A DNA stretch of 64,000 nt from Candidatus Parcubacteria bacterium. Its GTDB lineage: Bacteria > Patescibacteriota > Patescibacteriia > PEXW01. The position numbers and the translations under genes are program-made. A model generated the notes under the pieces. That model did not search any database and had not been told where the DNA came from. It was given only the letters and a program-made list of their open reading frames with translations. Positions 1 through 64,000 of this stretch are shown here, piece by piece (within the stretch, counting starts at the first letter, position 1; the number at the start of each line of letters is the position of its first letter). The DNA lies in the NCBI GenBank assembly GCA_003597955.1, contig QZJU01000021.1:44880-108879 (forward strand). Reading direction: 5' to 3'.

Positions 1-1027
1 GCCCTGCCGCGATGAGAATCAAGAAGCGGCATACATTGCCCAGCGGGTTTTGGAATTCCAGGCCACGGGCATGAAATTAGCCGAGATTGCGGTTTTGGTA
101 AGGGCCGTAAGCCATACCCAGGCGATTGAATTTGAACTGGCCAAGCGCGAAATCCCGTACCTGGTTCGCGGTGGTTTGCGGTTTTTTGAAAGGGCGCATA
201 TAAAGGATGTGGTTTCTCACCTAAAAATTTTGGCCAACCCCAATGACGAAGTCGCCTGGTTGCGGGCTTTGGGTTTGCAGGTCGGCGTTGGTCCGAAAAC
301 CGCCACCGAGGTTTTTTTAAGGTTACAAGAAAAGAATATTGGGGTTAAAGAATTGGCCAAAGTTAACTTTACGGAATTAGTCGACCGCCGCGCCAACCGG
401 GGCATAGAAATTTTTCAAAAAACCTTGCGCTTAATGCTGGTCGCCGGCTATAAGGATAAAAAAACCGGGGAAACCGTTTTCGCCCCCCAAGATTTAATTA
501 GGATTATTGCCACCAGCGATTATGTGGATTATTTGCGGAGCCAATATCCGAACGCTGACGAAAGGCTGCAGGACTTGGAGCAGCTGGCCTTGTTTGCGGG
601 AAAATACAAGTCTTTGAATTCTTTTTTGGCGGATGTCAGTTTGCAGGAAGCATTTAGCGCGGGCGCGGCAGTTTCGGCCGAAAACGATGACGCGCTTATC
701 TTATCCACCGTGCATCAAGCCAAAGGCCTTGAATGGGAAGCGGTTTTCGTGCCGCGTTTGACCGAGGGCGGCTTCCCTAATGCGCGGGCCTTGGATGAGC
801 CTATGGGCATTGAAGAAGAACGGCGACTTTTTTACGTAGCGGTCACGCGCGCTAAAACTTGGCTGACTTTGACTTACCCGCTTTTGCTAAATCCCGCTGG
901 CTCGATGATTCTGACTCGGCCGTCCAGGTTCATTGAAGAAGTTCCGGAAAGCCAACTGGATCGGGTTGAGATTGAAGAAGAAGCTTTTGGCGAATGGGAC
1001 GGCACTGAACGCATTATTCAAATCTAA
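1..1027 (+). CDS. UvrD/PcrA-family DNA helicase, C-terminal portion. The 5' end is cut by the window edge; the frame is open from nt 2.
   Basis: The translation contains LILSTVHQAKGLEWEAVFVP and RLFYVAVTRAK, the helicase motif VI region of UvrD-like proteins. Upstream in-frame residues ENQEAAYIAQRV continue the same protein. Confidence 0.8.
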   Translation, partial: PCRDENQEAAYIAQRVLEFQATGMKLAEIAVLVRAVSHTQAIEFELAKREIPYLVRGGLRFFERAHIKDVVSHLKILANPNDEVAWLRALGLQVGVGPKTATEVFLRLQEKNIGVKELAKVNFTELVDRRANRGIEIFQKTLRLMLVAGYKDKKTGETVFAPQDLIRIIATSDYVDYLRSQYPNADERLQDLEQLALFAGKYKSLNSFLADVSLQEAFSAGAAVSAENDDALILSTVHQAKGLEWEAVFVPRLTEGGFPNARALDEPMGIEEERRLFYVAVTRAKTWLTLTYPLLLNPAGSMILTRPSRFIEEVPESQLDRVEIEEEAFGEWDGTERIIQI

Positions 1028-1030
1028 AAA

Positions 1031-1061
1031 AATCCCGTCAAGTTTTTTGGTTGACGGGATT
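1031..1061. terminator. Bidirectional hairpin terminator between the convergent helicase and phosphoesterase genes.
   Basis: Perfect 11-bp inverted repeat AATCCCGTCAA / TTGACGGGATT with a T-rich loop, flanked by A- and T-runs. Confidence 0.5.
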
Positions 1062-1069
1062 AGGCAGGA

Positions 1070-1573
1070 TCAGTTGAGCGTCCGCCAGCCTCTGTCCCCG
1101 GAATTTTTGCAATAGACGCTTAACTGGCGAGGTATGAAATTTCCCTTGAAATCAGAGGTGGTCAACTCGGTCAGCAATTGGTCGAGTGATTCGCCCAGCA
1201 CATTTCTGGCGACGGTAATATGAAAAGTTGAGGTTTCATCCTGAAAAGGGCTAAGTTTAGGCAGCACCCGGCAAACCGCGTCCTGGGCCGTTTGCAGAGT
1301 TTTGCCTTCGCAGCCGAGGTAAACCACGTTCTCCTGGTCCCCAGACATAAAGGTGTTGGCTCCGCCGTATTTAACCGCCGAGTTGACGACCTCAAGTCTG
1401 GCAATTTCTTGCAGGGCCGCCTGTTGTTCGGCGCCTAAATTGAAAGGCCGAATGATGGTAATGTGCGGGGGCAGGCTCGGGTCTGCGTTGGGCTGAAAAT
1501 TTTTGCGAAGCGCGAGAATGCGCTTGGTCAGAATTTCTGGCAACAAAAAAACAATCACATACTTGGTTTCCAT
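1070..1573 (-). CDS. 2H phosphoesterase superfamily protein (LigT-like 2'-5' RNA ligase / cyclic phosphodiesterase).
   Basis: Two H-x-T-x motifs are present (PHITIIRPF and FHITVARN). The start is placed at METKY because GGAGGA lies 7 nt upstream. Confidence 0.65.
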   Translation of the reverse strand: METKYVIVFLLPEILTKRILALRKNFQPNADPSLPPHITIIRPFNLGAEQQAALQEIARLEVVNSAVKYGGANTFMSGDQENVVYLGCEGKTLQTAQDAVCRVLPKLSPFQDETSTFHITVARNVLGESLDQLLTELTTSDFKGNFIPRQLSVYCKNSGDRGWRTLN

Positions 1574-1691
1574 TTTTCCTCCATGAACCATGTTTAATTT
1601 TTTTAGTTTTATCTAAATACCCTAGCAAACCCTGGAAATTTGTCAAAGGCCAATGTTAAAAAGCTACGGAATAAATTATAATCAAGACAAC

Positions 1692-2978
1692 ATGCCTACC
1701 CACAAAACTCAAGATTTATTTGATCAAAGATTGGAAAAAGAATTCGGACGCCACGCGCCCTTGGCCGACCGGATGCGGCCGGAAAAACTGGAGGATTTTT
1801 TCGGCCAAACGGAGATAATCGGCCAGGGCAAGCTGTTGCGCCAAGCCATTGAAAACGACGAAATTTTTTCCATAATTTTCTGGGGGCCGCCGGGCAGCGG
1901 CAAAACCACTTTAGCCAGGATTATCGCCAAACTGACCAAGTCGCATTTTGAACAAATTTCGGCCGTAACTTCGGGCCTGGCGGATTTACGGGCGTTGGTC
2001 AAGCAGGCGCTGGAGAGGCGGAAGTTCCAGAATTTACGGACCATTCTTTTTGTGGATGAAATTCATCGCTGGAACAAAGCCCAGCAGGATTCATTTTTGC
2101 CTTATGTGGAAAACGGCACCATTACTTTAATAGGCGCCACCACAGAAAACCCGTCTTTTGAAGTGATTTCGCCGCTGCTTTCCCGCGCCCGGGTTTTTGT
2201 TTTGGAAAGGCTGGGCGTTCCGGAATTATCCAGAATTGTGAAGCGCGCTTTATTGGATAAAGAAAGAGGTTTGGGCAAGGAAAAAATTAAGCTTGAGGCC
2301 AAGGGCATAGATGTTTTATTGGCCGGATCAAACGGCGATGCCCGGACTTTATTAAATGCTCTGGAAATCGCGGTCAAAGCCACAGCCAAAGACGCAAAAG
2401 GCGTTAAACATATTAAAACCCAGACCGTGGAAGAAGCTTTGCAGCACAAAGCTTTAATGTTCGATAAAAAAGGCGAAGAGCATTACAATGTGATTTCGGC
2501 TTTCATTAAATCCATGCGCGGGTCAGATCCGGACGCGAGCTTGTATTGGTTGAATCGTTTGGTGGAGGCCGGGGAAGATCCGGAATTCATTGCCCGGCGC
2601 ATGGTGGTTTTTGCTTCGGAAGATGTGGGCTTGGCTGATCCAAATGCGCTTGCCGTGGCCGTGAATGTTTTTCAAGCCGTGAAGCTAATCGGCTATCCCG
2701 AATGCCAGATAAATTTGGCTCACGGCGTGGTTTACTTGGCATTAACTCCGAAAAACAACACGGCCTATATGGGCTTAATGAACGCCAAGCAAGACGTGAA
2801 AGATACTTTAAATGAGCCCGTGTCTTTGCATTTGCGCAACGCGGTCACGGATTTGATGAAAGATTTGGGCTATCACAAAGGTTATAAATACAGCCATGAT
2901 TATGATAAAGAGGAGGGTAAACAGGAATATTTGCCAAAGAAATTAGTAGGTCGGAAGTATTTTTTTCCAAAAAAATGA
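1692..2978 (+). CDS. rarA: Replication-associated recombination protein A (RarA/MgsA AAA+ ATPase).
   Basis: Walker A GPPGSGKTTLARIIA and the downstream RarA-specific regions are present. The ORF track start at 1653 is probably an N-terminal extension. Confidence 0.85.
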   Translation: MPTHKTQDLFDQRLEKEFGRHAPLADRMRPEKLEDFFGQTEIIGQGKLLRQAIENDEIFSIIFWGPPGSGKTTLARIIAKLTKSHFEQISAVTSGLADLRALVKQALERRKFQNLRTILFVDEIHRWNKAQQDSFLPYVENGTITLIGATTENPSFEVISPLLSRARVFVLERLGVPELSRIVKRALLDKERGLGKEKIKLEAKGIDVLLAGSNGDARTLLNALEIAVKATAKDAKGVKHIKTQTVEEALQHKALMFDKKGEEHYNVISAFIKSMRGSDPDASLYWLNRLVEAGEDPEFIARRMVVFASEDVGLADPNALAVAVNVFQAVKLIGYPECQINLAHGVVYLALTPKNNTAYMGLMNAKQDVKDTLNEPVSLHLRNAVTDLMKDLGYHKGYKYSHDYDKEEGKQEYLPKKLVGRKYFFPKK

Positions 2979-3523
2979 AATTGCCGCGGTTTAACGAAGC
3001 AGGTTATGCGCATTTTGTTACGTCTAAAACCTATAAAAGCCGAAAAGTTTTTGACAATAAAGAGTGTTGTGAAATTCTGGTTGAGGATTTGAACTTTTAT
3101 GCAAAGAAGTTAAATTTTGAAATTTTAGGTTATTGCGTGATGCCGGAACACCTTCATTTAATTGTGCAGTGGGATGCGGAGAAACATCCGAAATTAACAA
3201 TTTCGAAAATAATGCAAGCGATAAAAAACCATTCTGCAAAAGAAATCGCTTTTTATTTAAAAACGGGTAGGCGAAAGCCCTCGCTTTCGCCATATTCAAA
3301 AGACGCGAGCGAGGGCTCGCGTCTACCCGCGAACTATAAATGGCTTGATCGTGGTTTAGTCCATACTAATTCGCTTGTAAAAATCTGGCAAGCCTCATTC
3401 TACGACTTCAACATTTATTCGGAAAGAATTCTTAACCAAAAATACACCTACATTTATTACAACCCGGTCCGCGCGGGCTTGTGTGAAAAGCCCGAGGATT
3501 GGCCGTGGACTTCCATCAAATAA
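2975..3523 (+). CDS. IS200-like / REP-associated tyrosine transposase (RAYT) family HuH-Y1 protein.
   Basis: HuH motif VMPEHLHLIV and the C-terminal WQASFYDF...YIYYNPVRAGL signature of Y1 transposase-like proteins. It carries a 21-aa low-complexity insertion encoded by a palindromic DNA doublet. Confidence 0.75.
   Translation: MKLPRFNEAGYAHFVTSKTYKSRKVFDNKECCEILVEDLNFYAKKLNFEILGYCVMPEHLHLIVQWDAEKHPKLTISKIMQAIKNHSAKEIAFYLKTGRRKPSLSPYSKDASEGSRLPANYKWLDRGLVHTNSLVKIWQASFYDFNIYSERILNQKYTYIYYNPVRAGLCEKPEDWPWTSIK
3265..3328. repeat. REPIN-like palindromic doublet lying inside the RAYT-like ORF.
   Basis: GGGTAG-GCGAAAGC-CCTC-GCTTTCGC ... GACGCGAGC-GAGG-GCTCGCGTC-TACCC. These are two inverted hairpins with outer GTAG/CTAC arms, and the two hairpins are partly complementary to each other. 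Confidence 0.55.
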
Positions 3524-3524
3524 A

Positions 3525-3556
3525 AAACCAGTCCCATAAATGAGACTGGTTAATGA
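3525..3556. terminator. Bidirectional hairpin terminator.
   Basis: AACCAGTC-ccataaatga-GACTGGTT stem-loop, preceded by an A-run and placed between convergent genes. Confidence 0.45.
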
Positions 3557-3567
3557 GCGATTTTTCA

Positions 3568-4215
3568 TTATGCAAACTGGAGTTTTGGTAAGTATGGCTC
3601 TGGGATTTCCACCAGGTCGCCCGCTTCAATGTACTTAAGAATACGCTCGATTTCTCCTTCAATCGTCTTGTCCGAAACCACGAAGTTGTTAGGTGGCTGC
3701 GGCGAGTACACCCAATAGCGCAGGTTTTCATTCGCCGGCGCATTTTTAGGTATTGTCCTGGCCACCCGGGCCATGTGATACCAACTGGTGATGACCACAA
3801 CATTACCTTGGCTGTTGAGAATGCGCGGTTCGGTGTTAAGAACCGTGAATTGGGACTTGGTGTTTCCATGAGGCCTGGCCCCGCAATCGACGCAAGCAAT
3901 GCGTCCAGCTGGAATGTCACATTCGAGCGCTGTTTTTAGCATCATGGGGAGCTGATTACGCTCGCCGTTAAGCATGATCCAGGGATTCCGAGAACCCATT
4001 GTAAAGTCGAGAACTGCGGCCGAGTAAATTCTGTCAATATTTTCCTCGCTCCATTCGGCAATGATTCTTCCGCCACGCATCGCCGGTGGCCCTGAAAGCA
4101 CCATTATGCCAATTGGCGATTCAAGCGGCAGTATGCGACCGTCCGTTTTGGCAAGCAGGATTTCCCCGCGCAAAGTTTCTGCAGAGATTTTCAATGTATA
4201 CCTCCAATATCTCAA
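3568..4215 (-). CDS. DUF218 (YdcF/SanA-like) family protein.
   Basis: Length and the SWYHMAR-type core resemble the DUF218 fold. A GGAGG ribosome-binding site precedes the start. Confidence 0.5.
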   Translation of the reverse strand: MRYWRYTLKISAETLRGEILLAKTDGRILPLESPIGIMVLSGPPAMRGGRIIAEWSEENIDRIYSAAVLDFTMGSRNPWIMLNGERNQLPMMLKTALECDIPAGRIACVDCGARPHGNTKSQFTVLNTEPRILNSQGNVVVITSWYHMARVARTIPKNAPANENLRYWVYSPQPPNNFVVSDKTIEGEIERILKYIEAGDLVEIPEPYLPKLQFA

Positions 4216-4270
4216 TTTGTTTTTTTGAACCGGTTACATTACCATAATTAATATAGCCTGTCAATGCTTT

Positions 4271-4642
4271 ATGCCCAAACACCCTAAAAAAGTTTTTCAG
4301 AACAAAATGTCCTGGGGCGACAAAATCGCGATTAAGATCGCGGATTTCACCGGGAACATGGTTTTTGTCTGGCTGCATGTCTGGTTGTTTACGCTCTGGA
4401 TCGGCGTGAATTTAATCGCTCGGGAATTCGCTTGGGATCCCTACCCGTTCAATTTTTTGACCATGGTGGTTTCTCTGGAAGCCATTTTTCTTTCCACCTT
4501 TGTTTTGATCGCCCAAAACCGGGAAGCAAAAAGGAATGAAATTCGGGAACAGCTGGATTTTGAGGTAAATGTTAAGGCGGAAAAGGAAATTCTGGAAATT
4601 AAAGGCTTGTTAGCGAGGCTGGAGAGAAAGCTAAAGAAATAA
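4271..4642 (+). CDS. Small membrane protein, possibly DUF1003-like.
   Basis: Two predicted TM helices followed by a charged coiled-coil tail. Confidence 0.4.
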   Translation: MPKHPKKVFQNKMSWGDKIAIKIADFTGNMVFVWLHVWLFTLWIGVNLIAREFAWDPYPFNFLTMVVSLEAIFLSTFVLIAQNREAKRNEIREQLDFEVNVKAEKEILEIKGLLARLERKLKK

Positions 4643-4675
4643 TTAATAAAACAAGAAAAAGCCAATTGTCTTGAC

Positions 4676-4778
4676 CCCGTTAGAGTTTTTAACTTATTTT
4701 TCTAAGAAATAATAATATCTTTATCATCAAGATGTTAATATATTTAAAATTACGGGAATTTAAAACTCTAACGGGGAT
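4676..4778. promoter_or_regulatory. Long inverted repeat enclosing an AT-rich core (terminator or regulatory hairpin).
   Basis: CCCGTTAGAGTTTT at 4676-4690 and AAAACTCTAACGGG at 4764-4778 are perfect inverted repeats flanking about 70 nt of AT-rich sequence. Confidence 0.45.
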
Positions 4779-4978
4779 TGACAGATGCTGGCCGATTTGT
4801 TAATGCAAAGATAAGTTCTTTGAAATGAAAAAATTCTTCGGTCAAAACCGACTGCGTTCAAGCGGCATTTTAGCCGATTTAGCGCGGGCAATTACGCCTG
4901 AAGAAAACCTTCGGCTCTTAGGCTCCGGCCCGTTTGCGATAGAATTGGGAAGGAGGGAAAGAGAAGGAGAGCATAGTC

Positions 4979-5812
4979 ATGTCTGATTTAGTTGAAACCG
5001 TCGCGGTTAAGGCCAATTGTTGCAAATGCGACAACCCTAAAAATTTTTGGGTTTTTGGCAATTTAACCCAATGCGCAGTTGTCGCCAGCCAAAACAAATT
5101 AATTCTGCGGAAAGATTTTGGTAGAAGAATCGGTATTAATCATGCCGTAATGATTGAGTGTAAGAATTGCCATCGGCTGACCGTGCATTTGCCGGTTAGA
5201 CAGAAAGATATTTGGAATTTTTCTTTGGTCGCACCATACAAAGACAATTGGAAGACGATTAAACCAAGAGGTTGGCGGAGAAATGTTCGTTTTATCTGGC
5301 CTGATGAAGAGTTTTTGGACATTAGTAAGCGCGATCTCATGAATTGTATTGCAATCAAAATTTCCTTACCAAAACAGGCGTCATCATTTTGGACAATTCG
5401 GTTTTTGCACTCGCCCCGTAATAATTTTCGACGGTCATATCTATGTGGCACAGCCTTCGATATGTTTAGTAGTTATATCAAGGGTGATTACAAAGAATTT
5501 AGAAATGGTTTTAGTGAGTACAAAAACAGAGCTGCGGGTGAATTAATCGAAGATGTCCAGCTCGAATTGAATCGACTTCACAACCTTAAGCAAGAAAAGG
5601 AAGTGCTGTCGTTAGCGGTCGAGCGAGCCATTATTGCTCTGTATCAAGCCCGGCACATTTCAAAGTCCGTCAAACTGAAAGAAATTCGCGAAAATCTACA
5701 ACAGGCCCTGACCCAAGTTGGCATGCCATTGCTCAAGCTGGAGGAGTCTGAACCAATTAAGAAGGCTGATGTACTTATCGCTGAAACTTCTGGTTCGGGC
5801 ACTGGCGAATAG
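4979..5812 (+). CDS. Hypothetical protein with an N-terminal Cys-rich (zinc-ribbon-like) region.
   Basis: Cysteine pairs at CCKCDNP and ECKNCHRL. A strong GGAGG-rich ribosome-binding site precedes the start. It is the first gene of a + strand cluster with the next two genes. Confidence 0.55.
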   Translation: MSDLVETVAVKANCCKCDNPKNFWVFGNLTQCAVVASQNKLILRKDFGRRIGINHAVMIECKNCHRLTVHLPVRQKDIWNFSLVAPYKDNWKTIKPRGWRRNVRFIWPDEEFLDISKRDLMNCIAIKISLPKQASSFWTIRFLHSPRNNFRRSYLCGTAFDMFSSYIKGDYKEFRNGFSEYKNRAAGELIEDVQLELNRLHNLKQEKEVLSLAVERAIIALYQARHISKSVKLKEIRENLQQALTQVGMPLLKLEESEPIKKADVLIAETSGSGTGE

Positions 5813-5925
5813 TTATTTTTTAACCCACTCAATTTTTATTGAGTGGGTTCTTGATTTTTAGGTCAATTTTTGCTATACTATCCATACTGAAAATAAAAAT
5901 AAATACCATGCTACAATTACAGCCA

Positions 5926-7197
5926 ATGAAAAGACTTTTTTTATTGCCAGCCGTAGTTTTATGTGCCGCTGGTTTTTTGGTTCTGGCTAAACCAGCTGCG
6001 GCTTTAGACCGCGCTCTTGTTTACGGACCCAAAGCCGATGCCAATATTCTGGACCAGCCTTTAAAGATCGCGGGCATTATTCCGGTCAACAGTCGAGTAT
6101 TTTTTGTGCTCAATGGCAGAGTCATTGGTTCTGCTGGTGCGCAGAAAACGAAGAACAAGAAAGCCACAACTTCGGCTTTCTCATTTACTTATAAAAAAAC
6201 TTTGAAGGCGGGAACCTACGCTTTGGAAACCCAGGTCTACAAATCCGGGGAGTGGAGCGACAAAACTTCACAAAGTATAACTGTACCGGCAAAGTGGCAG
6301 CGGAAAATCGACGGTATGCAGGTCAAGACCTCAGAATGGAATAAATTGCCAATCGGCATAATGATTGAAAATACACCCGACGCTCGGCCTCAAGCTGGAT
6401 TGGGCCAAGCCAGCGTGGTTTATGAAACTTTGGCTGAAGGCGGAGTCACCCGCTTCTTGGCTATTTTCCCCCAGGCAACCAAACCGAAATTAGTAGGGCC
6501 AGTACGATCCAGTCGGCCGTACTATGTGGACTGGGCCAAAGAATACGACGCGATCTATCTTCACGCCGGCGGCAGCCGTGACGCTTTGAATGAAATTGGC
6601 AAATTAAAAGTCCGGTCTTTTGACGCGCTGACAAAAAGAGCTTACAGTTTTACTTTCCGCAAGTGCGTGGGCGTGCACTGCTTGTTCACGGACAAAGCCC
6701 GCTTGCAGGGCTTGGTTAACAAATACAAATTAACCACCCAAAATGCCATTTCCCAAGGCTGGATATTCAAAAATGATGTGCCCTTAAAAAATCGGCCAAA
6801 GCACTCCAAAAAAATTACCATTGATTTCAACGGCCGGACTTATCGCGTGGACTGGCAATACGATCGCAAAACCAATCGCTACAAAAGGTGGAACGGCGGG
6901 GTGATAGCCAAAGATCGGAACACGGGCAAGCAGTTAACCGCGGCAAATATAGTGGTTATGCGCGTGCCCAAAGAAAAAGTTTTGGATCGGAAGCTCCGGA
7001 TTTCGTTGAAATTAACGGGCAAAGGCAGTGCGACATTGTATCGCGACGGCAATGCCATCAATGTTCAGTGGCGAAAAGCCTCTGCCTCGGCCCGAACGAA
7101 ATTCTATTCCAAAGCCACTGGTAAAGAAATTGAATTCAATCGCGGCCAGACTTGGATAGAAGTCGTGCCCGGCACTCGCAAAGTCACTTATCGCTAA
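5926..7197 (+). CDS. Secreted DUF3048 (YerB-like) domain protein.
   Basis: Signal peptide MKRLFLLPAVVLCAAGFLVLA. The IENTPDARPQAGLGQASVVYE...RSSRPYYVDWA segment resembles the DUF3048 N-domain. Confidence 0.55.
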   Translation: MKRLFLLPAVVLCAAGFLVLAKPAAALDRALVYGPKADANILDQPLKIAGIIPVNSRVFFVLNGRVIGSAGAQKTKNKKATTSAFSFTYKKTLKAGTYALETQVYKSGEWSDKTSQSITVPAKWQRKIDGMQVKTSEWNKLPIGIMIENTPDARPQAGLGQASVVYETLAEGGVTRFLAIFPQATKPKLVGPVRSSRPYYVDWAKEYDAIYLHAGGSRDALNEIGKLKVRSFDALTKRAYSFTFRKCVGVHCLFTDKARLQGLVNKYKLTTQNAISQGWIFKNDVPLKNRPKHSKKITIDFNGRTYRVDWQYDRKTNRYKRWNGGVIAKDRNTGKQLTAANIVVMRVPKEKVLDRKLRISLKLTGKGSATLYRDGNAINVQWRKASASARTKFYSKATGKEIEFNRGQTWIEVVPGTRKVTYR

Positions 7198-7201
7198 AAA
7201 A

Positions 7202-7615
7202 ATGAAGAACCCATTTTCCATCGCGTTTGTTATCGTGGCCGTTTTGATTTTTTCCGGTTGCACTTTTGGCAAGAAAATCACCAACACCGCAGGCGAATTA
7301 ACCAATGATGCCGGCAAGTTGGTCAACAAGGCTACCGGTATTACCGATATCGGCATTAAGCAAGCTGCGGATTTAAGCTTTGCTAAAGCGCGGGCTAAAG
7401 AATTTTACAGTTCTTTCATCGCCCAAGGCGAAGACTTAAGTTCGGGTCCTTGCCTTTCGGATAATTTAACTACGGGTTGGGTGGCGGATTTGGTGCATAA
7501 CCCCCGGCAGCCGATTGATGACGATCCAAAAAACCAGTGTCCAAGTTTTGTGAACGGTCAAAAGCAGCATTTTGTAGAACTGGATTTAAATGGAAATTTT
7601 GTTAGAGGGCAATAG
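7202..7615 (+). CDS. Putative lipoprotein.
   Basis: Signal peptide with a lipobox (VLIFSGC). The gene sits 4 nt after the preceding gene. Confidence 0.5.
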   Translation: MKNPFSIAFVIVAVLIFSGCTFGKKITNTAGELTNDAGKLVNKATGITDIGIKQAADLSFAKARAKEFYSSFIAQGEDLSSGPCLSDNLTTGWVADLVHNPRQPIDDDPKNQCPSFVNGQKQHFVELDLNGNFVRGQ

Positions 7616-7639
7616 CTAATTTTAAAGAGAAAATAAAAA

Positions 7640-7672
7640 AAGTCGTGGGTCTTACTTGACTCACGACTTGTT
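7640..7672. terminator. Bidirectional hairpin terminator.
   Basis: AGTCGTGGGTC-ttact-TGACTCACGACT stem, flanked by A-runs and T-runs, between convergent genes. Confidence 0.5.
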
Positions 7673-8941
7673 TAATGATGAGCGTTTAAGTTTTGAATGG
7701 TGATTCTCGAATTTGGGTAGAGCAGCGAGCAGTTGCTGCGTGATGGCATCGGCTTTGAAAATCTGTTTTTGGGCCTTTTGCCACGATTTTTGTTTTAGAA
7801 TTTTTTGCAAATGGCCGTGCAAAATTTCCAATTGTGCGATGAGCGCTTCAAAAACCCGGAGCGGGCTTCTTTCGGAAAAAGGCGAATCCGGTAAGCCCAG
7901 CAGGCCTTGTTGAAAAAGCTTGATAACATTCCGGATATAGTGCAGTTCCACCCACAGCGCGCGGATGCAGTTTTTTTCAACCGTGGCGCGGATTCGGGCT
8001 TTTTGTCGGGCCTTCAATTGTTCGGCCTCGAATATTCCCAAAAGTTCAATCTGACCGGAGTTCAGGTTTCGCAAATGCTTGCTGACCAGTCCGTGGAAAT
8101 CGGTCACTTTGTAGTTTTTCACTAAGGCGTTTTTAAACCACCAACTTTTGATTTGCGCCAGCGTTTCTCCGTTTTGTTGCAACCGGGCCAGCTCAATCGC
8201 AATGCCATAGGGGATTAAGCCCGTTTTGACCGCCCGCTGTATGGAAGCGGGCAACCGGCAGTAACGTAAAGCGTTGCTGACAGTTTGGGGACTGCGGCCC
8301 ACCTGCAAGGCAAAATGTTTGAGCGTATAAGTGGTGTTGATGCCTTTAATCAGTCGAAAAAGCATATCGTAAACATAAGCTTCGTCCTCGGGCGGAATGG
8401 CCATATGCGTGTTTTCCGAAAGCTGCAAAAACAAAGCGGGCAAAGCGGAAATGCCTCGACACAGGTTAATCCGGATTTTTTCTTTTCGAAAATGTTTCCG
8501 AAAGCACTCGCCCGGCTTAAGCTTAAAGTTGGTTTCCCGGCAAACTTCACAGCCGGTTTCCCACAAGTATTTGCATGCCCGCAAGCGCCTTTCTCCAGCC
8601 AGCAAAACATAGTAGCGATTTCGGCCTTTTATGGTTTGGGATCGAAATTGCTTGAGGCGAAACCGGGTGCCCCACAACTGGTTAATGGTTCTTAAGTACT
8701 GCCAAAAGCCATTTTCGGTGAATTCCGCGATGGTTGGCGGATGCAAAAGGCCTTTTTGGGCTAAGTCATTGCCCAGTTCGGGAATATTTTCGAATTTTTG
8801 CCTGGGTTGCGGCAGCACGATGATCGAAAAAATCTCAATTTCGCTGGGAATATATTTATAGGGCTGGGAGCCGTTGCCCAAAAGATTCGCGAAAGCGTCC
8901 AACCGGTTTGGGGTTTTTGAGGTGGGCGGGATTTTCGCCAA
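7661..8941 (-). CDS. ParB/Spo0J-like DNA-binding protein with a Cys4 insertion.
   Basis: ParB N-domain motifs VLPQPRQKF and YYVLLAGERRLRAC, and a ParB HTH region (SENTHMAIPPEDEAYVY...QVGRSPQTVSNALRYCRL). A Cys cluster (CEVC...C-x-C) lies between them. No parA is adjacent. Confidence 0.65.
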   Translation of the reverse strand: MAKIPPTSKTPNRLDAFANLLGNGSQPYKYIPSEIEIFSIIVLPQPRQKFENIPELGNDLAQKGLLHPPTIAEFTENGFWQYLRTINQLWGTRFRLKQFRSQTIKGRNRYYVLLAGERRLRACKYLWETGCEVCRETNFKLKPGECFRKHFRKEKIRINLCRGISALPALFLQLSENTHMAIPPEDEAYVYDMLFRLIKGINTTYTLKHFALQVGRSPQTVSNALRYCRLPASIQRAVKTGLIPYGIAIELARLQQNGETLAQIKSWWFKNALVKNYKVTDFHGLVSKHLRNLNSGQIELLGIFEAEQLKARQKARIRATVEKNCIRALWVELHYIRNVIKLFQQGLLGLPDSPFSERSPLRVFEALIAQLEILHGHLQKILKQKSWQKAQKQIFKADAITQQLLAALPKFENHHSKLKRSSLNKS

Positions 8942-9198
8942 AACTGCCTCCTTTCTTAATTTTTTTAAAGTACGATTTTGGTTATTTTTTACACCCCGTG
9001 TGGCGGTAAGTCAACCCCGGATTCCTTTTAAAAGAAGGCGTCGTTTTGGTTGTGGTTAAAGCTTAATTAAAAACTATACCCTTAAAACGGTACCGATATC
9101 AATACCTAAGACCTCTAACCTCAACCATTTATCGGAAAGGGCGTGGGTTAAGAAAATTCCAGCTGTTTTTTTGCAAAAAATGTGCTAGGTTTTTACAT

Positions 9199-9798
9199 AT
9201 GCCCCATCCCGTGCCCGTAATGTTAAAAATTGCCCGATTAGCTTTTGGATTTTGGCTCTTTGTAGAAATTTTAAGTTGGGTCAAAATTTTGCCTTTGACT
9301 TTAGAATTTACCTGGCTGGGCTTGGTGGTGACCGCAAGTTTCGCCTGGGGGATTTTAGAAATTATTTCTTGGCGCTTGCGGAGAGTCGGTGCCCGCAACC
9401 TTTGGGGTCTGACTTATTTCGCGGCCTTATTCAGTCAATGCGTTGACGCTTTTGGCGATATCTCTAGATTCTATGGCAAGTTCGGTTGGTATGATCAATT
9501 TGCGCATTTTGTTGGCGGCGCCGTAGTAGCCTTGGTGATTTTTGATTTGCTCTTGGCCTTGCAGGACTCGGGCAGATTAAATTTACCGGCCAAGGGCCGG
9601 GCCATTATTGCCATTTGCGTTTCAATGGCAGCCGGCAGTCTTTATGAGCTAGAAGAATATGGCGAAGATGTGTTTTTCAACAGCAACCGTCTGGGCAATG
9701 CCTTTGATACGGGCAATGATATGTTCCTGAATACTTTGGGCGCCGCGGTTTTAATCTGGTTGATATATTTTATCAGGCGCCGGCGCAAACTATTATGA
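9199..9798 (+). CDS. Integral membrane protein, function unknown.
   Basis: Multiple hydrophobic helices. Its stop codon overlaps the start codon of the downstream Mur ligase gene. Confidence 0.45.
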   Translation: MPHPVPVMLKIARLAFGFWLFVEILSWVKILPLTLEFTWLGLVVTASFAWGILEIISWRLRRVGARNLWGLTYFAALFSQCVDAFGDISRFYGKFGWYDQFAHFVGGAVVALVIFDLLLALQDSGRLNLPAKGRAIIAICVSMAAGSLYELEEYGEDVFFNSNRLGNAFDTGNDMFLNTLGAAVLIWLIYFIRRRRKLL

Positions 9799-11117
9799 TT
9801 AAACAAATAGTAAAAAAATTTTTGCCTAGGCCGTTAATAAAAATTTACCACAGCTTGGTTGCCCGCCTGGCGGCGGGTTGGTACGGCCTGCCCTCTCGCA
9901 GGCTTTTGGTTATTGGTGTAACCGGAACCAAAGGCAAGTCGACGACCGTGAATATGATTGCCCATTTGCTGGAAGCCTTGGGTGAGCGCGTGGCTTTTTT
10001 TTCCACGGTACAAAGAGGGATTATGAGCGCGCGCTTGACGAATCGCAGTAAAATGACCATGCCTGGCCGGGGTGAACTGCAGAGATTTTTAAGGGAGGCG
10101 GTGCGGGCAGGGTGCACGGCAGCCGTGTTGGAAGTTTCCTCCGAAGGTTTGGCTCAAGGCCGACATTTAGGCATTGCCTTTGATGGCGCCGTGCTTTTGA
10201 ATCTAACGTCGGAGCATATCGAAGCGCATCAGGGTTTTCGGAATTACCGGCAGGCCAAAGAAAGGTTGTTCGCCGGCTTAAATCGGCCGTGGCGAAAGAT
10301 TTTGCATGACAAAGAAATTCCAACCGTTATCGCTGTGAACGCCGATGAAAAATTTGCTTTTAATTATTTGCGTCATGCCGCAGACCGGCGTTTGGCCTGG
10401 ACAATGACTAAAAACGGTGTCAAAGATATTCCGGGTTTGCAAATTTTTAGAGCGCAAGAAATTGAATTATCACCAGCCGGTTCCAAATTCAAAGTAAACG
10501 GCATTTTGGTTAAACTTCCACTCGTCGGCGAATTTAATGTTCAAAACGCCTTAGCCGCAATGACGACATTAACCGGCTTTGGTTATGAAGTAAAAAAATT
10601 AATATACGCCTTGGCTTCAGTACCGAAAACTCCTGGCCGACTGGAAGAAGTGAAATTAAATTCCGCATTCAAGGTTTTTGTGGATTACGCGCATGAGCCG
10701 GCGAGCTTGCAAGCCGTTTACAATGCAGTCAAATTGTTTCAACCCAAGCGCTTGTTAACTTTGTTGGGCAGCCAAGGCGGTGGCCGTGATATTGCCAAGC
10801 GGAGCGTGATGGGCGCGCTCGCCGCAAATTCCGCGAACATTGTTTTTGTCACCAACGAAGATCCCTATGATGAGCCGCCGGAAAAAATCGTGGCTGATGT
10901 CGCCCAGGCGGCCGACAGCGTCGGCAAAGCAAAAGTTTTCGCAATTCCGGATCGACGCTTGGCGATTCGAAAAATGTTGAGCTTGGCCCAACCGGGCGAT
11001 GTTCTGCTTTTAACCGGGAAGGGCGGGGAAGAAGTCATGGCCATTTCCAAGGGCAGATTGATTCCCTGGGATGACCGTCAGGTTTTGCAGGAAGAATACT
11101 TAAAAAATACCCAGTAA
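9795..11117 (+). CDS. murE: Mur ligase family protein, probably UDP-MurNAc-tripeptide synthetase MurE.
   Basis: GVTGTKGKSTT P-loop and Mur ligase middle and C-terminal domain patterns. Confidence 0.7.
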   Translation: MIKQIVKKFLPRPLIKIYHSLVARLAAGWYGLPSRRLLVIGVTGTKGKSTTVNMIAHLLEALGERVAFFSTVQRGIMSARLTNRSKMTMPGRGELQRFLREAVRAGCTAAVLEVSSEGLAQGRHLGIAFDGAVLLNLTSEHIEAHQGFRNYRQAKERLFAGLNRPWRKILHDKEIPTVIAVNADEKFAFNYLRHAADRRLAWTMTKNGVKDIPGLQIFRAQEIELSPAGSKFKVNGILVKLPLVGEFNVQNALAAMTTLTGFGYEVKKLIYALASVPKTPGRLEEVKLNSAFKVFVDYAHEPASLQAVYNAVKLFQPKRLLTLLGSQGGGRDIAKRSVMGALAANSANIVFVTNEDPYDEPPEKIVADVAQAADSVGKAKVFAIPDRRLAIRKMLSLAQPGDVLLLTGKGGEEVMAISKGRLIPWDDRQVLQEEYLKNTQ

Positions 11118-11480
11118 ATACAGGCGGATAATACATTATTTAAGTTATCCACAGGTTGTTGATGCTTCTGCCTTGACAGGGGGTGAAGTTTATATTACTT
11201 TCAATTCATATATTTAAAAGGCTTTGCCTAAGAAATTTTAAGCTTGGGCTCCATAAAGCTCCCCTAAGATAATACTCGGGGAAATCCATTAAGGAAATTC
11301 ATGTTAAATTCATAAAGCAAGAACAGGGCTTGTAAACTCTTTCCGTTTTATTTGTGCACGGGTGGAGAGCTTTTGATTCTGTCTTGGAAAATTTCAATTG
11401 CGCTTGACAGCGATTAAAAAATTCACTAGCCAGAGAAATTATTTAAGAAAATTTAAAACAATTCCTTCAATAATTTTCCT

Positions 11481-14400
11481 ATGCAAAAAAAGCGACATAC
11501 CGTACATCACGAAGGGGCAATTGCCGGCTATAACCGAAAGTCTTTTACTAAGATTCGGGAAGCCACGGCTTTGCCGGATTTGATAGAAATTCAAAAACGC
11601 AGTTACCAATGGTTTTTTGAAGAGGGCTTAAAAGAACTTTTTGATGAAATTTCACCAATCCGGGATTTTATCGGGCGAGATTTGGAATTGTATTTTTTAA
11701 ATTACTATCTGGACGAACCCCGCTTTGACGAGCTGACGGCTAAGGCTAAGAATGTCACTTTTGAAGCGCCGTTGCGGGTGGCAACAAAATTAGTTAACAA
11801 AAAAACCGGGGAAATTAAGGAACAGGAGATTTATTTGGGTGATTTTCCATTGATGACCGATCGCGGAACTTTCATTGTCAACGGCATCGAAAGAGTTGTG
11901 GTCAGCCAGCTGATTCGAAGCGCTGGCGTTTTTTTCACTTCGGAACTAATACGCGGCCGGAAATACTACGGCGCCAAAATTATTCCCAACCGAGGCGCTT
12001 GGCTAGAAATCGAAACCGATGCTCAAGATGTCATGTGGGTGAAAATTGATCGTAAACGTAAAGCGCCGATCACGGCTTTGCTGCGGGCTTTTGGTTATGG
12101 CACAAACGAAGAGATCATTGAACTTTTTAAAACCATTGATACCCATTCCGAGCGCCGGTTTATTGATGCAACTTTTAAAAAAGACCCCAGCCGTTCCGAA
12201 GCCGAAGGCTTGAAAGAAGTCTATAAAAGAATCCGGCCGGGTGATTTGGCAACCACGGATAATGCGCGAGAATTAATTACCAAAATGTTTTTTAGTTTTG
12301 ATCGGTACGACTTTGGACGCGTTGGTCGCTATAAACTAAACCAGCGTTTCAATTTTAATTTCCCCAACGATCCCAGTCACCGGGTTTTACAAAAGGAAGA
12401 CCTCCTGTCAATCTTGCAGATGATCATTAAATTAAATCTAAGCCAAAAAGACGCAGATGACATTGACCATTTGGGAAATCGTCGCGTTAGAGCCATCGGC
12501 GAATTAGTTCAGAATAAATTCCGGGTTGGGCTTTCGCGCATGGAAAGAATAATTAAAGATCGGATGTCGACTTTGGACATTACCACAATTACGCCTAATC
12601 AATTAATTAACGCCCGGCCGATCATTGGTGCCATCAAAGAATTTTTCATGTCATCCCAGCTTTCGCAATTTATGGACCAGACTAATCCGTTGGCCGAGCT
12701 GGAACACAAGCGGCGTTTGTCGGCCATGGGGCCGGGCGGCTTATCGCGTGAACGGGCGGGCTTTGATGTTCGGGATGTGCATCGTACCCACTACGGCCGC
12801 ATTTGCCCGATCGCCACGCCTGAAGGTCCAAACATCGGTTTGGTCGGTCATTTGGCAAGTTATGCGCGAGTGAATGATTTTGGTTTTATTGAAACGCCTT
12901 TCCGAAAAGTTGTCCATGACGTGCCCAATGACGGTAAAGCCGCAGTGGGTGAAATTGCCCGAGAGGATATCGGCGACATTATCAAAGCAGGTCAGGATAT
13001 TTCCGAAGTCCAAGCCAAGGCTTTAGCAAAATTGGAAATCGAAACCGTGCCGGTTAAAGCCAGGGTGACCAAAGAGGTTGTTTATCTCGATGCTTTTACC
13101 GAAGAGCGACACGTTACAACCGCCGCCACCACGCCAACCGACGAAAACGGGTATTTTTTGGTAAATCGCACGGAAATTCGAATGCATGGGGAACCGACCA
13201 CCGGCCCAACAGACAAAATTGACTATATGGATGTTTCACCTAACCAGATTATTTCCATTGCCACATCTTTAATTCCTTTTGTGGAACATGATGATGCGGC
13301 GCGGGCTTTGATGGGCACGAATATGCAGCGGCAGGCTGTTTCTTTGGTCCGGCCCGAATCGCCGGTAATCGGTACGGGCGTGGAAGCCCGCGCCGCCCAG
13401 GATTCGGGGCAAGTTATTTTGGCCAAACAAGCAGGTGTAGTCACTTCGGTCGATGCTAGCCATATTGAAGTTTTGGAAGATGACGGTAATTTACGAACTT
13501 ATCGTTTGGGTAAATTCGTCAGATCTAACGCCTCGACCTGTATGAACCAGAAGCCAATTGTGGAAAAACATCAAAAAGTGAAGGCCGGCGAAGTTTTAGC
13601 TGATGGCGCGGCCACGGACCATGGCGAATTAGCATTGGGCCAAAATGTAATAGTCGCTTTCATTCCCTGGGAAGGCGGAAATTACGAGGACGCGATTTTA
13701 ATTTCTGAAAGATTGGTGCAAAAGGATCGTTATACCTCCATTCACATTGAAGATTTTGTCATTGATGTGCGCGACACGAAATTGGGACCGGAAGTGGTTA
13801 CGCGCGATATTCCGAACATCGGCGAAGAGAAGTTGCGCAATCTAGACGAAGAAGGCATTGTCAGAATCGGCGCGCAGGTTTCGTCTGGCGACATATTGGT
13901 CGGTAAAATCACACCCAAAGGCGAAACCGAGCTTTCTGCGGAAGAAAAATTACTTCGAGCGATTTTTGGCGAAAAAGCCAAAGACGTAAAAGACAGCTCT
14001 TTATATTTGGAGCATGGCGAGCATGGCAAGGTCGTGGATATTAAAATTTTTTCTCGCGAAAAAGGCGATAAGCTGCCTTCCGGAGTTATAAAGAGCATTC
14101 AGGTTTCGGTGGCGCAATTACGAAAAATTCAAGTTGGCGATAAAATGGCCGGTCGGCACGGTAACAAAGGCGTGATTTCCAGAGTGGTCGCGGCGGAAGA
14201 TTTGCCGTACCTGCCAGACGGCACGCCCGTGGATATTGTTTTGAATCCTTTGGGCGTGGCCTCGCGTATGAATTTGGGGCAGATTTTAGAAGTTCACTTG
14301 GGCCTAGCCGCCAAGACCTTAGGTTATAAATTAGTCAGCCCAGGTTTGAACGGCGTTCCCGAAGACATAATCCGGCAAGAATTGAAAAAAGCGGGCTTTC

Positions 14401-14909
14401 CAGAGAATGGAAAAATGCGGCTGATTGACGGGCGCACGGGCGTGCCTTTTGATCAACCCGTCACCGTCGGCGTTATGTATATGATGAAGCTCATTCACAT
14501 GGTGGAAGATAAAATTCATCAACGCTCCATCGGTCCATACTCGCTAGTGACCCAACAGCCACTTGGTGGCAAAGCCCAATTTGGCGGCCAAAGATTTGGT
14601 GAAATGGAAGTTTGGGCTCTGGAGGCTTATGGTGCGGCCCATACACTGCAAGAAATGCTAACCATAAAATCTGATGATGTGGTGGGCCGGAGCAAGGCCT
14701 ACGAGTCCATCATCAAAGGCGAGGCTATTCAAAGGCTGAATATTCCGGAATCCTTTAATGTTTTGGTGCGGGAACTAAAAGGCCTGTGTTTGGATGTGGA
14801 ATTGATTGGTGCGCAAACCGAACCCGTGGAAGAGCTACGGGCCAAACCCGCCGCCGAAAATCTCAAGCCAACCTTGCCCGAAGAGGCGGTCAAGGATTCC
14901 GATAATTAA
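11481..14909 (+). CDS. rpoB: DNA-directed RNA polymerase beta subunit.
   Basis: Full-length 1142-aa protein with canonical RpoB conserved regions. Confidence 0.97.
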   Translation: MQKKRHTVHHEGAIAGYNRKSFTKIREATALPDLIEIQKRSYQWFFEEGLKELFDEISPIRDFIGRDLELYFLNYYLDEPRFDELTAKAKNVTFEAPLRVATKLVNKKTGEIKEQEIYLGDFPLMTDRGTFIVNGIERVVVSQLIRSAGVFFTSELIRGRKYYGAKIIPNRGAWLEIETDAQDVMWVKIDRKRKAPITALLRAFGYGTNEEIIELFKTIDTHSERRFIDATFKKDPSRSEAEGLKEVYKRIRPGDLATTDNARELITKMFFSFDRYDFGRVGRYKLNQRFNFNFPNDPSHRVLQKEDLLSILQMIIKLNLSQKDADDIDHLGNRRVRAIGELVQNKFRVGLSRMERIIKDRMSTLDITTITPNQLINARPIIGAIKEFFMSSQLSQFMDQTNPLAELEHKRRLSAMGPGGLSRERAGFDVRDVHRTHYGRICPIATPEGPNIGLVGHLASYARVNDFGFIETPFRKVVHDVPNDGKAAVGEIAREDIGDIIKAGQDISEVQAKALAKLEIETVPVKARVTKEVVYLDAFTEERHVTTAATTPTDENGYFLVNRTEIRMHGEPTTGPTDKIDYMDVSPNQIISIATSLIPFVEHDDAARALMGTNMQRQAVSLVRPESPVIGTGVEARAAQDSGQVILAKQAGVVTSVDASHIEVLEDDGNLRTYRLGKFVRSNASTCMNQKPIVEKHQKVKAGEVLADGAATDHGELALGQNVIVAFIPWEGGNYEDAILISERLVQKDRYTSIHIEDFVIDVRDTKLGPEVVTRDIPNIGEEKLRNLDEEGIVRIGAQVSSGDILVGKITPKGETELSAEEKLLRAIFGEKAKDVKDSSLYLEHGEHGKVVDIKIFSREKGDKLPSGVIKSIQVSVAQLRKIQVGDKMAGRHGNKGVISRVVAAEDLPYLPDGTPVDIVLNPLGVASRMNLGQILEVHLGLAAKTLGYKLVSPGLNGVPEDIIRQELKKAGFPENGKMRLIDGRTGVPFDQPVTVGVMYMMKLIHMVEDKIHQRSIGPYSLVTQQPLGGKAQFGGQRFGEMEVWALEAYGAAHTLQEMLTIKSDDVVGRSKAYESIIKGEAIQRLNIPESFNVLVRELKGLCLDVELIGAQTEPVEELRAKPAAENLKPTLPEEAVKDSDN

Positions 14910-14917
14910 TTATTTTT

Positions 14918-17900
14918 ATGCCTGAAGACAACCAAGCTTTAAAAGACTTTTCCGCCATTCGTTTGAAATTAGCTTCGCCTGACGCCATCAAGCATTGGTC
15001 GTATGGCGAGGTGACCAAACCCGAAACCATTAATTACCGAACGCAAAAACCGGAAAAGTCCGGACTTTTTGCCGAAGAGATTTTCGGCCCCACTAAAGAT
15101 TGGGAATGTTATTGTGGCAAATACAAAAGAATCCGTTATAAAGGTATTGTCTGCGATAAATGCGGAGTTGAAGTGACGCGCGCTTTAGTCAGGCGGGAAA
15201 GGATGGGACATATAGAATTATCCGCACCAGTTTCGCACATCTGGTTTTTACGTGGCGTACCTTCGAAAATCGGCTTGATTTTAGATCTCTCTATTCAAGA
15301 TTTGGAAAAAGTTATTTATTTTGCTTCTTTTGTTATTACCGGCGTGGATGAAAATTTGCGAAAAGAAACATTAGCGCAGATTGAAGCGGAATTGGAAGCC
15401 AAGCGAAAAAGCATTGAGGCGGACGCGCAAAGAGTCGGTAACGAAATTCAGGCTAAGAAATTAAAAGATTTGGAAACAATTAAAAATAGCCCTGAAAAAT
15501 TGAAGAAGATTGAAAATCAAGTGACCGATGCTTTGGCGGCCAACGCCGCGCGCAAAAACGAACGCCTGGAAGCCTTGAACGCGGCCGCGGCCGTCGCCCG
15601 GAAAGAACTGGCAAATTTGCAGGTAAAACAAATTATTTCCGAAAGCCAGTATCACGATTTGTCTTTGAAATACGGTCACGTCTTTGAAGCTGGTATTGGC
15701 GCTGAAGCCATCCACCAACTTTTAAAGCGGGTGGAGTTAGATCAGGAAATAAAAGGCTTGGAAAAAGACCGTCGTTCTGGTTCGGAAGTTAAACAGAAAA
15801 AGGCCGTAAGGCGATTAAAGCTTTTTCGGAATTTGAAAACTAACAATTTGCGGCCCGAGTGGACGATTCTGACGGTCATTCCAGTAATCCCGCCGGATTT
15901 ACGGCCTATGGTTCAGCTGGACGGCGGTCGTTTTGCCGCCTCGGATCTTAATGATTTGTATCGGCGGGTAATCAATCGCAATAACCGCTTGAAGCGGCTT
16001 TTGGAATTGAACGCGCCCGAGGTCATTACTCGCAATGAGAAACGGATGCTCCAAGAAGCCGTAGACGCTTTGATTGACAACGGCGCCCGACACGGCAAAA
16101 CGGTCACGGCAGCCACGGGCCAAAAAAGGCAATTAAAATCCATCGCTGATATGTTAAAAGGTAAGCAAGGGCGCTTTCGGCAGAACCTATTGGGTAAGCG
16201 CGTGGATTACTCTGGTCGTTCGGTCATCGTGGTGGGTCCCCATTTGAAGCTTCACCAATGCGGTTTACCCAAACGCATGGCATTGGAATTGTTTAAACCC
16301 TTTGTTATCGCTCAGTTGATCAAGCGGGAATATGTTCACAATGTCCGCAGCGCGAATCGGTTTATTGAAAGTGATCGCAGCGAGGTCTGGGATATTTTGG
16401 AAGAAATCACCAAAACCTCGCACGTTCTTTTAAATCGCGCGCCAACTCTTCACCGCCTGGGCATCCAAGCGTTTCAGCCGGTTTTAATTGAAGGTAAGGC
16501 CATTCAAATTCACCCTATGGTCTGCACGGCTTTTAATGCGGATTTTGACGGGGATCAAATGGCCGTCCACGTTCCGTTGACCGAAAGCGCCAAAAAAGAA
16601 GCAGCCGAACTAATGCTTTCGGCCAAGAATTTATTGAAGCCCGCGACCGGCGCGCCTGTGGTCACACCTTCTCAAGATATTGTTTTGGGCTGCTTTTATC
16701 TAACCATGTTGCGGCCCCAGGAAAAGCCTTTTGCCTTTGTAGGCGCTGATGAGGCGCAATTAGCCTTCGCCATGGGCCGGATAAAACTACATGATGAAAT
16801 CATCGTTCGGCAAGGAAAAGAGAAACTTAAAACCACTGTGGGGCGACTGGTTTTTAACGCTAAGTTGCCCGAGGGCTGGGAATTCATAAACCAACATTTA
16901 GACAAAAAATCTTTGTCAAAATTAGTGGGCCGTTTTATTCAAAAGGTGGGTGTGGAAAAAACGGTTGCTTGCATAGATGCTTTGAAGAATTTAGCTTTTG
17001 AATATCTGACCAAGTCCGGCATTAGTTGGGGTATGGATGATTTGATTATCCCCAAGGAAAAGGCGGAGATTTTGGCGGCAGCGGATAAAAAGGTTGACGA
17101 ACTGAATCATAATTATGAGATGGGCCTATTGACCGATGAGGAAAGGCACAACCGAATTATTGAAGTCTGGGATCAAGCCAAAATTAACATTCAAAAAGCC
17201 TGCAAAATTACATTGGATAAATTCGGTCCGGTTTTCAGCATGATTGAGTCAGGCGCGCGGGGCAGCTGGGGCCAAACCACGCAAATGATGGGTATGAAGG
17301 GCTTGGTGACCAATCCGGCCGGAGACATTATCGAATTGCCCGTGCGTGGCAGTTTCAAAGAGGGCTTTGAGGTCTTGGAATATTTTATTTCCACTCACGG
17401 CGCTCGCAAAGGTTTGTCGGATACGGCCTTAAGAACTGCGAATGCCGGCTATTTAACTCGGAGATTGATTGATGTGGCTCAAGATATTGTCATTAGCGAA
17501 GAAATGTGTGAAGACGCCGAGGGCGTAGTGCTTTCCAAAACCGATTCCGAAGTTTTCGGGGAAACTTTAGCGCAAAGAGCCTTGGGTCGGACGAGTCTGC
17601 AGAAAATTCTTGATCCCAAAACCAAGAAGATTATAGTTGCGAAAAATGGTTTAATTTCTGAAGAAATTTTACCGGCTTTGGAATCTTTGGATTTGGATGA
17701 AATTCGGATTCGTTCGGTTTTAACTTGCCGATCGAGTCGCGGATTATGCGCCGCCTGTTACGGTTATGATCTTGGTCATAATCGGCCTGTGAAATTAGGC
17801 ACTGCGGTTGGTATCATTGCCGCGCAATCCATTGGCGAACCAGGCACGCAGTTGACCATGCGGACTTTCCATACTGGCGGTGTGGCCGGCCAAGACATCA

Positions 17901-18805
17901 CCCAAGGTTTACCCAGGGTTGAAGAATTATTCGAAGCCCGGCCTGTTAAAAAACCCGCAATTTTGTCGGCCGTGTCAGGCACCCTGTCCATTCAGGAGGG
18001 CGAAAAAGGCGAAAAGCTTCTGCGCATAAACTATCGGGGCAGCACCGATGACCTGTATCCGCTTAAGCGGGGCTTCAAGCCAGTGGTCAAAGACGGTGAA
18101 ATAGTGAAGGCCGGAGAAAAATTAGCTGAGGCCAAAGGCAAGGACCCGATCTCGGCTATTAAAGGCGGCCGCGTGGTAATTCAGGACGACCAACTTTCAG
18201 TTAAGCGCGAAGAGGATAAAATCCAAGAATACTCAGTTCACCCCGGCGACACGCTTTTGGTCAAAGACGGTGATTTGGTGAATATCGGAGATCAGTTGAC
18301 GGAAGGCAGTCTGGATCTGCATCAGCTTTACCACATGAAAGGCGAACGCGCCGTGCAGAATTATCTGATTCAGGAGATTCAGTATATTTATTCTTCCCAG
18401 GGACAGAAATTAAACAGCAAACATCTCGAAGTCATTGTTCGCCAAATGTTCTCCCGGGTGTATGTGCATGAAGCTAATGAGACAGAGCTGATTTCGGGTG
18501 AAATAATTGAACGCACCCAGTTTGACGCGGCCAATGTCAAAGCCGAGACAAAAGGCAAAAAGCCAGCCAAGGGTGAAATTTTGCTGTTTGGCATTACCAA
18601 GGCCTCCTTATCCATTGACAGTTTCCTTTCCGCCGCCTCTTTCCAAGAAACCGCCCGAGTTTTAATTGACGCGGCAGTTTCAGGCAAAGTCGACAGACTA
18701 CGCGGTTTAAAAGAGAATGTTATTATCGGCAAATTGATACCAGCGGGGACTGGCTATAAACCCGTTGAAAGTCCCGTAGACAAGGACCAAAAAGCGAAAA
18801 GCTAA
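14918..18805 (+). CDS. rpoC: DNA-directed RNA polymerase beta' subunit.
   Basis: Zinc-finger CYCGKYKRIRYKGIVCDKCG and the NADFDGD catalytic motif. The gene begins 9 nt after rpoB. Confidence 0.97.
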   Translation: MPEDNQALKDFSAIRLKLASPDAIKHWSYGEVTKPETINYRTQKPEKSGLFAEEIFGPTKDWECYCGKYKRIRYKGIVCDKCGVEVTRALVRRERMGHIELSAPVSHIWFLRGVPSKIGLILDLSIQDLEKVIYFASFVITGVDENLRKETLAQIEAELEAKRKSIEADAQRVGNEIQAKKLKDLETIKNSPEKLKKIENQVTDALAANAARKNERLEALNAAAAVARKELANLQVKQIISESQYHDLSLKYGHVFEAGIGAEAIHQLLKRVELDQEIKGLEKDRRSGSEVKQKKAVRRLKLFRNLKTNNLRPEWTILTVIPVIPPDLRPMVQLDGGRFAASDLNDLYRRVINRNNRLKRLLELNAPEVITRNEKRMLQEAVDALIDNGARHGKTVTAATGQKRQLKSIADMLKGKQGRFRQNLLGKRVDYSGRSVIVVGPHLKLHQCGLPKRMALELFKPFVIAQLIKREYVHNVRSANRFIESDRSEVWDILEEITKTSHVLLNRAPTLHRLGIQAFQPVLIEGKAIQIHPMVCTAFNADFDGDQMAVHVPLTESAKKEAAELMLSAKNLLKPATGAPVVTPSQDIVLGCFYLTMLRPQEKPFAFVGADEAQLAFAMGRIKLHDEIIVRQGKEKLKTTVGRLVFNAKLPEGWEFINQHLDKKSLSKLVGRFIQKVGVEKTVACIDALKNLAFEYLTKSGISWGMDDLIIPKEKAEILAAADKKVDELNHNYEMGLLTDEERHNRIIEVWDQAKINIQKACKITLDKFGPVFSMIESGARGSWGQTTQMMGMKGLVTNPAGDIIELPVRGSFKEGFEVLEYFISTHGARKGLSDTALRTANAGYLTRRLIDVAQDIVISEEMCEDAEGVVLSKTDSEVFGETLAQRALGRTSLQKILDPKTKKIIVAKNGLISEEILPALESLDLDEIRIRSVLTCRSSRGLCAACYGYDLGHNRPVKLGTAVGIIAAQSIGEPGTQLTMRTFHTGGVAGQDITQGLPRVEELFEARPVKKPAILSAVSGTLSIQEGEKGEKLLRINYRGSTDDLYPLKRGFKPVVKDGEIVKAGEKLAEAKGKDPISAIKGGRVVIQDDQLSVKREEDKIQEYSVHPGDTLLVKDGDLVNIGDQLTEGSLDLHQLYHMKGERAVQNYLIQEIQYIYSSQGQKLNSKHLEVIVRQMFSRVYVHEANETELISGEIIERTQFDAANVKAETKGKKPAKGEILLFGITKASLSIDSFLSAASFQETARVLIDAAVSGKVDRLRGLKENVIIGKLIPAGTGYKPVESPVDKDQKAKS

Positions 18806-18954
18806 AAAGCGCGGTAAAATCAGGTAAAAAATCGCAAAAAATTTTAGCGATGGTTGGGGGTTGCTTACAACTGAATTCTTTGGCTTGAACAGGGGATTTT
18901 TATGCAAAAAACCTAGCTTTTTTGTTTAAAAACTGATAATCTTAATAACACTTT

Positions 18955-21261
18955 ATGGCACAACGACTCAAGAAAAGCGAAAAAACCGGTACCCCGCAAA
19001 AATCAATCGAGCTCCCAAATGGCCGCAGTCGTTTAAATAAGACCGAAGGCCAAACGACAAAAAAATTAAAACCCGAAACCCGTCAAGGTGTTGTGATTAC
19101 GGTTTTAATCGCTCTGGCCTTTTTGAGCGTTTTAAGTTTATTCGGTTGGGCCGGTGGTTTTGGTCGCGGGTTGGATAAAGCTTTAGGCTGGCTTTTTGGC
19201 TGGGCGCGCTTCGTCTTCCCAGTAGTACTTTTGGTTTGGTCGAATTTTTTGTACAAACCTCAAAAATTTTCTTTGCGTAGCGCCAATTATTTTGGTTTGT
19301 TGATTGGCTGGCTCGGACTTTCCGGCCTACTAGAACTGTTTGTGCCTGTCAGCCTGATGACAGAAAAACTTGGCGACGGCACCGGGGGCGGAGTCTTTGG
19401 GTTAATTTCGGCCTGGCCATTAATGCGGGCCATGGGTTATGTGGCCAGCATTGTGGTTTTGTTGGCGATGTTCATAATTGGTTTGTTGATAATGTTTGAT
19501 ACTTCTTTAAACACCTTGGCAGATCAGGGCAATATCTTTAAGCGTTTGAAATTCCGGTGGTTGGCAATGACCGATAAACTTCGCGCGAACAAGCACATTG
19601 AGGAAATCGAACCGCCGCCGGCAGAGCCGGATTTAGAAGCGGAAGACGAACTGGAATTTGACACAAAAGAGTTGGCTGAAACCGAAATAGCCCAGTCCGA
19701 ACAGCAACGCCTGCCAAAAAAGCCAGAATATCTAAAGCCAAAAGTCCGTCGGAAGATCGCTTACTCATTAGACTTACTAGATTTCGCCACCAGCAAACCG
19801 ACCAGTGGTGATATTGCCGCCAACCAGGAACGAATCCAAAAAACTTTGGCGAACTTCGGTTTGGAGGTGGAAATGGGCGAAGTGAATGTCGGACCGACCG
19901 TCACGCAATTTACGCTTAAACCGGCGGATGGCGTGAAGCTTAATTCTATAACCGCTTTAAGTAATGATCTGGCATTAGCGTTGGCAGCCCACCCCATTCG
20001 GATTGAAGCCCCGATTCCAGGAAAGTCCTTGGTGGGGATTGAGGTGCCAAATCAAGCCGCGGCCCTAGTCAGACTGGTCGATATTTTAAAGTCCAAGAAT
20101 TTTGAAGAGCGAAAGTCGGTGCTGACCGTGGCGGTCGGGAAGAGCGTTACGGGAGAAGCCTGGGTCGCGGATGTGGATCGTATGCCGCATTTGCTGATCG
20201 CCGGCGCCACGGGTTCAGGCAAATCCGTCTGCATAAACGCGATTTTGCTTTCTTTGCTTTTTGAAAACGGTCCGGACGATCTGAAACTTATTCTCGTTGA
20301 CCCAAAGCGGGTCGAATTAACCATATATAACGGCATTCCACACTTACTTACGCCAGTTATTACCGAGGTTCCAAAAATCATCAATGCCTTGCGCTGGGTG
20401 GTAAATGAAATGGATCGACGTTTTCAGGTTTTGTCCCAGGCCGGCAAGCGGAACATTCAAGCCTACAACCAAAATAGCCCCGACCCCTTGCCGTTCCTAG
20501 TTGTGGTTATTGATGAATTGGCCGACCTGATGGCTGTGGCGGCTCGGGAAGTGGAGGCGGCGATAATTCGTTTGGCGCAGATGGCGCGAGCCGTCGGTAT
20601 TCATTTGATTGTCGCCACCCAAAGACCTTCCGTGGATGTCATCACTGGCCTAATTAAGGCCAACATTACCCATCGCATGGCTTTTACCGTCGCTTCAGCA
20701 ATTGATTCGCGAACCATTTTAGATTCGCCCGGCGCGGAAAAATTGTTGGGTCGTGGCGATATGCTTTACAGTTCGCCGGAACTCTCCAAACCCAAGCGCC
20801 TGCAGGGCTGTTTTGTTTCGGATAAAGAAATTGAAAAAGTTGTGACAATGCTTAAAGAGCAAGCCCAGCCGGAATATCTTGAGGAGATCGTGGAAAAGCC
20901 CCAAGGTTTGGTCGGTTTGAACAACGGTGTGATGGCCGGCGAATTTTTAGGCGACGAAAGTGATGATGAGCTTCTGGTTGAAGCAAAAAATGTAATTTTA
21001 CGGGCTCAAAAAGCTTCAGCCTCGCTTTTGCAAAGACGCTTACGAATCGGCTATGCGCGCGCCGCCCGTTTGCTGGATCTTTTGGAAGAACAGGGCGTGA
21101 TCGGCCCGGGTGAAGGTGCCAAACCCAGAGAAATATTAATAAGTTCCGATCCTGATGCTGACATTCCTGTGCCTGCTAAAGCCGATGGGCCTGAAGGCGG
21201 AGCCGATGCGGAAGCAGAGAATTTAGCAGAAGACACTTCGAAAATTCAAGAACGACTTTAA
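18955..21261 (+). CDS. ftsK: DNA translocase FtsK/SpoIIIE.
   Basis: N-terminal TM helices, Walker A GATGSGKS, and a C-terminal gamma domain (LLQRRLRIGYARAARLLDLLEEQG). Confidence 0.9.
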   Translation: MAQRLKKSEKTGTPQKSIELPNGRSRLNKTEGQTTKKLKPETRQGVVITVLIALAFLSVLSLFGWAGGFGRGLDKALGWLFGWARFVFPVVLLVWSNFLYKPQKFSLRSANYFGLLIGWLGLSGLLELFVPVSLMTEKLGDGTGGGVFGLISAWPLMRAMGYVASIVVLLAMFIIGLLIMFDTSLNTLADQGNIFKRLKFRWLAMTDKLRANKHIEEIEPPPAEPDLEAEDELEFDTKELAETEIAQSEQQRLPKKPEYLKPKVRRKIAYSLDLLDFATSKPTSGDIAANQERIQKTLANFGLEVEMGEVNVGPTVTQFTLKPADGVKLNSITALSNDLALALAAHPIRIEAPIPGKSLVGIEVPNQAAALVRLVDILKSKNFEERKSVLTVAVGKSVTGEAWVADVDRMPHLLIAGATGSGKSVCINAILLSLLFENGPDDLKLILVDPKRVELTIYNGIPHLLTPVITEVPKIINALRWVVNEMDRRFQVLSQAGKRNIQAYNQNSPDPLPFLVVVIDELADLMAVAAREVEAAIIRLAQMARAVGIHLIVATQRPSVDVITGLIKANITHRMAFTVASAIDSRTILDSPGAEKLLGRGDMLYSSPELSKPKRLQGCFVSDKEIEKVVTMLKEQAQPEYLEEIVEKPQGLVGLNNGVMAGEFLGDESDDELLVEAKNVILRAQKASASLLQRRLRIGYARAARLLDLLEEQGVIGPGEGAKPREILISSDPDADIPVPAKADGPEGGADAEAENLAEDTSKIQERL

Positions 21262-21266
21262 TTAAA

Positions 21267-21962
21267 ATGCTAACCCCAGGTTTTGAGAAAGAACTAAGCG
21301 GAAGTTTCGCCAGGAGAACGTTGCCTCAAAATACTCTTGGCGAAGCTCTAAGAATCGTTAGGGAAGAGGCGGGTTTGAGTTTGGCTGAACTAGCCATTAG
21401 ATCGAAGGTTCAGGAAAAATATATCGCCGCCATTGAGGCCGGCCGTTATGACCAAACTCCCGGTTCGGTTTATGTAAAAGGTTTTTTAAAGGAAATCGCC
21501 AAGGTTTTGGAACTTTCACCCAATTCGGTAATCGCCCGTTTTGAAACCGAACCCTATGTTGTGCCCGCCCGCCAACCCAAACCCCTGGACCAGCCAAAAT
21601 TTTTCTTCGGCCATTACACCTGGCGCCTGTTGGTTTTTTTGGGCTTCCTGCTCATATTTCTTATTTACTTCGGCATACAAATCCAAAAAATCATTTTGCC
21701 TCCGGAACTTAGCGTTAGCTACCCAGCCACAGATATAATCATGAATTCACCGCAGATCACTTTGACCGGCAAGACCGAACCCGAAGTTTTAGTGGAGATT
21801 AATGATCAGGCGGTCACCGTCGACGCTGTCGGGAATTTCCAAGAAACCATTGATTTGCAGCCAGGGGTAAACACCCTGGTCATTAGTGCCAAGAAGAAAC
21901 GCAGCCGTTCAACCGTCATTACTCGTCGAGTTTTGGTAGAATTGAACGAAGTGCTAAAATAG
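21267..21962 (+). CDS. RodZ-like HTH membrane protein.
   Basis: N-terminal XRE-type HTH (LGEALRIVREEAGLSLAELA), then a TM segment and a C-terminal beta-rich domain. Confidence 0.5.
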   Translation: MLTPGFEKELSGSFARRTLPQNTLGEALRIVREEAGLSLAELAIRSKVQEKYIAAIEAGRYDQTPGSVYVKGFLKEIAKVLELSPNSVIARFETEPYVVPARQPKPLDQPKFFFGHYTWRLLVFLGFLLIFLIYFGIQIQKIILPPELSVSYPATDIIMNSPQITLTGKTEPEVLVEINDQAVTVDAVGNFQETIDLQPGVNTLVISAKKKRSRSTVITRRVLVELNEVLK

Positions 21963-22052
21963 AATGACCCGGGAAAATCCTTTGAAATCCTTGAGGTTTT
22001 TAAAAGGCGAAAATCCAGGCAAGACAAGAGGCTAAGCTAACTAATTTTTTAT

Positions 22053-23102
22053 ATGCCCAAGCAAAAAAATCCTGAACCCAAAGTGCAGTTTAAATCTGAA
22101 GACGCCAAGCACAAAGCCGCCTTGCAGGCGATAGCCAATATCCAAGACCGTTTTGGCGAAGGCGCGATCATGACCTTAAATAAGCAGACGGTGCAAAAAG
22201 TTGAAGCCGTGCCCACGGGTTGCCTGTCTTTAGATTTGGCCTTAGGCGTGGGTGGCGTGCCGCGCGGCCGGGTCGTGGAGATATTCGGGCCCGAAGCCGG
22301 AGGTAAAACCACCCTGGCTTTGCATGTCGTCGCCCAGATCCAAAAGTCAGGTGGGATCGCCGCGTTCGTCGATGCCGAACACGCTTTAGATCCAGACTAC
22401 GCTCGGAAAATCGGCGTGAATGTCGACGAGCTTTTAATTTCCCAGCCGGATAACGGCGAACAAGCCTTGGAAATCGTGGAAACCCTGGTGCGGTCAAACG
22501 GCGTGGACATCATCGTGGTTGACTCGGTGGCGGCCTTAACGCCCAGGGCGGAAATTGAAGGCGAGATGGGAGATTCGCACATGGGTTTGCAAGCCCGTTT
22601 GATGAGCCAGGCTCTGCGGAAACTAACCGCCATCGTTTCCAAGACCAAAACCGTGGTGATTTTTATAAATCAGACGCGGATGAAAATTGGCATTATGTTC
22701 GGCAATCCTGAAACCACCACTGGCGGTATGGCATTGAAATTTTACGCTTCGGTGCGGATTGACATTCGACGACTGGCCCAGCTGAAAAGCGGCGAAGCCA
22801 TTGTTGGCAATCGAGTCAAGGCTAAAGTGGTCAAAAATAAAGTCGCCCCGCCATTCCGTTCGGCGGAATTCGATATTATGTATGGCGAAGGTATTTCCGC
22901 CACAGCCGACTTGATCGATCTGGGTTTGGCCAATGGGGTTTTGGAAAAAACCGGCAATACGATAAGTTTTGGCGAAATTAAATTGGGCGTGGGCCGCGAA
23001 CAGGCCAAAGCCTATTTAAAATCGAATCCTAAAACCGCCAAGGAACTGCGGGATAGCATTATTAAGGCGGTGAAGGAGAAGGAGGCAGAAGAAAAGAAAT
23101 AG
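22053..23102 (+). CDS. recA: Recombinase RecA.
   Basis: Canonical RecA core ([12 protein letters not shown], loops L1 and L2). Confidence 0.97.
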
Positions 23103-23242
23103 AATGACGAACCGAAAACAAGATACAAAGAACCAGAGAGCCCTGTCGATGCGGGGCTCTCTTGGTGTTGACCGCCTCGGTTAGTCGGATAGGTTCAGTG
23201 AGTCGGTGCGCACTTTAAACCCCAGATATTCCGCTTTAATTA

Positions 23243-23290
23243 AAAAAACCCGCTCAACTCGATTCGTAATTTTTTGAGAGGAGCGGGTGC
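23243..23290 (-). terminator. Intrinsic terminator of the radical SAM gene. It may also act on recA transcripts.
   Basis: On the - strand, stem CCCGCTC / GAGCGGG is followed by TTTTTTT. Confidence 0.55.
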
Positions 23291-23294
23291 GTAG

Positions 23295-24425
23295 TCAAGG
23301 GTTAGCCATCTTTCCTACCATTCGCGTAACATATTCATGGAATGGCTGGAAGAGTGTGTGGGTCCGGGCCGAACCGCAATCTTGGAGGCCGTTTGGGTAT
23401 ATATCTTTCGTGGCCATGTAGTCGGCGAGCTTCTTATCCAAAGTCCCGTCGCTCACCAGCCCGCGCCGGATTTCCCATAATTTTGCGACGATCGCCGGCA
23501 ATCCCTCCTTTCGAACATTGCCGATTATTGGAAGCTTTTCGGGGAAGCTCTCGCCATCCGGTTCGGTAAAGTCGCAACTTCCGCCATATGCGGTAACCCA
23601 CACATCCCCGCTGTGGCCGATGTGCAGACCGCACACCCCGACACAGTAAGGAGCGGGCTGGGCATGCCAGTAGTTGATTCCCGTTTGTTGTGAGCACCAC
23701 TCAATGAAGTCAATGATCTTTTGAGAATCTTTGATTCTGAATCGGTCCCACATGTCACTGACTGCTCGGCCACCTTTTTCCAGGCGGGCCGCACAGAAGA
23801 AGAGGCCGTTTCTCCAGGAGAATTGCGCCACTTCTTTGACCACCTCAATGTCGGCAGTGTTCAGGGACGTCAGGGTGCACACAAGTCCTAAACGAGTATA
23901 TAACTTTTCGTTTTTTCTGAACGGTTTGTTATAGCCAACATTAAGGAGATTTCTGATTCCGCCGTACACCGCTTCTGCCCCCCGGCCGCCGAGCATCTTA
24001 TTGAAAATATCAGGACGCAAGCTATCGCAATGAACTCCCAGACAAACGCCTATGGAGTACAGTTCACTAGCGATGTCAGGGGTGATGTCCGCGGCGGTCG
24101 TATAGATGAATGTCTCCATTCCCAATTTCGACGCTTCACGAATCATCGGAAGCGTCGTGGAATCAATGAACGGTTCGCCTTCGTGGCAAATCTGAAGAGT
24201 TTTTGCGCCCATGTCCGCGGCTTGCCGGAGAATTTCCAGCTTCTCGTCCAACGTCAAAGTTGCCGGGTCAACGAATTTTTCCACTGACACTGATCCGTAA
24301 ATGCAATGCGGACAGCGGAACATGCACGCAGGCGCGCACGCGATCGAGATTGAAGGCAACAGAGAATCCGTAGCTTTCAAAAATTCGTTTACGCCGCGGT
24401 CATATAACCATACGAATTCTCGCAT
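23295..24425 (-). CDS. Radical SAM domain protein of unknown function.
   Basis: CxxxCxxC motif (CMFRCPHC) near the N-terminus and extra C-terminal cysteines (CVGVCG...SC). AAGGAG ribosome-binding site. Confidence 0.7.
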   Translation of the reverse strand: MREFVWLYDRGVNEFLKATDSLLPSISIACAPACMFRCPHCIYGSVSVEKFVDPATLTLDEKLEILRQAADMGAKTLQICHEGEPFIDSTTLPMIREASKLGMETFIYTTAADITPDIASELYSIGVCLGVHCDSLRPDIFNKMLGGRGAEAVYGGIRNLLNVGYNKPFRKNEKLYTRLGLVCTLTSLNTADIEVVKEVAQFSWRNGLFFCAARLEKGGRAVSDMWDRFRIKDSQKIIDFIEWCSQQTGINYWHAQPAPYCVGVCGLHIGHSGDVWVTAYGGSCDFTEPDGESFPEKLPIIGNVRKEGLPAIVAKLWEIRRGLVSDGTLDKKLADYMATKDIYPNGLQDCGSARTHTLFQPFHEYVTRMVGKMANP

Positions 24426-24476
24426 GACTTTCTCCTTCTTTTTAAAGTACTTTTATTTTCAGAATTCAGTAGTTCG

Positions 24477-24505
24477 ATGGTAATGCGCTGTATATACTTT
24501 GTCAA
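24477..24505 (-). promoter_or_regulatory. Candidate sigma-70-type promoter for the radical SAM gene.
   Basis: On the - strand: TTGACA, 17-nt spacer, TACCAT, placed about 45 nt upstream of the ATG. Confidence 0.4.
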
Positions 24506-24661
24506 GGGAGCAGCTCGCTCACAGTTTTCTCAATCAAAACGCCATAAGTCATTGCGGAAAGGTATGTGAATAATAGATGGTGTTTGTCAGATCCAGTGCC
24601 ATGTCTGCCTCAGCGAGATTCGAGCGGTCAGGTTGGCACTCGGCACATACCTCGCGCAGGG

Positions 24662-24713
24662 TTGACAATATTTTTTATTCGAGTTAGGGTTAGTTATTCC
24701 CAATAACGGGAAT
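24662..24713 (+). promoter_or_regulatory. Candidate promoter plus palindromic operator for the 24756 gene.
   Basis: TTGACA (24662-24667), 17-nt spacer, TAGGGT, followed by the perfect palindrome ATTCCC-AATAAC-GGGAAT (24696-24713). Confidence 0.35.
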
Positions 24714-24755
24714 GTTCACTACGGTCGGCAGACCTAAAATGCGAAGGAGGATTGC

Positions 24756-25271
24756 GTGAGTAATCTAGAGAACGCTCTTAACAGATTGCAGAGAGTTGGT
24801 GACCAGTATTCTGGGACCAACCAAAAGCTCATTCAGGCGGTGATGGAAGTGGCCCAAGCAATTTTAACGGCACTACCCCCAATTCCTACCGGGTATAACG
24901 GCATGGAATTACCGCGAGGATACAGTCTGGTCAGGCTGGATCCCAATATCGGCAATGGCTTGGGAAAAGGCTTGGGATGTCAGGTGAAGCGGTCTAGGTT
25001 CGTCATGTACGCGGTTGATGCAGAATGGCAAAAAGCCGTTGAGCTAAGATGGAGCAGGCTTGAGGACATCTGCGCTCCTAAGGAAGTAATAAATACCGAA
25101 AAGAGCCGCTTCTTGCCAAACCTGGATCTTAAGCTTGCGCGTAAGTTCGCGGACGATGTTGCGGCTGGCCTGGTTGATGAAATCCACAGTTGCCTGGATA
25201 AGCACAATCGGAAAAACGAAGCCCAAATCCAATTGCTCGAGAAAGCCAAAGAGAATATCAGCAGAAAATAG
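24756..25271 (+). CDS. Hypothetical protein (GTG start), divergent from the radical SAM gene.
   Basis: An AGGAGG ribosome-binding site lies 6 nt upstream. No recognisable motifs were seen. Confidence 0.5.
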   Translation: MSNLENALNRLQRVGDQYSGTNQKLIQAVMEVAQAILTALPPIPTGYNGMELPRGYSLVRLDPNIGNGLGKGLGCQVKRSRFVMYAVDAEWQKAVELRWSRLEDICAPKEVINTEKSRFLPNLDLKLARKFADDVAAGLVDEIHSCLDKHNRKNEAQIQLLEKAKENISRK

Positions 25272-25282
25272 CACCTCACCCG

Positions 25283-25312
25283 CCGCACACCGTCCAAGTG
25301 TGCGGCATTTTT
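25283..25312 (+). terminator. Intrinsic terminator.
   Basis: CCGCACAC-cgtccaa-GTGTGCGG stem followed by TTTTT. Confidence 0.6.
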
Positions 25313-25874
25313 AATTGGCCGCTCGCGTGCTGTACTCGCCGGTTTCGGTGTTAATGATGATTTTTTCCCCCGGCTTAATAAACAGCGGCACCTTTAATTC
25401 CAAGCCGTTTTCGAGTTTGGCAACTTTGGAGGCATTGGTGGCAGTATCGCCCTTCACCGCTTCAGGCGCTTCCACGACCTTGTATTCGATTTTTTTTGGC
25501 AATTGTATGGAAACCGGCCGGTTCTCAAAATTCAGCACATCAACTTCCAGCCCCTCTTTTAAATACCTGACCTGGTCGCCAAGCTGTTCAGCCAAAAGAA
25601 AGAATTGGTCGTATGAAGTTTGGTCCATGAAATAGTGTTCGTTGCCCTGAGCGTACAAATAGCTGGCGCGGTTGCGGGCCAGATCCGCTTCGGGAATTTT
25701 GTCGCCGGGTTTGAAAGTTAATTCCAAAATCCGGCCGGAAATCAGATTGCGCAGCTTGGTGCGCATAACTGGTTTGCGCATGGCCGTGCGCATGAAATCC
25801 GACCACACGACAATGTAGGGCTCATTTTCGTGAGTGATGGCCACGCCAATTCGAAGGTCATTCATAGTCAGCAT
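25311..25874 (-). CDS. efp: Elongation factor P.
   Basis: KPGKGxAF-like core and EF-P three-domain length. The tandem TACGAAT repeats directly abut the start codon. Confidence 0.88.
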   Translation of the reverse strand: MLTMNDLRIGVAITHENEPYIVVWSDFMRTAMRKPVMRTKLRNLISGRILELTFKPGDKIPEADLARNRASYLYAQGNEHYFMDQTSYDQFFLLAEQLGDQVRYLKEGLEVDVLNFENRPVSIQLPKKIEYKVVEAPEAVKGDTATNASKVAKLENGLELKVPLFIKPGEKIIINTETGEYSTRAAN

Positions 25875-26070
25875 ACGAAATACGAATTAGGATACGAATA
25901 TACGAATTACGAATAATGTACGCCACCGCCCCGCGGCCGCGGGGCGGGGTCCCGCCTTCTTACAAAAGTATATTAAAGTGGCGGGAAATATACGAAATAC
26001 GAATTGGGTTGCTGCGAGGGAATGTCAAAAATAGTATTCCTACATTCGGACCGATTCGTAATTTCGTAGT
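25875..26070. promoter_or_regulatory. Composite intergenic region: TACGAAT tandem repeats, a GC-rich palindrome, and an inverted TACGAAT pair.
   Basis: Five TACGAA(T) units at 25875-25915. Perfect palindrome CCGCCCCGCGG/CCGCGGGGCGG at 25927-25948. Two units at 25989-26003. Inverted ATTCGTAATTTCGTA at 26055-26069. Confidence 0.5.
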
Positions 26071-26071
26071 C

Positions 26072-26314
26072 TTATTTAGGCGTGTAAGGCTCGAGCGCCA
26101 TGAAACGCGCCCGCTTAACGGCCTCTGCCGTCAGGCGTTGATGCCGCATGCACAAACCCGTCCGCCGGCGAGGCAGGATTTTGAAATAGGAAGAAATGTA
26201 TTTTTGGTACACGCGCGTGTCTTTGTAATCCAAAGCCTTGACGCCCAGAACGCAAAAATTGCAGTGCGTGGGCGGAGCTTGGATTTGAGTCTTTTGCTTG
26301 TTTTTATTCAGCAT
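26072..26314 (-). CDS. rpsR: 30S ribosomal protein S18.
   Basis: DYKDTRVYQKYIS...ILPRRRTGLCMRHQRLTAEAVKRARFMALEPY matches the S18 signature. Confidence 0.85.
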   Translation of the reverse strand: MLNKNKQKTQIQAPPTHCNFCVLGVKALDYKDTRVYQKYISSYFKILPRRRTGLCMRHQRLTAEAVKRARFMALEPYTPK

Positions 26315-26331
26315 AAGCTAGCGGATGTTTT

Positions 26332-26757
26332 TTAAAAAGGAATATCCTCGACATTAATTTCGGGTTCTGCGGCGGCCGGCGCTTCTTGCGGCGCGGGCGC
26401 CTCTTCGCTGACTTTGTCAGCCGCGGGCTTTCGGTCCAACATAATGATGTTTTCCGCCACGATTTCGGTTCGATATTTTTTTTGGCCCGAGGGGTCATCC
26501 CAAGAACGGGTCTGCAGCCGGCCTTCCACAAAGATTTTTGCGCCCTTCTTTACATACTGGCTGACAATTTCTGCCAGTTTTCGCCAGGCCACGACGCTGT
26601 GAAATTCAACTTGTTCTTTTTTAGCGCCGCTGGGATCGGTCCAGGCACGATTGGTCGCCACGCTAAAGAGGGCCACGGTTTGGCCGCCGCTTGTGGTTCG
26701 GGAATCCGGATCGCGGGTCACATTGCCAATTATCATTGCTTTATTTAAGTTCATCAT
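26332..26757 (-). CDS. ssb: Single-stranded DNA-binding protein.
   Basis: OB-fold core and an acidic C-terminal tail ending in DIPF. Confidence 0.9.
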   Translation of the reverse strand: MMNLNKAMIIGNVTRDPDSRTTSGGQTVALFSVATNRAWTDPSGAKKEQVEFHSVVAWRKLAEIVSQYVKKGAKIFVEGRLQTRSWDDPSGQKKYRTEIVAENIIMLDRKPAADKVSEEAPAPQEAPAAAEPEINVEDIPF

Positions 26758-26789
26758 AAAAATTTACGTTTAAGAAATATTAAAAATTT

Positions 26790-27269
26790 TTATTTGGCGA
26801 TGTCTTCTTCCAAAATTTCCTCGATTTTCTTATCAATATCTTCCAACGACAACGGCTTTTCCGGCTTGGGGGCAACCGCGGAAGTTTTTTCAAATTTTTC
26901 TTGGGCTTCGGTGCGGGCTTGGCGGGCCTGAATTTTCTCTTGAATCCGCGCTTCCTCTTCCAATTCCTTGGCGGATTTAGCCCGGATTTTAACGCTTAAA
27001 AATCTGACGATCTCGTCTTTTAGGCGCCAATCTCGCTCCAATTTAAGCAGGGCCGCCGGCGGCAAATTGAAATTTAGATTTACATAAATTCCAAATTTCT
27101 GTTTTTTGACCGGATAGGCCAATTTGCGCTTACCCAAAACTTCCGTCTTCACAATTTCTCCGCCCGATGCGGTTATTGAGTTTTTTATTGATTCCAGAAT
27201 TTTTTCGGTTCCGGCGCCTTCGGTTTGGCTGTTTAGAATCGCTAAAAAGTCGTAAAGTTGGACTGACAT
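26790..27269 (-). CDS. rpsF: 30S ribosomal protein S6.
   Basis: S6 N-domain followed by a charged C-terminal tail. It is the first gene of the rpsF-ssb-rpsR operon. Confidence 0.8.
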   Translation of the reverse strand: MSVQLYDFLAILNSQTEGAGTEKILESIKNSITASGGEIVKTEVLGKRKLAYPVKKQKFGIYVNLNFNLPPAALLKLERDWRLKDEIVRFLSVKIRAKSAKELEEEARIQEKIQARQARTEAQEKFEKTSAVAPKPEKPLSLEDIDKKIEEILEEDIAK

Positions 27270-27378
27270 TAGTGAAATTTTAACAAAAAATGTAGATGGA
27301 GCGTATCATGTCCTAATGCTAGCGTCAAGCCTAATTTAGGGGCCAGATGAGCCTTTTTAATCGTGGTAAACTTAAAAC

Positions 27379-28620
27379 ATGGAAGTTGGTCAGCTTATCG
27401 CGATTTTTGGCCGGGAGCCTAGCCTCTCATTGTGGGAATTAAGTCGCAATTTGGGATGTGCCGATTTTGAAGTCGCTACCCGGGATTTGGCAGTTTTTGA
27501 CTCGCCACAAAATTTAGAAGTTGCTGAATTGCAAAGTCGAAGTGGGGGTTTGGTGAAAGTCGGTCGAATCATGGGTGTGGTTGATGCTTTGTCCGGTTTG
27601 GCGGCGATTTTGGAGAAAAATTGGCCGGATTTAATTCCGGCCGGGAGCACGGCGCGGGTTAATTTTGGCGTTAGCGCTTATGATGCGGGTCAAACTCCAG
27701 ATCGTCATTTTCGAACGGCGCTTAAACGGCAGGCTCAGAGATTCAAAAAGTATTTGACCGCCAATCACCGATCAGCACGACTGGTTGAATCCAAAGAGTC
27801 GACTTTGCCGGCCAGCGCCTTGGTTCAAGGCAAAATTTTGCAACAGGGCTTTGAGATCCTGGTTTTAGTCAGTCCCCAAAAGCTTTATTGGGGCGTCACT
27901 TTGACTGTTCAGGACATCTCTAGGTACGGCCGACGGGATTTTGGTCGGCCAGCCCGAGATTCGCATTCAGGCATGCTGCCGCCTAAAGTGGCGCAGATCC
28001 TAATTAACCTAACTCAACCAAAATCGGAGGAAGTTTTTCTGGATCCTTTTTGCGGGTCAGGCACGATTTTACAAGAAGCGGCGTTGATGGGCTTGAAGAA
28101 AATTTTGGGTTCGGACCTTAGCCAAAAAGCCGTAAGTGATTCGCTTAGGAATCTGGATTGGCTAAAACAGAAATACGAACCCGTGGACTTGGCGGATTTA
28201 CAGATTTTTGAAAGTGACATTAAGGAGCTGCCGGCCAAATTAAAATCCGAAAGCATTGATCTAATAGCCACTGAACCGTATTTGGGACCGCCGCAAAAAG
28301 GCCGGGCGATTGTTGGCAACATCTTGCCGTTAGTTTCAGCCTTAAGCCGGCAGTACATTCCTTGGCTGGAAATTTTAGGCAAACTCTTAAAACCCGCCGG
28401 CCGGATGGCTATGGTTTGGCCGTTTTTTAAGGTTGAAAACCACGGCTATTTTTTGCAGCTGCAGCAAGCTCTGCCACAGACCAAATTAAAGATTATCCCG
28501 CCCTCAAAGCATTTCCTGACTTTGCCGTGGTTTCGCTCAACGCCACGCGGCACGGTTCTTTACAGCCGGCCCGATCAAGTAGTGGGCCGGGAAATCGTTT
28601 TACTTGGAAAAAATGTTTAA
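27379..28620 (+). CDS. Class I SAM-dependent methyltransferase, probably an RNA (m2G-type) methyltransferase.
   Basis: Motif I LDPFCGSGTILQEAA and motif IV-like TEPYLGPP. Confidence 0.55.
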   Translation: MEVGQLIAIFGREPSLSLWELSRNLGCADFEVATRDLAVFDSPQNLEVAELQSRSGGLVKVGRIMGVVDALSGLAAILEKNWPDLIPAGSTARVNFGVSAYDAGQTPDRHFRTALKRQAQRFKKYLTANHRSARLVESKESTLPASALVQGKILQQGFEILVLVSPQKLYWGVTLTVQDISRYGRRDFGRPARDSHSGMLPPKVAQILINLTQPKSEEVFLDPFCGSGTILQEAALMGLKKILGSDLSQKAVSDSLRNLDWLKQKYEPVDLADLQIFESDIKELPAKLKSESIDLIATEPYLGPPQKGRAIVGNILPLVSALSRQYIPWLEILGKLLKPAGRMAMVWPFFKVENHGYFLQLQQALPQTKLKIIPPSKHFLTLPWFRSTPRGTVLYSRPDQVVGREIVLLGKNV

Positions 28621-29602
28621 AAAATTTTTTGGTTTTTTTATTTTGTGTCTGGGCTTGTGGCTACTGCCTGGCCGAGCCTTAGCCCAAAGCGAGTCAGAGT
28701 TAAATTTAATATTTGGCGGCGATGTTATGCTTGGCCGGGCTGTCCGCGATCAAATTGCCAAACGCGGCGGAAATGACGGAGCCTGGGTTATGCAAAACCT
28801 GGCTCCGGAGTTCAAAGCTGCGAATTTTGCATTCGTAAATCTGGAATCGCCTTTTGCGCCAGGCGCAGCTTTGGGGTACAGCTTGATTTTCAGGGCTGAC
28901 CCAAAACATGTTTCCGCTTTAACTTCCGCCGGCATTGACGCCGTGTCTTTGGCCAATAATCACGCAAAAAATCAGGGCCGTTTGGGCTTGCAGACCAGCT
29001 TAAGCTTATTAACGCAAAAGGGGATTGGCGTAGCGGGCGCTGGTTTAACTTTAAAGTCAGGGTATAAACCCGCCCAAGTTCAAGTAAAAAAAACTAAGGT
29101 TTCAGTTTTAGCCTATACCTACAATGAACATTTGCCGCTCAAAAACAGCACGCCAACCGTGGCCGGCATGCTCACCTATGTTATGCAGGCGGAAGTAAAG
29201 AAAGCCAAAGCCAAAGGCGGTCTGGTGATTGTCTCCATGCACGCCGGCAATGAATATACTTTAAGAATAACCAATCAGCAGCGAAATTTTGCTCGTGCCG
29301 CTGTTGACGCTGGCGCGGATCTGGTAATCGGCCATCATCCGCATTGGGTCCAGCCCATTGAGATTTATAAAACCAAACCGATTTTTTATTCTTTGGGCAA
29401 TTTGGTATTTGATCAGCCGTGGTCTTTGGAAACTCAGCTGGGCTTGGTGGCCAAGGTAAAGTTAGTCGACGGCCAAATCAAGCAAATCAAATTATTGCCA
29501 ATCAAAATTGACCTGGCGGCAAAGCCCAGATGGATGAACGAAGTTGAGGCGAGAAAAGTTTTAAATCGGATTGATCGGCCAAGCGGGGTAATTAATTTTT
29601 AA
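28613..29602 (+). CDS. CapA/PgsA-family metallophosphatase-like protein (poly-gamma-glutamate synthesis family).
   Basis: Signal peptide. The GGDVMLGR...NLESP...ANNH motifs are typical of CapA. Confidence 0.65.
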   Translation: MFKKFFGFFILCLGLWLLPGRALAQSESELNLIFGGDVMLGRAVRDQIAKRGGNDGAWVMQNLAPEFKAANFAFVNLESPFAPGAALGYSLIFRADPKHVSALTSAGIDAVSLANNHAKNQGRLGLQTSLSLLTQKGIGVAGAGLTLKSGYKPAQVQVKKTKVSVLAYTYNEHLPLKNSTPTVAGMLTYVMQAEVKKAKAKGGLVIVSMHAGNEYTLRITNQQRNFARAAVDAGADLVIGHHPHWVQPIEIYKTKPIFYSLGNLVFDQPWSLETQLGLVAKVKLVDGQIKQIKLLPIKIDLAAKPRWMNEVEARKVLNRIDRPSGVINF

Positions 29603-29607
29603 AAAAT

Positions 29608-30699
29608 TTATACGCCCACTCGAAAATGGGCCACATCCCCAGGCCGCATAACATAGTCCCGGCCTTCAATGCGCAGTAAACCCTTTTCTTTGCACCCGGC
29701 CTCACCGTATTTTATGAAATCCTGGCAATCGATAATTTCCGCCCGGATGAAATTTTTTTCAAAGTCGCTGTGGATCACGCCTGCGGCTTGGGGTGCGGTC
29801 ATGCCTTGTTTAATGGTCCAAGCCTTGGATTCCATCTCACCCGAAGTATAAAAAGTCTGCAAACCCAGGATAGTAAATGCTTGGTGGATGAGCCGGTGCA
29901 AGCCCGGTTCTTTGAGGCCAAGGCTTTGCATATAGGTCAAACCTTCTTCGTCGGAAAGCTCGGCCAGCTCGGCTTCAATCTTTGCTGAAATTACAACAAA
30001 GTCTTTGGCCGGCTGGTTAAGCGACTTTGCCAATTCGGTTTGGATTTGCTCGGCTTTAGCGATTTCGGATTCGGCCACATTCGCCACATAAATAACCGGC
30101 TTGCCAGTCAGTAAATTCATTTCTTTAATCAGTTTTGCCGGTTCTTCCAAATCCAGCAAAGTCAAAAGATTTTTGCCCTGGGCCAGCTGGGATTCGATAT
30201 CGGCCAAAATCGGCAATTGCGCCAAAGCCGCCTTGTCGCCGGACTTGGCTTTACCGCTCAAATTCTCAATTCTTTTTTTCACCACTTCCAAATCAGCCAA
30301 GGCCAGCTCGGCCTCGATAATTTCCACATCCGCCTTGGGATCCACCCGATTTTCCACATGAATGACTTTGGTGTCCACAAAAACCCTGACCACATGAGCA
30401 ATGGCCGCCACATCGCGGATGTTAGCCAAGAATTTGTTGCCTAAGCCTTCGCCCTGGTGTGCGTTTTTAACTAAGCCGGCGATATCCACGAATTCCACGA
30501 TTGCCGGCACGATTTTTTTTGCTTGGCTGACTTTGGCTAATTTAGGCAGGATCGAGTCCGGCACTTCCACCACGCCGACATTGGGATCGATGGTGGTAAA
30601 AGGGTAATTTTCCGCAGGGACGGCTTTTTTGGTGAGCGCCCGAAAGAGCGTGGATTTGCCCACGTTAGGCAGGCCGATAATGCCGATTTTTAGAGACAT
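29608..30699 (-). CDS. ychF: Ribosome-binding ATPase YchF (Obg-like).
   Basis: [14 protein letters not shown], a TGS domain, and the C-terminal YchF-specific region. Confidence 0.92.
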
Positions 30700-30753
30700 A
30701 TTTCAAAAGTTAACAGACTTTCGCGAAAACTCAAAGTCAGGTTATAATTTAAG

Positions 30754-31483
30754 TATGTTAGAGCCAAATCAAAACCCTGGAAATTTTTCAGCCGGCCAAA
30801 TTCCGCCTTGGAAAAATCCAAATAGACCGGAAAACCAACCAACCCAGAATCCGCCCGGGGAATCGAATTTGCCGTCTCGAAGCGATCAAACTCCAGCTGC
30901 CCCGCGCTATCCCGGTCCGGTGCCGGCCGCGCCAACGCGGCCTAACCCGAACTTTCACGAGGTCCAAACTCCGCCGGGTGTTGAAAAAGATTGGGGACCT
31001 TTGCGGCCGATCCGGAAATTGCCCAAACCCAGCCAGGAAAAAGTGACTTATGTCTTAACCAAAGCCCAACGCGTGGACATCCCCGGAGAGGCCTCAAGCC
31101 GTCGCCGTTGGACCATCGCCGGGTCGATTATCGCGATCTTAGTGATTGGCGGAGGCACCACGGCGTTTATTTTTTTCGGCCGGCAAGAACAAGGCGTAGT
31201 GGTCAGTAATCAGCCTATAATTTTCAGTAATACGAACACCAACACAAACGCCAATACCAATTCCACGGAAAATGTTTTTCCTTTGGCTAATGCTAATACG
31301 AACCAGGCGAACATCAATATAAATTTGGATTCCGATGCAGACGGTTTAACCGACGCTCAAGAAAAAATTTACAGTACTAACGCAAATAATCCCGACACCG
31401 ACGGTGATGGTTTCTTGGACGGGGCTGAAGTAAGCGGCGGTTATGATCCGCTCAAAGGTGGCGGCGCAAAATTAGCCAAGTAA
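30754..31483 (+). CDS. Pro-rich membrane-anchored hypothetical protein with NTNTN repeats and DxDxDG-type repeats.
   Basis: The start is placed at MLEPNQ to avoid overlap with ychF. One TM segment (IAGSIIAILVIGG). Thrombospondin-type-3-like DSDADGLTD / DTDGDGFLD motifs. Confidence 0.45.
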
Positions 31484-32002
31484 TTTTTTCAAGTCGCGCA
31501 AAGCTCGCCGGTTGTTCGCAAAGGCGATTTTCTTTGGCAACTCATTTAATTTAAACCAAGCGCAAGCCGAAATATCGTCAGCCGGTTTTAACTGTCCGAA
31601 CCAATTTTTTATTAAAAAATACAGATTAAAAGTTGATTGGGGGAGATCGCTGAAGTATTCACCCAAATATATGCCCAAAAACCTTGGTTGGCGGATTTGT
31701 ATACCCAGTTCCTCCCGCAATTCTCTGGCCAAACCCTTTTCCGCAGATTCGTGAAAATCCAAAAATCCGCCAGGCGCATCCCAATAGCCTTTTAAAGGCT
31801 TAACCCGCCTTTTGACCAATAAAACTTGGCGGCCTTTGCTTAAAAAACACGAGGCCGTAGGCTTGGAATTCTGCCAAAAAATAAATTGGCAATTTCGGCA
31901 GAACAGCTCGGCTCGGCCGTGGATTTTCTTAAAAACGAATTTTTTGCCGCAACGCGGGCAAAATTTAAAATGGCTTTGGATTTTTTGTTTAAAGTTTGGC
32001 AT
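31472..32002 (-). CDS. NUDIX hydrolase with an N-terminal zinc ribbon.
   Basis: CPRCG...CRNC zinc ribbon and Nudix box GGFLDFHESAEKGLARELREELGI. Confidence 0.75.
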   Translation of the reverse strand: MPNFKQKIQSHFKFCPRCGKKFVFKKIHGRAELFCRNCQFIFWQNSKPTASCFLSKGRQVLLVKRRVKPLKGYWDAPGGFLDFHESAEKGLARELREELGIQIRQPRFLGIYLGEYFSDLPQSTFNLYFLIKNWFGQLKPADDISACAWFKLNELPKKIAFANNRRALRDLKKLLG

Positions 32003-32825
32003 TTTTTTCGTATAAAGCAAGCACTCGCTGCATAAGCATGGCTACGGTCATGGGGCCGACGCCCCCCGGCACGGGCGTGAGCCAACCCGGCAGATTTTTT
32101 ACTGATGCCGAGTCGACATCGCCGACTACTTTGCCATCAACCCGATTAAACCCTACGTCAATAACAATAACTCCAGGGGCAAGATGCTCGGCTTTTAAGA
32201 AATTCGCTTGGCCAATGGCTATGACCACAACCTTGGCCGCCTTGGTCAAGGTTTGGAAATTTTGAAACGGGGGATAAAGCGGAATTACATCCAAACCTTG
32301 GCGCGCAAGCATGATTGACATGGGTTCGCCAAAAGCGGTGCTGTTGGCCAGGATTGCGGCCTTGGCTAGGTTTAAATTTTGATCCGCGCTTTGGATTAAC
32401 CGCCAGACGCCCTGGCAGAGCGCCGGGGCGAGCACATTGGGATCAGAGCGGAAGTTTTTTAGACTTTCAAACTGAAAACCGTCAGCGTCTTTTTTTGGTC
32501 CAATCGCGGAGATAATCTGATCAGCGCTTAAAGGCCTTGGCAGTGGCAGCTGAACCAAGACCCCGTGAATTTGCGGGTTTTGATTTAAAGCCCGGATGCG
32601 GTTAATAATATCCGCCTGGCTGGTATTTTCCGGAAAGACAAATCTCTCAAAATGCATGCCGATTTCTTGGGCGGCTTGAGCCTTAAGCCGGACATAAGTG
32701 TGGGAGGCCTGGTCTTTGCCGACCAAAATAATTGCTAAACCCGGCTTAATTTTAAAACCCGCGATTTTTTGTTTTAAATCTTGGCGGATTTGGAGCGCGA
32801 GTTTTCGGCTATCGAGGAGCTGCAT
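31989..32825 (-). CDS. folD: Bifunctional methylenetetrahydrofolate dehydrogenase/cyclohydrolase.
   Basis: FolD N-terminal and NAD(P)-binding domains (GVLVQLPLP...). Confidence 0.9.
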   Translation of the reverse strand: MQLLDSRKLALQIRQDLKQKIAGFKIKPGLAIILVGKDQASHTYVRLKAQAAQEIGMHFERFVFPENTSQADIINRIRALNQNPQIHGVLVQLPLPRPLSADQIISAIGPKKDADGFQFESLKNFRSDPNVLAPALCQGVWRLIQSADQNLNLAKAAILANSTAFGEPMSIMLARQGLDVIPLYPPFQNFQTLTKAAKVVVIAIGQANFLKAEHLAPGVIVIDVGFNRVDGKVVGDVDSASVKNLPGWLTPVPGGVGPMTVAMLMQRVLALYEKNAKL

Positions 32826-32829
32826 TTTT

Positions 32830-34161
32830 TTAAAGATTTGAACGCTTAGATAAGATCAACCTTTCCGAATACCAATTCTGTCTTAGCTCGCCGGCCAAAT
32901 ACAAAGAACCGGTTATGAGAATGGGCAAGTGATTAGGTGGCCGCAAAAGGTTTTGCAAGGCTCGGCGGCAATTTGGCCAGACCGTGAATTTTTCTTTAGG
33001 CAGGGTTTGGCGGAAAATTCGGCCCAGATTTTTGGCGGGCAGGGGTTTTGGGTAGGGCAGGCTGGCTTGGGTGATTAACCACCGCGCCACCACGGGTCGT
33101 AAGGTTTTTAGAATGGTCTTTGCGGCTTTTTTCTCACCAATGCCCAGCAGGCAGTTAACCTGATTATAGCCCAGAGTTTTTAAGGTTTCTACTAAGGCTC
33201 GGATTTTATCCGGATTGTGCGCGCCATCCAGAATGACCAGCGGAGAATCAGGCCGGATTTCAATTCGGGCTGGCAAAAAGGTTTTTTGCAAACCAGCTTT
33301 AATGGCGGCACGGGAAATTTTTAATTCCTCGGCAACCGCAATGGCCAGATTGGCGTTGTTTTGTTGATGCGGGCCGAGCATTTTTTGGCGGATTCGGCTG
33401 AGTCGAGGATGTTGCCAGGCCATCCAACCGGTCTGGTAAGTAATATTGGCTTTTGGCCGGGGGATAAAAACTCTTGGAATCCGCAAGTGTTTGGCTTGGT
33501 CAAAAATAATTTTTTGAATCCTTGGACTTGTCTCGCCGGTGAATAACTTGGTGCCAGGTTTCAAAATTCCGGCCTTGTTTCGGGCGATCCGCGCCCGGGT
33601 TCGACCCAAAAGCTGCTGGTGATCCAAGCCGACATTGGTAATGACGGCAATTTTCGGCGCTGGAATGACATTGGTCGGGTCGAATTTTCCGCCGCAGCCG
33701 ACTTCAATGACAGCCCATTCAATTTTGTGTTTTTTAAAAATCAGCAAACTCATGGCAAACAGCGTTTCAAAGTGCGACGGAATGAATTTTTTGTTGAATT
33801 TCTTGGTTTGGTTAAGGTAGGGCCGGGCTTTCTCAAATGCCCACAGGAAATCTGCGACTGAAACTAGCTGGCCATTAACCATGATTCTTTCGGTGGTGGT
33901 TACGACATGCGGGGAAAAGTACGAGCCCACTTTTTTGCCCGCCGCCTTCAAGATGTTATGCAAGTACAGAACCACGGAACCCTTGCCCGAGGTGCCAGTG
34001 ACGTGGATGTATTTTAAGAGTTTTTCGGGATTGCCCAAAGCATCCAGGAGTTTTTGCGTGCGCGCCAGAGAAAGTTGGGGATTTTCGCGACGCGTGGCAA
34101 AAACTTGGGCCGGCAAAGCTTCCAAGATTTTTTGGACTTTTTTGTAGGCCGAATAACGCAT
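32830..34161 (-). CDS. folC: Folylpolyglutamate synthase / dihydrofolate synthase.
   Basis: Mur-ligase-family P-loop HVTGTSGKGS. The start is placed at MRYSAYKK to avoid overlapping the upstream gene. Confidence 0.75.
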   Translation of the reverse strand: MRYSAYKKVQKILEALPAQVFATRRENPQLSLARTQKLLDALGNPEKLLKYIHVTGTSGKGSVVLYLHNILKAAGKKVGSYFSPHVVTTTERIMVNGQLVSVADFLWAFEKARPYLNQTKKFNKKFIPSHFETLFAMSLLIFKKHKIEWAVIEVGCGGKFDPTNVIPAPKIAVITNVGLDHQQLLGRTRARIARNKAGILKPGTKLFTGETSPRIQKIIFDQAKHLRIPRVFIPRPKANITYQTGWMAWQHPRLSRIRQKMLGPHQQNNANLAIAVAEELKISRAAIKAGLQKTFLPARIEIRPDSPLVILDGAHNPDKIRALVETLKTLGYNQVNCLLGIGEKKAAKTILKTLRPVVARWLITQASLPYPKPLPAKNLGRIFRQTLPKEKFTVWPNCRRALQNLLRPPNHLPILITGSLYLAGELRQNWYSERLILSKRSNL

Positions 34162-34205
34162 AAATTTCACTTTAATGGTTTTATCGGAAAAATTAAAGCC
34201 GTTTG

Positions 34206-34892
34206 CTATTGCAAACGGCTGGAAGTTTTGACTTGACTGCGGATGACGCATTCAAGTTCGGCGGGTGAGTTTAAATACCAAAGCTCCTTTGGTAACTGGA
34301 CCACGGCAACATTCTCAGGGCGGGCATGAATGCGTCGGTAAGCCACTACGCCGGCCTTAGTGGTTTCTAAACAATTTTTGACAACCCGTTGGGTTTGGCT
34401 GGTAGTATGTACATATTCATGCGGGTTCAGCATAAAGCCAACATGGCCGACTCCCGGAGGGTATTTGGGGTGCGCCCAAGGGCTTTTGCCCTTGAAAAAA
34501 ATCAAATCGCCGGTGCTTAGGTTGGCAGCTTTAATTTCTTGTCCGCAATCCGCCTGCAAAACCGTGTAACGAGGTAGCCAAATTCCGGCGCAGGCAAAAA
34601 TAGTTTTTACCAAACCGGCGCAGTCCAAAGTCTTTGGGGGGTATGCTAGCTCGGCTCGCAGTTCGTAAGGAACGCCAATGAAGCTTTCTGCCAACTCAAC
34701 CAGATTCCAGACGATTAAGCGGCAATACAAATCGGTTAAAATTTCCTCGAGTCTTTTTTGCGAAAGATTGAGGTTTTGGCAGGCCCGAAACGGGTCAAAT
34801 GCTAAAAAGCCAAAAGTCGGATGCATATTCTCCCTTTCAATGAGCAAGGTTTTGTATTGTGAGCACTTTAACACATACATAAAAAACCACAA
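34206..34892 (-). CDS. NlpC/P60 family (C40) peptidase.
   Basis: Catalytic Cys in LDCAGLV and His in GHVGFM. Confidence 0.7.
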   Translation of the reverse strand: MWFFMYVLKCSQYKTLLIERENMHPTFGFLAFDPFRACQNLNLSQKRLEEILTDLYCRLIVWNLVELAESFIGVPYELRAELAYPPKTLDCAGLVKTIFACAGIWLPRYTVLQADCGQEIKAANLSTGDLIFFKGKSPWAHPKYPPGVGHVGFMLNPHEYVHTTSQTQRVVKNCLETTKAGVVAYRRIHARPENVAVVQLPKELWYLNSPAELECVIRSQVKTSSRLQ

Positions 34893-34944
34893 CTGCGGTG
34901 GGGCAGTTAAAGTTTTTAGTTTTTTTGGGAAAGTAGTTTACGAA

Positions 34945-35502
34945 TTAAAGCAGCGCTTGCCAGCCTTTGGTTCTGACTAAATAGGCTGCTTTAGCCACCA
35001 GATAAGCCAAAAAAGGATCGTCTAGTTTGCCGGTTAGAGCAAGCTGTTCCGCTTTTTTAAGTGAGGTAGGAACAGGCCGAATATCTTCACCCGGATCGCC
35101 CGGAAGACGTGAAGGAATCAACCCACTGGCAATAAAGCCGAAGAGCGGCCAAGCGAAATGTTGGGGAGTTTGGTGAAATAGCCAAAGTTTTTTAGCTTTA
35201 AAACCCGCTTCTTCCCGGAGTTCTTTTTGTGCCGCGGCTTTGGCGGTGTGCCCTTTTTCAATTTTCCCGACAGGCAAATGCCAGACAAAACCCCGGCGCA
35301 TTTCTTTGTATTCCCGCGTCAGTATTAACCGGCGTTTGGCATCAAAAGCCAAAATCACAACCGTGGGTACGCGATGAACATATTCGAAAGTCATCTTTCG
35401 GCCGTCGGGCAGATGCGCCGGTACTTCTGTGATAGTGTAAATCCGGCCGTGGTATGCAATTCGGGGCTTGCCCAAGATTGTGTGTTTTCTTTTCATACCC
35501 AT
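34945..35502 (-). CDS. NUDIX hydrolase.
   Basis: Nudix box GKIEKGHTAKAAAQKELREEAGF. TACGAAT repeats abut the start codon. Confidence 0.8.
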   Translation of the reverse strand: MGMKRKHTILGKPRIAYHGRIYTITEVPAHLPDGRKMTFEYVHRVPTVVILAFDAKRRLILTREYKEMRRGFVWHLPVGKIEKGHTAKAAAQKELREEAGFKAKKLWLFHQTPQHFAWPLFGFIASGLIPSRLPGDPGEDIRPVPTSLKKAEQLALTGKLDDPFLAYLVAKAAYLVRTKGWQALL

Positions 35503-35545
35503 ACGAATTACGAATATAGTCTACGAAATACGAATAAGGGAATAG
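35501..35545. promoter_or_regulatory. TACGAAT tandem-repeat cluster (four units) plus an ATAAGGGAATA element.
   Basis: ATACGAATTACGAATATAGTCTACGAAATACGAATAAGGGAATAG lies immediately upstream of the NUDIX ATG. Confidence 0.5.
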
Positions 35546-35603
35546 AAACTTCAGTCTCTATAACTAATGCAAGTTGTGTAAATAAACGAATTGACAGAGT
35601 GCG

Positions 35604-36896
35604 TTAATTAGAGGATTTGTAAAAAAGCGGATGTGTCTTGGTTAAGCTCCTGACTCTTTCTTTAACTTCAATGTGCGTGGCAGAATCATTTGGATTTTTT
35701 AAAACTCTGGCGATCAACAAGCCGATTTCGCGCATTGCATCGGTTTTAAACCCTCGGGTGGTTAGGGCTGGCGTGCCCAGCCTAATGCCCGAAGGATCCA
35801 AGGGCTTTCTGCGATCAAAGGGAATCAGGTTTTTGTTTACGGTAATGCCGACCGAATCCAGGAGCGTTTCCGCCTGCTTGCCGGATAAGCCAAGATTTGT
35901 CAGATCAATTAGTAATAAATGGTTATCAGTTCCACCAGTGATTAGATCCAAGCCCTGTGCGCTCAAGGTTTCTGACAAAGCTTTGGCATTTAGTACGATT
36001 TGACGGCCGTAAATTTTAAATTCCGGAGCGTCGGCTTCTTTTAGGGCAACCGCAATGGCCGCGGTTTGGTGGTTATGCGGTCCACCCTGCAGACCGGGAA
36101 TGATCGCGGCGTCAATCAACTCGGCTAGATTCCGTTTTGAAGTTGGATGATACAGATCATGGAAGCGGTCTTCGACTTTGGGCAGTAAAATTATGGCGCC
36201 GCGCGGTCCGCGCAGGGTTTTATGCGTGGTGGTCATCACTATATCCGCGTAAGGCACGGGCGAAGGGTGCTCGCCGGCTATGATTAAGCCCGTGATGTGT
36301 GAAATATCAGCCAGCAAATAGGCATTTACTTCATCGGCGATTTCACGGAATTTTTGGAAATCAATTATTCGCGGATAAGCCGACGCCCCGCAAATCAGCA
36401 TTTTAGGCTTTTCCGCAAGCGCGATTTTTCGAATCTCTTCATAGTTGAGCAAATGCGTTTTGGAATCGACCCCGTAAGTCGCCGCTTGGTAGAATTTTCC
36501 GGAAAAATTCAGCTTATAACCGTGGGTCAAATGCCCGCCCATGGTCAAACTTTGGCCCAGTACTTTGTCGCCCGGATTGAGCAAAGCGAAATAGATGGCT
36601 AAATTCGCCGGGGAACCGGAGTAAGGCTGGACATTAGCGTGCGCCACTTGGAAAAGCGCTTTCGCCCTTTCCCGGGCCAGATTTTCCACCTGGTCGATAA
36701 ATTCGTTGCCACCATAATAGCGTGCGCCTGGATAGCCTTCGGAATATTTATTAGTTAAAACCGAACCTAAAGCTTCCAGGACCGCGGGGCTGGTAAAATT
36801 TTCCGAGGGGATCATTTCCAGACCCTCTTGTTGGCGATGTTTTTCCGCCTGGATCAGTTCGTAAATTTCCGAATCAGACTCTTTGAGTTTGGACAT
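35604..36896 (-). CDS. glyA: Serine hydroxymethyltransferase.
   Basis: Full-length SHMT with the PLP-binding TTTHKTLRGPRG region. Confidence 0.95.
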   Translation of the reverse strand: MSKLKESDSEIYELIQAEKHRQQEGLEMIPSENFTSPAVLEALGSVLTNKYSEGYPGARYYGGNEFIDQVENLARERAKALFQVAHANVQPYSGSPANLAIYFALLNPGDKVLGQSLTMGGHLTHGYKLNFSGKFYQAATYGVDSKTHLLNYEEIRKIALAEKPKMLICGASAYPRIIDFQKFREIADEVNAYLLADISHITGLIIAGEHPSPVPYADIVMTTTHKTLRGPRGAIILLPKVEDRFHDLYHPTSKRNLAELIDAAIIPGLQGGPHNHQTAAIAVALKEADAPEFKIYGRQIVLNAKALSETLSAQGLDLITGGTDNHLLLIDLTNLGLSGKQAETLLDSVGITVNKNLIPFDRRKPLDPSGIRLGTPALTTRGFKTDAMREIGLLIARVLKNPNDSATHIEVKERVRSLTKTHPLFYKSSN

Positions 36897-36924
36897 GCAG
36901 TTAATTTACGGCTTTCTTAGAGCC

Positions 36925-36953
36925 TTGACAAGTTCGGAAATTTCTGTTAAGTT
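36925..36953 (+). promoter_or_regulatory. Candidate sigma-70-type promoter for the 37032 gene.
   Basis: TTGACA, 17-nt spacer, TAAGTT. An AAGGAGGA ribosome-binding site sits before the ATG. Confidence 0.45.
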
Positions 36954-37031
36954 TTCGAGTCAGATTAAAAAAGACATTGGAAATTGAAAAAATGGACTTT
37001 TTGCTTTACACCCTTTGCTTAAGGAGGAGAC

Positions 37032-37520
37032 ATGCCCTTATTCAGGAAGTATATCGGGGCAGATCCTAGCGGTCTACTGAAAGACCATCAAAATTCGATT
37101 TTGACTTCCCCGGAGAAAAAGGATTTCCCAGTCAAAATCGATTACGACGCCGAGTTGGCGTCTTTCGGCCCGTACAGATGGCTTTCGTGGCCAATGAATC
37201 ATGGCTTGGGTTTGGTTTTCGGATCACCCGAAGCTACGATTCGGCTGGTTCGGTTTAACGGCTATTTTTCCACAAAACAGATTAAAACCCAGCTTAAGGA
37301 GATTGGCCAGCCTGCGAATCTTTTTGAAATTGCCGCGCTCAAAGGCCTGGCCGTGCCTCTGCCAGTTGTCGGTCTGGGTACGGAAATCACTGACCCAGCC
37401 GGCCAGATTTGGTACCCGCGTTTATACAGAAGCGGATCCAAGGTTTACCTGGGCATTGAAGCCGTACAGCCCGGTAAGCAGTGGCACGACGGCATGTGGT
37501 TTGCCATAATGCCTTTTTAA
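37032..37520 (+). CDS. Hypothetical protein.
   Basis: ORF with a strong ribosome-binding site and an upstream promoter-like element. Confidence 0.5.
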   Translation: MPLFRKYIGADPSGLLKDHQNSILTSPEKKDFPVKIDYDAELASFGPYRWLSWPMNHGLGLVFGSPEATIRLVRFNGYFSTKQIKTQLKEIGQPANLFEIAALKGLAVPLPVVGLGTEITDPAGQIWYPRLYRSGSKVYLGIEAVQPGKQWHDGMWFAIMPF

Positions 37521-37574
37521 GAAGACCGCCGTTTTTTTAAGCCTCGAATTTAATGGTTCGGGGCTTTTATTATT

Positions 37575-37606
37575 AAAAAACGTCTTTCCAATTAGAAAGA
37601 CGTTTT
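37575..37606. terminator. Bidirectional terminator with a perfect 12-bp stem.
   Basis: AAAACGTCTTTC-caatta-GAAAGACGTTTT. A second, weaker hairpin precedes it at 37543-37574. Confidence 0.6.
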
Positions 37607-38357
37607 AATGAACGGCCTGGCGGTTAGTCGCCAAAGCTTGCAAAGCCATGATGGAGCTGATGATTTTTTTGTTGATGGCCAGAATTCTTTTTTTCATTTC
37701 CGGATTTTGCATTTCTTGAGAGAAATTAATTGCCGGGCCGAAAATTACCAAAGGTTTTCGAAAAAAATTTCTGGGCAGCCAACGCCAAGTCCCGTGGGTT
37801 TTGGGCCCGCCGCGGGAAAAAATCCGCTCGATGCCCTGGTGAAATACCGGAATAACTGTGATTTTTTCCGCCGCACTGGCAATTAGGTAGCCGGGCCCGT
37901 TTTTAATTAAATTCAGATCATAGCTTCGGGTGCCCTGGTAAAAAATCAGCAAGTTGTTGTTCTCAATCAAGTCCTTATAGCGCCTTAAGAGCTTAGGGTC
38001 TTTGCGGCTTTCCACCGGCACAGTTCTTAAAAGTTTCAAAAACAACTTAATGTACCAGGTCGTGAAGTAATTTTTTTTGTCCGCGAAATTCAGAGGCGGC
38101 CGGCCGGGTCGCGTGAAAATTGAAGGAAAAGAAGCGCTGACTCCAATTAAAAAAGAATCAAACATACTTATGTGATTGCAAACGAATAAGACTCTCCGGC
38201 CTTTTTTGGGAATGTTTTCGCGTCCGAAGACCCGGGTAAAATTCAGGGGAAAACGGAAGAAGCAGAATCCCAAAAGGCTGGTTAGCACCAAGGCCAGATA
38301 TGAAAGCCATAAGCCTGGTCGAGCTTTTAACCACTTGAAAATGCGAGAGATTTTCAA
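37605..38357 (-). CDS. Lysophospholipid (1-acylglycerol-3-phosphate) acyltransferase, PlsC-like.
   Basis: HX4D motif (NHISMFD) and FYQGTRS motif. Confidence 0.65.
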   Translation of the reverse strand: MKISRIFKWLKARPGLWLSYLALVLTSLLGFCFFRFPLNFTRVFGRENIPKKGRRVLFVCNHISMFDSFLIGVSASFPSIFTRPGRPPLNFADKKNYFTTWYIKLFLKLLRTVPVESRKDPKLLRRYKDLIENNNLLIFYQGTRSYDLNLIKNGPGYLIASAAEKITVIPVFHQGIERIFSRGGPKTHGTWRWLPRNFFRKPLVIFGPAINFSQEMQNPEMKKRILAINKKIISSIMALQALATNRQAVH

Positions 38358-38425
38358 AGAGCCTCCTTGTTTTTATTTGTTGGTCCTACTTTAACAAATT
38401 AATTCTTTTTTGCAAGTTTTATCCG

Positions 38426-38497
38426 CGCACCATCCCGCCTGCGGCGGCGGGGGTGCGGGATTTCCCGCCTCCTCCCGCGGCCGCAGGAGGAGGCGGG
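38426..38497. repeat. Nested GC-rich palindromes (REP-like or candidate ncRNA).
   Basis: CGCACC[CCCGCC-tgcggc-GGCGGG]GGTGCG, then GCGGG-attt-CCCGC, then the 12-bp stem CCCGCCTCCTCC-cgcggccgca-GGAGGAGGCGGG. Confidence 0.45.
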
Positions 38498-38554
38498 CAG
38501 GCGCTCCGCACCGTATCCTTTCAGATACCGCTAGGTCCTACTGGCGGAGCTTCA

Positions 38555-38597
38555 TTTAAAAAACCAAACCCCCGCCCGTATGGGCGGGGGTTTTCTT
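38555..38597 (-). terminator. Intrinsic terminator of the giant protein gene.
   Basis: CCCCCGCCC-gtat-GGGCGGGGG stem. On the - strand it is followed by TTTGGTTTTTT. Confidence 0.6.
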
Positions 38598-38616
38598 AAG
38601 GCTTTCGAAATAAAAC

Positions 38617-41600
38617 TTAACGAACCGTTACCGAGCTTGTCCCCACGCCACCATCAAGGTTCACCACCTTAATAGTCTTCTTGCCTTTGGTAAGCTGAGT
38701 GCCATCTATGGTCAGCTGGATTTCCTTGCTGTTCTTGTATTTCACGGTTGTAGCTTTGCCGCCGACGGTGACCACAATGCCCGAAGCGAAGTTTTCGCCT
38801 TTAAGCGTTAGTTTGGCTGTGGCATTGGCAGTAGAAAGCGTGCCGGTCACTTTGCTGACCTTAGGTTTTAGTACGACCAAGCTGACATTCGAGCCGGAGA
38901 TCTTGATCCGCGGGCTGTTTTCTGACAAGGCCAGGTCTTCTTGAAAGCCTTTTTTGCCGAATTTAAAGACTTTGACATCGTTGCGGTTGCGAGTTTGGGT
39001 CAAGATGGCCAAACTGGCCAAACCCGCCTGATGAGCCTCCAAAGTCGTGACTTTCACCGAGCTGCTGCGCGTGGCGCCTGTGGCGATTTTATAACTCGCG
39101 AATTTTTTAGCCGCGTTATAAACTTTCACTTCAGTATTCGGCGCTTCTTTGCCCACCGTCAAGTCAGATTTGCCGTCTTTGGTCAAATCAGCCAAAAGCA
39201 GGCTGATCGAACCCTTATAGTTTTTGTACGGCTCCAAGGTTTTAACCAGTTTGCCTGAAGTGCTATAAACCTTAATTACGCTTTTGCCGGATTTAAGTTT
39301 TTCCGCCGGCGAAACAAAGATCCATTGCCCGGTTTTACTGCCGTAATTCGCCGTTGCCACATTTATGTTTGTGCCAGGGAAGGCTTTTATGGTTTTTTTA
39401 TTGACCGTAAAGCTGCCTTTATTTTTGCCCGTGCCCTTAGTGACGGCTTTTAAGGCTTTGGCGCTGGCATTGGTCACCAAACTATGCTTGGAGAAGTGGT
39501 CGCTTAAGACTGTTATGGTGTTATTCTCCAAATCTTGGGTGACATTAGACGGGGACTTCCAGGTGTTTGAGGTTTCATCAAAGTATTTTGGCAACAAGGC
39601 GCTTTCGTCCACGCCCGCGCCCTCCAACATTTTATCCGTGTACTTGAAAGTAATGGTTACGTTGGAATTGAACTTGGTAATCTCCGCGCCACTGCTGTTT
39701 AACGCTTTAAATTCGTAGCCGTACCAAGCCGGTTTGGCGGTTGACATGCTCATCAGGTTGGCAGTTGGCGTAGCTGTCAAAGTTATATTACCCTGGGTAG
39801 CAAAAGCCGAAGCGCCGGCTGTAATTGAAGTACCATCTTCCAAAATTATTGATTGCGCCTGTGTGGCATCGAAGGTGGTTGAGAAGGGTGCGGGCAAGCG
39901 GAAATTACTGTTGGCATCCAATCTGAAGTCCTGGGTGATGGTTTTTTGCGAACCGTCGACCACGATTGTGATTTCTTCGCTCCGCGCGAAATTATTGTCC
40001 CAGGCCGAATCGCAGCCAATGTGCCAAACGCCTTTGGAAACATTTATTTCATAGGCGCCATTGCGAACCTCGCCACCCGAGAAATTCCCGGTTTCTTCCC
40101 AGCCATGACAGAAGCCAAATGGTCCGCCGCCCGCAACGCGGCCTTTTATCTTAGCGTCGGCTTGGCGGAAGGCCAAGGTCACATTTGCCGTTTTTGCGCT
40201 GGTCAGATCGATTATCTGTGATTTTGCTGGCATATCAGGCGATCCGGGTTGGGGATTAGCCCGCACTTCATACTTGTGTCCGGTTAAGACCGTGATGCTT
40301 GCATTCCCGTTCCGATCGGTTTGGCCACCAACATGCAAGATATTTTTCATGTCTTGCGCGTTCGCCGGTCCGCCCATGGCTTGATTGGCTTTATCCGTGG
40401 ATTCGCCTTTAACCTTGCCTTTGAAAAACGACGCTCCGGTCATTTGGCCTTCGGGTGGGCCGAATTTCATGCACTCTTGTTCGTTTTCAGGCTTGGAACA
40501 AAAGGCTTTGCATTCCGTCTCGGTTTTGCATCCCCCTGGCCCAACCTGCACTTTGCCTGGAGCCGTGGAGGGGCCTTTAAACTTACCGCATTCGGCTTGG
40601 TTGGCCTTCTTTGAGCAGAAGTCAACGCAAGCCATGACATTTTTACATCCGCCAGGACCTTGAGCGATGCCAGGTAAGGCGGTTTTTTTGCACAATTCAA
40701 TCTGCTTTTTGTCATTCTTTTTTCTGGCCGTCTGGCAGATTTGGAACGGATCGCCCTTTTTGCCGTTTTTGTCTTTAAATTCCTGGCTTTGCAGGTTCTT
40801 AGGACCTTCGGGTCCAGGTCCGCCAGCCCGGTTAAAGACCTCAATTTCGTTGCCGATATCAACCCAGGCATTGGGGATGGGGGCGCCATTTGAGCCCAGA
40901 ACTTGGACATTCACCTTGCCGTCGCCGATTAAAGCCGTGATGTTCTTAACGATGCTCTGTCCGGCCTTGACTTCAATTGGGTCTGGTGCGGGATTGCTAT
41001 TCAAGAGGCCGCTGCCGTCGGCAAAATGGTAATTGAAATAGTATTTACCCGCCACCACGGAAATTCGGTAACTGCAGTCTTCCTTAAACATGGTGTTACG
41101 GCCACCTTTGGCCGGGTTGTGTACAAAGACTTCACCAAAAGAAAATTGTCCAGCCGGGGGCGTGCATTTGGTCAAAGGGATGCCGTTTACATCCACCAAA
41201 GAACCATATATAGAAGAATTATTTTTCACTAAAGTAAGTGTGGCGTCCGTGGTGCTGTTAGCGGCGATAGCGACGGTAGCGCCGACATCGCTAACTGAAT
41301 ATTCTGATTCCGGCGGCATGTGCATGCCTAATTGCACTAAGGAGAAAACCGAAGAAGGAAGTTTAATGATAGCAATGCCATCCGGATTTAAAGAGCCGCC
41401 GTAATTCTGTCCCGGACCGAACTCTTGGGCTCCGGCCTTTTGCGCCCAAACCCAACCATTAATTCCGTTTACGGTGTTGCCGGCCTCGTCTTTGACAGTC
41501 ACGCGGATGGTGGCGTCAGCTTTCACGACAACCACATTGCCGATTGCGGCTGAGGATGTATCGGTTTCAAGAATTACCTCAGGAATCATTGCGCTGGACA

Positions 41601-42789
41601 CATACATTGGCGCGCTTGGGTTATTCGGGTCAACCCAATTGTCGATATTGACATTGCACCGACCAGCCAAGACTGCGATATCAAAAGTACCGTTGCTGGC
41701 AGAGGTGGCATTACCATTAACGCCAGGTTGCGGGCCCATATTGTTGGTGGAACCCAAAGGCATACACCAAGCGTTAATCCTGACATTGCCAACAGGCGTG
41801 CCGCTGCCGTCAACTAGCGTGCCGGTGATGTGCGCGGTTTTTTCTTTTACGGCAAAGTTGGCAGTAGCCGTTTGTCCGTCTGTAACGCTCACAATAGCGG
41901 AGGTGGCGGTTAAGTTCTGATTTTCATTATTCCAGTAACTGACATTAAAGGTTCCGGCAGGCACGCGCATGGAATAAGAACCGCCCACAACTTGAGCGTT
42001 GCCGCCACCGCCCGGGCCCATGGTTGACCACGCATTCATGTTTCCACTGGTAACCGGCGCGCCAGTACTGGCGTAGGTCACTGTGCCGGTGATAGTGGCC
42101 GTGGCTTTAGTGACTTGGAAATTCACGGTCCGAGTTTCAGCGGAATTGTCATTCGTGAATGTTACATCATAAGGTGGTTCGTTGTAGGACCAATCAGCCC
42201 CTGCGGGCGGCGTAAGATTAAGACCGTATTTGGAACTGGCCGCGAGAGTGAGCGTGTAATTGCCGTTTGCGTCAGTTGTAGCGTTGCCGCCCCCGGGATT
42301 AAAGTATGACCAGCTATTTACGATTGCGCCGACTACGGGCGTGGAAGTGCCCCGGTAGGTAATCGTGCCGGTAATAGTTTTGGGCGGTACGGTTAAATTC
42401 AGATTTTTATTAGTGACGTCCGTGTTAACCGTGAACGGCGCTGAAACCGCGCGCGTGAGACCGGATTGGGAATAATCCGGCATGGCTTCTAAAATGTAGG
42501 TTCCGGGAAAGACGCCAGCGATTGAGTAATTACCGTTTTCCCCAGGGTTTATCCATCGGCCGTAGTGGTAAAGGTGGTCGGTTGTGTATAAATCGACCTG
42601 AACATTGACGGCCGGCGTGACACCGTCAGGGCGATATATTGTGCCGCTGACCGTGTAAGTGTCTTGAGCTAAAGCCTTAAGAGGGTTAAAAAGTGAGCTT
42701 ATGCCAGAACCGAAAGGCAAACCGGTTATGGCCAAAATAGTCAATATGCCAAATAAGCGTTTGATTATTTTGAAAGGTTTTTTACGCAT
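38617..42789 (-). CDS. Large (1390-aa) secreted or surface repetitive protein with tandem Cys4 modules.
   Basis: N-terminal signal peptide. Beta-rich T/N/G/S repeats. Two tandem modules of about 34 aa (PGGCK-x4-C-x2-FCSK...EC-x-KFGP) near residues 700-770. Confidence 0.65.
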   Translation of the reverse strand: MRKKPFKIIKRLFGILTILAITGLPFGSGISSLFNPLKALAQDTYTVSGTIYRPDGVTPAVNVQVDLYTTDHLYHYGRWINPGENGNYSIAGVFPGTYILEAMPDYSQSGLTRAVSAPFTVNTDVTNKNLNLTVPPKTITGTITYRGTSTPVVGAIVNSWSYFNPGGGNATTDANGNYTLTLAASSKYGLNLTPPAGADWSYNEPPYDVTFTNDNSAETRTVNFQVTKATATITGTVTYASTGAPVTSGNMNAWSTMGPGGGGNAQVVGGSYSMRVPAGTFNVSYWNNENQNLTATSAIVSVTDGQTATANFAVKEKTAHITGTLVDGSGTPVGNVRINAWCMPLGSTNNMGPQPGVNGNATSASNGTFDIAVLAGRCNVNIDNWVDPNNPSAPMYVSSAMIPEVILETDTSSAAIGNVVVVKADATIRVTVKDEAGNTVNGINGWVWAQKAGAQEFGPGQNYGGSLNPDGIAIIKLPSSVFSLVQLGMHMPPESEYSVSDVGATVAIAANSTTDATLTLVKNNSSIYGSLVDVNGIPLTKCTPPAGQFSFGEVFVHNPAKGGRNTMFKEDCSYRISVVAGKYYFNYHFADGSGLLNSNPAPDPIEVKAGQSIVKNITALIGDGKVNVQVLGSNGAPIPNAWVDIGNEIEVFNRAGGPGPEGPKNLQSQEFKDKNGKKGDPFQICQTARKKNDKKQIELCKKTALPGIAQGPGGCKNVMACVDFCSKKANQAECGKFKGPSTAPGKVQVGPGGCKTETECKAFCSKPENEQECMKFGPPEGQMTGASFFKGKVKGESTDKANQAMGGPANAQDMKNILHVGGQTDRNGNASITVLTGHKYEVRANPQPGSPDMPAKSQIIDLTSAKTANVTLAFRQADAKIKGRVAGGGPFGFCHGWEETGNFSGGEVRNGAYEINVSKGVWHIGCDSAWDNNFARSEEITIVVDGSQKTITQDFRLDANSNFRLPAPFSTTFDATQAQSIILEDGTSITAGASAFATQGNITLTATPTANLMSMSTAKPAWYGYEFKALNSSGAEITKFNSNVTITFKYTDKMLEGAGVDESALLPKYFDETSNTWKSPSNVTQDLENNTITVLSDHFSKHSLVTNASAKALKAVTKGTGKNKGSFTVNKKTIKAFPGTNINVATANYGSKTGQWIFVSPAEKLKSGKSVIKVYSTSGKLVKTLEPYKNYKGSISLLLADLTKDGKSDLTVGKEAPNTEVKVYNAAKKFASYKIATGATRSSSVKVTTLEAHQAGLASLAILTQTRNRNDVKVFKFGKKGFQEDLALSENSPRIKISGSNVSLVVLKPKVSKVTGTLSTANATAKLTLKGENFASGIVVTVGGKATTVKYKNSKEIQLTIDGTQLTKGKKTIKVVNLDGGVGTSSVTVR

Positions 42790-43020
42790 ATTTTATTCGT
42801 TAATAAAAAATAACCCAACGCCGCCGACAAACGGCGCGAGGAAAATTAAAGAAAAAGCTTGATGAATTTTTAGGTTTTTTATCGCTCATTTAATAAGCCG
42901 AAGCTGGCTTAAACTGAGGATTAACTTAAAATTAACTATAACAAACTAAGCCCAGCCTTGACAAGTTAAGCCAGAAATCAATTATTTTGGACAATTAATC
43001 TGTAGGCGCCTGAATTTTTT

Positions 43021-43154
43021 AACATCGATCACCACCGGCAAAATCACCCTGTACCATTAAAGGGTACGGGATGAGAATAGTCGAAAAGCCTGTTTAGACA
43101 AGCGTAAAAACTTAATTTAATTAAACATCAATTACCACTGGCAAGATCATTGGG
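43021..43154. repeat. Imperfect ~30-bp direct repeat duplicating the rnj 3' end, flanking a GTACC-type hairpin.
   Basis: Copy B (43123-43154) is the rnj C-terminus (...RRPMILPVVIDV*). Copy A (43021-43052) would encode RVILPVVIDVKK. The hairpin CACCCTGTACC-attaaa-GGGTACGGG at 43045-43070 lies between them. Confidence 0.5.
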
Positions 43155-44839
43155 CGTCGGTTGGTTTTATTAAAGAAGTATTGGCCCAATTCATCACGGA
43201 TTTTATTACCGATATAGGCGTCATTTGCCTCGGTATGGCTTTTTTTATCTTTAAAAAAGGTTTTGACGCGTTTTCTAGTTTCTTCAATCAAGGCCTTGCT
43301 GGTTTTGATGTGCACAAAACCGCGAGTAATGATGTCAGGCTCGCCAATGATATTGCCCGTGTGCCGATCAACATTAACAATCACTACGACCATACCGTCA
43401 GCGGCCAGCATTTGTCGGTCGCGCAAGACCACATTGGAAACATCGCCGACGCCTAAGCCGTCGACAAAGACATAATCAGTTACAGCTTTTTGGTTAAGGA
43501 GTTTGGGCTGGCCATGGGTGAATTCCAGAATCGCACCGTTGTCCAGCACAAAAATTTTTTCCCGGGGGAAGCCTTCGCGAACCGCTAATTTTTCCGCTTC
43601 TTTGTGGAAATAGTGGTTGGCGTAAACCGGCAAAAAATAAGTCGGCCGGATTTGCTTGAGCACGGTTTTCATGTCTTCGGCCGTGCTGTGACCGCTGGAA
43701 TGAATATCCATAATATCGCTGTGGATGACGTTATCGCTGACGCGATAAAGATTGTCTTTCAACCTTTGGATGGTGCGTTCATTGCCTGGAATGATTGAAG
43801 ACGAAAAAACAATAGTGTCGGTTTTTTGAATGCGGACGAAGCGATGGTTTCGGTTGATGATGCGGGAAAGCACGGCATTGCTTTCGCCCTGCGCGCCCGT
43901 GCATATGATGACGATTTTCCGGTCCGGATAATCGCGGATTCTTTCGATGGGAATTAAGGTTTCTTTTTTGATTTTTATGTAACCCAAGCGTTTAGCGGTT
44001 TCCACATTCATTTTCATACTAAAGCCGTCCAAGGCCACTCTTTTGCCGATTTTTTCACAAAACTCCAGGACGTATTTGATTCTTGCCACCTGGGAAGAAA
44101 AAGTGCCGATGATGATGCGGCCGGGCGCTTCACGAATCAGCTTTTCCAAATTGCCGTACATGGTTTTTTCCGTCACGCGATTATGGGTATGGGTCGCGCC
44201 CAGGCTCTCCAGCATTAAAATTGTGGGCTTGGGCAAGCGTGCCAGCTTGGAATATTCCACCGATTGCCGGCCCACCGGATCTTTTTCATAAGTCCAGTCG
44301 CCCGGGTGTATGACCGTGCCGTGGGGGGTGTTAAGAATAACGCCCATGGCATCCATTATTGAATGATCAACTGGGAAAAACCCAACCGAAAAATTTCCCA
44401 GGCGCAGGCGATCGTTGACTGATTTTACCGTAATAGTTTTTAGCCTCTGACTTGAGCCTTTTTTGTAATCTTCCTGCCGGTTTTTAATCAAGGCTAAAGT
44501 TAAAGGCCGGCCAATTATGCTCGGATTGCCCAGTTTTTCCAGCAGAATCGGTGCCGCACCAATATGGTCTAAATGGCCGTGGGTGAAGATTACACCCCGC
44601 ACCTTGGCTTCCTTGCCCTTTAAATAACTGATGTTAGGAATTATGTAATCAATTCCCAGCATGTCTTCTTCGGGGAATTGCACGCCCATATCCACAACAA
44701 CAATATCGTCCTTATATTCAAAGATGGTCATGTTGCGGCCAACTTCCTCTTGGCCGCCGACAGGAATAATTCTTAAACTGTCAGCCGGTTTGAGGCCTTG
44801 GAAGCTCTTGAATTTTTTAGGATTTTTATATTTTTTCAT
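43121..44839 (-). CDS. rnj: Ribonuclease J (beta-CASP metallo-beta-lactamase).
   Basis: HxHxDH motif (THGHLDHIG) and beta-CASP and C-terminal domains. The start is placed at MKKYKNP so the gene does not overlap the NUDIX gene. Confidence 0.88.
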   Translation of the reverse strand: MKKYKNPKKFKSFQGLKPADSLRIIPVGGQEEVGRNMTIFEYKDDIVVVDMGVQFPEEDMLGIDYIIPNISYLKGKEAKVRGVIFTHGHLDHIGAAPILLEKLGNPSIIGRPLTLALIKNRQEDYKKGSSQRLKTITVKSVNDRLRLGNFSVGFFPVDHSIMDAMGVILNTPHGTVIHPGDWTYEKDPVGRQSVEYSKLARLPKPTILMLESLGATHTHNRVTEKTMYGNLEKLIREAPGRIIIGTFSSQVARIKYVLEFCEKIGKRVALDGFSMKMNVETAKRLGYIKIKKETLIPIERIRDYPDRKIVIICTGAQGESNAVLSRIINRNHRFVRIQKTDTIVFSSSIIPGNERTIQRLKDNLYRVSDNVIHSDIMDIHSSGHSTAEDMKTVLKQIRPTYFLPVYANHYFHKEAEKLAVREGFPREKIFVLDNGAILEFTHGQPKLLNQKAVTDYVFVDGLGVGDVSNVVLRDRQMLAADGMVVVIVNVDRHTGNIIGEPDIITRGFVHIKTSKALIEETRKRVKTFFKDKKSHTEANDAYIGNKIRDELGQYFFNKTNRRPMILPVVIDV

Positions 44840-44843
44840 ATTT

Positions 44844-45284
44844 TTATTTTTGATTTTTCTTGAAACGGATAAAAGCTTTAATGGTTTTGTCATAAGTTTC
44901 GGCAAGATTTTTCTTTAGAGCTTGATCCGGCGCCACCCATAAATATTTGTTTAATTCACGGGTTTCCAACCTTATTCGTCCGCCTTTGGTGCGGCAGTAA
45001 ATATCAAAATAAATAAAATGGGCCGGACGGTAAAAGTCCTTAGAATTTATCAGTTCGCCCCAGGCGACAATCGCAATCGCTTTTAACTTTAAACCCGTTT
45101 CTTCTTGGGCTTCCCGAATTTGAGAGGTCAGAATGTTTTCACCGGGTTCCAGGTGTCCGCCCGGCAGAGTCCATTTGTTATGCCATTTTTGGGAGCGCAC
45201 CAGAAGAATTTGTCCTTTTGGATTCTCAATAATTGCTGAACCGACAACTTCAATACCTTTAGTAAACTTGAGGTTTTTTTTCAT
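44844..45284 (-). CDS. NUDIX hydrolase.
   Basis: Nudix box GGHLEPGENILTSQIREAQEETGL. Confidence 0.75.
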   Translation of the reverse strand: MKKNLKFTKGIEVVGSAIIENPKGQILLVRSQKWHNKWTLPGGHLEPGENILTSQIREAQEETGLKLKAIAIVAWGELINSKDFYRPAHFIYFDIYCRTKGGRIRLETRELNKYLWVAPDQALKKNLAETYDKTIKAFIRFKKNQK

Positions 45285-45305
45285 TGCTGACAAATAATTT
45301 TAAAA

Positions 45306-45397
45306 TGGTGTCCTAGGTAGGTGGGACTCGTACTCCCATGACCTTGCGGTCATCCGCCTAGGCGGGACGCGTCAGTTGGTGCACTCTACTGGACAAG
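45306..45397 (-). other. tRNA-like or structured RNA-like element ending in ACACCA. It did not fold as a canonical cloverleaf.
   Basis: Read on the - strand: GTGCAC, GACGCGTC, CCGC-CTAG-GCGG, ATGACC-GCAA-GGTCAT (GNRA hairpin), and TGGGA-GTACGAG-TCCCA (T-arm-like), then ...GGACACCA. Confidence 0.3.
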
Positions 45398-45572
45398 TTT
45401 AGAACCCTGAAATGGGAGGATTATTACCGCTTTCCAGAAGTAGCGCTACAGCAAATGAAATCTTTATTGCAAATGTACCCTGCTCCAATTTCCTAATACT
45501 AGCTTAAAAGCGTTTAAAAATCAAGGGAAAAGTGGTAAAATAGAAGACAAGTAAAGATGTAACGAAGAAGTA

Positions 45573-46127
45573 ATGAAAAAAGAGCAAAATCATCCACAAA
45601 CTAGGGAGCGTATCGCACGGTTGTTGATAGACAAGGGGTTTTTAGAAATGCTGGAAAAAGGGCGTACAAAAAAGAATGAGGAGTTAGATAAGTGGATTTG
45701 TGAGATACGAAAAAACTTCAATCTTTCAAAGTATTATCACAGAGTGTTGCAGACAATAATTTCTATTCCTGACATTCAATATCAAAAGTTCTTAGCTGGC
45801 ACAGCGTGTATCATCGCATTACCTGATGAGTGTCGTAAGAAAAATTATTTTGCAATAGAAGTATTCCCTGAAACATCAGAAAAAGACGTGGTAAGAGCAT
45901 TTTCGGCAATACGCAAGAAATATCACGAATCAGATGAAATACCAAAACGGCTTCGAACCTCACCAAGTTTTTCCAAACAACAGTATGCCTTACAGAGGAG
46001 CGAAGATGGAGCAACGTATAAGAAAATTGCAGAAGAATTGAAGCAAATGGGTTATTCTACGACCTATTTTGAGGTTTCAGATTTAATAAGAAAAATCAAA
46101 AACAAGGCTAAGTCGGTTTCTGGTTGA
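45573..46127 (+). CDS. Hypothetical protein (element cargo) with a possible C-terminal HTH.
   Basis: ORF of 184 aa. The C-terminal ATYKKIAEELKQMGYSTTYFEVSDLIRKIK resembles a sigma-70 region-4-like HTH. Confidence 0.45.
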   Translation: MKKEQNHPQTRERIARLLIDKGFLEMLEKGRTKKNEELDKWICEIRKNFNLSKYYHRVLQTIISIPDIQYQKFLAGTACIIALPDECRKKNYFAIEVFPETSEKDVVRAFSAIRKKYHESDEIPKRLRTSPSFSKQQYALQRSEDGATYKKIAEELKQMGYSTTYFEVSDLIRKIKNKAKSVSG

Positions 46128-46351
46128 TAACGATATAGTTATCGGCCTTATACGTGATTTTGATAGGTAGATAGACTGTGGGTAGAAAGCTCACAGTCTT
46201 ATGAAACTAAGTAGCCAAAAATTATCTGAATTAAAGCAAATCATACAGGATGATTTTGGTGTCAAGCTTGATGACCAATTCGTTTTTGTTATTGGCAGTG
46301 AACTTATTGCACTATTTGACCATTTGTACTCTTACGATTTTCAACAAAAAA

Positions 46352-46645
46352 ATGAGCAACCTAACGAGCGTAACTGAAATATCAATCACGCCTATTAGAC
46401 CACGAGATGGTCTTACCGCTTTTGCCTCTTTTGTCCTTGACGATAAGTATTTCGTTGCAGGCGTAGCAATTTTTACAAAATTGAGCGGTGGCTTCCGCTT
46501 GGTTTTCCCGACCCGCAAAATTGGTCAAACCAATCTCAATTTGTTTAATCCAATCAAGCGTGAAGTTGGCGAGATAATTGAGAGAAAAGTTAGTGAAGAA
46601 TTAACAAAACTGTATGATAGACAACTTACGGAATATAAAACTTAG
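46352..46645 (+). CDS. SpoVG-like protein.
   Basis: ITPIRPRDGLTAFASFVLDDKYFVAGVAIFTKLSGGFRLVFPTRK matches the SpoVG fold signature. The start is placed at MSNLTSV. Confidence 0.6.
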   Translation: MSNLTSVTEISITPIRPRDGLTAFASFVLDDKYFVAGVAIFTKLSGGFRLVFPTRKIGQTNLNLFNPIKREVGEIIERKVSEELTKLYDRQLTEYKT

Positions 46646-46679
46646 AGTCCCTAAATGTTGGCAGGATAAAAGGATAATG

Positions 46680-47033
46680 CGTTTTTTGAGAAAACATTAT
46701 TCGGGGAAAAAACGTACAACCGCCATAGCAATTTATGTAACTCTAAGCGAGATGGCAAGTAATGCTAATTCAGAAACCTTTAAGTCCTATTACAGTCAAA
46801 TTGGTGAGATGGCTGGTAAATCATCATCAACCATCAAGCGTTATTGCAATGATTTTATCAAGCTGACTATTTTAGAAAAAAAGAATCATAAGAAGGGGAA
46901 GCACAACTTAGCTAATCAGTGGTCGTTACTAGCATACTCTCCAATGAGATTACAGTCGGGTCGTAATAATGACCTGACCCCTAATAAAATTAGTCTCAAC
47001 CAAGGCCAAAATAATAACCCCGACTCCATTTAA
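46680..47033 (+). CDS. Hypothetical, possibly a winged-helix DNA-binding protein (element cargo).
   Basis: The start is placed at MRFLRK. The ORF track start at 46614 overlaps the preceding gene. Confidence 0.4.
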   Translation, partial: RFLRKHYSGKKRTTAIAIYVTLSEMASNANSETFKSYYSQIGEMAGKSSSTIKRYCNDFIKLTILEKKNHKKGKHNLANQWSLLAYSPMRLQSGRNNDLTPNKISLNQGQNNNPDSI

Positions 47034-47132
47034 TATACTGACCACATCTCTACTTACCTAATGACCCACTAATAGAATATATTACTTAGAATTATTTACT
47101 AAGAAGGATACCCCCCATAAGCTAATCCTTAT

Positions 47133-47501
47133 ATGAAGTGTCAATTTACAAAACAAGACGGCCAACAATGTGAGGGAAATGCAATATATGATAGCCAGTA
47201 TTGTTTTTCGCATAACCCTGACAGTCGGCAGGCAAAGAATGAGGCAGTCTTAAACGGCGGGCTTGCCCTCAAAAAAATAAAGTTTGAATTAGAAGAAGTC
47301 GAAATAAAATCTATTCAGGACATCACTGCACTTTTGGCCAAAACAATAAATGAACTTAGGACTAACAAAATCCCACCCAAAATCGCCGTTAATATAGGTT
47401 ATTTATCAAACATCATGATTACATCTCTTAAGGAGGGTGAGATTGAAAAAAGATTGGAGGTGATAGAAAATGCAATCAAACTACATAAGTCGAATGAATA
47501 A
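47133..47501 (+). CDS. Hypothetical protein with an N-terminal Cys4 cluster (element cargo).
   Basis: CQFTKQDGQQCEGNAIYDSQYCFSH. Confidence 0.45.
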   Translation: MKCQFTKQDGQQCEGNAIYDSQYCFSHNPDSRQAKNEAVLNGGLALKKIKFELEEVEIKSIQDITALLAKTINELRTNKIPPKIAVNIGYLSNIMITSLKEGEIEKRLEVIENAIKLHKSNE

Positions 47502-48051
47502 AATTATTTCCGAAATGGATTTACCAGCGATGGATGAGCATTTTTTCAATAGTGGAGGTTTAAGTTTTTTAAATGGGCTACCAAAAGGCAAAGTGACGTC
47601 GTTACTTTTGTATGGGACATACCAATCCTCAAGGTTTTATCTTGTCACGGTAGCGTTTAATAAAATTAAACTCTTGACGTATATCAGCGAGCTGATTGCA
47701 GAAGAGTTTGAAAACCTAATTTTGTTATCATACCTCTTTAGTGTTTCAGGCGATGAGAAAACTGTGAGGATGAGAAAATTATTCTCTGATAAGAACCCCG
47801 ATGACACACTAAAGCAAATCTCCCAGTTAGTAGAGAGGCAATCGGTTTTACTAGAGGAATTATCGAAGTTGAAACCACTAATAAAGGAAAACCACAACAC
47901 ACCTTATGTTAGCGAGCAATTTGACGGCTGCAACTTGAAGGATTTGGAAAATAAAATCCTTAATGAGTCATTTTCAGTTGGTTTGGAGACAGCCAATTTA
48001 ATAGCAAAAAAACTCTTAATTTCGTTGACAAATAGCCTATATGAGGCATAA
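47470..48051 (+). CDS. Hypothetical protein (element cargo).
   Basis: ORF overlapping the previous gene by 32 nt (translationally coupled). Confidence 0.45.
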   Translation: MQSNYISRMNKIISEMDLPAMDEHFFNSGGLSFLNGLPKGKVTSLLLYGTYQSSRFYLVTVAFNKIKLLTYISELIAEEFENLILLSYLFSVSGDEKTVRMRKLFSDKNPDDTLKQISQLVERQSVLLEELSKLKPLIKENHNTPYVSEQFDGCNLKDLENKILNESFSVGLETANLIAKKLLISLTNSLYEA

Positions 48052-48215
48052 TTAAGGCACAATCTAAATAGCGGTGACACGCATTCAAGCCCCCGTAAGG
48101 GTGGGTCGAAGCGTGTCACCGCATTAAGCCCATACCTGCGGGGGCTTCAATTTCCAGACAAATATGCAGGTCATTAACAGTCAATTCTTTAAGAAAATAA
48201 TTAACCAAAAGAAGT

Positions 48216-48815
48216 ATGGACAACCAACCTTCTCAAGAGCAAAAACCAAAAAGTAAGTTAAAAAGATTGGGTAAAAGAGTTTTAGCCGTAATAGTTGGGC
48301 TAGTGGCTTTGTTTGTCATTCTGATAATTGTTGCAGTTGCCACAGATAACAAAAATAGTAATAGTAACAGTGCTGGTAGTGAAAATAATAACGCAAGCAG
48401 CGTGGAGATGACCTATGAGAGTAAACTTGAAAAAGCAATCACTGATGAGATTGGCGCAAAAAATAATATGGATAAACCAAAAGTCAGGAGCGTTAAGGTG
48501 ATGAATCCTAATGAAACGTTGGTTGAAATCAACGGCGACGAGAACCTGACAAGTGGGATGACTAAAAAAGGAATTGATAAGGACATCCTCAACACGTTCA
48601 AGGCTATATTCGCCACTGATACAAACCCCAATCTCCTTGCGTCTGTTGATGTTTATTTCCCGACAGTGGACAAATACGGCAATGAATCCGATAACCGTGT
48701 TATCCGTGCTCTCCTTAAACGGGAAACTGCTAACAAGATACAGTGGGATAATATCTTGTTAGAAAATATCCCAGCCGTGTTCGATGATTACGATGAGTAT
48801 GTAAAGTTTGAGTAA
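48216..48815 (+). CDS. Membrane-anchored hypothetical protein (element cargo).
   Basis: N-terminal TM helix followed by a Ser/Asn-rich linker. Confidence 0.45.
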   Translation: MDNQPSQEQKPKSKLKRLGKRVLAVIVGLVALFVILIIVAVATDNKNSNSNSAGSENNNASSVEMTYESKLEKAITDEIGAKNNMDKPKVRSVKVMNPNETLVEINGDENLTSGMTKKGIDKDILNTFKAIFATDTNPNLLASVDVYFPTVDKYGNESDNRVIRALLKRETANKIQWDNILLENIPAVFDDYDEYVKFE

Positions 48816-48817
48816 CC

Positions 48818-50401
48818 ATGAATGCCGTCCTATTCGCCAGAGTGTCCAGTAAAGAGCAGGAGGAGTCAGGGTACTCCCTCCCCGCTCAAGAAAAACTCCT
48901 TAAAGAATACAGCGAGAGGAAAAGTTTTAGCATTGCTAAGATATTTTCCATTTCAGAGTCAGCAACTGGCAAAAAGCAACGGGAGACATTCAACGAGATG
49001 ATTGAGTATGTGACCAAAGGCAATATCAAGCACATCATCTGCGAGAAAGCCGACAGGCTGACCCGAAACTTCAAGGATATGGTGATGATTGATGACTGGC
49101 TGGGTAAGGACGCAGAACGGCAGGTGCACCTTGTTAAAGACTCTCTCGTCTTGCACCAAAACTCCCGCTCCCAAGAAAAGCTTAACTGGGGTATCCGTGT
49201 GCTGTTCGCAAAAAATTACGTTGATAATCTGGCCGAGGAGGTCAAGAAAGGCAAGCGTGAAAAAGTAGCGCAAGGATGGTATCCGACACGGCCACCTTTA
49301 GGGTATATTTCCGTGGGTGAAAGAAGCCACAGGATTTGCGTACCTGACGAACATAAAGCCCCTCTTATCAGGAAAATGTTTGAGTGGTACGCAACAGGCA
49401 ATTACTCCCTAAAGAAGGTGGTGGAAATGATGTATGAAACGGGCTTAAGGACAATCCACAATACCAAGGTACAAAAAAGTCGGCTTCACCAGATTTTGTC
49501 TGACCCCTTTTACTGCGGAAAAATTGTCTGGAAGGGTGAAGAATATCAGGGGAAACAAGAAAAAATCGTGTCAGAGGAGTTGTTTCAGCAAGTCCAAGCA
49601 ATCCTTAAGCAAAAAACGACCCCGCACTACCGCAAACACCTCTCGCTGTTTAAGGGGTTAATCAGGTGCAGTGAATGTGGCGGGTTAATCACTTGGGAAA
49701 CGCACAAAGGGCATTGGTACGGTCACTGCAACCATTACCGTAACTGCTCCAAAAAGGAGTATGTGAGGCAAGAAAAACTTGAGGAACAACTACTCAACCA
49801 ATTTGTAGCTATAGCGCCTAAAAGCGATAGGTTGGTCAAATGGATACAGGAAGCGCTCAAGGAAAGCCACGCAGACGAGATTACGTTCAATACCCAAGCC
49901 CGTGATGAGCTTAACCGTCGCTATGAACACGCCCAGAAGCGCCTAGAAGTCCTCTACGACGACAAAATTGACGGTAAGATAACTACGGAGTTCTACGAGG
50001 CCAAGTTCAAACAGTACAGCGCAGAGCAGAAGGCTGTTTTGAAATCACTTAATGACCACGATGACGCCAAGTCCAAGTATTACGAGCTTGGTGTTAATGT
50101 GCTCGAGCTGGCTCATAGGGCAAAAGAAATCTACGAGCACCCCAAAATGCTGGTTGAGCAGAGACGGACGCTACTTAACCATATTTTTTCGAACCTGCGC
50201 TTAAATGGCGATAGATTAGAGGTTTCTTACACGCCAGTAGTTGAGGTTTTAGCGCAATTGACTCCCGCCCTCAATAAAACTTTCGAACTCCAGAAAAGTA
50301 CCGCAAACACAACACTAACCCTTCAAAGTATGAACGGTTCTAGTGTTTGGTGCCGGAGAGAGGACTTGAACCTCCAAGGGCTTGCGCCCACACGGCTCTG
50401 A
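48818..50401 (+). CDS. Large serine recombinase (resolvase/invertase N-domain, recombinase domain and zinc ribbon).
   Basis: Catalytic Ser region AVLFARVSSKEQ, a recombinase domain, and a CSECGG...HCNHYRNC zinc ribbon. The last ~17 codons are encoded by tRNA-Leu sequence. Confidence 0.8.
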   Translation: MNAVLFARVSSKEQEESGYSLPAQEKLLKEYSERKSFSIAKIFSISESATGKKQRETFNEMIEYVTKGNIKHIICEKADRLTRNFKDMVMIDDWLGKDAERQVHLVKDSLVLHQNSRSQEKLNWGIRVLFAKNYVDNLAEEVKKGKREKVAQGWYPTRPPLGYISVGERSHRICVPDEHKAPLIRKMFEWYATGNYSLKKVVEMMYETGLRTIHNTKVQKSRLHQILSDPFYCGKIVWKGEEYQGKQEKIVSEELFQQVQAILKQKTTPHYRKHLSLFKGLIRCSECGGLITWETHKGHWYGHCNHYRNCSKKEYVRQEKLEEQLLNQFVAIAPKSDRLVKWIQEALKESHADEITFNTQARDELNRRYEHAQKRLEVLYDDKIDGKITTEFYEAKFKQYSAEQKAVLKSLNDHDDAKSKYYELGVNVLELAHRAKEIYEHPKMLVEQRRTLLNHIFSNLRLNGDRLEVSYTPVVEVLAQLTPALNKTFELQKSTANTTLTLQSMNGSSVWCRREDLNLQGLAPTRL

Positions 50402-50434
50402 ACCGTGCGTGTATACCAGTTTCACCACTCCGGC
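50348..50434 (-). tRNA. tRNA-Leu (anticodon CAG), long variable arm, 3' CCA encoded.
   Basis: The cloverleaf folds by eye. Acceptor GCCGGAG/CTCCGGC, anticodon loop UUCAGAG, T-arm GGAGG-TTCAAGT-CCTCT, then ACCA. Confidence 0.8.
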
Positions 50435-50581
50435 AATAGACCATGCGCTCGTATTATCCCTTGTTTGCCAGTTCCGCCACTAGGGCAGTATTTAAGGATT
50501 CCACCCCGCCACAGGACATACTGAAGTGCGTCGGCGGGATGTCGTCCCTAGCAGGCTTAAATTTTTATACAGCCTGGGCGC

Positions 50582-52399
50582 TTAGGGACTCCATTTCCAG
50601 AAGCGTTTGGTTTTAGTGTACCAGTTTGTAGCATCCAGAAAATAGTTGTTGGCAGTGAGCAAAGTGCCCGGAGAAGTTGAGCGCAAATTAACCGTGTTTA
50701 CAATTAAGGCTGAAGGTTGGTACAAAAATACGGCGGGCAAGTCTTTTTGAATTAGATTCTGAATTTTTTGGTTAAGCTCGGCTTTGGCTTCGGGCGTGAG
50801 ATTGGGTTTCTGGGTGTCGGTTAGCGCTTGGTCCAAGTCTTTATTGTAATAACTTGTCAGATTCAAGCCCGGATCAAAACTTTGGGTGGAATGCCAAAAA
50901 GGAAACAAGCTTAAAGTATTATCATAGCGGTCAGCATACAGCAAGGCTTCAAAATTTCGATTCTTTATCACATCTTTGGCCAAAGCCCCGGGATCGATTT
51001 TTCGGATTTCCACTTTGACGCCCAATTTTTGCCAGGCTTCGGCAACCAAGCTGGCAACATCTGTGTATTCTTTTATGTCCGGTACGGTTAAAACCAAAGA
51101 CAGTTCAGCCGTTCCCTTGGTGAAAAATTCCGCATCCTTTTTCCAGCCTGCGTCAGTTAAAAGTTTAGTCGCGGTTTCCAATTCTGTCTTCCGCCCGCTT
51201 GAAATACTTTCCCCGCCCGGCATGCCGTCTAGGACTGGACCGTTAATAAACCTTGCGTCAGGCCGGATTTTTTTAACAATCTCTTCAGTGTCGATGGCCG
51301 CGCTTAGAGCCAGGCGGATATTTTTTTCAGCCAGAAGCTTGTTTTTAAAGTTGAAAAAAATTGCAACAATTTGGGGCAAAGGTTGGTAATTTGCTTTTGC
51401 GCCCCGAAGCTTTACGGCTTTGCTAAAAAAATCATTGGCTACCAAACGCAAGCCGTCGGCCTGGCCTGAAGCGATTAGATCCAATTCGGCTTGGACGTCG
51501 GTCGCGAATCTGATTTTCAGTGTTTTTAAAAGCGCCGGCGTGGCTGCTTGGGCAAAGCGCTCCAAGGTCAAACCCCGTACATCTCCGGATTTTTCCATCT
51601 TGCGAATTTCCTTGAACATAAACGGTCCGCTACCCACAGGTTTAAGATTGAACTCCGTGGCGCTCATGGCGGCAGCTGGAATCTCCGCCCAAATATGGGC
51701 GGGCGCAATACCCAAACCTAAATTCATTATGAAATTTGCATCTGCTTTTTCTAGTTTAAAAATTATTCTTTTATCGTCCGGAATTTCAATTTTAACATCG
51801 CGGAATTTGGCATATTGCGGGCTGCCGACATTTGGATTTTGGATAGTTTCAAAAGTGAAACGAACATCTTCACTAGTAAGCGACTGGCCATCGTGCCAAC
51901 TTAGGCTTGGTTTTAACCACGCCGTAAAGGTTTTGCTGTCAGCGCTGGCCTCAATTTTTTCGGCCAAATCGTTTTCATATTTGCCCTCGGGCGTTAGGCG
52001 AACCAACCCGCTAAAAAACAGGGAAGTCAAGTTCGTGTCAACTTCGCTGCTGGCGAGAATTGGGTTAATAAACCTGGGCGCGCCCACCACCGCCACGGTG
52101 TATGTCCCGCCAACCGCGGGTTCGGGGATCCAATGGCGGTTTATGTATCGCGCCACCAAAAGCATTGCTGAAATAAAAAGCAAAAGTAAGGCCAAACGAA
52201 AAATCCAACCCTCGGTTCGGTTGAGGTATCGGAAAAGGTATGTAAATTGGGTTAGGCTGGGCCATCGGGTTTCATTGAGATTTTGCACGACCGCTTGATC
52301 CGTGGCGAGAGGCACGGCCGGACCCACTTCGGTTCGGCTGAAGAATTTTTGGAAAAGTTTTTTTAGCCCAGCGAAAAAGGAAGAAAAATTTATACGCAC
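50582..52399 (-). CDS. ABC transporter substrate-binding protein, family 5 (OppA/DppA-like).
   Basis: N-terminal TM anchor and SBP_bac_5-like length and pattern. Confidence 0.75.
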   Translation of the reverse strand: MRINFSSFFAGLKKLFQKFFSRTEVGPAVPLATDQAVVQNLNETRWPSLTQFTYLFRYLNRTEGWIFRLALLLLFISAMLLVARYINRHWIPEPAVGGTYTVAVVGAPRFINPILASSEVDTNLTSLFFSGLVRLTPEGKYENDLAEKIEASADSKTFTAWLKPSLSWHDGQSLTSEDVRFTFETIQNPNVGSPQYAKFRDVKIEIPDDKRIIFKLEKADANFIMNLGLGIAPAHIWAEIPAAAMSATEFNLKPVGSGPFMFKEIRKMEKSGDVRGLTLERFAQAATPALLKTLKIRFATDVQAELDLIASGQADGLRLVANDFFSKAVKLRGAKANYQPLPQIVAIFFNFKNKLLAEKNIRLALSAAIDTEEIVKKIRPDARFINGPVLDGMPGGESISSGRKTELETATKLLTDAGWKKDAEFFTKGTAELSLVLTVPDIKEYTDVASLVAEAWQKLGVKVEIRKIDPGALAKDVIKNRNFEALLYADRYDNTLSLFPFWHSTQSFDPGLNLTSYYNKDLDQALTDTQKPNLTPEAKAELNQKIQNLIQKDLPAVFLYQPSALIVNTVNLRSTSPGTLLTANNYFLDATNWYTKTKRFWKWSP

Positions 52400-52406
52400 A
52401 AATTTA

Positions 52407-52640
52407 TTAGACCGATCGAGTTTGAATGATCAAAATGGCCGCCGCCGTTCCGGCAAAAATCACACCCAGTACGATAGTGGTCATAAATAAAACTTTTTCC
52501 GCGCCGCGCTTGGTCCGGTAAACATTGCCTTCGCCACCAAAGACCGCGCCCAAACCCGCGCCTTTGGCTTGCATTAATATTGTCGCTGTCAGTAGAACCG
52601 CCGTGACAATCTCCACAATTGAAAGTATTTTTATTAACAT
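52407..52640 (-). CDS. secG: Preprotein translocase subunit SecG.
   Basis: 77-aa protein with two TM helices and the LLQxxKGxGLGxxFGG motif. Confidence 0.8.
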   Translation of the reverse strand: MLIKILSIVEIVTAVLLTATILMQAKGAGLGAVFGGEGNVYRTKRGAEKVLFMTTIVLGVIFAGTAAAILIIQTRSV

Positions 52641-52835
52641 AATATTTTTATGAATGCGAAATTCAGACTACAATTTTCAGGGTTTTTTGTCAACCCCTTT
52701 TGGTTTTCTTTCTTTTGGCGTGAAGCTTGAGAATCTGAAAAACCCTTTTGCCATGCACGGCCATCCTAGGTTTTCGCTTTTTGTCACGGCGCTTAGTTTT
52801 TAATTCCAGGCGTTTGATGGTGTCAGTCATAATTC

Positions 52836-52890
52836 TACGAATTACGAATAAAGTACGAATTTACGAATTAGAGATAAGGGTATACGAATT
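52836..52890. promoter_or_regulatory. TACGAAT tandem-repeat cluster (five units) plus an ATAAGGGTATA element.
   Basis: TACGAATTACGAATAAAGTACGAATTTACGAATTAGAGATAAGGGTATACGAATT lies between the uvrC stop and the secG start. Confidence 0.5.
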
Positions 52891-52902
52891 AGGCAGTTGG
52901 CG

Positions 52903-54762
52903 TCAGAGATTCTCCAGGAGTTTTTCGGTTAATTTCGGACCTACCGCATTTGTCAGTTCTTTTTCGGAAGCCTGGCGGATCTTTTTTACTGAACCGAAAC
53001 GACTTAATAATAATTTTTTGTGCTTTGGGCCCAGACCATGGATTTCGTCCAAAGCTGATTCAACAGCGGCCTTTTGGTGTTTGCGTCGGAAACCGGCAAT
53101 GGAAAAACGGTGGGCCTCGTCGCGGATCCTTTCAATTAAAAACAAACCATCCGAGGGATTTGGCAATTTTACCGGCGGTCTGCCAGGCAAGAAGATTTTT
53201 TCGCGATCCGCTTGTTGGGGCAGGTTTTGGTGGCCGCCTTTGGCGATGGCTACGATTGGAACAGAAAATTTATTTCCGAGTTTTTGTTTGACAATGTTAA
53301 GCTGACCCAGGCCGCCGTCAAGAATAATTAAGTCGGGTAGAGGCAAGTGGGAAGACTTGGGATTAGGAACCAAGAACTTTGAACCGCGCCCTCCTGGTTT
53401 ATTGTCTGCTGTCCCTCGTTCTTGGTTTGCGTGCGTGAAGCGTCTCGCAAGCATTTCTGCTAGCATGGCCGGGTCATTGGCGACGGTAACGGTTTTAATA
53501 TTAAACCGGCGGTAAAACTTTTTTTCTGGCCTGCCATTAACGAAAACCACCATGCTGCCGCTCGAATGCTGGCCCATGAGGTTAGCCACATCAAAAGCCT
53601 CGATTCTTTTTGGCGGGTTCGGCAGCCTTAAAGCATCGCTTAATTCCTTTAGGCCTTTCCTAAGACGCAAATCATCTTTTTCAAAACTGGCTTTTTGCTG
53701 CCGCAGGAATTCGGCCGCGTTCAAATTACTGACCGCAAGCAGTTTTTTCAGCCGGCCTCTTTGCGGAACCAAGATTTTTGCGTTTAAGATGCTTTTCAAG
53801 ACTTTGGAGACCTTCAGCATAAAAGGCAGAATGAGTTTCTTGGGTAAATCCGTGGCTTGGGCGTAAAATTGTTCGATAAAACTGATTAAAATCCCGTTGG
53901 GGTTTTCATTCTTAATATGTTGCAAAAGTACGGTTTGTTTATCCAGCAGTTTGCCGGCGCGAATGACCAAGCGATTGACCGCAGCCAAGCTGCCCGAAAC
54001 CGCATAGCCGATAATGTCCAAATTTTGTTCCTGACCTAAGATGACATTTTGTCTTTGCATCAGCCGGCTTATGGCATGCAAGCGATCGCGTAGCAAGGCG
54101 GCGCGTTCAAACTGTTTTTGCTCGCTGGCTTTGCGCATTTTTTCGGTCAGGTCTTTTTCGATTACTCGGCTGTCGCCGCTAAGGAATTTGGTTAAGCCGT
54201 TGATGATTTCGCGGTAATTTTTCTGGCTTTGCTCATCCACGCCGTGGCCCAGACAGCGGTTTAAATGAAATTCAAAACAGGGTTTTTCCGGCGGGTTGGC
54301 GCAATTTTTGTAGGGGAAGATTTTTTTCAACAACCTTAAAGTTTCGTAAACTGCTGCCGATGAAACAAAAGGGCCAAAGTATCGAGAGCCGTCTTTGGCC
54401 AGACGGCGGACCGCGCTGACTGAAGGGTAAGTCTCGGCTAGCGCAATTTTTATGTATAGGAAATTCTTATCGTCTCGCATGACAATGTTGTAGGGTGGGT
54501 GGAATTTTTTAATCAGGGTGGTTTCCAACAGCAGGGCTTCCAATTCACTGGCTGTCACAATGGTTTCGATTTTGGCGATTTTGGCAACCATGTTTTTCTT
54601 GGCCGCCGAAAGTTGGGTATTTTTATTAAAATACGAACTGACCCGCGATTTTAATTTTATGGCCTTGCCTACATACAAAATTTCCCCGGTTTGGGAAAAG
54701 AATTGATAAACCCCGGGTTTTTTAGGCAGCACGGAAATTTGGTTTTTTAGACTAGGATTCAT
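52903..54762 (-). CDS. uvrC: Excinuclease ABC subunit C.
   Basis: N-terminal GIY-YIG (GVYQFF...ILYVGKA), UvrC middle domain, and C-terminal RNase H-like and HhH domains. Confidence 0.92.
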   Translation of the reverse strand: MNPSLKNQISVLPKKPGVYQFFSQTGEILYVGKAIKLKSRVSSYFNKNTQLSAAKKNMVAKIAKIETIVTASELEALLLETTLIKKFHPPYNIVMRDDKNFLYIKIALAETYPSVSAVRRLAKDGSRYFGPFVSSAAVYETLRLLKKIFPYKNCANPPEKPCFEFHLNRCLGHGVDEQSQKNYREIINGLTKFLSGDSRVIEKDLTEKMRKASEQKQFERAALLRDRLHAISRLMQRQNVILGQEQNLDIIGYAVSGSLAAVNRLVIRAGKLLDKQTVLLQHIKNENPNGILISFIEQFYAQATDLPKKLILPFMLKVSKVLKSILNAKILVPQRGRLKKLLAVSNLNAAEFLRQQKASFEKDDLRLRKGLKELSDALRLPNPPKRIEAFDVANLMGQHSSGSMVVFVNGRPEKKFYRRFNIKTVTVANDPAMLAEMLARRFTHANQERGTADNKPGGRGSKFLVPNPKSSHLPLPDLIILDGGLGQLNIVKQKLGNKFSVPIVAIAKGGHQNLPQQADREKIFLPGRPPVKLPNPSDGLFLIERIRDEAHRFSIAGFRRKHQKAAVESALDEIHGLGPKHKKLLLSRFGSVKKIRQASEKELTNAVGPKLTEKLLENL

Positions 54763-54793
54763 GGCAGCTAAAGTATATCAAGGATGATAGAAC

Positions 54794-54808
54794 TACGAAT
54801 TACGAATA
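54794..54808. promoter_or_regulatory. TACGAAT tandem pair in the divergent uvrC-uvrA intergenic region.
   Basis: CTACGAATTACGAATAC lies about 30 nt upstream of the uvrC ATG. Confidence 0.45.
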
Positions 54809-54887
54809 CTGTGATTTTAGTTTTTTCAAATCACGCCCACAAACTATACGGCCAACCACACCTAAGCCCAAAACCACCCTATACCCC

Positions 54888-54917
54888 TTGACCCACTCTT
54901 GACACATCTGCTACACT
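54888..54917 (+). promoter_or_regulatory. Candidate promoter for uvrA.
   Basis: TTGACC, 18-nt spacer, TACACT. Confidence 0.35.
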
Positions 54918-55004
54918 ATTTCCACTTTCTGCCGCTTTGGCAGACCCGCTTCTGGCGGGCTGGCATGAAACTCGCATTATTTTTTAATTGAAATATCGAA
55001 AAAA

Positions 55005-57875
55005 ATGGCAGAACTTATTAGGATCCGTGGCGCCCGGGTCCACAATCTAAAGAATGTTTCGCTGGATATCCCCCGGAATAAATTTGTGGTCTTCACCGGC
55101 CTTTCTGGTTCAGGCAAGTCGTCTTTGGCTTTTGACACGATTTACGCCGAAGGCCAAAGGCGTTATGTGGAGTCCCTGTCGGCATACGCGCGGCAGTTTT
55201 TAGGTTTGATGGACAAGCCCGATGTGGACCAAATCGACGGCCTTTCCCCGGCCATAGCCATTGATCAAAAATCCGTTTCTCACAATCCGCGTTCCACCGT
55301 GGGCACCGTGACGGAAATTTACGATTACCTTCGTTTGCTTTACGCTCGCATCGGAATTCCGCATTGCCCCAAGTGCGGCCGGGAAGTGCAAAGACAAACC
55401 ATTGAACAAATTCGTAAGCAAATCTTGGCTTGGCCGATTGGCACGCAAATAATGGTATTGGCGCCCATGGTCAGGGACCAAAAAGGTGAGCACAAGCACA
55501 TTTTTCAGAATATCCGTAAAGCCGGCTTTGTGCGCGTCAGGCTTGATGGAATCGTCACGGCTCTGGAGGAGGCCGAAAGGCTGGAATTGGACAAGCAAAA
55601 AAGACACTCGATTGAAATCGTGATCGACCGTTTGACTTTGGCCAAGGATTTGGAAAAACAAAGGCTGACCGAGTCTTTGGAAACCGCCGGTCGGTTGGGC
55701 AATGGCTTGATTCTCGTCACCCGTCAGGCGCAAAACGGCAAAGCCATCAACATTGACACTTTGTTCAGTCAGAACTTCGCTTGCCCGCACGACGGCACGA
55801 ATCTGCCACCGATTGAACCCAGGAATTTTTCTTTCAATTCCCCGCACGGCGCTTGCCCGGACTGCACGGGTTTGGGCACCAAGCTAGAAATCGACCCCAA
55901 GCTGGTGATTCCCAATCCTAAACTGACCATTGCTCAAGGCGCGATCCGGCCTTGGTCGCGTTCGGCCTCCAGCCAGACTTGGTATATGCGGATTATCGAG
56001 GCCGTGGCCCGGGAACTGAAGTTTTCTTTGAATACACCCGTAAAAGATTTGCCAAAAAAAGCTCTGGACGCGGTGCTTTACGGCACCGGCGAAAAGCAGT
56101 TTGATGTGAACAACACTTCGGGCGAAGGCAAGGTGCGCTCGTTTATGACCACTTACGAAGGCGTGATTCCGAATCTGATGCGGCGCTACAAAGAAACTGA
56201 TTCTGACTATATCCGCTCGGAAATTGAAAGGTATATGCGCGTTTGGCCCTGCCCGACCTGCGAGGGCCGGCGCTTGAAGCCGGAGATTTTGGGCGTAACC
56301 GTGGCCGGCCAAAATATCGCCAAGCTCACAGCCTGCACCGTGGAAAAAGCCGGCAAATTTTTTGCGGATTTGGCAAAGCCCAAAAGTTTGAGCGAGAAAG
56401 AAGAAAAGATCGCTAGGCAAATATTAAAAGAGATTCGTTCGCGTCTGGGCTTTTTGCAGAATGTCGGCTTGGACTACCTGACCTTGGATCGCGCGGCCTC
56501 CACGCTTTCTGGTGGGGAGTCGCAGAGAATCAGCCTGGCCACGCAAATCGGCTCTTCTTTGGTCGGGGTTTTATACATTTTAGATGAGCCCTCAATCGGC
56601 CTGCACCAAAGAGACAATGCCAAATTAGTCACGACTTTGAAGACCCTGCGGGATCTGGGCAACACAGTAATTGTGGTCGAACATGATGAAGAAACGATTT
56701 TGGCGGCTGATCATGTGGTGGATATCGGACCCGGGGCCGGGGAGCACGGCGGGCAGGTGGTGGCCGCGGGCTCGCCCAAGCAGATTGAAAAAAGTCGGCA
56801 TTCCCTGACCGGCCAGTATCTTTCCGGCCGAAAACGCATTGAGATCCCCGCGCGAGCCCGCAAGGGCAATGGTAAGGCCATCATAATCAAAGGCGCTCAG
56901 GAATTTAATTTGCAAAATCTGACCGTTAAAATTCCTTTGGGCATGTTTGTTTGCGTCACCGGCGTTTCCGGTTCGGGCAAGTCGACTTTAGTCACCGACA
57001 TTCTTTCGCGAGCATTGGCGCAGAAATTTTACAACGCCAAAGATTTGCCGGGTAAACACCAAGAGATAAAAGGCCTGGAAAATTTAGACAAGGTCATAAC
57101 TATTGATCAGTCGCCGATCGGCCGGACACCCCGTTCCAACCCGGCTACTTACACCGGAGTGTTTACGCCCATCCGGGATTTGTTCACCCAAATTCCTGAA
57201 GCCAAAGCTCGGGGCTTTGGGCCCGGCCGGTTCTCATTTAATGTGCCGGGCGGCCGCTGCGAAGCCTGCGAGGGCGACGGCCTGGTTAGGATTGAAATGC
57301 ATTTTCTGCCGGATGTGTATGTGGAGTGCGAAGAGTGTCATGGCCGCCGTTATTCTTCCCAGGTTCTGGAGATTATGTACAAAGGCAAAAACATCGCGGA
57401 TGTCTTAAATATGACCGTGGAGGAGGCATTGCAATTTTTCCGCAACATTCCAGCCATTAAAACCAAACTTCAGACCTTGCTGGATGTGGGTTTGGGCTAT
57501 ATTCATTTGGGCCAAAGCGCCACCACACTTTCCGGCGGCGAAGCTCAGCGGGTGAAATTGGCCACCGAGCTCTCGCGGCGCGCCACTGGCCGGACTTTAT
57601 ATATTTTGGACGAACCGACCACGGGCCTGCATATGGACGATGTCAAAAGATTGCTGAATGTTTTGAGCCAATTGGTGGATAAAGGCAATACGGTGATCGT
57701 TATCGAGCATAATCTGGATGTTATTAAGTGCGCGGATTGGGTGATTGACCTGGGCCCGGGCGGGGGCGACAAAGGCGGTAAGCTGATTGCCGAAGGCCGG
57801 CCGACTGAAGTCGCTAAGACTAAAATCAGCTATACCGGGCAGTATCTGAAGAAATTATTTGCTCACAAAAAATAA
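55005..57875 (+). CDS. uvrA: Excinuclease ABC subunit A.
   Basis: Two ABC ATPase modules and zinc-finger motifs; full length. Confidence 0.97.
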
Positions 57876-57878
57876 ACC

Positions 57879-57901
57879 CCTGGTCAATGACCTGGGGTTT
57901 T
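57879..57901. terminator. Bidirectional terminator between uvrA and csrA.
   Basis: CCCCTGGTCA-a-TGACCTGGGG stem with T-runs on both strands. Confidence 0.55.
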
Positions 57902-58102
57902 ATGCTTGCCGAGTAACCTTTTTATAAAGCCCGGGGTTTTTTCAGCTTCGATCTTGGCTTTAATTTCCTCGCGGTGGATTATGACATTGGCGGGAGCGTC
58001 AATACCGATACGGACTTGCCTGCCTTGAATTCCGAGAACCGTGAGAATTATATCGTCTCCGATGATTATTCTTTCCCCCGATTTCCGCGTCAGAATCAGC
58101 AT
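57884..58102 (-). CDS. csrA: Carbon storage regulator CsrA.
   Basis: [47 protein letters not shown] matches CsrA closely. AGGAGG ribosome-binding site. Confidence 0.85.
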
Positions 58103-58252
58103 AAGGCCTCCTATGGCCTGGGAATAAGCGATTTTTGTGGTATTTTTTAAGGTTTACAAGTTTAAGCGAGTATAACAGGCTAACTTTTCTTGTCAAGAAT
58201 CTTAGCATTTTTAGCGATTGAGCTTTTGGTTCTTGGACGGTAGCATATAGTC

Positions 58253-59170
58253 ATGAACGAGTTGGAATCGGCAATTTTAAAAACCCTGGTTTATTTTGAC
58301 ATTTTCGCCTACCCTTTAACGGCGTGGGAAATTTGGAAGTGGTTGTACGGTCAGAAAGCCGAATTCTTCGAAGTTGAAAAAGCTCTGCAAAACAGCCAGG
58401 CTTTGCGCGGCCAGCTTGAAATGACTTCGGGTTTTTACCATTTGGCGAGTCGGGGGGGGACGGTAAGGTCGCGTCAGGATAGGTACGAATTGGCTTTGCA
58501 GAAATTTCAAATCGCCCAACCTTTTATTAAAAAGTTGTCTCGTTTGCCTTACGTAAAATTCGTCGCCATTTGTAATTCATTAGGACTGTTTAACGCCCAA
58601 GGCCCCAGCGACATCGACCTTTTCATTGTGGTTAAGCCCGGTCACATTTGGACCGCGCGTTTGCTGGCCGCGGGTTATGCCAAACTCCGAAAATTGCGGC
58701 CGACCCAGAAATTCCGACAAAACAAATTTTGTCTGTCTTTTTACCTGACCGAAGATGCCTTGAATGTACAACCGTTGTTATTTCCCGTAGACCCGTATTT
58801 CGCATTTTGGTTAGCTACTTTGGTTCCCGTCTTTGACCCAGAAAAAATCCTGGAAAGACTCTACGCTTCGAATGCCTGGCTGTTCCAAATTTTGCCAAAC
58901 TTGCTGCCGCGCAACATCGCCCGCCAGCGCGAGATCGCTCGGTCTAACTTGCAAACCCTGGGCGAGAAGTTTTTTAACTTTGGTTTTTGGGAAAAACTTG
59001 CCGAAAAGCTTGAGCAGAAATGGCTGCCCTCCAACCTGAAAAAACTAGCGAATCTTGATTCGAGAGTCGTGCTAAACGACCAAGTGCTGAAATTTCACGA
59101 TAATGACCGACGCCAGGAATACGCCCGGCTTTTTCAAGCCAAACTTCAAACTTTGGGGCTGAATGTATGA
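58253..59170 (+). CDS. Hypothetical nucleotidyltransferase-fold protein.
   Basis: GPSDIDLFIVV resembles the NTase G[SG]...DxD motif. The gene overlaps the next gene by 4 nt. Confidence 0.45.
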   Translation: MNELESAILKTLVYFDIFAYPLTAWEIWKWLYGQKAEFFEVEKALQNSQALRGQLEMTSGFYHLASRGGTVRSRQDRYELALQKFQIAQPFIKKLSRLPYVKFVAICNSLGLFNAQGPSDIDLFIVVKPGHIWTARLLAAGYAKLRKLRPTQKFRQNKFCLSFYLTEDALNVQPLLFPVDPYFAFWLATLVPVFDPEKILERLYASNAWLFQILPNLLPRNIARQREIARSNLQTLGEKFFNFGFWEKLAEKLEQKWLPSNLKKLANLDSRVVLNDQVLKFHDNDRRQEYARLFQAKLQTLGLNV

Positions 59171-60549
59171 CAAAGCCTGAAAAATGGTTGAATTGGGCAT
59201 TAGCTGCATATGCGTTTTTATTGCCCTGGCAGACTCGCTTGCTTGTGGATTTTTCCAGCCTAGGCGGAAAAATTTCCGAATACGCAAGCTTTAGTATTTA
59301 CGCCACGGATTTTCTGCTTTTGGGGATTTTCTTGGCCAGCTTGCTGGCGCCGGGCGTCTATACCGTGGGTAATAAAAAGCTGGGCTTTGGCATGCTGGCG
59401 TTTTATATCGTGGTTCTGGGTTCAATGCTTTCGGCCAACCGAGTTGAGGTGTCGATTTTTAGCCTGCGCAATTTACTACTCATCGGCATGCTGTATTTGC
59501 TGATTCAGCAAAAATGGGCCCGGCGGGAATTTTTGCTAGCGGGTTTCTTGGCCGGGGGAGCGGGTCAAGCCTTATTTGCGATTGCGCAATTTATTTTTCA
59601 AACCTCGCCTGCGATGTCGTGGCTGGGTTTGGCTAGCCACGATCCAGCCCAGGCCGGCACTTCGGTGGTTGAAGCCGGGGGCATGCGCTGGTTAAGAGCT
59701 TATGGCAGCCTGCCACACCCCAACATTTTGGGGGGCTATCTGGCCGTCAGTCTGTTTATCGCTTTTGGTTTTTACCTTAAGCTCTATGAAAAAGTCAGGG
59801 CGGGTTTTGGGGTCTGGACTCGGGAAAATCTGAAACGCCATATTGAGGGCCGGCAGTGGTATTTCAAAATGTCGTGGCAGATAGCCATTTTGGTTTTGAC
59901 CTCGATGCTTTTAAGCCTGGGCCTGTTTTTAAGTTTTTCCCGGTCAGCCTGGCTGGGTTTTTCCATTGCCTGGCTGGCGATAATGGCGGTTCTAATTTTT
60001 AAAAGAATTCCTTGGGGCTGGGCTTTGTGGCTGAAATGGTCGGGCTTTATTTTGGCGGTTCTGGTGCTGGTTTTTGCGGTTCTGCCCCAAACTTTTTTAA
60101 CCCGATCTTCAACCCAAAGTCGTTTGGAAAATCAGTCGGTGACGACTCGCCAGGGCCTGTATCAAGACGCTTGGGCCTTGTTAAAACAAGCGCCTTTCCG
60201 GGGCGTGGGGTATGGCAACATGGTCGCGGCAGTTTATGACCAACTCGATTCTAACCGCGAAACCGTTCATGACTACCAGCCCGTGCACAATATTTATATT
60301 TTAAGCGCCGTGGAGCTGGGCATAATTGGCGGGCTGGTTTTTGTGATTTTTCTAATTCTGGTTTTACAAAAGGCTTTTCAAAATTTGCTTAAAGTCTTCA
60401 CGCCGGAAAAAACAGCGCTTTTTGGTATGCTGGTTTGTTTACTGGCTATCGGGTTTTTTGATCATTATTTTTGGACTTTAAGCGCGGGCGTGAGTCTGTT
60501 GTGGTTTTGTATTGCTATAATCAGCAACGACGTTTCCGAAAGACAATAG
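59167..60549 (+). CDS. O-antigen ligase (Wzy_C / WaaL-like) family membrane protein.
   Basis: Ten or more TM helices and a periplasmic loop with SRSAWLG. Confidence 0.65.
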   Translation: MTKPEKWLNWALAAYAFLLPWQTRLLVDFSSLGGKISEYASFSIYATDFLLLGIFLASLLAPGVYTVGNKKLGFGMLAFYIVVLGSMLSANRVEVSIFSLRNLLLIGMLYLLIQQKWARREFLLAGFLAGGAGQALFAIAQFIFQTSPAMSWLGLASHDPAQAGTSVVEAGGMRWLRAYGSLPHPNILGGYLAVSLFIAFGFYLKLYEKVRAGFGVWTRENLKRHIEGRQWYFKMSWQIAILVLTSMLLSLGLFLSFSRSAWLGFSIAWLAIMAVLIFKRIPWGWALWLKWSGFILAVLVLVFAVLPQTFLTRSSTQSRLENQSVTTRQGLYQDAWALLKQAPFRGVGYGNMVAAVYDQLDSNRETVHDYQPVHNIYILSAVELGIIGGLVFVIFLILVLQKAFQNLLKVFTPEKTALFGMLVCLLAIGFFDHYFWTLSAGVSLLWFCIAIISNDVSERQ

Positions 60550-60576
60550 GCTTTTAAAGACCCGATTTTCGCCCTC

Positions 60577-60605
60577 TTGACGGCTTTTTTCAGCTTGTTT
60601 AATAT
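60577..60605 (+). promoter_or_regulatory. Candidate sigma-70-type promoter of groESL.
   Basis: TTGACG, 17-nt spacer, TAATAT. Confidence 0.5.
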
Positions 60606-60621
60606 AGTTCTGCGGGATAAA

Positions 60622-60648
60622 TTAGCACTCTTTAATTGAAAGTGCTAA
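60622..60648 (+). promoter_or_regulatory. CIRCE (HrcA operator).
   Basis: TTAGCACTC-N9-AAGTGCTAA, one mismatch to the consensus TTAGCACTC-N9-GAGTGCTAA. Confidence 0.8.
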
Positions 60649-60697
60649 ATTATCATCAATGCTTAGATTTTTTAATTAAATTAACCTTTAATAAAAT

Positions 60698-60976
60698 ATG
60701 CAGCTCAAACCCCTGGGCGATAGAATTGTGGTCAAGCCCGCCACACAAGAAGAAGTCACTAAGTCCGGCATTGTTTTGCCAGACACCGTGGACAAAGAAA
60801 AAAAAGAGCAAGGCGAAGTTATTGCCATTGGCTCTGGCGAAAAAATCCAGAAGCTTGGGCTAAAAACCGGCGATCTGGTTTTATTCGGCAAATACTCCGG
60901 CGACGAAGTCAAAGTTGAAAACGAGGAGTACAAAATCCTCAAAGACGAGGATATTTTAGCGATTTTAGAAAAGTAA
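60698..60976 (+). CDS. groES: Co-chaperonin GroES.
   Basis: Canonical GroES (LKPLGDRIVVK...). Confidence 0.95.
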   Translation: MQLKPLGDRIVVKPATQEEVTKSGIVLPDTVDKEKKEQGEVIAIGSGEKIQKLGLKTGDLVLFGKYSGDEVKVENEEYKILKDEDILAILEK

Positions 60977-60980
60977 TTAA

Positions 60981-62642
<1,662 letters not shown>

Positions 62643-62786
62643 AAGATTCAGAAGAGGAACCCCTAGGGGTTCCTCTTCTGTGCATCTCCTCCTCTTCTGG
62701 TGTCGCGTCGTCAGGGCTCGGTTTGGGTACCCACGAGACCCTAAACCTCGCCCTTCCTTGCGACAGTTTAAAGAAAAATTATAAAA

Positions 62787-62815
62787 CCCGTCAGTTTACC
62801 TGGCGGGTTTTTGGA
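62787..62815 (+). terminator. Intrinsic terminator downstream of groEL.
   Basis: CCCGTCAG-tttac-CTGGCGGG followed by TTTTTGG. An additional hairpin AGAGGAACCCC/GGGGTTCCTCT lies at 62654-62680. Confidence 0.6.
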
Positions 62816-62832
62816 TTTTAGGAAATGAGCTT

Positions 62833-63390
62833 TTAGATTGTGGTTGAAGGGTTTCTTAAGATCTCAATGGCGTTTTCAAGAATTTGCCAGAGCTGATCTG
62901 GCATGGGAATTTTGTGGCTGCAGGTTTGCAGAGGGAGGGTCAAGAATTTAAAGATCCGCTTTTGGGAAAACTGGTGGGTTTGTTCAAATTCCTTCGGCGC
63001 AATTCGGCTGATGCACACTCGGGTTTTGTGGCACAGCGGGCAGAAATTGGCGAAAATTTTACTTTGGCCCTTAACCAAACCCACGTAAATTACCAGCCTT
63101 TGATTCTTTAGCGGATTGAGGACGACATATTCCTCCAAATGCATTTTAACGGCATAGCCAAGCCAGCGCAGCTGCTCTTCGACGGCATCCTGCCAGCACG
63201 CGTAAGCTTGCGGGTTGTTGGGAAAATTTTTTACCAGCCAGGCTTTTGACATCGTGGCCAAAAGCTGCGGCTCATTCAGAATGCTCTGAATGTGAGTGCT
63301 TGCCAGAATTTCCAAAGCGGTTTTAAAGTCTTTGCCGCCATGGCTGATGGGGATCCTGGCCTGACCACCAAAAAAGTTTTCCTCCATTTT
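62833..63390 (-). CDS. Hypothetical protein.
   Basis: ORF of about 185 aa from MEENFFGG. No confident family assignment. Confidence 0.45.
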   Translation of the reverse strand, partial: KMEENFFGGQARIPISHGGKDFKTALEILASTHIQSILNEPQLLATMSKAWLVKNFPNNPQAYACWQDAVEEQLRWLGYAVKMHLEEYVVLNPLKNQRLVIYVGLVKGQSKIFANFCPLCHKTRVCISRIAPKEFEQTHQFSQKRIFKFLTLPLQTCSHKIPMPDQLWQILENAIEILRNPSTTI

Positions 63391-63481
63391 TAATCTGACC
63401 TCCGAGTTGCTTTTAGGTGCATTGTTGAAGTTAGTTTTGATTTTCAAATTGGTATATTAGCAAATCCATGTCTTTTGTCAA

Positions 63482-63524
63482 CCCCGTACCACCCTGTACC
63501 ATTTCGGTGCAGGGTGGTACGGGG
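63482..63524. repeat. Perfect 15-bp-stem palindrome (GTACC family).
   Basis: CCCCGTACCACCCTG-taccatttcggtg-CAGGGTGGTACGGGG. Confidence 0.6.
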
Positions 63525-63533
63525 TCAAGCGAA

Positions 63534-63561
63534 TGTACATATTTTACAAGAGAGGTATAAT
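63534..63561 (+). promoter_or_regulatory. Candidate promoter with a perfect -10; probably yields a leaderless mRNA.
   Basis: TATAAT at 63556-63561 sits 8 nt before the ATG of the next gene. The -35 (TGTACA) is weak. Confidence 0.4.
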
Positions 63562-63569
63562 TTAAACAT

Positions 63570-63875
63570 ATGCAAGACCCAATTACTCAAAAAACCCAGA
63601 ATACGGGTTTTAACAACACCCGCAATTTGATAGCCGCCTTGGGCTATGTTTGGTTTGTGTGCGTGGTTATTTTGCTCTGGAAGCGGGATGACCCTTTCAT
63701 TGTGAATCACGCCAAAAACGGCACGGCCCTTTTCGTCCTTTCAATCTTGTGGTTTATTCCGATCTTGGGTTTTATAATCCTGATTTTTGAAGTTTACGGT
63801 TTGTATCAGGCTTTTGTGGGGAACCCCTACAAACTCCCGTTGATCGGAGATTGGCTGGAAAAATACAAGATATGA
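63570..63875 (+). CDS. Small integral membrane protein.
   Basis: Two TM helices. No ribosome-binding site (consistent with a leaderless transcript). Confidence 0.5.
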   Translation: MQDPITQKTQNTGFNNTRNLIAALGYVWFVCVVILLWKRDDPFIVNHAKNGTALFVLSILWFIPILGFIILIFEVYGLYQAFVGNPYKLPLIGDWLEKYKI

Positions 63876-64000
63876 TTGGGCGGGTTAAACCGCAGGGCGG
63901 CTAAGGAAACGCTTTCGTTTATTCAGAAATAATTTTGTCAAAAAGATGGACAAAAGTCGTTTTTTGTGTTAAAATTAGAATACATTTCTCGAATTTAAAA

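What the first reader, a model, noticed from the sequence alone, without database searches (positions are those of the whole stretch)
2975..3523. RAYT/IS200-like gene carrying an in-frame GTAG-bearing palindromic doublet (REPIN-like) inside its own ORF
The HuH-Y1 transposase-like ORF contains a 64-nt insert at 3265-3328. The insert is two inverted hairpins (GCGAAAGC-CCTC-GCTTTCGC and GACGCGAGC-GAGG-GCTCGCGTC) bracketed by GGGTAG ... CTACCC. The 5' GTAG plus hairpin is the hallmark of REP elements recognised by RAYTs, and an inverted doublet is the REPIN architecture. Here it sits inside the presumed cognate transposase gene rather than beside it. It is translated as a 21-aa low-complexity loop (GRRKPSLSPYSKDASEGSRLPA) between the HuH region and the catalytic C-terminal WQ...SFYD...YYNPV block, and the reading frame is maintained.
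Basis: partly seen in the sequence, partly recalled or inferred. Interest (0 to 1): 0.75.

Follow-up and report, generated by a model that had tools for sequence, protein, structure and literature searches.

The report
REP hairpin pair inside RAYT gene
A transposase-like gene of an uncultured Patescibacteria bacterium carries, in frame, an inverted pair of the DNA hairpins this enzyme family normally recognises; the feature is real and conserved, but the phenomenon was described for related genes in 2018.

Summary
ORF 2975-3523 is a REP-associated tyrosine transposase (RAYT/TnpA_REP). Positions 3265-3328 hold GGGTAG, a 9-bp hairpin, a 9-nt spacer, a 10-bp hairpin and CTACCC. This is two inverted REP units, read in frame as residues 98-118.

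It is not a recent or private insertion. All 15 Patescibacteria homologues whose DNA I could read (45-76% aa identity) have the same doublet at the same codon phase and position. The foot is invariant in 28 of 30 units (GGGTGG in two). The stems differ and are compensated: 96% of cells paired, and 13 of 18 pairs changed on both sides. Third-codon positions are 75-95% identical in the element against 33-53% in the rest of the gene. AlphaFold2 puts the peptide in a low-confidence loop between helix C and strand 4.

No other unit occurs in the 64-kb window. In about 2 Mb of related loci, units occur only in or next to RAYT genes. Dehalococcoidia relatives carry both flanking and intragenic units.

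Quentin et al. 2018 (PMC6006769) already reported in-frame REPs inside tnpA_REP genes (subclass 2.4). I therefore rate this a new member of a known kind. Function is inferred: most likely a cis ssDNA site for the encoded enzyme.

The parts
1653..2978 (+). Upstream RarA/MgsA-type AAA+ ATPase gene. Its stop overlaps the RAYT start (ATGA), so the two are probably co-transcribed.
   Evidence: ORF list. Pfam families RuvB_N/AAA/MgsA_C on the identical gene in L175. The overlap is read directly from the sequence.
2975..3523 (+). RAYT / TnpA_REP-class HUH-Y1 gene, 182 aa.
   Evidence: NCBIfam NF047646 113 bits (cut-off 80), Pfam PF01797 E = 3.6e-11. 75 homologues, those named by a source all Patescibacteria/Parcubacteria/Kerfeldbacteria MAGs. 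4ER8 is the best match by sequence (E = 3e-6) and by fold (Foldseek E = 4e-8).
3149..3157 (+). HUH motif, H59-L60-H61.
   Evidence: H59 nearly invariant and H61 invariant in alignment A1. It lies on strand 59-65 of the model.
3200..3265 (+). Helix C (residues 76-97), directly upstream of the doublet.
   Evidence: AlphaFold2 helix 76-97, pLDDT about 84-91.
3265..3328 (.). Inverted REP doublet (two feet, two hairpins, spacer), translated as residues 98-118.
   Evidence: Doublet covariance model R1 scores 83.6 bits, E = 2e-22, and this is the only hit in the window.
3265..3270 (+). Foot of unit 1, GGGTAG. It contains the GTAG guide tetranucleotide of REPs.
   Evidence: G4-G6, T7 and G9 are invariant in 14 doublets and 20 units. 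The role of GTAG in characterised RAYTs is taken from PMC8266576 and PMC6006769.
3270..3291 (+). Hairpin 1: 9-bp stem GGCGAAAGC/GCTTTCGCC, loop CCTC.
   Evidence: Perfect inverted repeat I10. 98.4% of cells paired, and 7 of 9 pairs changed on both sides across homologues.
3292..3300 (.). Spacer between the units. It is unconserved and 8-13 nt long in homologues.
   Evidence: Alignment A2.
3301..3324 (+). Hairpin 2: 10-bp stem AGACGCGAGC/GCTCGCGTCT, loop GAGG. It is unit 1 in inverse orientation.
   Evidence: I8. 94.4% of cells paired, and 6 of 9 pairs changed on both sides. At least five compensated basal-stem states occur within the closest subgroup.
3323..3328 (-). Foot of unit 2: CTACCC on the + strand, GGGTAG on the - strand.
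   Evidence: Invariant columns C62, T63, A64, C65, C67. Single-unit model R2 hits 3299-3331 on the - strand at 41.9 bits.
3329..3385 (+). Rest of the helix C to strand 4 linker (residues 119-137). It varies in step with the REP type.
   Evidence: Low or moderate pLDDT, coil. Table of linker sequence against REP type.
3386..3391 (+). W138-Q139 motif at the start of the conserved C-terminal block.
   Evidence: W138 invariant and Q139 nearly invariant. It aligns to the WQ of 4ER8.
3449..3466 (+). Tyrosine motif Y159-I-Y-Y-N163-P164. Y159 is the presumed catalytic Tyr.
   Evidence: Y159 and P164 nearly invariant, N163 invariant. It aligns to YIYINP of E. coli TnpA_REP. It lies on helix 150-166.
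3526..3551 (.). 12-bp imperfect hairpin between the convergent genes. It looks like a terminator, has no GTAG foot, and is not a REP unit.
   Evidence: I7. No hit with R2.

Best explanation
ORF 2975-3523 is a single-copy, vertically inherited RAYT (TnpA_REP-class HUH-Y1 ssDNA endonuclease) of a Patescibacteria bacterium. Its cognate REP partner sits inside the gene. The partner is two inverted REP units, each a GGGTAG foot plus a GC-rich 9-10 bp hairpin. They are inserted in frame in the loop between helix C and strand 4. The units are kept by selection on the nucleic acid, not on the peptide, and the peptide is tolerated as a disordered surface loop.

The mechanism I consider most likely is inferred, not shown. 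When the locus is single-stranded (during replication or transcription), each strand presents a 5'-GGGTAG hairpin. The encoded enzyme binds it and may cleave or rejoin there, as characterised RAYTs do with extragenic REPs. Gene and substrate would then form one inseparable unit.

Three patterns seen in relatives fit DNA-level activity at the feet: local amplification of units, REP-to-REP junctions that truncate tandem gene copies, and REP types distributed as a mosaic relative to the rest of the protein.
For: Identity of the gene (shown):
- NCBIfam, Pfam, PDB sequence and fold matches.
- HUH, WQ and Tyr motifs conserved.

Identity of the element (shown):
- Foot plus hairpin, twice, in inverse orientation.

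Conserved position (shown):
- 15 of 15 Patescibacteria loci have the doublet at the same position and codon phase. It is 59-65 nt long in 11 of them and longer in four, through extra units or a variant 3' foot.
- Dehalococcoidia relatives have one or two units there, plus flanking units in a REPtron layout.

Selection on the hairpins (shown):
- 96.4% of cells paired against 28-44% in slid controls.
- 13 of 18 pairs have changes on both sides, and 0 of 500 shuffles reach the score. The single-unit alignment gives the same picture.
- Within the closest subgroup, five or more compensated states of the basal stem occur under a constant apex.
- Third-codon-position identity is 75-95% in the element against 33-53% elsewhere in the gene.

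Sequence-specific recognition rather than structure alone (partly shown, partly inferred):
- The feet stay GGGT[AG]G / CTACCC while the stems change freely.
- GTAG is the guide motif that purified RAYTs need (PMC8266576; PMC6006769).

DNA rather than RNA (suggestive only):
- 241 Watson-Crick cells, 2 sense-strand G.T and 3 antisense G.T. There is no strand bias.
- Both strands carry the foot.

Peptide is passive (shown or modelled):
- Three or more unrelated peptide types occur at the site.
- pLDDT is below 50 for residues 104-116.

Local DNA activity in relatives (shown):
- L165 has seven or more units inside the gene, plus flanking units.
- L163 copy 1 ends just after its doublet. The roughly 20 nt that follow its CTACCC foot match the stretch (REP foot, then about 20 nt, then ATG) found upstream of copy 1 itself.
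- The nearest neighbours of the N-terminal domain often carry a different REP type.
Against: - No biochemical or expression data exist for this clade. Binding or cleavage of the intragenic units by the encoded protein is inference from E. coli, Stenotrophomonas and Marinomonas enzymes.
- Of the E. coli residues listed as contacting GTAG (W94, Q95, E100, H101, R104), only W and Q are kept here. E becomes D144, H becomes F145 and R becomes Y148.
- Cleaving one's own coding sequence has no obvious benefit.
- An mRNA-level role is not excluded. The sense RNA folds at -43 kcal/mol.
- The covariation controls are not phylogeny-corrected, and the REP types could have been swapped in rather than evolved in place.
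- One homologue (P0067) has lost most of the doublet in frame, so the element is dispensable at least for keeping the ORF open.
Confidence: 0.55

Rival explanations
1. Tolerated passenger. A REP dimer once inserted into a permissive surface loop of its own transposase gene and simply persists, with no role for the host or for the enzyme at this site. This is the reading given for subclass 2.4 in PMC6006769.
For: - The peptide sits in a low-confidence peripheral loop.
- The peptide sequence is not conserved between REP types.
- In-frame REP dimers encoding 20-30 aa are known in many unrelated genes (PMC3733652).
- P0067 shows the doublet can be largely deleted in frame.
- Copy number inside the gene varies (P0018, P0037, P0009, P0021).
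Against: - A neutral passenger should decay. Instead both stems stay at least 94% paired across 45-76% aa divergence, with compensated changes.
- Synonymous sites in the element are far more conserved than in the rest of the gene.
- No dispersed population that could refresh the copy by conversion was seen in the window or in about 259 kb of Patescibacteria flanks.
Confidence: 0.2
2. mRNA-level element. The two hairpins, possibly closed by GGGUA/UACCC into a three-way junction, act in the transcript. They could pause ribosomes between the two halves of the protein, set mRNA stability, or bind the protein for translational autoregulation.
For: - Very stable sense-strand RNA fold: -43.3 kcal/mol, z = -7.0.
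- The element is always transcribed as part of the ORF, and probably of an operon with rarA.
- REP hairpins are known to affect mRNA stability elsewhere (PMC3733652).
Against: - There is no excess of sense-strand G.U pairs (2 against 3 on the antisense strand, out of 252 cells).
- The closing stem never covaries and is instead invariant as the DNA recognition motif GGGTAG on both strands.
- Identical units occur outside the ORF, in either orientation, in relatives.
- No Rfam family matches.
Confidence: 0.15
3. Protein-level function. The inserted loop (G-R-R-K/G-P..., Arg-rich at its start) is an added DNA-contacting arm, and the palindromy is a by-product.
For: - G98 is invariant and R100 nearly invariant.
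- Insertions between helix C and strand 4 lie close to the region that recognises the REP hairpin in 4ER8, according to PMC6006769.
- Helix C sequence, REP type and downstream linker change together.
Against: - G-R-R is simply the forced translation of the invariant GGGTAGGCG.
- The rest of the peptide differs completely between types.
- The model gives no structure there.
- Conservation extends to synonymous positions and to base-pair partners, which protein selection cannot explain.
Confidence: 0.07
4. Chance palindrome or assembly artefact.
For: None found.
Against: - The identical sequence is present in an independent JGI/NCBI contig (L175).
- The same architecture is found in 15 independent assemblies.
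- Shuffles never reach the observed fold energy.
Confidence: 0.01

Closest known systems
REP insertions inside tnpA_REP genes of TnpAY1 subclass 2.4 (Quentin, Siguier, Chandler, Fichant 2018, BMC Genomics 19:475, PMC6006769)
   Same: - REP sequences with a GT[AG]G foot, including 'double foot' forms (5' GT[AG]G ... C[TC]AC 3'), lie inside the RAYT gene.
- They lie between the HUH and Tyr motifs and do not break the frame.
- The insert is variable in length because of short repeats.
- The authors modelled it as a peripheral extension.
- The WQ motif and a protein length of about 190 aa agree.
   Different: - That paper lists Cyanobacteria, Bacteroidetes and 'various phyla'. Parcubacteria and 'candidate phyla' do not occur in its main text, and Parcubacteria and Dehalococc* do not occur in its two text-held supplements.
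- Its motifs are NH[IFV]H and YIxNNP. The window has EHLH and YIYYNP.
- It places the variable insert between strand 3 and helix C, whereas my model places it between helix C and strand 4.
- It reports flanking REPs as well. Here none flank the gene and none occur in 64 kb.
- It did not analyse covariation or synonymous-site conservation.
Canonical REPtron / RAYT-REPIN systems (E. coli TnpA_REP 4ER8; Pseudomonas REPINs, Bertels and Rainey 2011, PMC3116915)
   Same: - HUH-Y1 fold, with the best structural match to 4ER8.
- GTAG foot plus hairpin, with units paired in inverse orientation.
- Single-copy, vertically inherited gene. Synteny with rarA and DUF1003 is kept in L161, and both genes remain nearby in L163 and L170.
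   Different: - REPs there are extragenic, flank the gene, and are dispersed in tens to hundreds of copies.
- Here the only detectable units are inside the ORF.
- The long REPIN hairpin is not the conserved fold (81.7% against 96.4% paired).
In-frame intragenic palindromic repeats in unrelated genes (GTAG/CGTC REPs, Di Nocera et al. 2013, PMC3733652; Rickettsia palindromic elements as cited there)
   Same: Dimers that add 20-30 residues in frame, presumably in loops.
   Different: Those are sporadic insertions from a dispersed family into unrelated genes, at non-conserved sites. This one is in the cognate enzyme's gene, at one fixed site across a deep clade.
IS200/IS605 transposons (IS608, ISDra2)
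   Same: Same catalytic fold. Sub-terminal ssDNA hairpins with a 5' guide tetranucleotide direct cleavage.
   Different: In those elements the hairpins flank the gene as left and right ends and the element is multicopy. NCBIfam transpos_IS200 scores only 36.7 bits, below its cut-off of 55.

Membership tests
RAYT / TnpA_REP (REP-associated tyrosine transposase) | HUH-Y1 core with HUH, WQ and Y...NP motifs, and a curated family model above its cut-off | tested here: met
   NF047646 scores 113.4 bits (cut-off 80) over residues 4-178. H59/H61, W138/Q139 and Y159..N163-P164 are conserved. 4ER8 is the top hit by sequence and by fold.
RAYT / TnpA_REP (REP-associated tyrosine transposase) | Low copy number, vertical inheritance (not IS-like) | tested here: met
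   Only one copy in 64 kb by tblastn. rarA and DUF1003 synteny is kept in L161, and both genes remain nearby in L163 and L170. The whole genome could not be tested.
RAYT / TnpA_REP (REP-associated tyrosine transposase) | Gene associated with GT[AG]G-footed REP hairpins (REPtron) | tested here: met
   Two units lie inside the gene. There are no flanking units in the window. Flanking units are present in relatives L165, L163, L004, L005, L081 and L082.
RAYT / TnpA_REP (REP-associated tyrosine transposase) | Enzyme binds and cleaves its cognate REP as ssDNA | not testable with these tools
   This needs purified protein and oligonucleotide assays such as the CST assay of PMC8266576.
TnpAY1 subclass 2.4 (Quentin et al. 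2018) | Key motifs NH[IFV]H, WQ, YIxNNP | tested here: inconclusive
   The window has EHLH, WQ and YIYYNP. The clade consensus is [DN]H[LVF]H and YIHxNP. Dehalococcoidia relatives have YIHNNP or YMHNNP. The authors' HMMs were not available.
TnpAY1 subclass 2.4 (Quentin et al. 2018) | REP (long or double-foot) inserted in frame inside tnpA_REP, between HUH and Y | tested here: met
   compared with the description.
TnpAY1 subclass 2.4 (Quentin et al. 2018) | Variable insertion located between strand 3 and helix C | tested here: not met
   The AlphaFold2 model has helix 76-97 before the insert and strand 143-147 after it, so the insert lies between helix C and strand 4. phmmer does align residues 120-137 to helix C of 4ER8, so the difference may come from how the region is aligned.
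REPIN (Bertels and Rainey 2011) | Two REPs in inverse orientation separated by a short spacer | tested here: met
   Unit 2 reverse-complemented aligns to unit 1 with the same foot and loop. The spacer is 8-13 nt.
REPIN (Bertels and Rainey 2011) | Population of many copies dispersed in the genome, replicating as a unit | tested here: not met
   No further unit in 64 kb with the filters off; the next best hit is 14.3 bits, E = 0.1. No unit lies away from RAYT genes in 259 kb of Patescibacteria loci. The rest of the genome was not available.
REPIN (Bertels and Rainey 2011) | Doublet folds as one long hairpin | tested here: inconclusive
   The long form is 81.7% paired, and the basal-stem columns are mostly unpaired. 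The two-hairpin form is 96.4% paired. The RNA minimum-energy fold of the window copy is the long form, and the DNA minimum-energy fold is the two-hairpin form.
IS200/IS605 transposase | Curated IS200 model above cut-off; multicopy element with flanking left and right end hairpins | tested here: not met
   NF033573 scores 36.7 bits against a cut-off of 55. The gene is single-copy. There are no flanking hairpins.

The most novel reading that the evidence does not exclude
In this Patescibacteria clade the intragenic doublet is the only REP substrate left in a genome of about 1 Mb. The RAYT would then act on its own coding sequence, as a self-contained enzyme-plus-site unit. The module made of helix C, the REP pair and the linker would co-evolve and be exchanged as a block between paralogues. 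That would be a minimal natural system in which to ask what RAYTs do for the cell. It would also be a case of a protein-coding gene kept under dual selection as an ORF and as the ssDNA target of its own product.
Probability: 0.25. Interest if true: 0.7.

Novelty: new member of a known kind. Interest (0 to 1): 0.4.

Why it matters
What domesticated RAYTs do remains an open question. Quentin et al. [quoted passage not shown]

This locus and its relatives show that the intragenic hairpins are under strong purifying selection at the DNA or RNA level across a deep, small-genome lineage, apparently without a dispersed REP population. If that holds genome-wide, the REP hairpins would be serving the RAYT locus itself, not only acting as mobile passengers. 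The clade would also offer a minimal system of one enzyme and one site for biochemical tests.

For annotation, it explains the odd low-complexity segments (GRRKPSLSP..., GRRGPLTSP..., GSRGVSAST...) in Patescibacteria proteins labelled 'transposase'.

Tried and rejected
1. Looking for REP-encoded peptides in non-RAYT proteins.
- A 42-aa concatenate of the sense and antisense translations found no candidate at all, not even the known RAYT homologues, so the word index is blind to it. This result is uninformative.
- A 30-aa window peptide searched with phmmer against 1.84 billion representatives gave one hit, P0076. This is an unrelated 1298-aa repeat protein (YSRDNTDGSRMP...) that resembles the query by chance. 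It is also uninformative, because the true homologues were not recovered either.

2. Collection scans for relatives.
- Only three Patescibacteria loci came from them.

3. An exact scan of viral contigs for unit 1 found no match.

4. 16-mer self-searches in the loci gave some hits that, on inspection, were chance (L168, L169, L170, L002, L166). The hits in L165, L163 and L173 were real.

5. Rfam gave nothing at gathering score, and only sub-threshold noise over the element.

6. Rejected ideas.
- Intrinsic terminator: no T-run follows either hairpin.
- IS200-type element: below the family cut-off and single-copy.
- The antisense ORF 3024-3299 as a real gene: it has no support and only mirrors the palindrome.
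Full report
**1. What is in the window**

The sequence at 3265-3328 reads GGGTAG-GCGAAAGC-CCTC-GCTTTCGC-CATATTCAAAA-GACGCGAGC-GAGG-GCTCGCGTC-TACCC. The repeat finder reports three features:
- a perfect 9-bp hairpin (3270-3278 / 3283-3291, loop CCTC);
- a perfect 10-bp hairpin (3301-3310 / 3315-3324, loop GAGG);
- an outer 22-nt inverted repeat, 86% complementary.

The ORF 2975-3523 (182 aa) reads through the element in frame as G98-RRKPSLSPYSKDASEGSRL-P118.

The feature is not chance. The 70-nt stretch is far more stable than dinucleotide shuffles, with z = -6.2 as DNA and -7.0 as RNA. Perfect hairpins of this size are rare in the 64 kb.

**2. The gene**

- The protein passes the NCBIfam equivalog model for REP-associated tyrosine transposase (113 bits, cut-off 80). 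It fails the IS200 model (36.7 bits against 55). It matches Pfam Y1_Tnp.
- Its closest solved relative is E. coli TnpA_REP bound to a REP hairpin, 4ER8. The sequence match is E = 3e-6. The AlphaFold2 model (mean pLDDT 82) matches it with Foldseek E = 4e-8.
- HUH (H59, H61), W138-Q139 and Y159...N163-P164 are conserved in 37 aligned homologues.
- The gene's start overlaps the stop of a rarA/mgsA-type ATPase gene (ATGA). A DUF1003 gene follows shortly after. rarA and DUF1003 also lie close to the gene in L161, L163 and L170.
- There is no second copy in the window.
- All 75 homologues found come from uncultured bacteria, and those that carry a name are Patescibacteria, Parcubacteria or Kerfeldbacteria MAGs.

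**3. The element is two inverted REP units**

Reverse-complementing the second half gives GGGTAGACGCGAGCCCTCGCTCGCGTC. This aligns without gaps to the first half, GGGTAGGCGAAAGCCCTCGCTTTCGCC: same foot, same loop, partly different stem. A GT[AG]G tetranucleotide at the foot of a hairpin is the published definition of a canonical REP. It is the guide motif required by purified RAYTs (PMC6006769; PMC8266576).

**4. It is a clade-wide feature, not an event in this gene**

I obtained DNA for 15 Patescibacteria homologues (45-76% aa identity). All have the layout GGGT[AG]G, hairpin, spacer, hairpin, CTACCC. It sits at the same place after helix C, in the same codon phase (G-GGT-AGN). It is 59-65 nt long in 11 of them and longer in the other four, through extra units or a variant 3' foot.

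The stems fall into at least three sequence types:
- type A: GCGAAAGC / GCGAGC with loop CCTC;
- type B: GCGAGGTC / CCGGGTC with loop CCTT;
- type C: several GGC-N6-GCC forms.

These give unrelated peptides: GRRKPSLSP...SEGSRLP, GRRGPLTSP...GQGTRATH and GSRGVSAST...QGTKAL.

Covariation on a 14-sequence alignment:
- the two-hairpin structure is 96.4% paired, against 28-44% when the partners are slid;
- 13 of 18 pairs carry changes on both sides;
- 0 of 500 shuffles reach the covariation score.

The 20-unit alignment gives 96.7% paired, with 8 of 9 pairs compensated.

The alternative single long hairpin (the REPIN form) is only 81.7% paired, and its basal-stem columns are mostly unpaired. The two separate hairpins are therefore what is conserved.

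Within type A alone, the basal stem of hairpin 2 exists in at least five compensated states under an unchanged apex.

Between type A genes, third-codon positions are 75-95% identical inside the element and 33-53% identical in the rest of the gene. Selection therefore acts on the nucleic acid.

**5. Where else the units occur**

I built covariance models of the doublet (R1) and of a single unit (R2).
- In the window, with filters off, R2 finds only the two units (39.3 and 41.9 bits). The next hit scores 14.3 bits, E = 0.1.
- R1 finds only 3262-3331 in the window.
- In 259 kb of Patescibacteria loci, every hit with E below about 0.01 is inside or directly beside a RAYT gene or gene fragment.
- In 1.7 Mb around more distant relatives (Acidobacteria, Chloroflexi and others), the only hits are in five Dehalococcoidia loci. 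There the units flank the gene in a classic REPtron layout and also sit inside it at the same position and phase, as a singlet or a doublet.

More distant relatives have a non-palindromic linker of 25-35 aa at that site. The E. coli enzyme has only about four residues there. So the segment is an insertion relative to the wider family, but ancestral within this clade.

**6. Signs of DNA-level activity in relatives**

- L165 carries seven or more units inside the gene, giving a 269-aa protein, plus units just upstream and downstream.
- L163 has three tandem paralogues. Copy 1, with a type C doublet, stops just after its doublet. The roughly 20 nt after its CTACCC foot match the stretch (REP foot, then about 20 nt, then ATG) that precedes copy 1. 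This suggests REP-to-REP joining. Copy 3 is a nonsense pseudogene that keeps a perfect doublet.
- REP type does not track the similarity of the N-terminal domain. For example, the nearest N-terminal neighbours of type A P0003 are type C and type B proteins at 80-83% identity. Helix C and the downstream linker change together with the REP type.
- L168 (type A) and L169 (type B) are syntenic orthologues with different types.
- These patterns fit block exchange or rapid co-evolution of the module made of helix C, the REP pair and the linker. I did not test this further.

**7. The peptide**

AlphaFold2 gives helix 76-97, then coil to about residue 137 with pLDDT near 50 (below 50 for residues 104-116), then strand 143-147 and the Tyr helix 150-166. 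The insert is thus a low-confidence loop between helix C and strand 4. One homologue (P0067) lacks most of it, in frame.

**8. How it probably works**

Shown:
- a RAYT gene with an in-frame inverted REP pair;
- hairpins and feet under selection;
- a peptide that is variable and predicted to be unstructured;
- no dispersed copies nearby.

Inferred: the units are cis sites for the encoded enzyme on single-stranded DNA. Three points support this.
- The conserved part is exactly the motif RAYTs read.
- Both strands present the motif.
- Non-Watson-Crick cells show no bias towards sense-strand G.U (2 against 3 in 252 cells). This weighs, weakly, against an RNA-only role.

Against this inference:
- only W and Q of the five E. 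coli GTAG-contact residues are retained;
- nothing is known experimentally for this clade.

The rivals are ranked in the Rival explanations section: neutral passenger, mRNA element, functional loop, and artefact. The passenger reading is the published one. It is hard to square with the compensated stems and the conservation of synonymous sites, unless dispersed copies exist elsewhere in the genome.

**9. Comparison with what is known**

Quentin et al. 2018 state that a unique feature of TnpAY1 subclass 2.4 is REP sequences inserted within the tnpA_REP genes themselves. [quoted passage not shown] The paper also describes 'double foot' REPs and variable insert length caused by short repeats. Di Nocera et al. 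2013 list in-frame REP dimers encoding 20-30 aa in many genes. The phenomenon is therefore known.

The following are not in those papers, as far as the held text shows:
- Parcubacteria or candidate phyla;
- fixation of a doublet at one site across a deep clade;
- the covariation and synonymous-site evidence;
- the apparent absence of extragenic units.

Membership of subclass 2.4 itself is unresolved. The motifs fit only partly, and the stated insert position differs.

**10. Verdict**

I rate it a new member of a known kind, with moderate interest (0.4). The interest would rise if whole-genome scans show that the intragenic pair is the only REP in these genomes.

Noticed in passing
window 2975-2978, and L161, L170, L168, L169, L171, L172: The RAYT start overlaps the stop of a RarA/MgsA-type ATPase gene (ATGA). 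In relatives the gene directly follows or sits beside DNA-repair or recombination ATPases: UvrD in L170, ComM/Mg-chelatase-like in L168, L169 and L171, and MgsA nearby in L161, L163 and L172. This could be plain synteny or a functional link to ssDNA processing.
   Followed up: partly
L163 9570-12406: Three tandem RAYT paralogues. Copy 1 (9638-9994) carries a different REP type and ends just after its doublet, at a junction that repeats the stretch (REP foot, about 20 nt, ATG) found upstream of copy 1. Copy 3 (11855-12406) is 89% identical to the full gene, with a CAG-to-TAG nonsense codon right after an intact doublet.
   Followed up: partly
L165 208-1293: The RAYT gene is expanded to 269 aa by seven or more REP units inside the ORF, with further GGGTAG hairpins immediately upstream (208-275) and downstream (1100-1132, 1261-1293). 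This is local amplification of units, in a REPtron-like layout.
   Followed up: partly
alignment A1 (37 proteins), L168 against L169: REP type (A, B or C), helix C sequence and the downstream linker change together, but they are mosaic relative to N-terminal similarity. The syntenic orthologues L168 and L169 carry different REP types. This suggests block exchange or fast co-evolution of the module.
   Followed up: partly
window 2975-3523: Apart from the doublet (GC about 0.57), the RAYT gene is AT-richer (GC about 0.28-0.43 in 60-nt windows) than its neighbours (about 0.45-0.58).
   Followed up: no
window 3265-3330, - strand: The antisense translation of the doublet (GRREPSLASFEYGESEGFRLP) is 55% identical to the sense peptide, which mirrors the palindrome. 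The 91-aa antisense ORF 3024-3299 is probably spurious.
   Followed up: yes
window 62649-62680: A perfect 14-bp hairpin, CAGAAGAGGAACCC-CTAG-GGGTTCCTCTTCTG, the longest perfect stem in the window. It is not a GTAG-type REP. Its context was not examined.
   Followed up: no
window 38566-38593, 5822-5849, 37577-37606: Perfect 12-bp hairpins with A- and T-rich flanks that look like intrinsic terminators.
   Followed up: no
window 7661-8941 (-): A 426-aa ORF with a weak HTH_ParB match on the identical gene in L175. It was not examined.
   Followed up: no
window 50348-50434 (-): A single tRNA-Leu (CAG). No Rfam family reaches its gathering score anywhere in the 64 kb.
   Followed up: yes

What the first reader, a model, noticed from the sequence alone, without database searches (positions are those of the whole stretch)
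25875..26070. Tandem TACGAAT heptamer clusters recur at five intergenic sites, always oriented toward - strand genes
Two to five tandem TACGAA(T) units with a 7-8 nt period occur at 25875-25915, 35501-35536, 52836-52890, 54794-54808 and 25989-26003, with an inverted pair at 26055-26069. Each cluster is oriented so the downstream gene's sense strand reads ATTCGTA. Two clusters run directly into the start codon (efp, NUDIX: ...ATTCGTATG). Two clusters share an adjacent ATAAGGG(A/T)ATA element. A lone heptamer is expected by chance a handful of times in 64 kb on two strands; clusters of four or five in 40 nt are not. This looks like a shared promoter or operator architecture, that is, a regulon or non-canonical promoter, linking efp, a NUDIX gene, secG and the divergent uvrC/uvrA pair. 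I do not know it as a described bacterial motif.
Basis: seen in the sequence. Interest (0 to 1): 0.8.

Follow-up and report, generated by a model that had tools for sequence, protein, structure and literature searches.

The report
Dispersed heptamer repeats before gene starts
The TACGAAT clusters are real: they belong to a family of short repeated DNA elements that sit just in front of a few genes in some candidate-phyla-radiation bacteria and in many phage contigs, which makes them a new example of a known but poorly understood kind of repeat, not a demonstrated promoter or regulon.

Summary
TACGAAT occurs 24 times against 6.6 expected. Same-strand units 7-8 nt apart occur 10 times against 0.02 expected. 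Six arrays lie in four non-coding spacers, and the sense strand of the downstream gene always reads ATTCGTA. The genome is a Patescibacteria (Kerfeldbacteria-like) MAG.

The arrays are copies of one composite element: an ATTCCC flank, pairs of (A/T)TTCGTA units, and either a degenerate middle unit or an inserted GC-rich double hairpin. The element ends 0-13 nt before an ATG that has no Shine-Dalgarno sequence. Only 4 of about 20 related genomes carry it, on three separate branches, and the nearest relatives lack it. Carriers have it partly at the same genes (efp, a 46-aa basic protein) and partly at others (ssb, folD, groES, csrA).

The same heptad forms multi-site intergenic arrays in diverse viral contigs, two of them cyanobacterial in type; a composition-matched control heptad does not. 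No sigma-70 promoter lies in three of the four window spacers, and in one relative the arrays lie inside the groES 5' UTR.

Best reading: a dispersed, probably mobile, transcribed repeat family like the STRR and Xanthomonas heptamer repeats, acting in cis on SD-less translation starts. A heptad-register binding protein (a true regulon) remains a serious rival.

The parts
25874..25914 (-). efp-proximal array. The sense strand reads ATTCGTA ATTCGTA T ATTCGTA TCCTA ATTCGTA TTTCGT-ATG. The last unit shares its A with the efp start codon, and there is no Shine-Dalgarno sequence.
25921..25987 (-). GC-rich double hairpin (TTCCCGCC...GGCGGGA, then CCGCCCCGC-GGCC-GCGGGGCGG) inserted between two diheptads. 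Its left junction, TTCGTATATTTCCCGCCAC, is shared with L008 and L263.
25991..26004 (-). Distal diheptad (sense strand ATTCGTA TTTCGTA). ATTCCC lies 14 nt upstream of it and overlaps an orphan TTGACA by one base.
26054..26068 (+). Inverted diheptad immediately after the rpsR stop codon (26072-26074). The efp-sense strand reads TACGAAA T TACGAAT. In the RNA fold it pairs with the AUG-proximal units.
35502..35535 (-). NUDIX array. The sense strand reads ATTCGTA TTTCGTA GACTAT ATTCGTA ATTCGT-ATG. It lies in the glyA-NUDIX spacer, and the last unit shares its A with the start codon.
35538..35543 (-). The same flank occurs at arrays in L007 and L258 and at the distal efp array.
52836..52889 (-). Array of 5 units that fills the spacer between uvrC and the 46-aa gene and ends 5 nt before the ATG at 52830.
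52690..52830 (-). Gene for a 46-aa basic protein (MTDTIKRLELKTKRRDKKRKPRMAVHGKRVFQILKLHAKRKKTKRG). This is the gene actually served by the 52.8-kb array. It is conserved downstream of uvrC in relatives.
54794..54807 (-). Diheptad 16 nt upstream of the uvrC extended -10 box, so it occupies the -35 region of a leaderless-type promoter.
54772..54777 (-). uvrC -10 box TATACT (TGATATACT), 9 nt before the ATG. TATACT 6-9 nt before the uvrC ATG is conserved in most relatives sampled (absent in L004/L255, L005 and L008).
2975..3523 (+). REP-associated tyrosine transposase (RAYT, Y1 HUH) gene. It is a candidate mobiliser of the hairpin insert or the repeat family, but the link is unproven.

Best explanation
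The heptads are copies of a dispersed intergenic repeat element. They are not a promoter, and they are not a demonstrated transcription-factor regulon.

Anatomy (shown): one element consists of a 5' flank (ATTCCC-YY), pairs of (A/T)TTCGTA units, and a middle part that is either a degenerate unit (TAT(T/C)CGTATC..) or an inserted GC-rich double hairpin. It ends with a final perfect diheptad 0-13 nt before the ATG of a gene that lacks a Shine-Dalgarno sequence.

Class (shown by resemblance): it is the same kind of object as the dispersed tandem heptanucleotide repeats of cyanobacteria (STRR) and Xanthomonas (GGGAATC).

Spread (inferred): the family spreads like a REP/MITE-type mobile or expansion-prone repeat. 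It is patchy among close relatives, sits at non-orthologous genes, has near-identical copies at different genes, and also occurs in many viral contigs. The genome encodes a REP-associated tyrosine transposase that could move at least the hairpin part.

Transcription: arrays lie inside the 5' UTR of L258 groES, as shown by the positions of the promoter and CIRCE. For the window's three co-directional spacers transcription is inferred, because they have no promoter of their own.

Effect in cis (inferred): the array replaces the ribosome-binding region with AU-rich, weakly structured sequence that has no start codon or Shine-Dalgarno sequence and has UAA stops in all three frames. Where an inverted copy lies upstream, as in the window's rpsR-efp spacer and at L258 groES, the two copies form a long stem that buries the region just 5' of the AUG.
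For: - The arrays are real, specific and non-coding.
- The elements share a higher-order anatomy and an ATTCCC flank: 4 of about 9 array starts have it, against 0.01 expected per site.
- The hairpin-bearing version is about 90% identical between L008 (in front of the 46-aa gene) and L263 (in front of folD), and the window's efp copy shares its 34-nt left junction.
- Only L007, L008, L258 and L263 among about 20 sampled relatives carry arrays. They fall on three separate branches of the UvrC tree, and the nearest relatives lack arrays.
- There is no sigma-70 promoter or canonical terminator in the efp, NUDIX or 46-aa-gene spacers.
- In L258 groES the order is TTGACA-N16-TACAAT, then CIRCE, then the inverted arrays, then the ATG. 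The arrays are therefore transcribed.
- Predicted folding is strong: z = -5.4 for the L258 groES leader and z = -4.2 for the window's rpsR-efp spacer.
- In spacers longer than 70 nt the arrays lie at the ATG-proximal end.
- The same heptad forms arrays at 3 or more separate sites in 8 of 120 viral contigs, against 0 of 120 for a composition-matched control heptad. L028 and L062 each carry 14 HIP1 sites, which marks them as cyanobacterial in type.
- A RAYT gene is present in the window: NF047646, 113 bits against a cut-off of 80.
- The published Xanthomonas and Nostoc heptamer families have the same habits. They have one unit, number about 186 sites, include many inverted pairs, lie mostly 0-50 bp from ORFs and are mostly transcribed; their function is unknown (PMC4692102).
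Against: - Array-bearing genomes separated by array-less lineages have the element at the same genes: efp in 2 of 2, and the 46-aa gene in 3 of 4. This is easier to explain by selection or a regulon than by random insertion.
- The unit is identical in very distant lineages, which suggests a sequence-specific reader.
- No mobilisation mechanism has been shown. The RAYT gene is not flanked by heptads or by the TCCCGCC hairpin, and heptads are not palindromes as REPs are.
- Two arrays lie upstream of promoters (window uvrC, L258 csrA), where an RNA-level effect cannot operate.
- The 'inert leader' properties are shared by 40 of 192 heptamer classes with the same AT content, so they do not explain why this heptad was chosen.
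- Only about 76 kb of this genome could be examined.
Confidence: 0.42

Rival explanations
1. The arrays are binding platforms for a multimeric protein that reads a 7-nt register. On DNA it would work like the omega ribbon-helix-helix repressor on heptad operators. On RNA it would work like HutP or TRAP on periodic leader motifs. Bound protein would repress, or tune, translation or transcription of efp, NUDIX, the 46-aa protein gene, uvrC and the rest. That would make this a true regulon whose factor is present only in array-bearing lineages and their phages.
For: - The unit and core TTCGTA are strictly conserved across genomes whose UvrC is only 61-63% identical.
- The diheptad is the basic module, and modules repeat about 19-27 nt apart.
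- Both direct and inverted arrangements occur.
- The element recurs at efp and at the 46-aa gene in independent array-bearing genomes.
- Arrays abut or overlap the start codon or the -35 region.
- The patchy distribution would fit gain and loss of the factor.
- Some phage contigs carry an array in nearly every intergenic gap, like mycobacteriophage stoperators (the comparison is from my own knowledge).
Against: - No candidate binding protein (RHH, HutP-like or other) was found in the window, and none is shared among array-rich viral contigs.
- Steps of 8 and 11-14 nt break a strict 7-bp register.
- The gene set has no functional theme, and most arrays are not shared between array-bearing genomes.
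- Sense orientation is ATTCGTA in the CPR genomes but TACGAAT in several phage contigs, which argues against a single RNA-level reader.
- One conserved protein serving CPR bacteria, cyanobacterial-type contigs and phage contigs with extreme GC skew is hard to picture.
Confidence: 0.3
2. The arrays are neutral simple-sequence repeats generated locally by replication slippage. They have no mobility and no function, and they are tolerated only in non-coding DNA next to genes that do not depend on a Shine-Dalgarno sequence.
For: - Heptameric SSRs are known to be over-represented in the intergenic DNA of some bacteria (PMC4692102).
- Unit number and interruptions differ between genomes at the same gene.
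- TACGAAT lies on the G-rich strand in the window, in L007, L008 and L258, and in 6 of 7 viral lineages with clear skew. This would fit orientation-dependent slippage.
Against: - Local slippage does not explain why one heptad is used at every site and in unrelated lineages.
- It does not explain the shared ATTCCC flank, the AC-NN-T pre-flank or the conserved middle unit.
- It does not explain the near-identical composite at different genes.
- The arrays are unchanged in a 98.7%-identical strain (the only spacer difference is one SNP in the hairpin), so they are not hypervariable.
Confidence: 0.12
3. The arrays are a non-canonical promoter or an UP-like element recognised by RNA polymerase, possibly with an alternative sigma factor.
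For: - At uvrC, TTCGTA sits 16 nt upstream of TATACT, which is the -35 position.
- TATATT follows the first diheptad in 5 of 14 arrays.
- In L258 an array ends 9 nt upstream of a -35 box.
Against: - There is no fixed distance to any -10 box, -35 box or ATG.
- Perfect arrays contain no TANNNT hexamer on either strand.
- The promoter scan finds none in three of the four spacers.
- In L258 groES the arrays lie downstream of a near-consensus promoter and CIRCE.
- Other genes in the window use ordinary TTGACA/TATAAT-like promoters.
Confidence: 0.05

Closest known systems
Dispersed intergenic tandem heptanucleotide repeats: cyanobacterial STRR (Calothrix/Nostoc), Xanthomonas GGGAATC and Nostoc GGGGA(C/T)T families (PMC4692102)
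   Same: - The unit is 7 nt, and one unit sequence is reused at many separate intergenic sites.
- Arrays have 2 to many units, with interruptions.
- Both single arrays and convergent inverted pairs occur.
- Most lie within 0-50 bp of ORF ends, and they are largely transcribed.
- Array length differs between relatives.
- The function is unknown.
- Two of the viral contigs that carry TACGAAT arrays are cyanobacterial in type, being rich in HIP1 sites.
   Different: - The unit is AT-rich (TACGAAT) and cannot form G-quadruplexes.
- The arrays are short (2-7 units) and organised as diheptads with a conserved flank and a middle unit.
- They abut SD-less start codons.
- The hosts are Patescibacteria and uncultivated phages.
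- The genome-wide number of copies is unknown.
REP/REPIN elements with their RAYT transposase, and other tiny mobile repeats (MITEs, Nostoc small dispersed repeats, which I recall insert into heptamer arrays)
   Same: - The repeats are extragenic and often lie between cistrons.
- Their distribution among relatives is patchy.
- GC-rich hairpins are present.
- A RAYT gene is present in the window.
- A hairpin module is inserted at the same point of a heptad array at three different genes.
   Different: - The heptads themselves are direct repeats, not palindromes.
- The RAYT gene is not flanked by them.
- No transposition footprint or target duplication could be defined.
- Orientation follows the downstream gene in the CPR genomes.
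Omega (ribbon-helix-helix) repressor operators of inc18 plasmids: arrays of 7-bp heptads WATCACW in direct or inverted orientation (from my own knowledge)
   Same: - The period is 7 bp.
- Two adjacent heptads form the minimal module.
- Both direct and inverted arrangements occur.
- The arrays sit in front of genes.
   Different: - The heptad sequence is different.
- The register is often broken.
- Most arrays are not at promoters.
- No RHH gene was found.
- The sites are chromosomal and spread over housekeeping genes.
HutP and TRAP periodic RNA operators (from my own knowledge)
   Same: - Short motifs recur with a fixed period (7 nt for HutP) in two groups within a leader.
- The groups lie next to a hairpin or next to the start codon.
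   Different: - The motif is not NAG or GAG.
- No cognate protein is known.
- Two arrays lie outside transcripts.
- Orientation differs between lineages.
Mycobacteriophage start-associated sequences and stoperators (from my own knowledge)
   Same: Short asymmetric repeats sit in many short intergenic gaps, just upstream of start codons, in one orientation within a given genome.
   Different: - Those are single 13-bp sites, not tandem heptads.
- They are confined to one phage cluster.

Membership tests
Dispersed intergenic heptanucleotide repeat families (STRR / Xanthomonas-type) | Head-to-tail repeats of a 7-nt unit, with at least 2 units | tested here: met
   Tandem Repeats Finder reports period 7, and units are mostly 7-8 nt apart. 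There are 10 adjacent pairs against 0.02 expected.
Dispersed intergenic heptanucleotide repeat families (STRR / Xanthomonas-type) | The same unit is reused at many separate sites in one genome | tested here: met
   Six arrays lie in four spacers within 64 kb, and this is the top repeat family in the window. The genome-wide count could not be obtained.
Dispersed intergenic heptanucleotide repeat families (STRR / Xanthomonas-type) | Non-coding location, mostly within 0-50 bp of ORF ends | tested here: met
   All arrays are non-coding in a window that is 91% coding. In 8 of 10 ATG-proximal cases the array ends 0-13 nt before the ATG.
Dispersed intergenic heptanucleotide repeat families (STRR / Xanthomonas-type) | Occurs as single arrays and as convergent inverted pairs | tested here: met
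   Examples are 26054-26068 against 25991-26004 and 25874-25914 in the window, L258 groES, and many viral contigs.
REP/REPIN-RAYT system | A RAYT (Y1 HUH transposase) gene in the genome | tested here: met
   Window 2975-3523 matches NF047646 at 113.4 bits (cut-off 80) and Pfam Y1_Tnp.
REP/REPIN-RAYT system | The repeat unit is an imperfect palindrome (hairpin) with a conserved flanking tetranucleotide | tested here: not met
   The heptads are direct repeats. Only the inserted TCCCGCC/GGCGGGA hairpins are palindromic.
REP/REPIN-RAYT system | The RAYT gene is flanked by its own repeats | tested here: not met
   No heptad array and no TCCCGCC hairpin lies next to 2975-3523. There is only an unrelated terminator-like hairpin at 3528-3549.
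Omega-type heptad operators (RHH repressor) | Contiguous 7-bp heptads, direct or inverted, with at least 2 required | tested here: inconclusive
   Diheptads are contiguous, but steps of 8 and 11-14 nt interrupt the register.
Omega-type heptad operators (RHH repressor) | Arrays overlap the promoters of the regulated genes | tested here: not met
   No promoter lies in the efp, NUDIX or 46-aa-gene spacers. Only the uvrC pair overlaps a -35 region.
Omega-type heptad operators (RHH repressor) | A cognate RHH protein is encoded by the same replicon | tested here: inconclusive
   None was found among the window proteins that were scanned. The rest of the genome was not available.
Sigma-70-type promoter | -35 and -10 hexamers 16-18 nt apart, at a fixed distance from the transcription start | tested here: not met
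   The promoter scans were negative. Perfect arrays hold no TANNNT on either strand. The position relative to known promoters varies.
HutP/TRAP-type periodic RNA operator | A periodic motif lies inside a transcribed leader, next to a terminator hairpin or the start codon | tested here: inconclusive
   The feature holds for L258 groES, where the arrays are inside the 5' UTR. It is plausible for three window spacers. It does not hold for window uvrC or L258 csrA, where the arrays lie upstream of the promoters.
HutP/TRAP-type periodic RNA operator | A cognate ring-shaped RNA-binding protein | not testable with these tools
   This needs complete genomes and phylogenetic profiling. No candidate was found in the window.
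LexA/SOS box (Patescibacteria) | The motif lies upstream of lexA, recA and other SOS genes and matches the published box | not tested
   The paper (Sanchez-Osuna et al. 2017) is not held in the library. In the window, recA and uvrA have no array upstream, and efp and NUDIX are not SOS genes.
Fur-family Zur box (TCGTAAT-N-ATTACGA, recalled from memory) | A 7-1-7 inverted repeat in front of zinc-homeostasis genes | tested here: not met
   The tandem units do contain TCGTAAT, but in the CPR genomes they are direct repeats. No 7-1-7 arrangement occurs and no metal-related genes are involved.

The most novel reading that the evidence does not exclude
The arrays are operators of a previously unknown post-transcriptional or transcriptional control system. 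In it, a multimeric protein reads UUCGUA/TTCGTA in a 7-nt register directly at the start codons of SD-less genes such as efp, ssb, folD, groES and a conserved 46-aa basic protein. The system would be shared, and exchanged, between candidate-phyla-radiation bacteria, cyanobacteria-type hosts and their phages.
Probability: 0.18. Interest if true: 0.8.

Novelty: new member of a known kind. Interest (0 to 1): 0.48.

Why it matters
- Almost nothing is known about how Patescibacteria control gene expression. An element that abuts the start codons of core genes (efp, ssb, folD, groES) is a concrete handle on SD-independent initiation in these organisms.
- Dispersed heptamer repeats have been known since 1990, yet their function is still open. 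This family offers new test material: it is AT-rich, so G-quadruplex explanations are excluded. It has a defined flank and an internal insertion point. It co-occurs with a RAYT gene. It is shared between bacteria and phage contigs.
- If a reader protein exists, this would be a new kind of regulon. If none exists, it is a clean case of a tiny repeat family colonising translation-start regions and moving across very distant hosts.

Tried and rejected
- Rfam, whole window at gathering thresholds: no match.
- LexA/SOS box: the key paper is not held. recA and uvrA lack arrays, and the gene set is not an SOS set.
- Zur/Fur box: the half-site resembles the heptad, but the arrangement and the genes are wrong.
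- Spo0A-like or ECF-type -10 (CGTA): no matching -35 element was found, and the geometry is inconsistent.
- Alternative Shine-Dalgarno or rRNA complementarity: other genes in the window use canonical GGAGG. The only complementary 16S segments I could recall are base-paired in the ribosome. I did not pursue this further.
- 'Inert AT-rich spacer' as the reason for this particular heptad: 40 of 192 comparable heptamer classes share the properties.
- A protein shared by array-rich viral contigs: an all-against-all BLAST found only a roughly 545-aa protein (annotated as a portal or terminase by my guess only) in one subgroup.
- Known phage relatives of L117 and L133: none.
- The hairpin junction 17-mer in viral contigs: four hits, all in coding sequence without arrays, which I take to be chance.
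- Strain comparison for constraint: L002 is 98.7% identical overall and has one SNP in the 203-nt spacer, which is uninformative.
- Extending the same genome by about 12 kb beyond the window: no further arrays.
- A metagenome scan with UvrC gave only 8 loci.
Full report
**Observation**

The arrays, in + strand coordinates, are:
- 25874-25914, 5 units
- 25991-26004, 2 units
- 26054-26068, 2 units, opposite orientation
- 35502-35535, 4 units
- 52836-52889, 5 units
- 54794-54807, 2 units

TACGAAT occurs 24 times against 6.6 +/- 2.4 in dinucleotide-preserving shuffles. Same-strand hexamers 7-8 nt apart occur 10 times against 0.02 in Markov simulations. Tandem Repeats Finder reports only one other period-7 row, a weak CAAAAAG run of about 3 copies. 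The diheptad is the largest direct-repeat family in the window. All arrays lie in four non-coding spacers, although the window is 91% coding.

**Gene context**

Pfam identifies rpsF-ssb-rpsR followed by efp, and glyA followed by a NUDIX gene. It also identifies uvrC, uvrA, secG and csrA.

Two corrections to the finding are needed:
- The gene served by the 52.8-kb array is a conserved 46-aa basic protein gene (52690-52830), not secG. secG follows with its own TTGACA-N17-TAGTCT promoter.
- The 54.8-kb pair belongs to uvrC. It lies 16 nt upstream of TGATATACT, a leaderless-type extended -10 box. TATACT 6-9 nt before the uvrC ATG is conserved in most relatives.

The sense strand of every downstream gene reads ATTCGTA. 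At efp and at NUDIX the final A of the last heptad is the A of the ATG, and none of these genes has a Shine-Dalgarno sequence. Other genes in the window use GGAGG and ordinary sigma-70 promoters.

**Organism**

The window is identical to part of MAG GCA_020061045.1. Its UvrC relatives are Patescibacteria, labelled Candidatus Kerfeldbacteria. GC skew is positive along the whole window, so TACGAAT lies on the G-rich strand, presumably the leading strand, and the array-bearing genes are on the other strand.

**Anatomy of the element**

When all copies are laid side by side in sense orientation, a common plan appears:
- a 5' flank ATTCCC-YY, present at 4 of about 9 array starts against 0.01 expected per site;
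- a diheptad;
- a middle part;
- a final diheptad, usually the perfect ATTCGTAATTCGTA, preceded in the window by AC-NN-T;
- then 0-13 nt to the ATG.

The middle part is either a degenerate unit (TATTCGTATCCTA, TATCCGTATCTTT or CCTTCGTATACCT) or a GC-rich double hairpin inserted between TAT and CGTA. The hairpin version is about 90% identical between L008, in front of the 46-aa gene, and L263, in front of folD. The window's efp copy shares its first 34 nt. The heptads are therefore parts of a composite dispersed repeat, not isolated boxes.

**Relatives**

About 20 distinct related genomes were sampled, through UvrC and through EF-P homologues. Arrays occur in four of them:
- L007 and L008, in front of the 46-aa gene;
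- L258, at groES and csrA;
- L263, at efp, ssb and folD.

L266 has a degenerate TTTGTAATTCGTA three nt before the NUDIX ATG. On a UvrC neighbour-joining tree the array-bearing genomes sit on three separate branches. The nearest relatives of the window lack arrays: L010/L257 and L012/L260 (71-72% UvrC identity) and L262 (85% EF-P identity).

On the other hand, among array-bearing genomes efp carries an array in 2 of 2 and the 46-aa gene in 3 of 4. That recurrence is hard to get from random insertion, and it keeps a functional or regulatory reading alive.

**Position relative to promoters**

The promoter and terminator scan finds no sigma-70-like promoter and no canonical terminator on the gene strand in the efp, NUDIX and 46-aa-gene spacers. 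These arrays are therefore most likely transcribed as intercistronic RNA; this is an inference.

In L258 the order is TTGACA-N16-TACAAT, then CIRCE, then 5 TACGAAA-type units, then 36 nt, then 5 TTCGTA units, then ATACTT-ATG of groES. There the arrays lie inside the 5' UTR, and the leader is predicted to fold into a long stem ending just before the AUG (z = -5.4). The window's rpsR-efp spacer folds similarly: the inverted pair behind the rpsR stop pairs with the AUG-proximal units (z = -4.2).

Other arrays lie outside transcripts. One ends 9 nt upstream of the -35 box of L258 csrA, and one lies over the -35 region of window uvrC. A core-promoter role is thus excluded. A purely RNA-level role cannot cover all copies.

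**Beyond this clade**

Of those contigs, 18 carry arrays at 2 or more separate sites and 8 carry them at 3 or more. The contigs span GC 0.38-0.65, and the arrays are direct or inverted, lie between a stop codon and the next start, and often sit next to GC hairpins. A composition-matched control heptad (ATTGCTA) gave 8 and 0 respectively.

Two of the array-rich contigs have 14 HIP1 octamers each, which marks them as cyanobacterial in type. The contigs share almost no proteins and have no close cultured phage relatives.

Sense orientation is not universal. It is TACGAAT followed by an SD in L133, L092 and L054, and ATTCGTA without an SD in L108, L089 and L087. TACGAAT lies on the G-rich strand in 6 of 7 viral lineages with clear skew and in all the CPR loci. 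In the CPR loci this is confounded with conserved synteny, so I treat it as suggestive only.

**Comparison with the literature**

No paper in the library prints the diheptad. PMC4692102 describes strikingly similar families. Xanthomonas has GGGAATC at 186 sites, 70 of them in convergent inverted pairs. Most lie 0-50 bp from ORFs, most are transcribed, and 83% are kept in the same context between two species although their lengths differ. Nostoc has GGGGA(C/T)T. That paper states that heptameric SSRs are over-represented in bacterial intergenic DNA, cites the three Calothrix heptanucleotides, and leaves the function open. The present family fits that kind. It is new in its unit, its hosts, its abutment on start codons and its internal insertion point.

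**A possible mobiliser**

Window 2975-3523 encodes a REP-associated tyrosine transposase (NF047646, 113 bits against a cut-off of 80; Pfam Y1_Tnp; HUH motif HLH and a C-terminal YYNPVRAGL). RAYTs spread REP hairpins. The GC hairpin inserted into heptad arrays at three different genes is the obvious candidate substrate. On the TACGAAT strand every unit junction reads TTAC, which I recall as the IS608 target; this is a lead, not a test. The RAYT gene is not flanked by heptads or by that hairpin, so membership in a REP-RAYT system is not established for the heptads.

**Weighing the explanations**

For a dispersed, mobile or expansion-prone repeat with only generic cis effects:
- the distribution is patchy;
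- copies sit at non-orthologous sites;
- the composites are near-identical;
- the position relative to promoters varies;
- the gene set has no theme;
- the same heptad occurs in unrelated hosts and phages;
- a RAYT gene is present;
- the published heptamer families are a close parallel.

For a specific reader protein (a regulon):
- the core TTCGTA is invariant across deep divergence;
- the diheptad grammar is regular;
- the element recurs at efp and at the 46-aa gene;
- the arrays lie tightly against the start codon.

I put 0.42 on the first, 0.30 on the second, 0.12 on neutral slippage alone and 0.05 on a promoter. The proposed cis effect is an AU-rich, SD-free leader with no start codon, UAA stops in all three frames, and occlusion of the AUG region where an inverted copy is present. 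This follows from the sequence and from predicted folds only. The 'inert' properties do not single out this heptad.

**Verdict**

The regulon or promoter interpretation is only partly supported. The thing itself is a new member of the known but unexplained class of dispersed intergenic heptamer repeats. Its unusual features are that it abuts start codons and that it is shared between CPR bacteria and phage contigs. Interest is moderate.

Noticed in passing
window 2975-3523 (+): This is a REP-associated tyrosine transposase (RAYT) gene: NF047646 at 113 bits and Pfam Y1_Tnp. It overlaps the 3' end of a rarA/mgsA-like ATPase gene by 4 nt. It appears to be single-copy, with no IS ends and no heptads beside it.
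   Followed up: partly
window 45500-50434: This is a low-GC island (about 0.40, against 0.47 for the window). It holds unknown small ORFs, a weak SpoVG-like gene (46250-46645) and a large serine recombinase (48818-50401) abutting tRNA-Leu(CAG) at 50348-50434. It is probably an integrated element. The GCA/JGI assembly breaks inside the recombinase gene, at about window 49824-49888.
   Followed up: partly
window 52690-52830 (-) and L003-L012, L255-L260: A 46-aa, very basic protein with no Pfam or NCBIfam match lies downstream of uvrC (usually directly) throughout this Patescibacteria clade. The JGI gene call for this stretch instead places a 49-aa ORF on the opposite strand.
   Followed up: partly
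window 54760-54783 and the uvrC starts of most relatives sampled: uvrC has a conserved TATACT, often as TGnTATACT, only 6-9 nt before its ATG. This implies a leaderless or near-leaderless uvrC mRNA in these bacteria.
   Followed up: partly
viral contigs L054, L089, L092, L108, L133: These phage contigs have extreme strand asymmetry, with GC skew of +0.35 to +0.46. In L133, L092 and L054 the coding strand is the G-rich one. In L108 and L089 it is the C-rich one. All of them carry TACGAAT-type arrays on the G-rich strand, and some also carry variant units (TACGAAG, TAGGAAT).
   Followed up: partly
L004 6730-6800, L006 about 1850-1900, L007 11930-11975, L008 8345-8390, L258 6350-6400: A second repeat family occurs in the relatives. 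These are C/T-rich hairpins of the type CCCCTCTCTCGCCCTTCGGGCACTCTCCCCCCAAGGTGGGAGAG, in intergenic DNA and often just upstream of the heptad arrays.
   Followed up: no
L258 11850-11900, L266 3055-3105, L256 2680-2720: A third repeat family, REP-like, occurs in relatives: GCGCGGGC..GCCCGCGC AGGC..GCCTGCGC double hairpins downstream of uvrC or upstream of NUDIX.
   Followed up: no
window 60622-60648: A CIRCE element (TTAGCACTC-N9-AAGTGCTAA, one mismatch) lies upstream of groES/groEL. In L258 a heptad-array pair has been placed between CIRCE and the groES ATG.
   Followed up: partly
window 63482-63524: A 43-nt near-perfect palindrome (CCCCGTACCACCCTG-N13-CAGGGTGGTACGGGG) lies between two divergent unknown genes. 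Each gene has a TTGACA-type promoter next to it.
   Followed up: no
window 26005-26034 (- strand): An orphan TTGACATTCCC lies upstream of the distal efp diheptad. If the 12-nt ATTCGTATTTCG is removed, the result is TTGACA-N18-TATATT. L258 has the same TTGACATTCCC as the -35 region of a working-looking csrA promoter. The heptads may have split an older promoter.
   Followed up: no
window 25916-26335 (+): A 139-aa ORF starts inside the array and overlaps rpsR on the opposite strand. The NCBI/JGI annotation calls this ORF and omits rpsR. Pfam supports rpsR (26072-26314, - strand), so the call is probably spurious.
   Followed up: partly

What the first reader, a model, noticed from the sequence alone, without database searches (positions are those of the whole stretch)
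43021..43154. Duplicated rnj 3' end flanking a GTACC-type hairpin; a larger relative of the hairpin lies at 63482-63524
The last nine codons of rnj (43123-43154) recur in diverged form 100 nt downstream (43021-43052, which would encode RVILPVVIDVKK). Between the copies sits the hairpin CACCCTGTACC-attaaa-GGGTACGGG. At 63482-63524 there is a perfect 15-bp-stem palindrome containing the same CACCCTGTACCATT...GGTACGGGG sequence, so the two are members of one repeat family. This looks like a small palindromic element that inserted at the rnj terminus with a target duplication and later decayed. Just upstream, 42958-42983 carries a promoter-like GCCTTGACAAGTT box.
Basis: seen in the sequence. Interest (0 to 1): 0.6.

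Follow-up and report, generated by a model that had tools for sequence, protein, structure and literature searches.

The report
Hairpin plus duplicated RNase J gene tail
Just after the RNase J gene of this tiny candidate-phyla bacterium lie a conserved hairpin and a second copy of the gene's last nine codons, a module that recurs in distant relatives and looks like the footprint of a small site-specific insertion; the larger "relative" hairpin is a separate miniature transposon lodged in a promoter.

Summary
An imperfect hairpin (43047-70) abuts the second copy.

(1) The palindrome at 63482-63524 is a true MITE. It has the terminal repeat CCCCGCACCAC and a co-varying 4-bp target duplication (TTGA or TTTA). 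G000 holds about 44 copies. It sits on the -35 box of a promoter that is unoccupied in a sister species.

(2) The rnj hairpin has neither this terminal repeat nor a 4-bp duplication.
- It occupies the same junction in both other species of the genus and in two distant Patescibacteria lineages.
- It is missing from family-level relatives and about 80 other rnj loci.
- The second tail is not decaying neutrally. Of 26 differences between the two copies, 24 are at third codon positions; 24 changed codons are synonymous and 1 is not.
- Like hairpins sit beside duplicated ends of tRNA-Leu and 16S.

Best reading (about 0.4): a miniature site-specific insertion that replaces the gene's tail and displaces the native one. 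In this genome it is degraded: the loop is shortened and the stop codon of copy 2 is lost. The GTACC core later spread to other sites, including MITE centres. The enzyme and any present function are unknown.

The parts
43121..44905 (-). rnj (RNase J), 594 aa; stop codon TAA at 43121-43123
   Evidence: ORF list. Pfam RNase_J_b_CASP 3.5e-41, RNase_J_C 1.5e-31, Lactamase_B.
43124..43150 (-). Copy 1: the functional last nine codons, ATG ATC TTG CCA GTG GTA ATT GAT GTT (MILPVVIDV)
43071..43120 (-). 50-nt spacer between the rnj stop and the hairpin. It is not alignable to the G001/G002 spacers, yet the G002 spacer shares motifs with that of the distant lineage L054.
   Evidence: Alignments.
43047..43070 (.). 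GTACC hairpin: 9-nt arms, 6-nt loop, one bulge. It is a shortened version of the 43-44-nt hairpin found at the same junction in G001 and G002.
   Evidence: In G001 and G002 the exact pattern occurs only at the rnj site.
43021..43047 (-). Copy 2: displaced or duplicated rnj tail, GTG ATT TTG CCG GTG GTG ATC GAT GTT (VILPVVIDV). The stop is replaced by AAA, and the frame runs on to a TAA at about 42982.
   Evidence: All four differences from copy 1 are synonymous third-position changes.
42935..42985 (.). Promoter-like hexamers on both strands. The minus-strand version (TTGTCA-18-TGtTATAGT, 42964-42935) faces the 1390-aa gene at 38617-42789. The plus-strand version (42958-42985) would be antisense to rnj.
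   Evidence: The -10 aligns with TATTAT in G002. Consensus match only.
63482..63524 (.). Short form (43 bp) of the CCCCGCACCAC-terminal-repeat MITE. Its centre is a GTACC hairpin with loop ATTTC.
63478..63481 (.). Left 4-bp target-site duplication TCAA (TTGA on the minus strand)
   Evidence: The orthologous G001 promoter has a single TTGACA and no element.
63525..63528 (.). Right 4-bp target-site duplication TCAA
63454..63481 (-). Promoter hit by the MITE: -35 TTGACA (63481-63476), 16-nt spacer, -10 TAATAT (63459-63454). It faces the gene at 62833 to about 63386.
   Evidence: 22 of 23 MITE ends that abut TTGAC have TAnnnT 16-18 nt downstream, against 9.7% of all TTGAC sites.

Best explanation
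The hairpin and the second rnj tail form one module: the footprint of a small, non-autonomous, site-specific insertion into the very end of rnj.

The insertion lies at the Met codon that opens the last nine codons. It leaves an intact tail with its stop (copy 1), a short spacer, a conserved GC-rich hairpin, and then the other tail (copy 2) abutting the hairpin at a fixed junction. This is the layout left by integrative elements that enter the 3' end of a gene and bring a replacement end (attL/attR-type direct repeats), here reduced to about 75-120 bp.

Both tails look like coding sequence. I infer that each has recently served as the working end of rnj, either through repeated insertion and excision or through independent arrivals in each lineage.

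In this genome the module is degrading: the hairpin loop is cut from about 26 to 6 nt and the stop of copy 2 is lost. What probably remains is the only strong stem-loop after rnj, followed by UGAUUUUG, which may act as a 3' stem-loop or weak terminator.

The GTACC hairpin core later spread within G000 to the 16S leader, the tmRNA trailer and the centres of a short MITE subfamily. One member of that subfamily is 63482-63524, an ordinary MITE inserted into the TTGA of a -35 box.

Shown: the anatomy, its distribution, the codon-periodic conservation, and the MITE features. Inferred: the insertion mechanism, the toggling between states, terminator function, and the direction of spread.
For: 1. Same architecture in all three species of the genus: rnj stop, 45-50-nt spacer, hairpin CCCYGTACC...GGTACRGGG, then GTG ATN TTG CCN GTN GTN ATN GAT GTN. 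Eight family- or order-level relatives have no duplication, and several show a plain terminator after the stop.

2. The module recurs in two distant lineages, L034/L037 and L054 (53-56% RNase J identity), with the same junction (ACGGGG followed by T[G/A][A/G]T). It was not found in about 50 other metagenome loci, 29 other genome loci, or 400 sampled phylum genomes.

3. The G002 and L054 spacers share motifs (ACGGT..AATTTT..ATCGYGTCTTG; 61% identity). The G000 spacer does not align to those of its own genus. This fits movement between lineages.

4. Copy 1 against copy 2 in five lineages: 26 nt differences, 24 at third positions; 24 synonymous codon changes and 1 non-synonymous, including Leu CTT/TTA. 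Among the three copy-2 sequences of the genus, all 6 variable sites are third positions (p about 2e-4).

5. Each copy 2 carries its own lineage's residues (D in the genus, V2 in L054), so it derives from a local or closely related tail.

6. Parallels:
- In G002 a like hairpin directly precedes an exact 18-nt second copy of the tRNA-Leu 3' end.
- In G001 a displaced tRNA-Leu 3' half follows the gene.
- In G000 and G002 the 16S 5' end is duplicated and the pseudo-copy is split by hairpins, which G003 and G004 lack.
- In G000 a 5-kb island with a large serine recombinase sits at the same tRNA-Leu.

7. Compensatory change in the stem: C-G in G001, L034 and L054 against T-A in G002.

8. An RNA-run contig 99% identical over 43112-43374 diverges 9 nt after the rnj stop. 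This is only a weak hint of strain-level variation at the site.
Against: - No recombinase or transposase lies between the copies, and none was tied to the hairpin. Y1 HUH genes exist (3 in G000) but have no GTACC or MITE motif within 350 nt.
- No excised or empty form was seen within the genus, and no joint appeared in laid contigs.
- No large element flanked by the two tails was found anywhere.
- All three species of the genus carry a similar-sized module. This favours one ancestral event, and in that case the synonymous-only pattern needs ongoing selection, which a dead scar would not have.
- A hairpin exactly at the junction is not a standard feature of att sites.
- The terminator scan did not call the hairpin, and the fold z-score of the G000 region is only -1.4.
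Confidence: 0.4

Rival explanations
1. The module is functional as it stands, because copy 2 is used as coding sequence. One version is a hairpin-gated nine-codon mini-ORF starting at the GTG, whose product would equal the RNase J C-terminal nonapeptide. Another is that copy 2 becomes an alternative rnj 3' end after the roughly 100-nt segment is removed at the RNA or DNA level.
For: - Codon-periodic conservation of copy 2 within a genus whose spacers have diverged beyond alignment.
- The stop codon is kept at the right place in 4 of 5 lineages.
- Copy 2 begins with GTG in 4 of 5 lineages.
- Shine-Dalgarno-like GAGGGGGAG (G002) and GAGGAGGA (G001) lie in the hairpin loop, 9-11 nt before that GTG.
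- The stem extends into copy 2 through G-U pairs that work only in sense-strand RNA.
Against: - L034 has GTA, not a start codon, and no well-placed Shine-Dalgarno sequence.
- G000 has lost the loop, the Shine-Dalgarno-like run and the stop.
- The frame of copy 2 relative to rnj varies (spacing mod 3 = 1, 1, 2, 0, 1), so no single frameshift or read-through rule fits.
- No Rfam family or ribozyme matches.
- No known role exists for such a peptide.
- The module is rare.
Confidence: 0.2
2. A local tandem duplication of the rnj tail arose by slippage or template switching at a terminator-like hairpin, with no mobile element involved. Occasional two-way gene conversion with the working tail keeps copy 2 clean.
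For: - Each copy 2 matches its own lineage's amino acids.
- The hairpin sits exactly at the end of the homology.
- Duplicated termini next to hairpins also occur at 16S and tRNA-Leu.
Against: - It needs the same hairpin sequence and the same junction to arise in three distant lineages, or one very old event with many losses.
- Spacer motifs are shared between G002 and L054.
- Conversion would erase synonymous differences as readily as others, yet 4-7 of about 8 third positions differ between the copies.
Confidence: 0.15
3. One reading: a palindromic element of the same family as 63482-63524 transposed into the rnj terminus, made a target duplication, and both are now decaying.
For: - The shared 14-mer CACCCTGTACCATT.
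- The family is multi-copy in G000.
- In G000 the hairpin loop and the copy-2 stop are degraded.
Against: - The family's defining terminal repeat CCCCGCACCAC and its 4-bp TTGA/TTTA duplication are missing at rnj.
- A 27-nt target duplication is unlike the family's 4 bp.
- The rnj module predates G000 and exists in genomes where the GTACC hairpin is single-copy.
- The substitution pattern rejects neutral decay.
Confidence: 0.07

Closest known systems
att-flanked remnants of integrative elements in the 3' ends of genes, such as the cis-mobilizable elements (CIMEs) related to ICESt1/ICESt3 in the fda gene of Streptococcus thermophilus, and islands in tRNA/tmRNA 3' ends (from my own knowledge, not checked in papers here)
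   Same: - Direct repeat made of the last about 27 bp of a conserved gene.
- The gene is kept intact by the upstream copy.
- The displaced copy lies at the far side of the insert.
- The insert has no genes of its own.
- The same genomes show duplicated tRNA-Leu 3' ends and a recombinase-bearing island at that tRNA.
   Different: - The insert is only 45-91 nt.
- A conserved hairpin sits exactly at the junction with the displaced copy.
- No integrase was linked to it.
- The target is rnj, for which I found no report.
- The displaced copy shows coding-type conservation across species.
MITEs with outward or adjacent promoters, such as the Neisseria Correia elements (from my own knowledge); this applies to 63482-63524 and its about 44 relatives
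   Same: - Terminal inverted repeats, a short target duplication, 40-105 bp, no coding capacity, and dozens of copies.
- Intergenic, next to promoters.
- Presence/absence between sister species.
   Different: - Different terminal repeat (CCCCGCACCAC).
- 4-bp TT[G/T]A duplication rather than TA.
- The element does not bring the promoter. It lands in the TTGA of an existing -35 box and regenerates it.
- No autonomous partner was found in G000.
REP elements and their RAYT (Y1 HUH) transposases
   Same: - Short GC-rich extragenic hairpins, several per genome in G000.
- Y1_Tnp-family genes are present in all three species of the genus.
   Different: - The exact GTACC pattern is single-copy in G001 and G002.
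- No hairpins flank the Y1 genes.
- No conserved 5' tetranucleotide was identified.
- REPs are not known to come with duplicated gene ends.
Rho-independent terminator or 3' stabilising stem-loop
   Same: A GC-rich stem directly after a gene, followed by UGAUUUUG. In G000 it is the only strong hairpin between rnj and the next promoter-like site.
   Different: - The U-tract is interrupted, and the scan did not call it.
- Family-level relatives use a different, canonical terminator.
- A terminator does not explain the duplicated codons.

Membership tests
MITE (for 63482-63524) | Terminal inverted repeats shared by many copies | tested here: met
   CCCCGCACCAC...GTGGTGCGGGG in about 33 long (about 100 nt) and about 11 short copies in G000. 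Also 19 in G002, 5 in G001, and some in G003 and G007.
MITE (for 63482-63524) | Target-site duplication flanking each copy | tested here: met
   23 of 43 copies have identical flanking 4-mers, and these co-vary (16 TTGA/TCAA, 7 TTTA). Most of the rest differ by 1 nt. The window copy is flanked by TCAA on both sides.
MITE (for 63482-63524) | Presence/absence at orthologous sites | tested here: met
   The orthologous divergent promoter region in G001 has a single TTGACA-16-TAGAAT and no element.
MITE (for 63482-63524) | An autonomous element with the same ends that encodes the transposase | tested here: not met
   No convincing long pair of the terminal repeats in G000. Other genomes were not searched for it.
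Same MITE family (for the rnj hairpin 43047-43070) | CCCCGCACCAC terminal repeats and a 4-bp TT[G/T]A duplication | tested here: not met
   The flanks are ...ctcat / tgatt... with no terminal repeat and no 4-bp repeat. Only the inner GTACC core and 5 further bases are shared.
att-type duplication by a site-specific integrative element | Direct repeat consisting of the 3' end of the target gene, with the gene left intact | tested here: met
   27-nt repeat of the last nine codons; the upstream copy keeps the ORF and its stop.
att-type duplication by a site-specific integrative element | Recombinase encoded by or linked to the element | tested here: not met
   Nothing coding lies between the copies. 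The genome does have one large serine recombinase (window 48818-50401), tyrosine recombinase hits and Y1 HUH genes, but none is linked to this site.
att-type duplication by a site-specific integrative element | Excised or empty state, or occupied/unoccupied polymorphism among close relatives | tested here: inconclusive
   Empty in family-level relatives and occupied in all 3 species of the genus. Laid contigs show no joint. One near-identical RNA contig diverges 9 nt after the stop.
REP/RAYT system | Many copies of the hairpin, with copies flanking a cognate Y1 transposase gene | tested here: not met
   The exact pattern occurs once in G001 and once in G002. No motif lies within 350 nt of the three G000 Y1 genes.
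Intrinsic terminator | GC-rich stem followed by a run of at least 5 T in 8 | tested here: not met
   Not called by the scan. The tail is TGATTTTG. Function is not excluded.
Diversity-generating retroelement (VR/TR pair) | Repeat pair at the 3' end of a gene that differs at adenines of the template | tested here: not met
   The differences are C/T, A/G, A/G and T/C at wobble positions, not adenine-specific, and the repeat is only 27 nt. Presence of a reverse transcriptase was not tested.
Programmed bypass or frameshift (T4 gene 60 type) | A fixed frame relation between the take-off and landing sites | tested here: not met
   Spacing of the copies mod 3 is 1, 1, 2, 0, 1 in the five lineages.
Any Rfam RNA family | Covariance-model match | tested here: not met
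   No hit at the hairpin or module in the window or in related loci.

The most novel reading that the evidence does not exclude
The second rnj tail is kept by selection because it is used. One possibility is that the roughly 100-nt segment (working tail, stop, spacer, hairpin) is a tiny element that is repeatedly cut out and put back, at the DNA or RNA level, so that both tails take turns as the real end of RNase J. The other is that the hairpin gates translation of a nine-residue peptide identical to the enzyme's C-terminus. Either would be an undescribed kind of mini-element or regulatory device in Patescibacteria.
Probability: 0.2. Interest if true: 0.75.

Novelty: new variant of a known kind. 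Interest (0 to 1): 0.55.

Why it matters
Patescibacteria have tiny genomes, and their mobile DNA is poorly described. Two things emerge here.

1. A MITE family lands precisely in the TTGA of -35 promoter boxes and regenerates the box through its target duplication. It gives a simple marker for promoters and for strain typing in these organisms.

2. A roughly 100-nt hairpin module at the end of an essential RNA-decay gene keeps its displaced gene tail free of amino-acid changes across species. If the tail is conserved because the module still moves, or is still read, this would be one of the smallest site-specific elements known. It would also offer a handle on how such elements enter essential genes without harm.

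If it is only a scar, it is still a clean example of gene-end replacement at rnj, a target for which I found no earlier report.

Tried and rejected
- Rfam scans of the window and of related loci found no family at the hairpin or module.
- The exact G000 palindrome pattern was not found in 40 relatives. This led to the looser terminal-repeat search that revealed the family.
- A small ORF through spacer, hairpin and copy 2 was rejected. The frame is open in G001, G002 and L054, but there is no conserved start, and a 1-nt indel between G002 and L054 breaks the frame upstream of the hairpin.
- Read-through, frameshift and bypass models were rejected because the frame relation varies.
- In L034, AGA AGA CCG A (RRP plus A) follows the stop and precedes the hairpin, as if a longer pseudo-tail had been split by the hairpin. 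It also aligns to the spacer end of L054 (10/14), so it may be chance.
- Codon usage in L037 does not settle which copy is foreign.
- Viral contigs hold no RNase J relative, and the two pattern hits are chance matches in GC-rich coding DNA.
- A phylum sample of 400 genomes had no further hairpin-plus-tail match.
- Records behind the metagenome loci could not be searched.
- Laid runs were contigs only: no joints, and no cover of 42838-42905 or 43076-43109. The 30 loose letters of the X1 contig match nothing in G000 or in the fetched loci.
- Literature searches found nothing on rnj as an integration site or on such repeats in Patescibacteria. TIGR arrays surfaced but do not fit single dispersed copies.
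- No complex prediction or structure job was run, because no binding claim is made.

Full report
SETTING. The window is contig C2:44880-108879 of a 990-kb, 46% GC genome in 21 contigs. Close rnj relatives are metagenome-assembled Patescibacteria, including Uhrbacteria- and Veblenbacteria-labelled bins. rnj occupies 43121-44905 on the minus strand, with RNase J beta-CASP and C-terminal domains. The next gene downstream is a 1390-aa protein at 38617-42789.

- The repeat finder returns 43018-43046 against 43121-43149, 24 of 29 nt identical, 103 nt apart.
- Read on the rnj strand, the last nine codons (43124-43150, MILPVVIDV, stop at 43121-43123) recur at 43047-43021 as VILPVVIDV, followed by AAA instead of a stop.
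- Between them lie a 50-nt spacer and an imperfect hairpin at 43047-43070.
- The palindrome at 63482-63524 is as described.
- The two sites share the exact 14-mer CACCCTGTACCATT.

THE PALINDROME AT 63482-63524 IS A MITE.
- Copy number: the 11-mer CACCCTGTACC occurs 10 times in the genome against 0.35 expected. A 19-nt half-site search finds about a dozen full palindromes, all intergenic. A looser search on the outer arms shows these are the short form of a larger family bounded by CCCCGCACCAC...GTGGTGCGGGG. G000 has about 33 copies of about 100 nt and about 11 of 39-48 nt. G002 has 19, G001 has 5, and two family-level genomes have a few.
- Target duplication: the four bases outside the repeats are identical on both sides in 23 of 43 copies, and they co-vary (16 TTGA/TCAA, 7 TTTA). 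This is the mark of a target-site duplication.
- Promoter association: where an end abuts TTGAC, a TAnnnT lies 16-18 nt further on in 22 of 23 cases, against 9.7% of all TTGAC sites. The elements therefore sit on the -35 hexamers of real promoters.
- The window copy is flanked by TCAA (63478-63481 and 63525-63528). On the minus strand it is followed by TTGACA-16-TAATAT, facing the gene at 62833 to about 63386.
- Empty site: the orthologous promoter region in G001 has one TTGACA-16-TAGAAT and no element.
- No autonomous partner was seen in G000.

THE RNJ HAIRPIN IS A DIFFERENT THING. It has no CCCCGCACCAC arms and no 4-bp duplication.
- In the genus: both other species (G001, G002; RNase J 86% identical) show the same layout. 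After the rnj stop come a 47-48-nt spacer, the hairpin CCCYGTACC-(25-26 nt)-GGTACRGGG, then GTG ATN TTG CCN GTN GTN ATN GAT GTN TAG.
- In those two genomes the exact hairpin pattern occurs only there.
- Family- and order-level relatives have no duplication. Several have an ordinary GC-stem-plus-T-run terminator after the stop.
- Two distant lineages from metagenomes carry the same module with the same junction: L034/L037 and L054, at 53-56% identity over the last 160 residues. About 50 other metagenome loci, 29 other genome loci and 400 sampled phylum genomes do not.
- The stem shows one compensatory change, C-G against T-A. In the intact forms it extends by G-U, U-G and U-A pairs into the first bases of copy 2.
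- The G002 and L054 spacers share motifs (61% identity), whereas the G000 spacer does not align to those of its sister species.

THE SECOND TAIL IS NOT DECAYING NEUTRALLY.
- Across five lineages, copy 1 and copy 2 differ at 26 nucleotides, 24 of them at third codon positions.
- 24 changed codons are synonymous, including Leu CTT against TTA. One is not (L to H in L054).
- Among the three copy-2 sequences of the genus, all six variable sites are third positions (p about 2e-4), while the neighbouring spacer is unalignable.
- Each copy 2 carries its own lineage's residues: D in the genus, V at position 2 in L054.
- The frame of copy 2 relative to rnj varies (1, 1, 2, 0, 1), which excludes a single read-through or frameshift rule.
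- In G000 the module is degraded. About 20 nt of the loop are gone and the stop is lost.

PARALLELS IN THE SAME GENOMES.
- In G002 a like hairpin directly precedes an exact 18-nt second copy of the tRNA-Leu(CAG) 3' end, about 450 nt after the real gene. In L022 a like hairpin precedes a tRNA-Leu-like 3' end.
- In G001 a displaced tRNA-Leu 3' half follows the gene.
- In G000 that tRNA carries a 5-kb island with a large serine recombinase.
- In G000 and G002 the 16S leader holds a pseudo-copy of the 16S 5' end that is split by hairpins: a GTACC-type one in G000 and other hairpins in G002. G003 and G004 lack this.
- A further GTACC hairpin follows the tmRNA gene of G000.
- The G000 hairpins at 16S, at tmRNA and inside short MITEs resemble the intact G002 rnj hairpin (CCCTGTACCCGA...GTGGTACAGGG). 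This suggests that the core spread within G000 from an rnj-type ancestor.

INTERPRETATION. The best fit is a miniature site-specific insertion into the rnj terminus that supplies or regenerates a working tail and leaves the other tail beside a hairpin. This is the attL/attR logic of integrative elements in gene 3' ends, shrunk to about 100 nt. The coding-like state of both tails would follow if each has recently been the working end, through toggling or repeated arrival.

Against this reading:
- no linked recombinase was found;
- no excised form was seen;
- the module has a similar size in all three species of the genus, which favours one old event and hence real selection on copy 2.

That leaves a serious rival: copy 2 is itself used, either as a mini-ORF with Shine-Dalgarno-like runs in the G001 and G002 loops or as an alternative end after removal of the segment. 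A slippage duplication at a terminator hairpin is a third option.

PROMOTER-LIKE BOX. The box at 42958-42985 also reads on the minus strand (TTGTCA-18-TGtTATAGT, 42964-42935), facing the downstream gene. Its -10 aligns with TATTAT in G002. I favour that reading. It is a consensus match only.

VERDICT. The window holds an ordinary though neat promoter-seeking MITE, plus a rarer hairpin-and-tail module whose conservation pattern is unexplained by simple decay. Interest 0.55.

Noticed in passing
window 45300-50434: About 5 kb lies between tRNA-Leu(CAG) (50348-50434, minus strand) and a degenerate second tRNA 3' end (GCACCAA, near 45395). It carries a 527-aa large serine recombinase (48818-50401, overlapping the tRNA 3' end), a SpoVG-like ORF (46250-46645) and five ORFs with no Pfam match. 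In G001 and G002 the tRNA lies just upstream of rnj, so this looks like an integrated island.
   Followed up: partly
window 2975-3523 (+); also G000 C12:14149-14655 and C17:36692-37321: Three Y1 HUH (IS200/RAYT-like, PF01797) ORFs of 168-209 aa in G000, with 4 hits in G001 and 5 in G002. No GTACC or MITE motif lies within 350 nt. They are candidate hairpin-handling enzymes, but nothing links them to these elements.
   Followed up: partly
G000-wide; nearest long copies are at C2:981, 2063 and 14142 (outside the window): The long (about 100 nt) form of the MITE has conserved ends (CCCCGCACCACTTTCC), a conserved central inverted repeat (AAGATATT...AATATCTT) and variable segments in between. The role of the centre is unknown.
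   Followed up: partly
window 42790-42935 (minus strand): A conserved leader lies before the 1390-aa gene. The motifs CTCAGTTT, GCTTGTCGGC/AGCTTCGGC and a hairpin GCGCCG-TTTGT-CGGCGGC with a T-rich tail (42837-42818) recur in family-level relatives downstream of rnj. It could be a small leader ORF or an attenuator.
   Followed up: no
L085:958-1175 (G000 C6, upstream of 16S); L138:1370-1505 (G002): The 16S leader in the genus holds two or three partial copies of the 16S 5' end (TGAGAGTTT...GATCCT). One is split by hairpins. An 85-nt stretch up to the real 5' end is about 95% identical between G000 and G002, far above other intergenic DNA, and contains a TTGACA.
   Followed up: partly
L086:529-944 (G000 C17): After the tmRNA gene comes a 14-nt inverted repeat (CATGAACCATTCGC / GCGAATGGTTCATG) enclosing about 70 nt, then a GTACC hairpin, then an 88-aa ORF that I read by eye as GIY-YIG-like. 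It was not scanned against Pfam.
   Followed up: no
window 43112 and 42813-42817: A metatranscriptome contig 99% identical to 43112-43374 continues with 30 unrelated letters 9 nt after the rnj stop. Contigs from three runs all end at 42813-42817. This may reflect strain variation in the rnj-downstream spacer, or it may be an assembly effect.
   Followed up: partly
L006:3359-3480 (G002): In G002 a long-form MITE with TTGA duplication sits immediately after the copy-2 stop and before the presumed ancestral rnj terminator (CCCCCAAG...CTTGGGGGTTTT).
   Followed up: no
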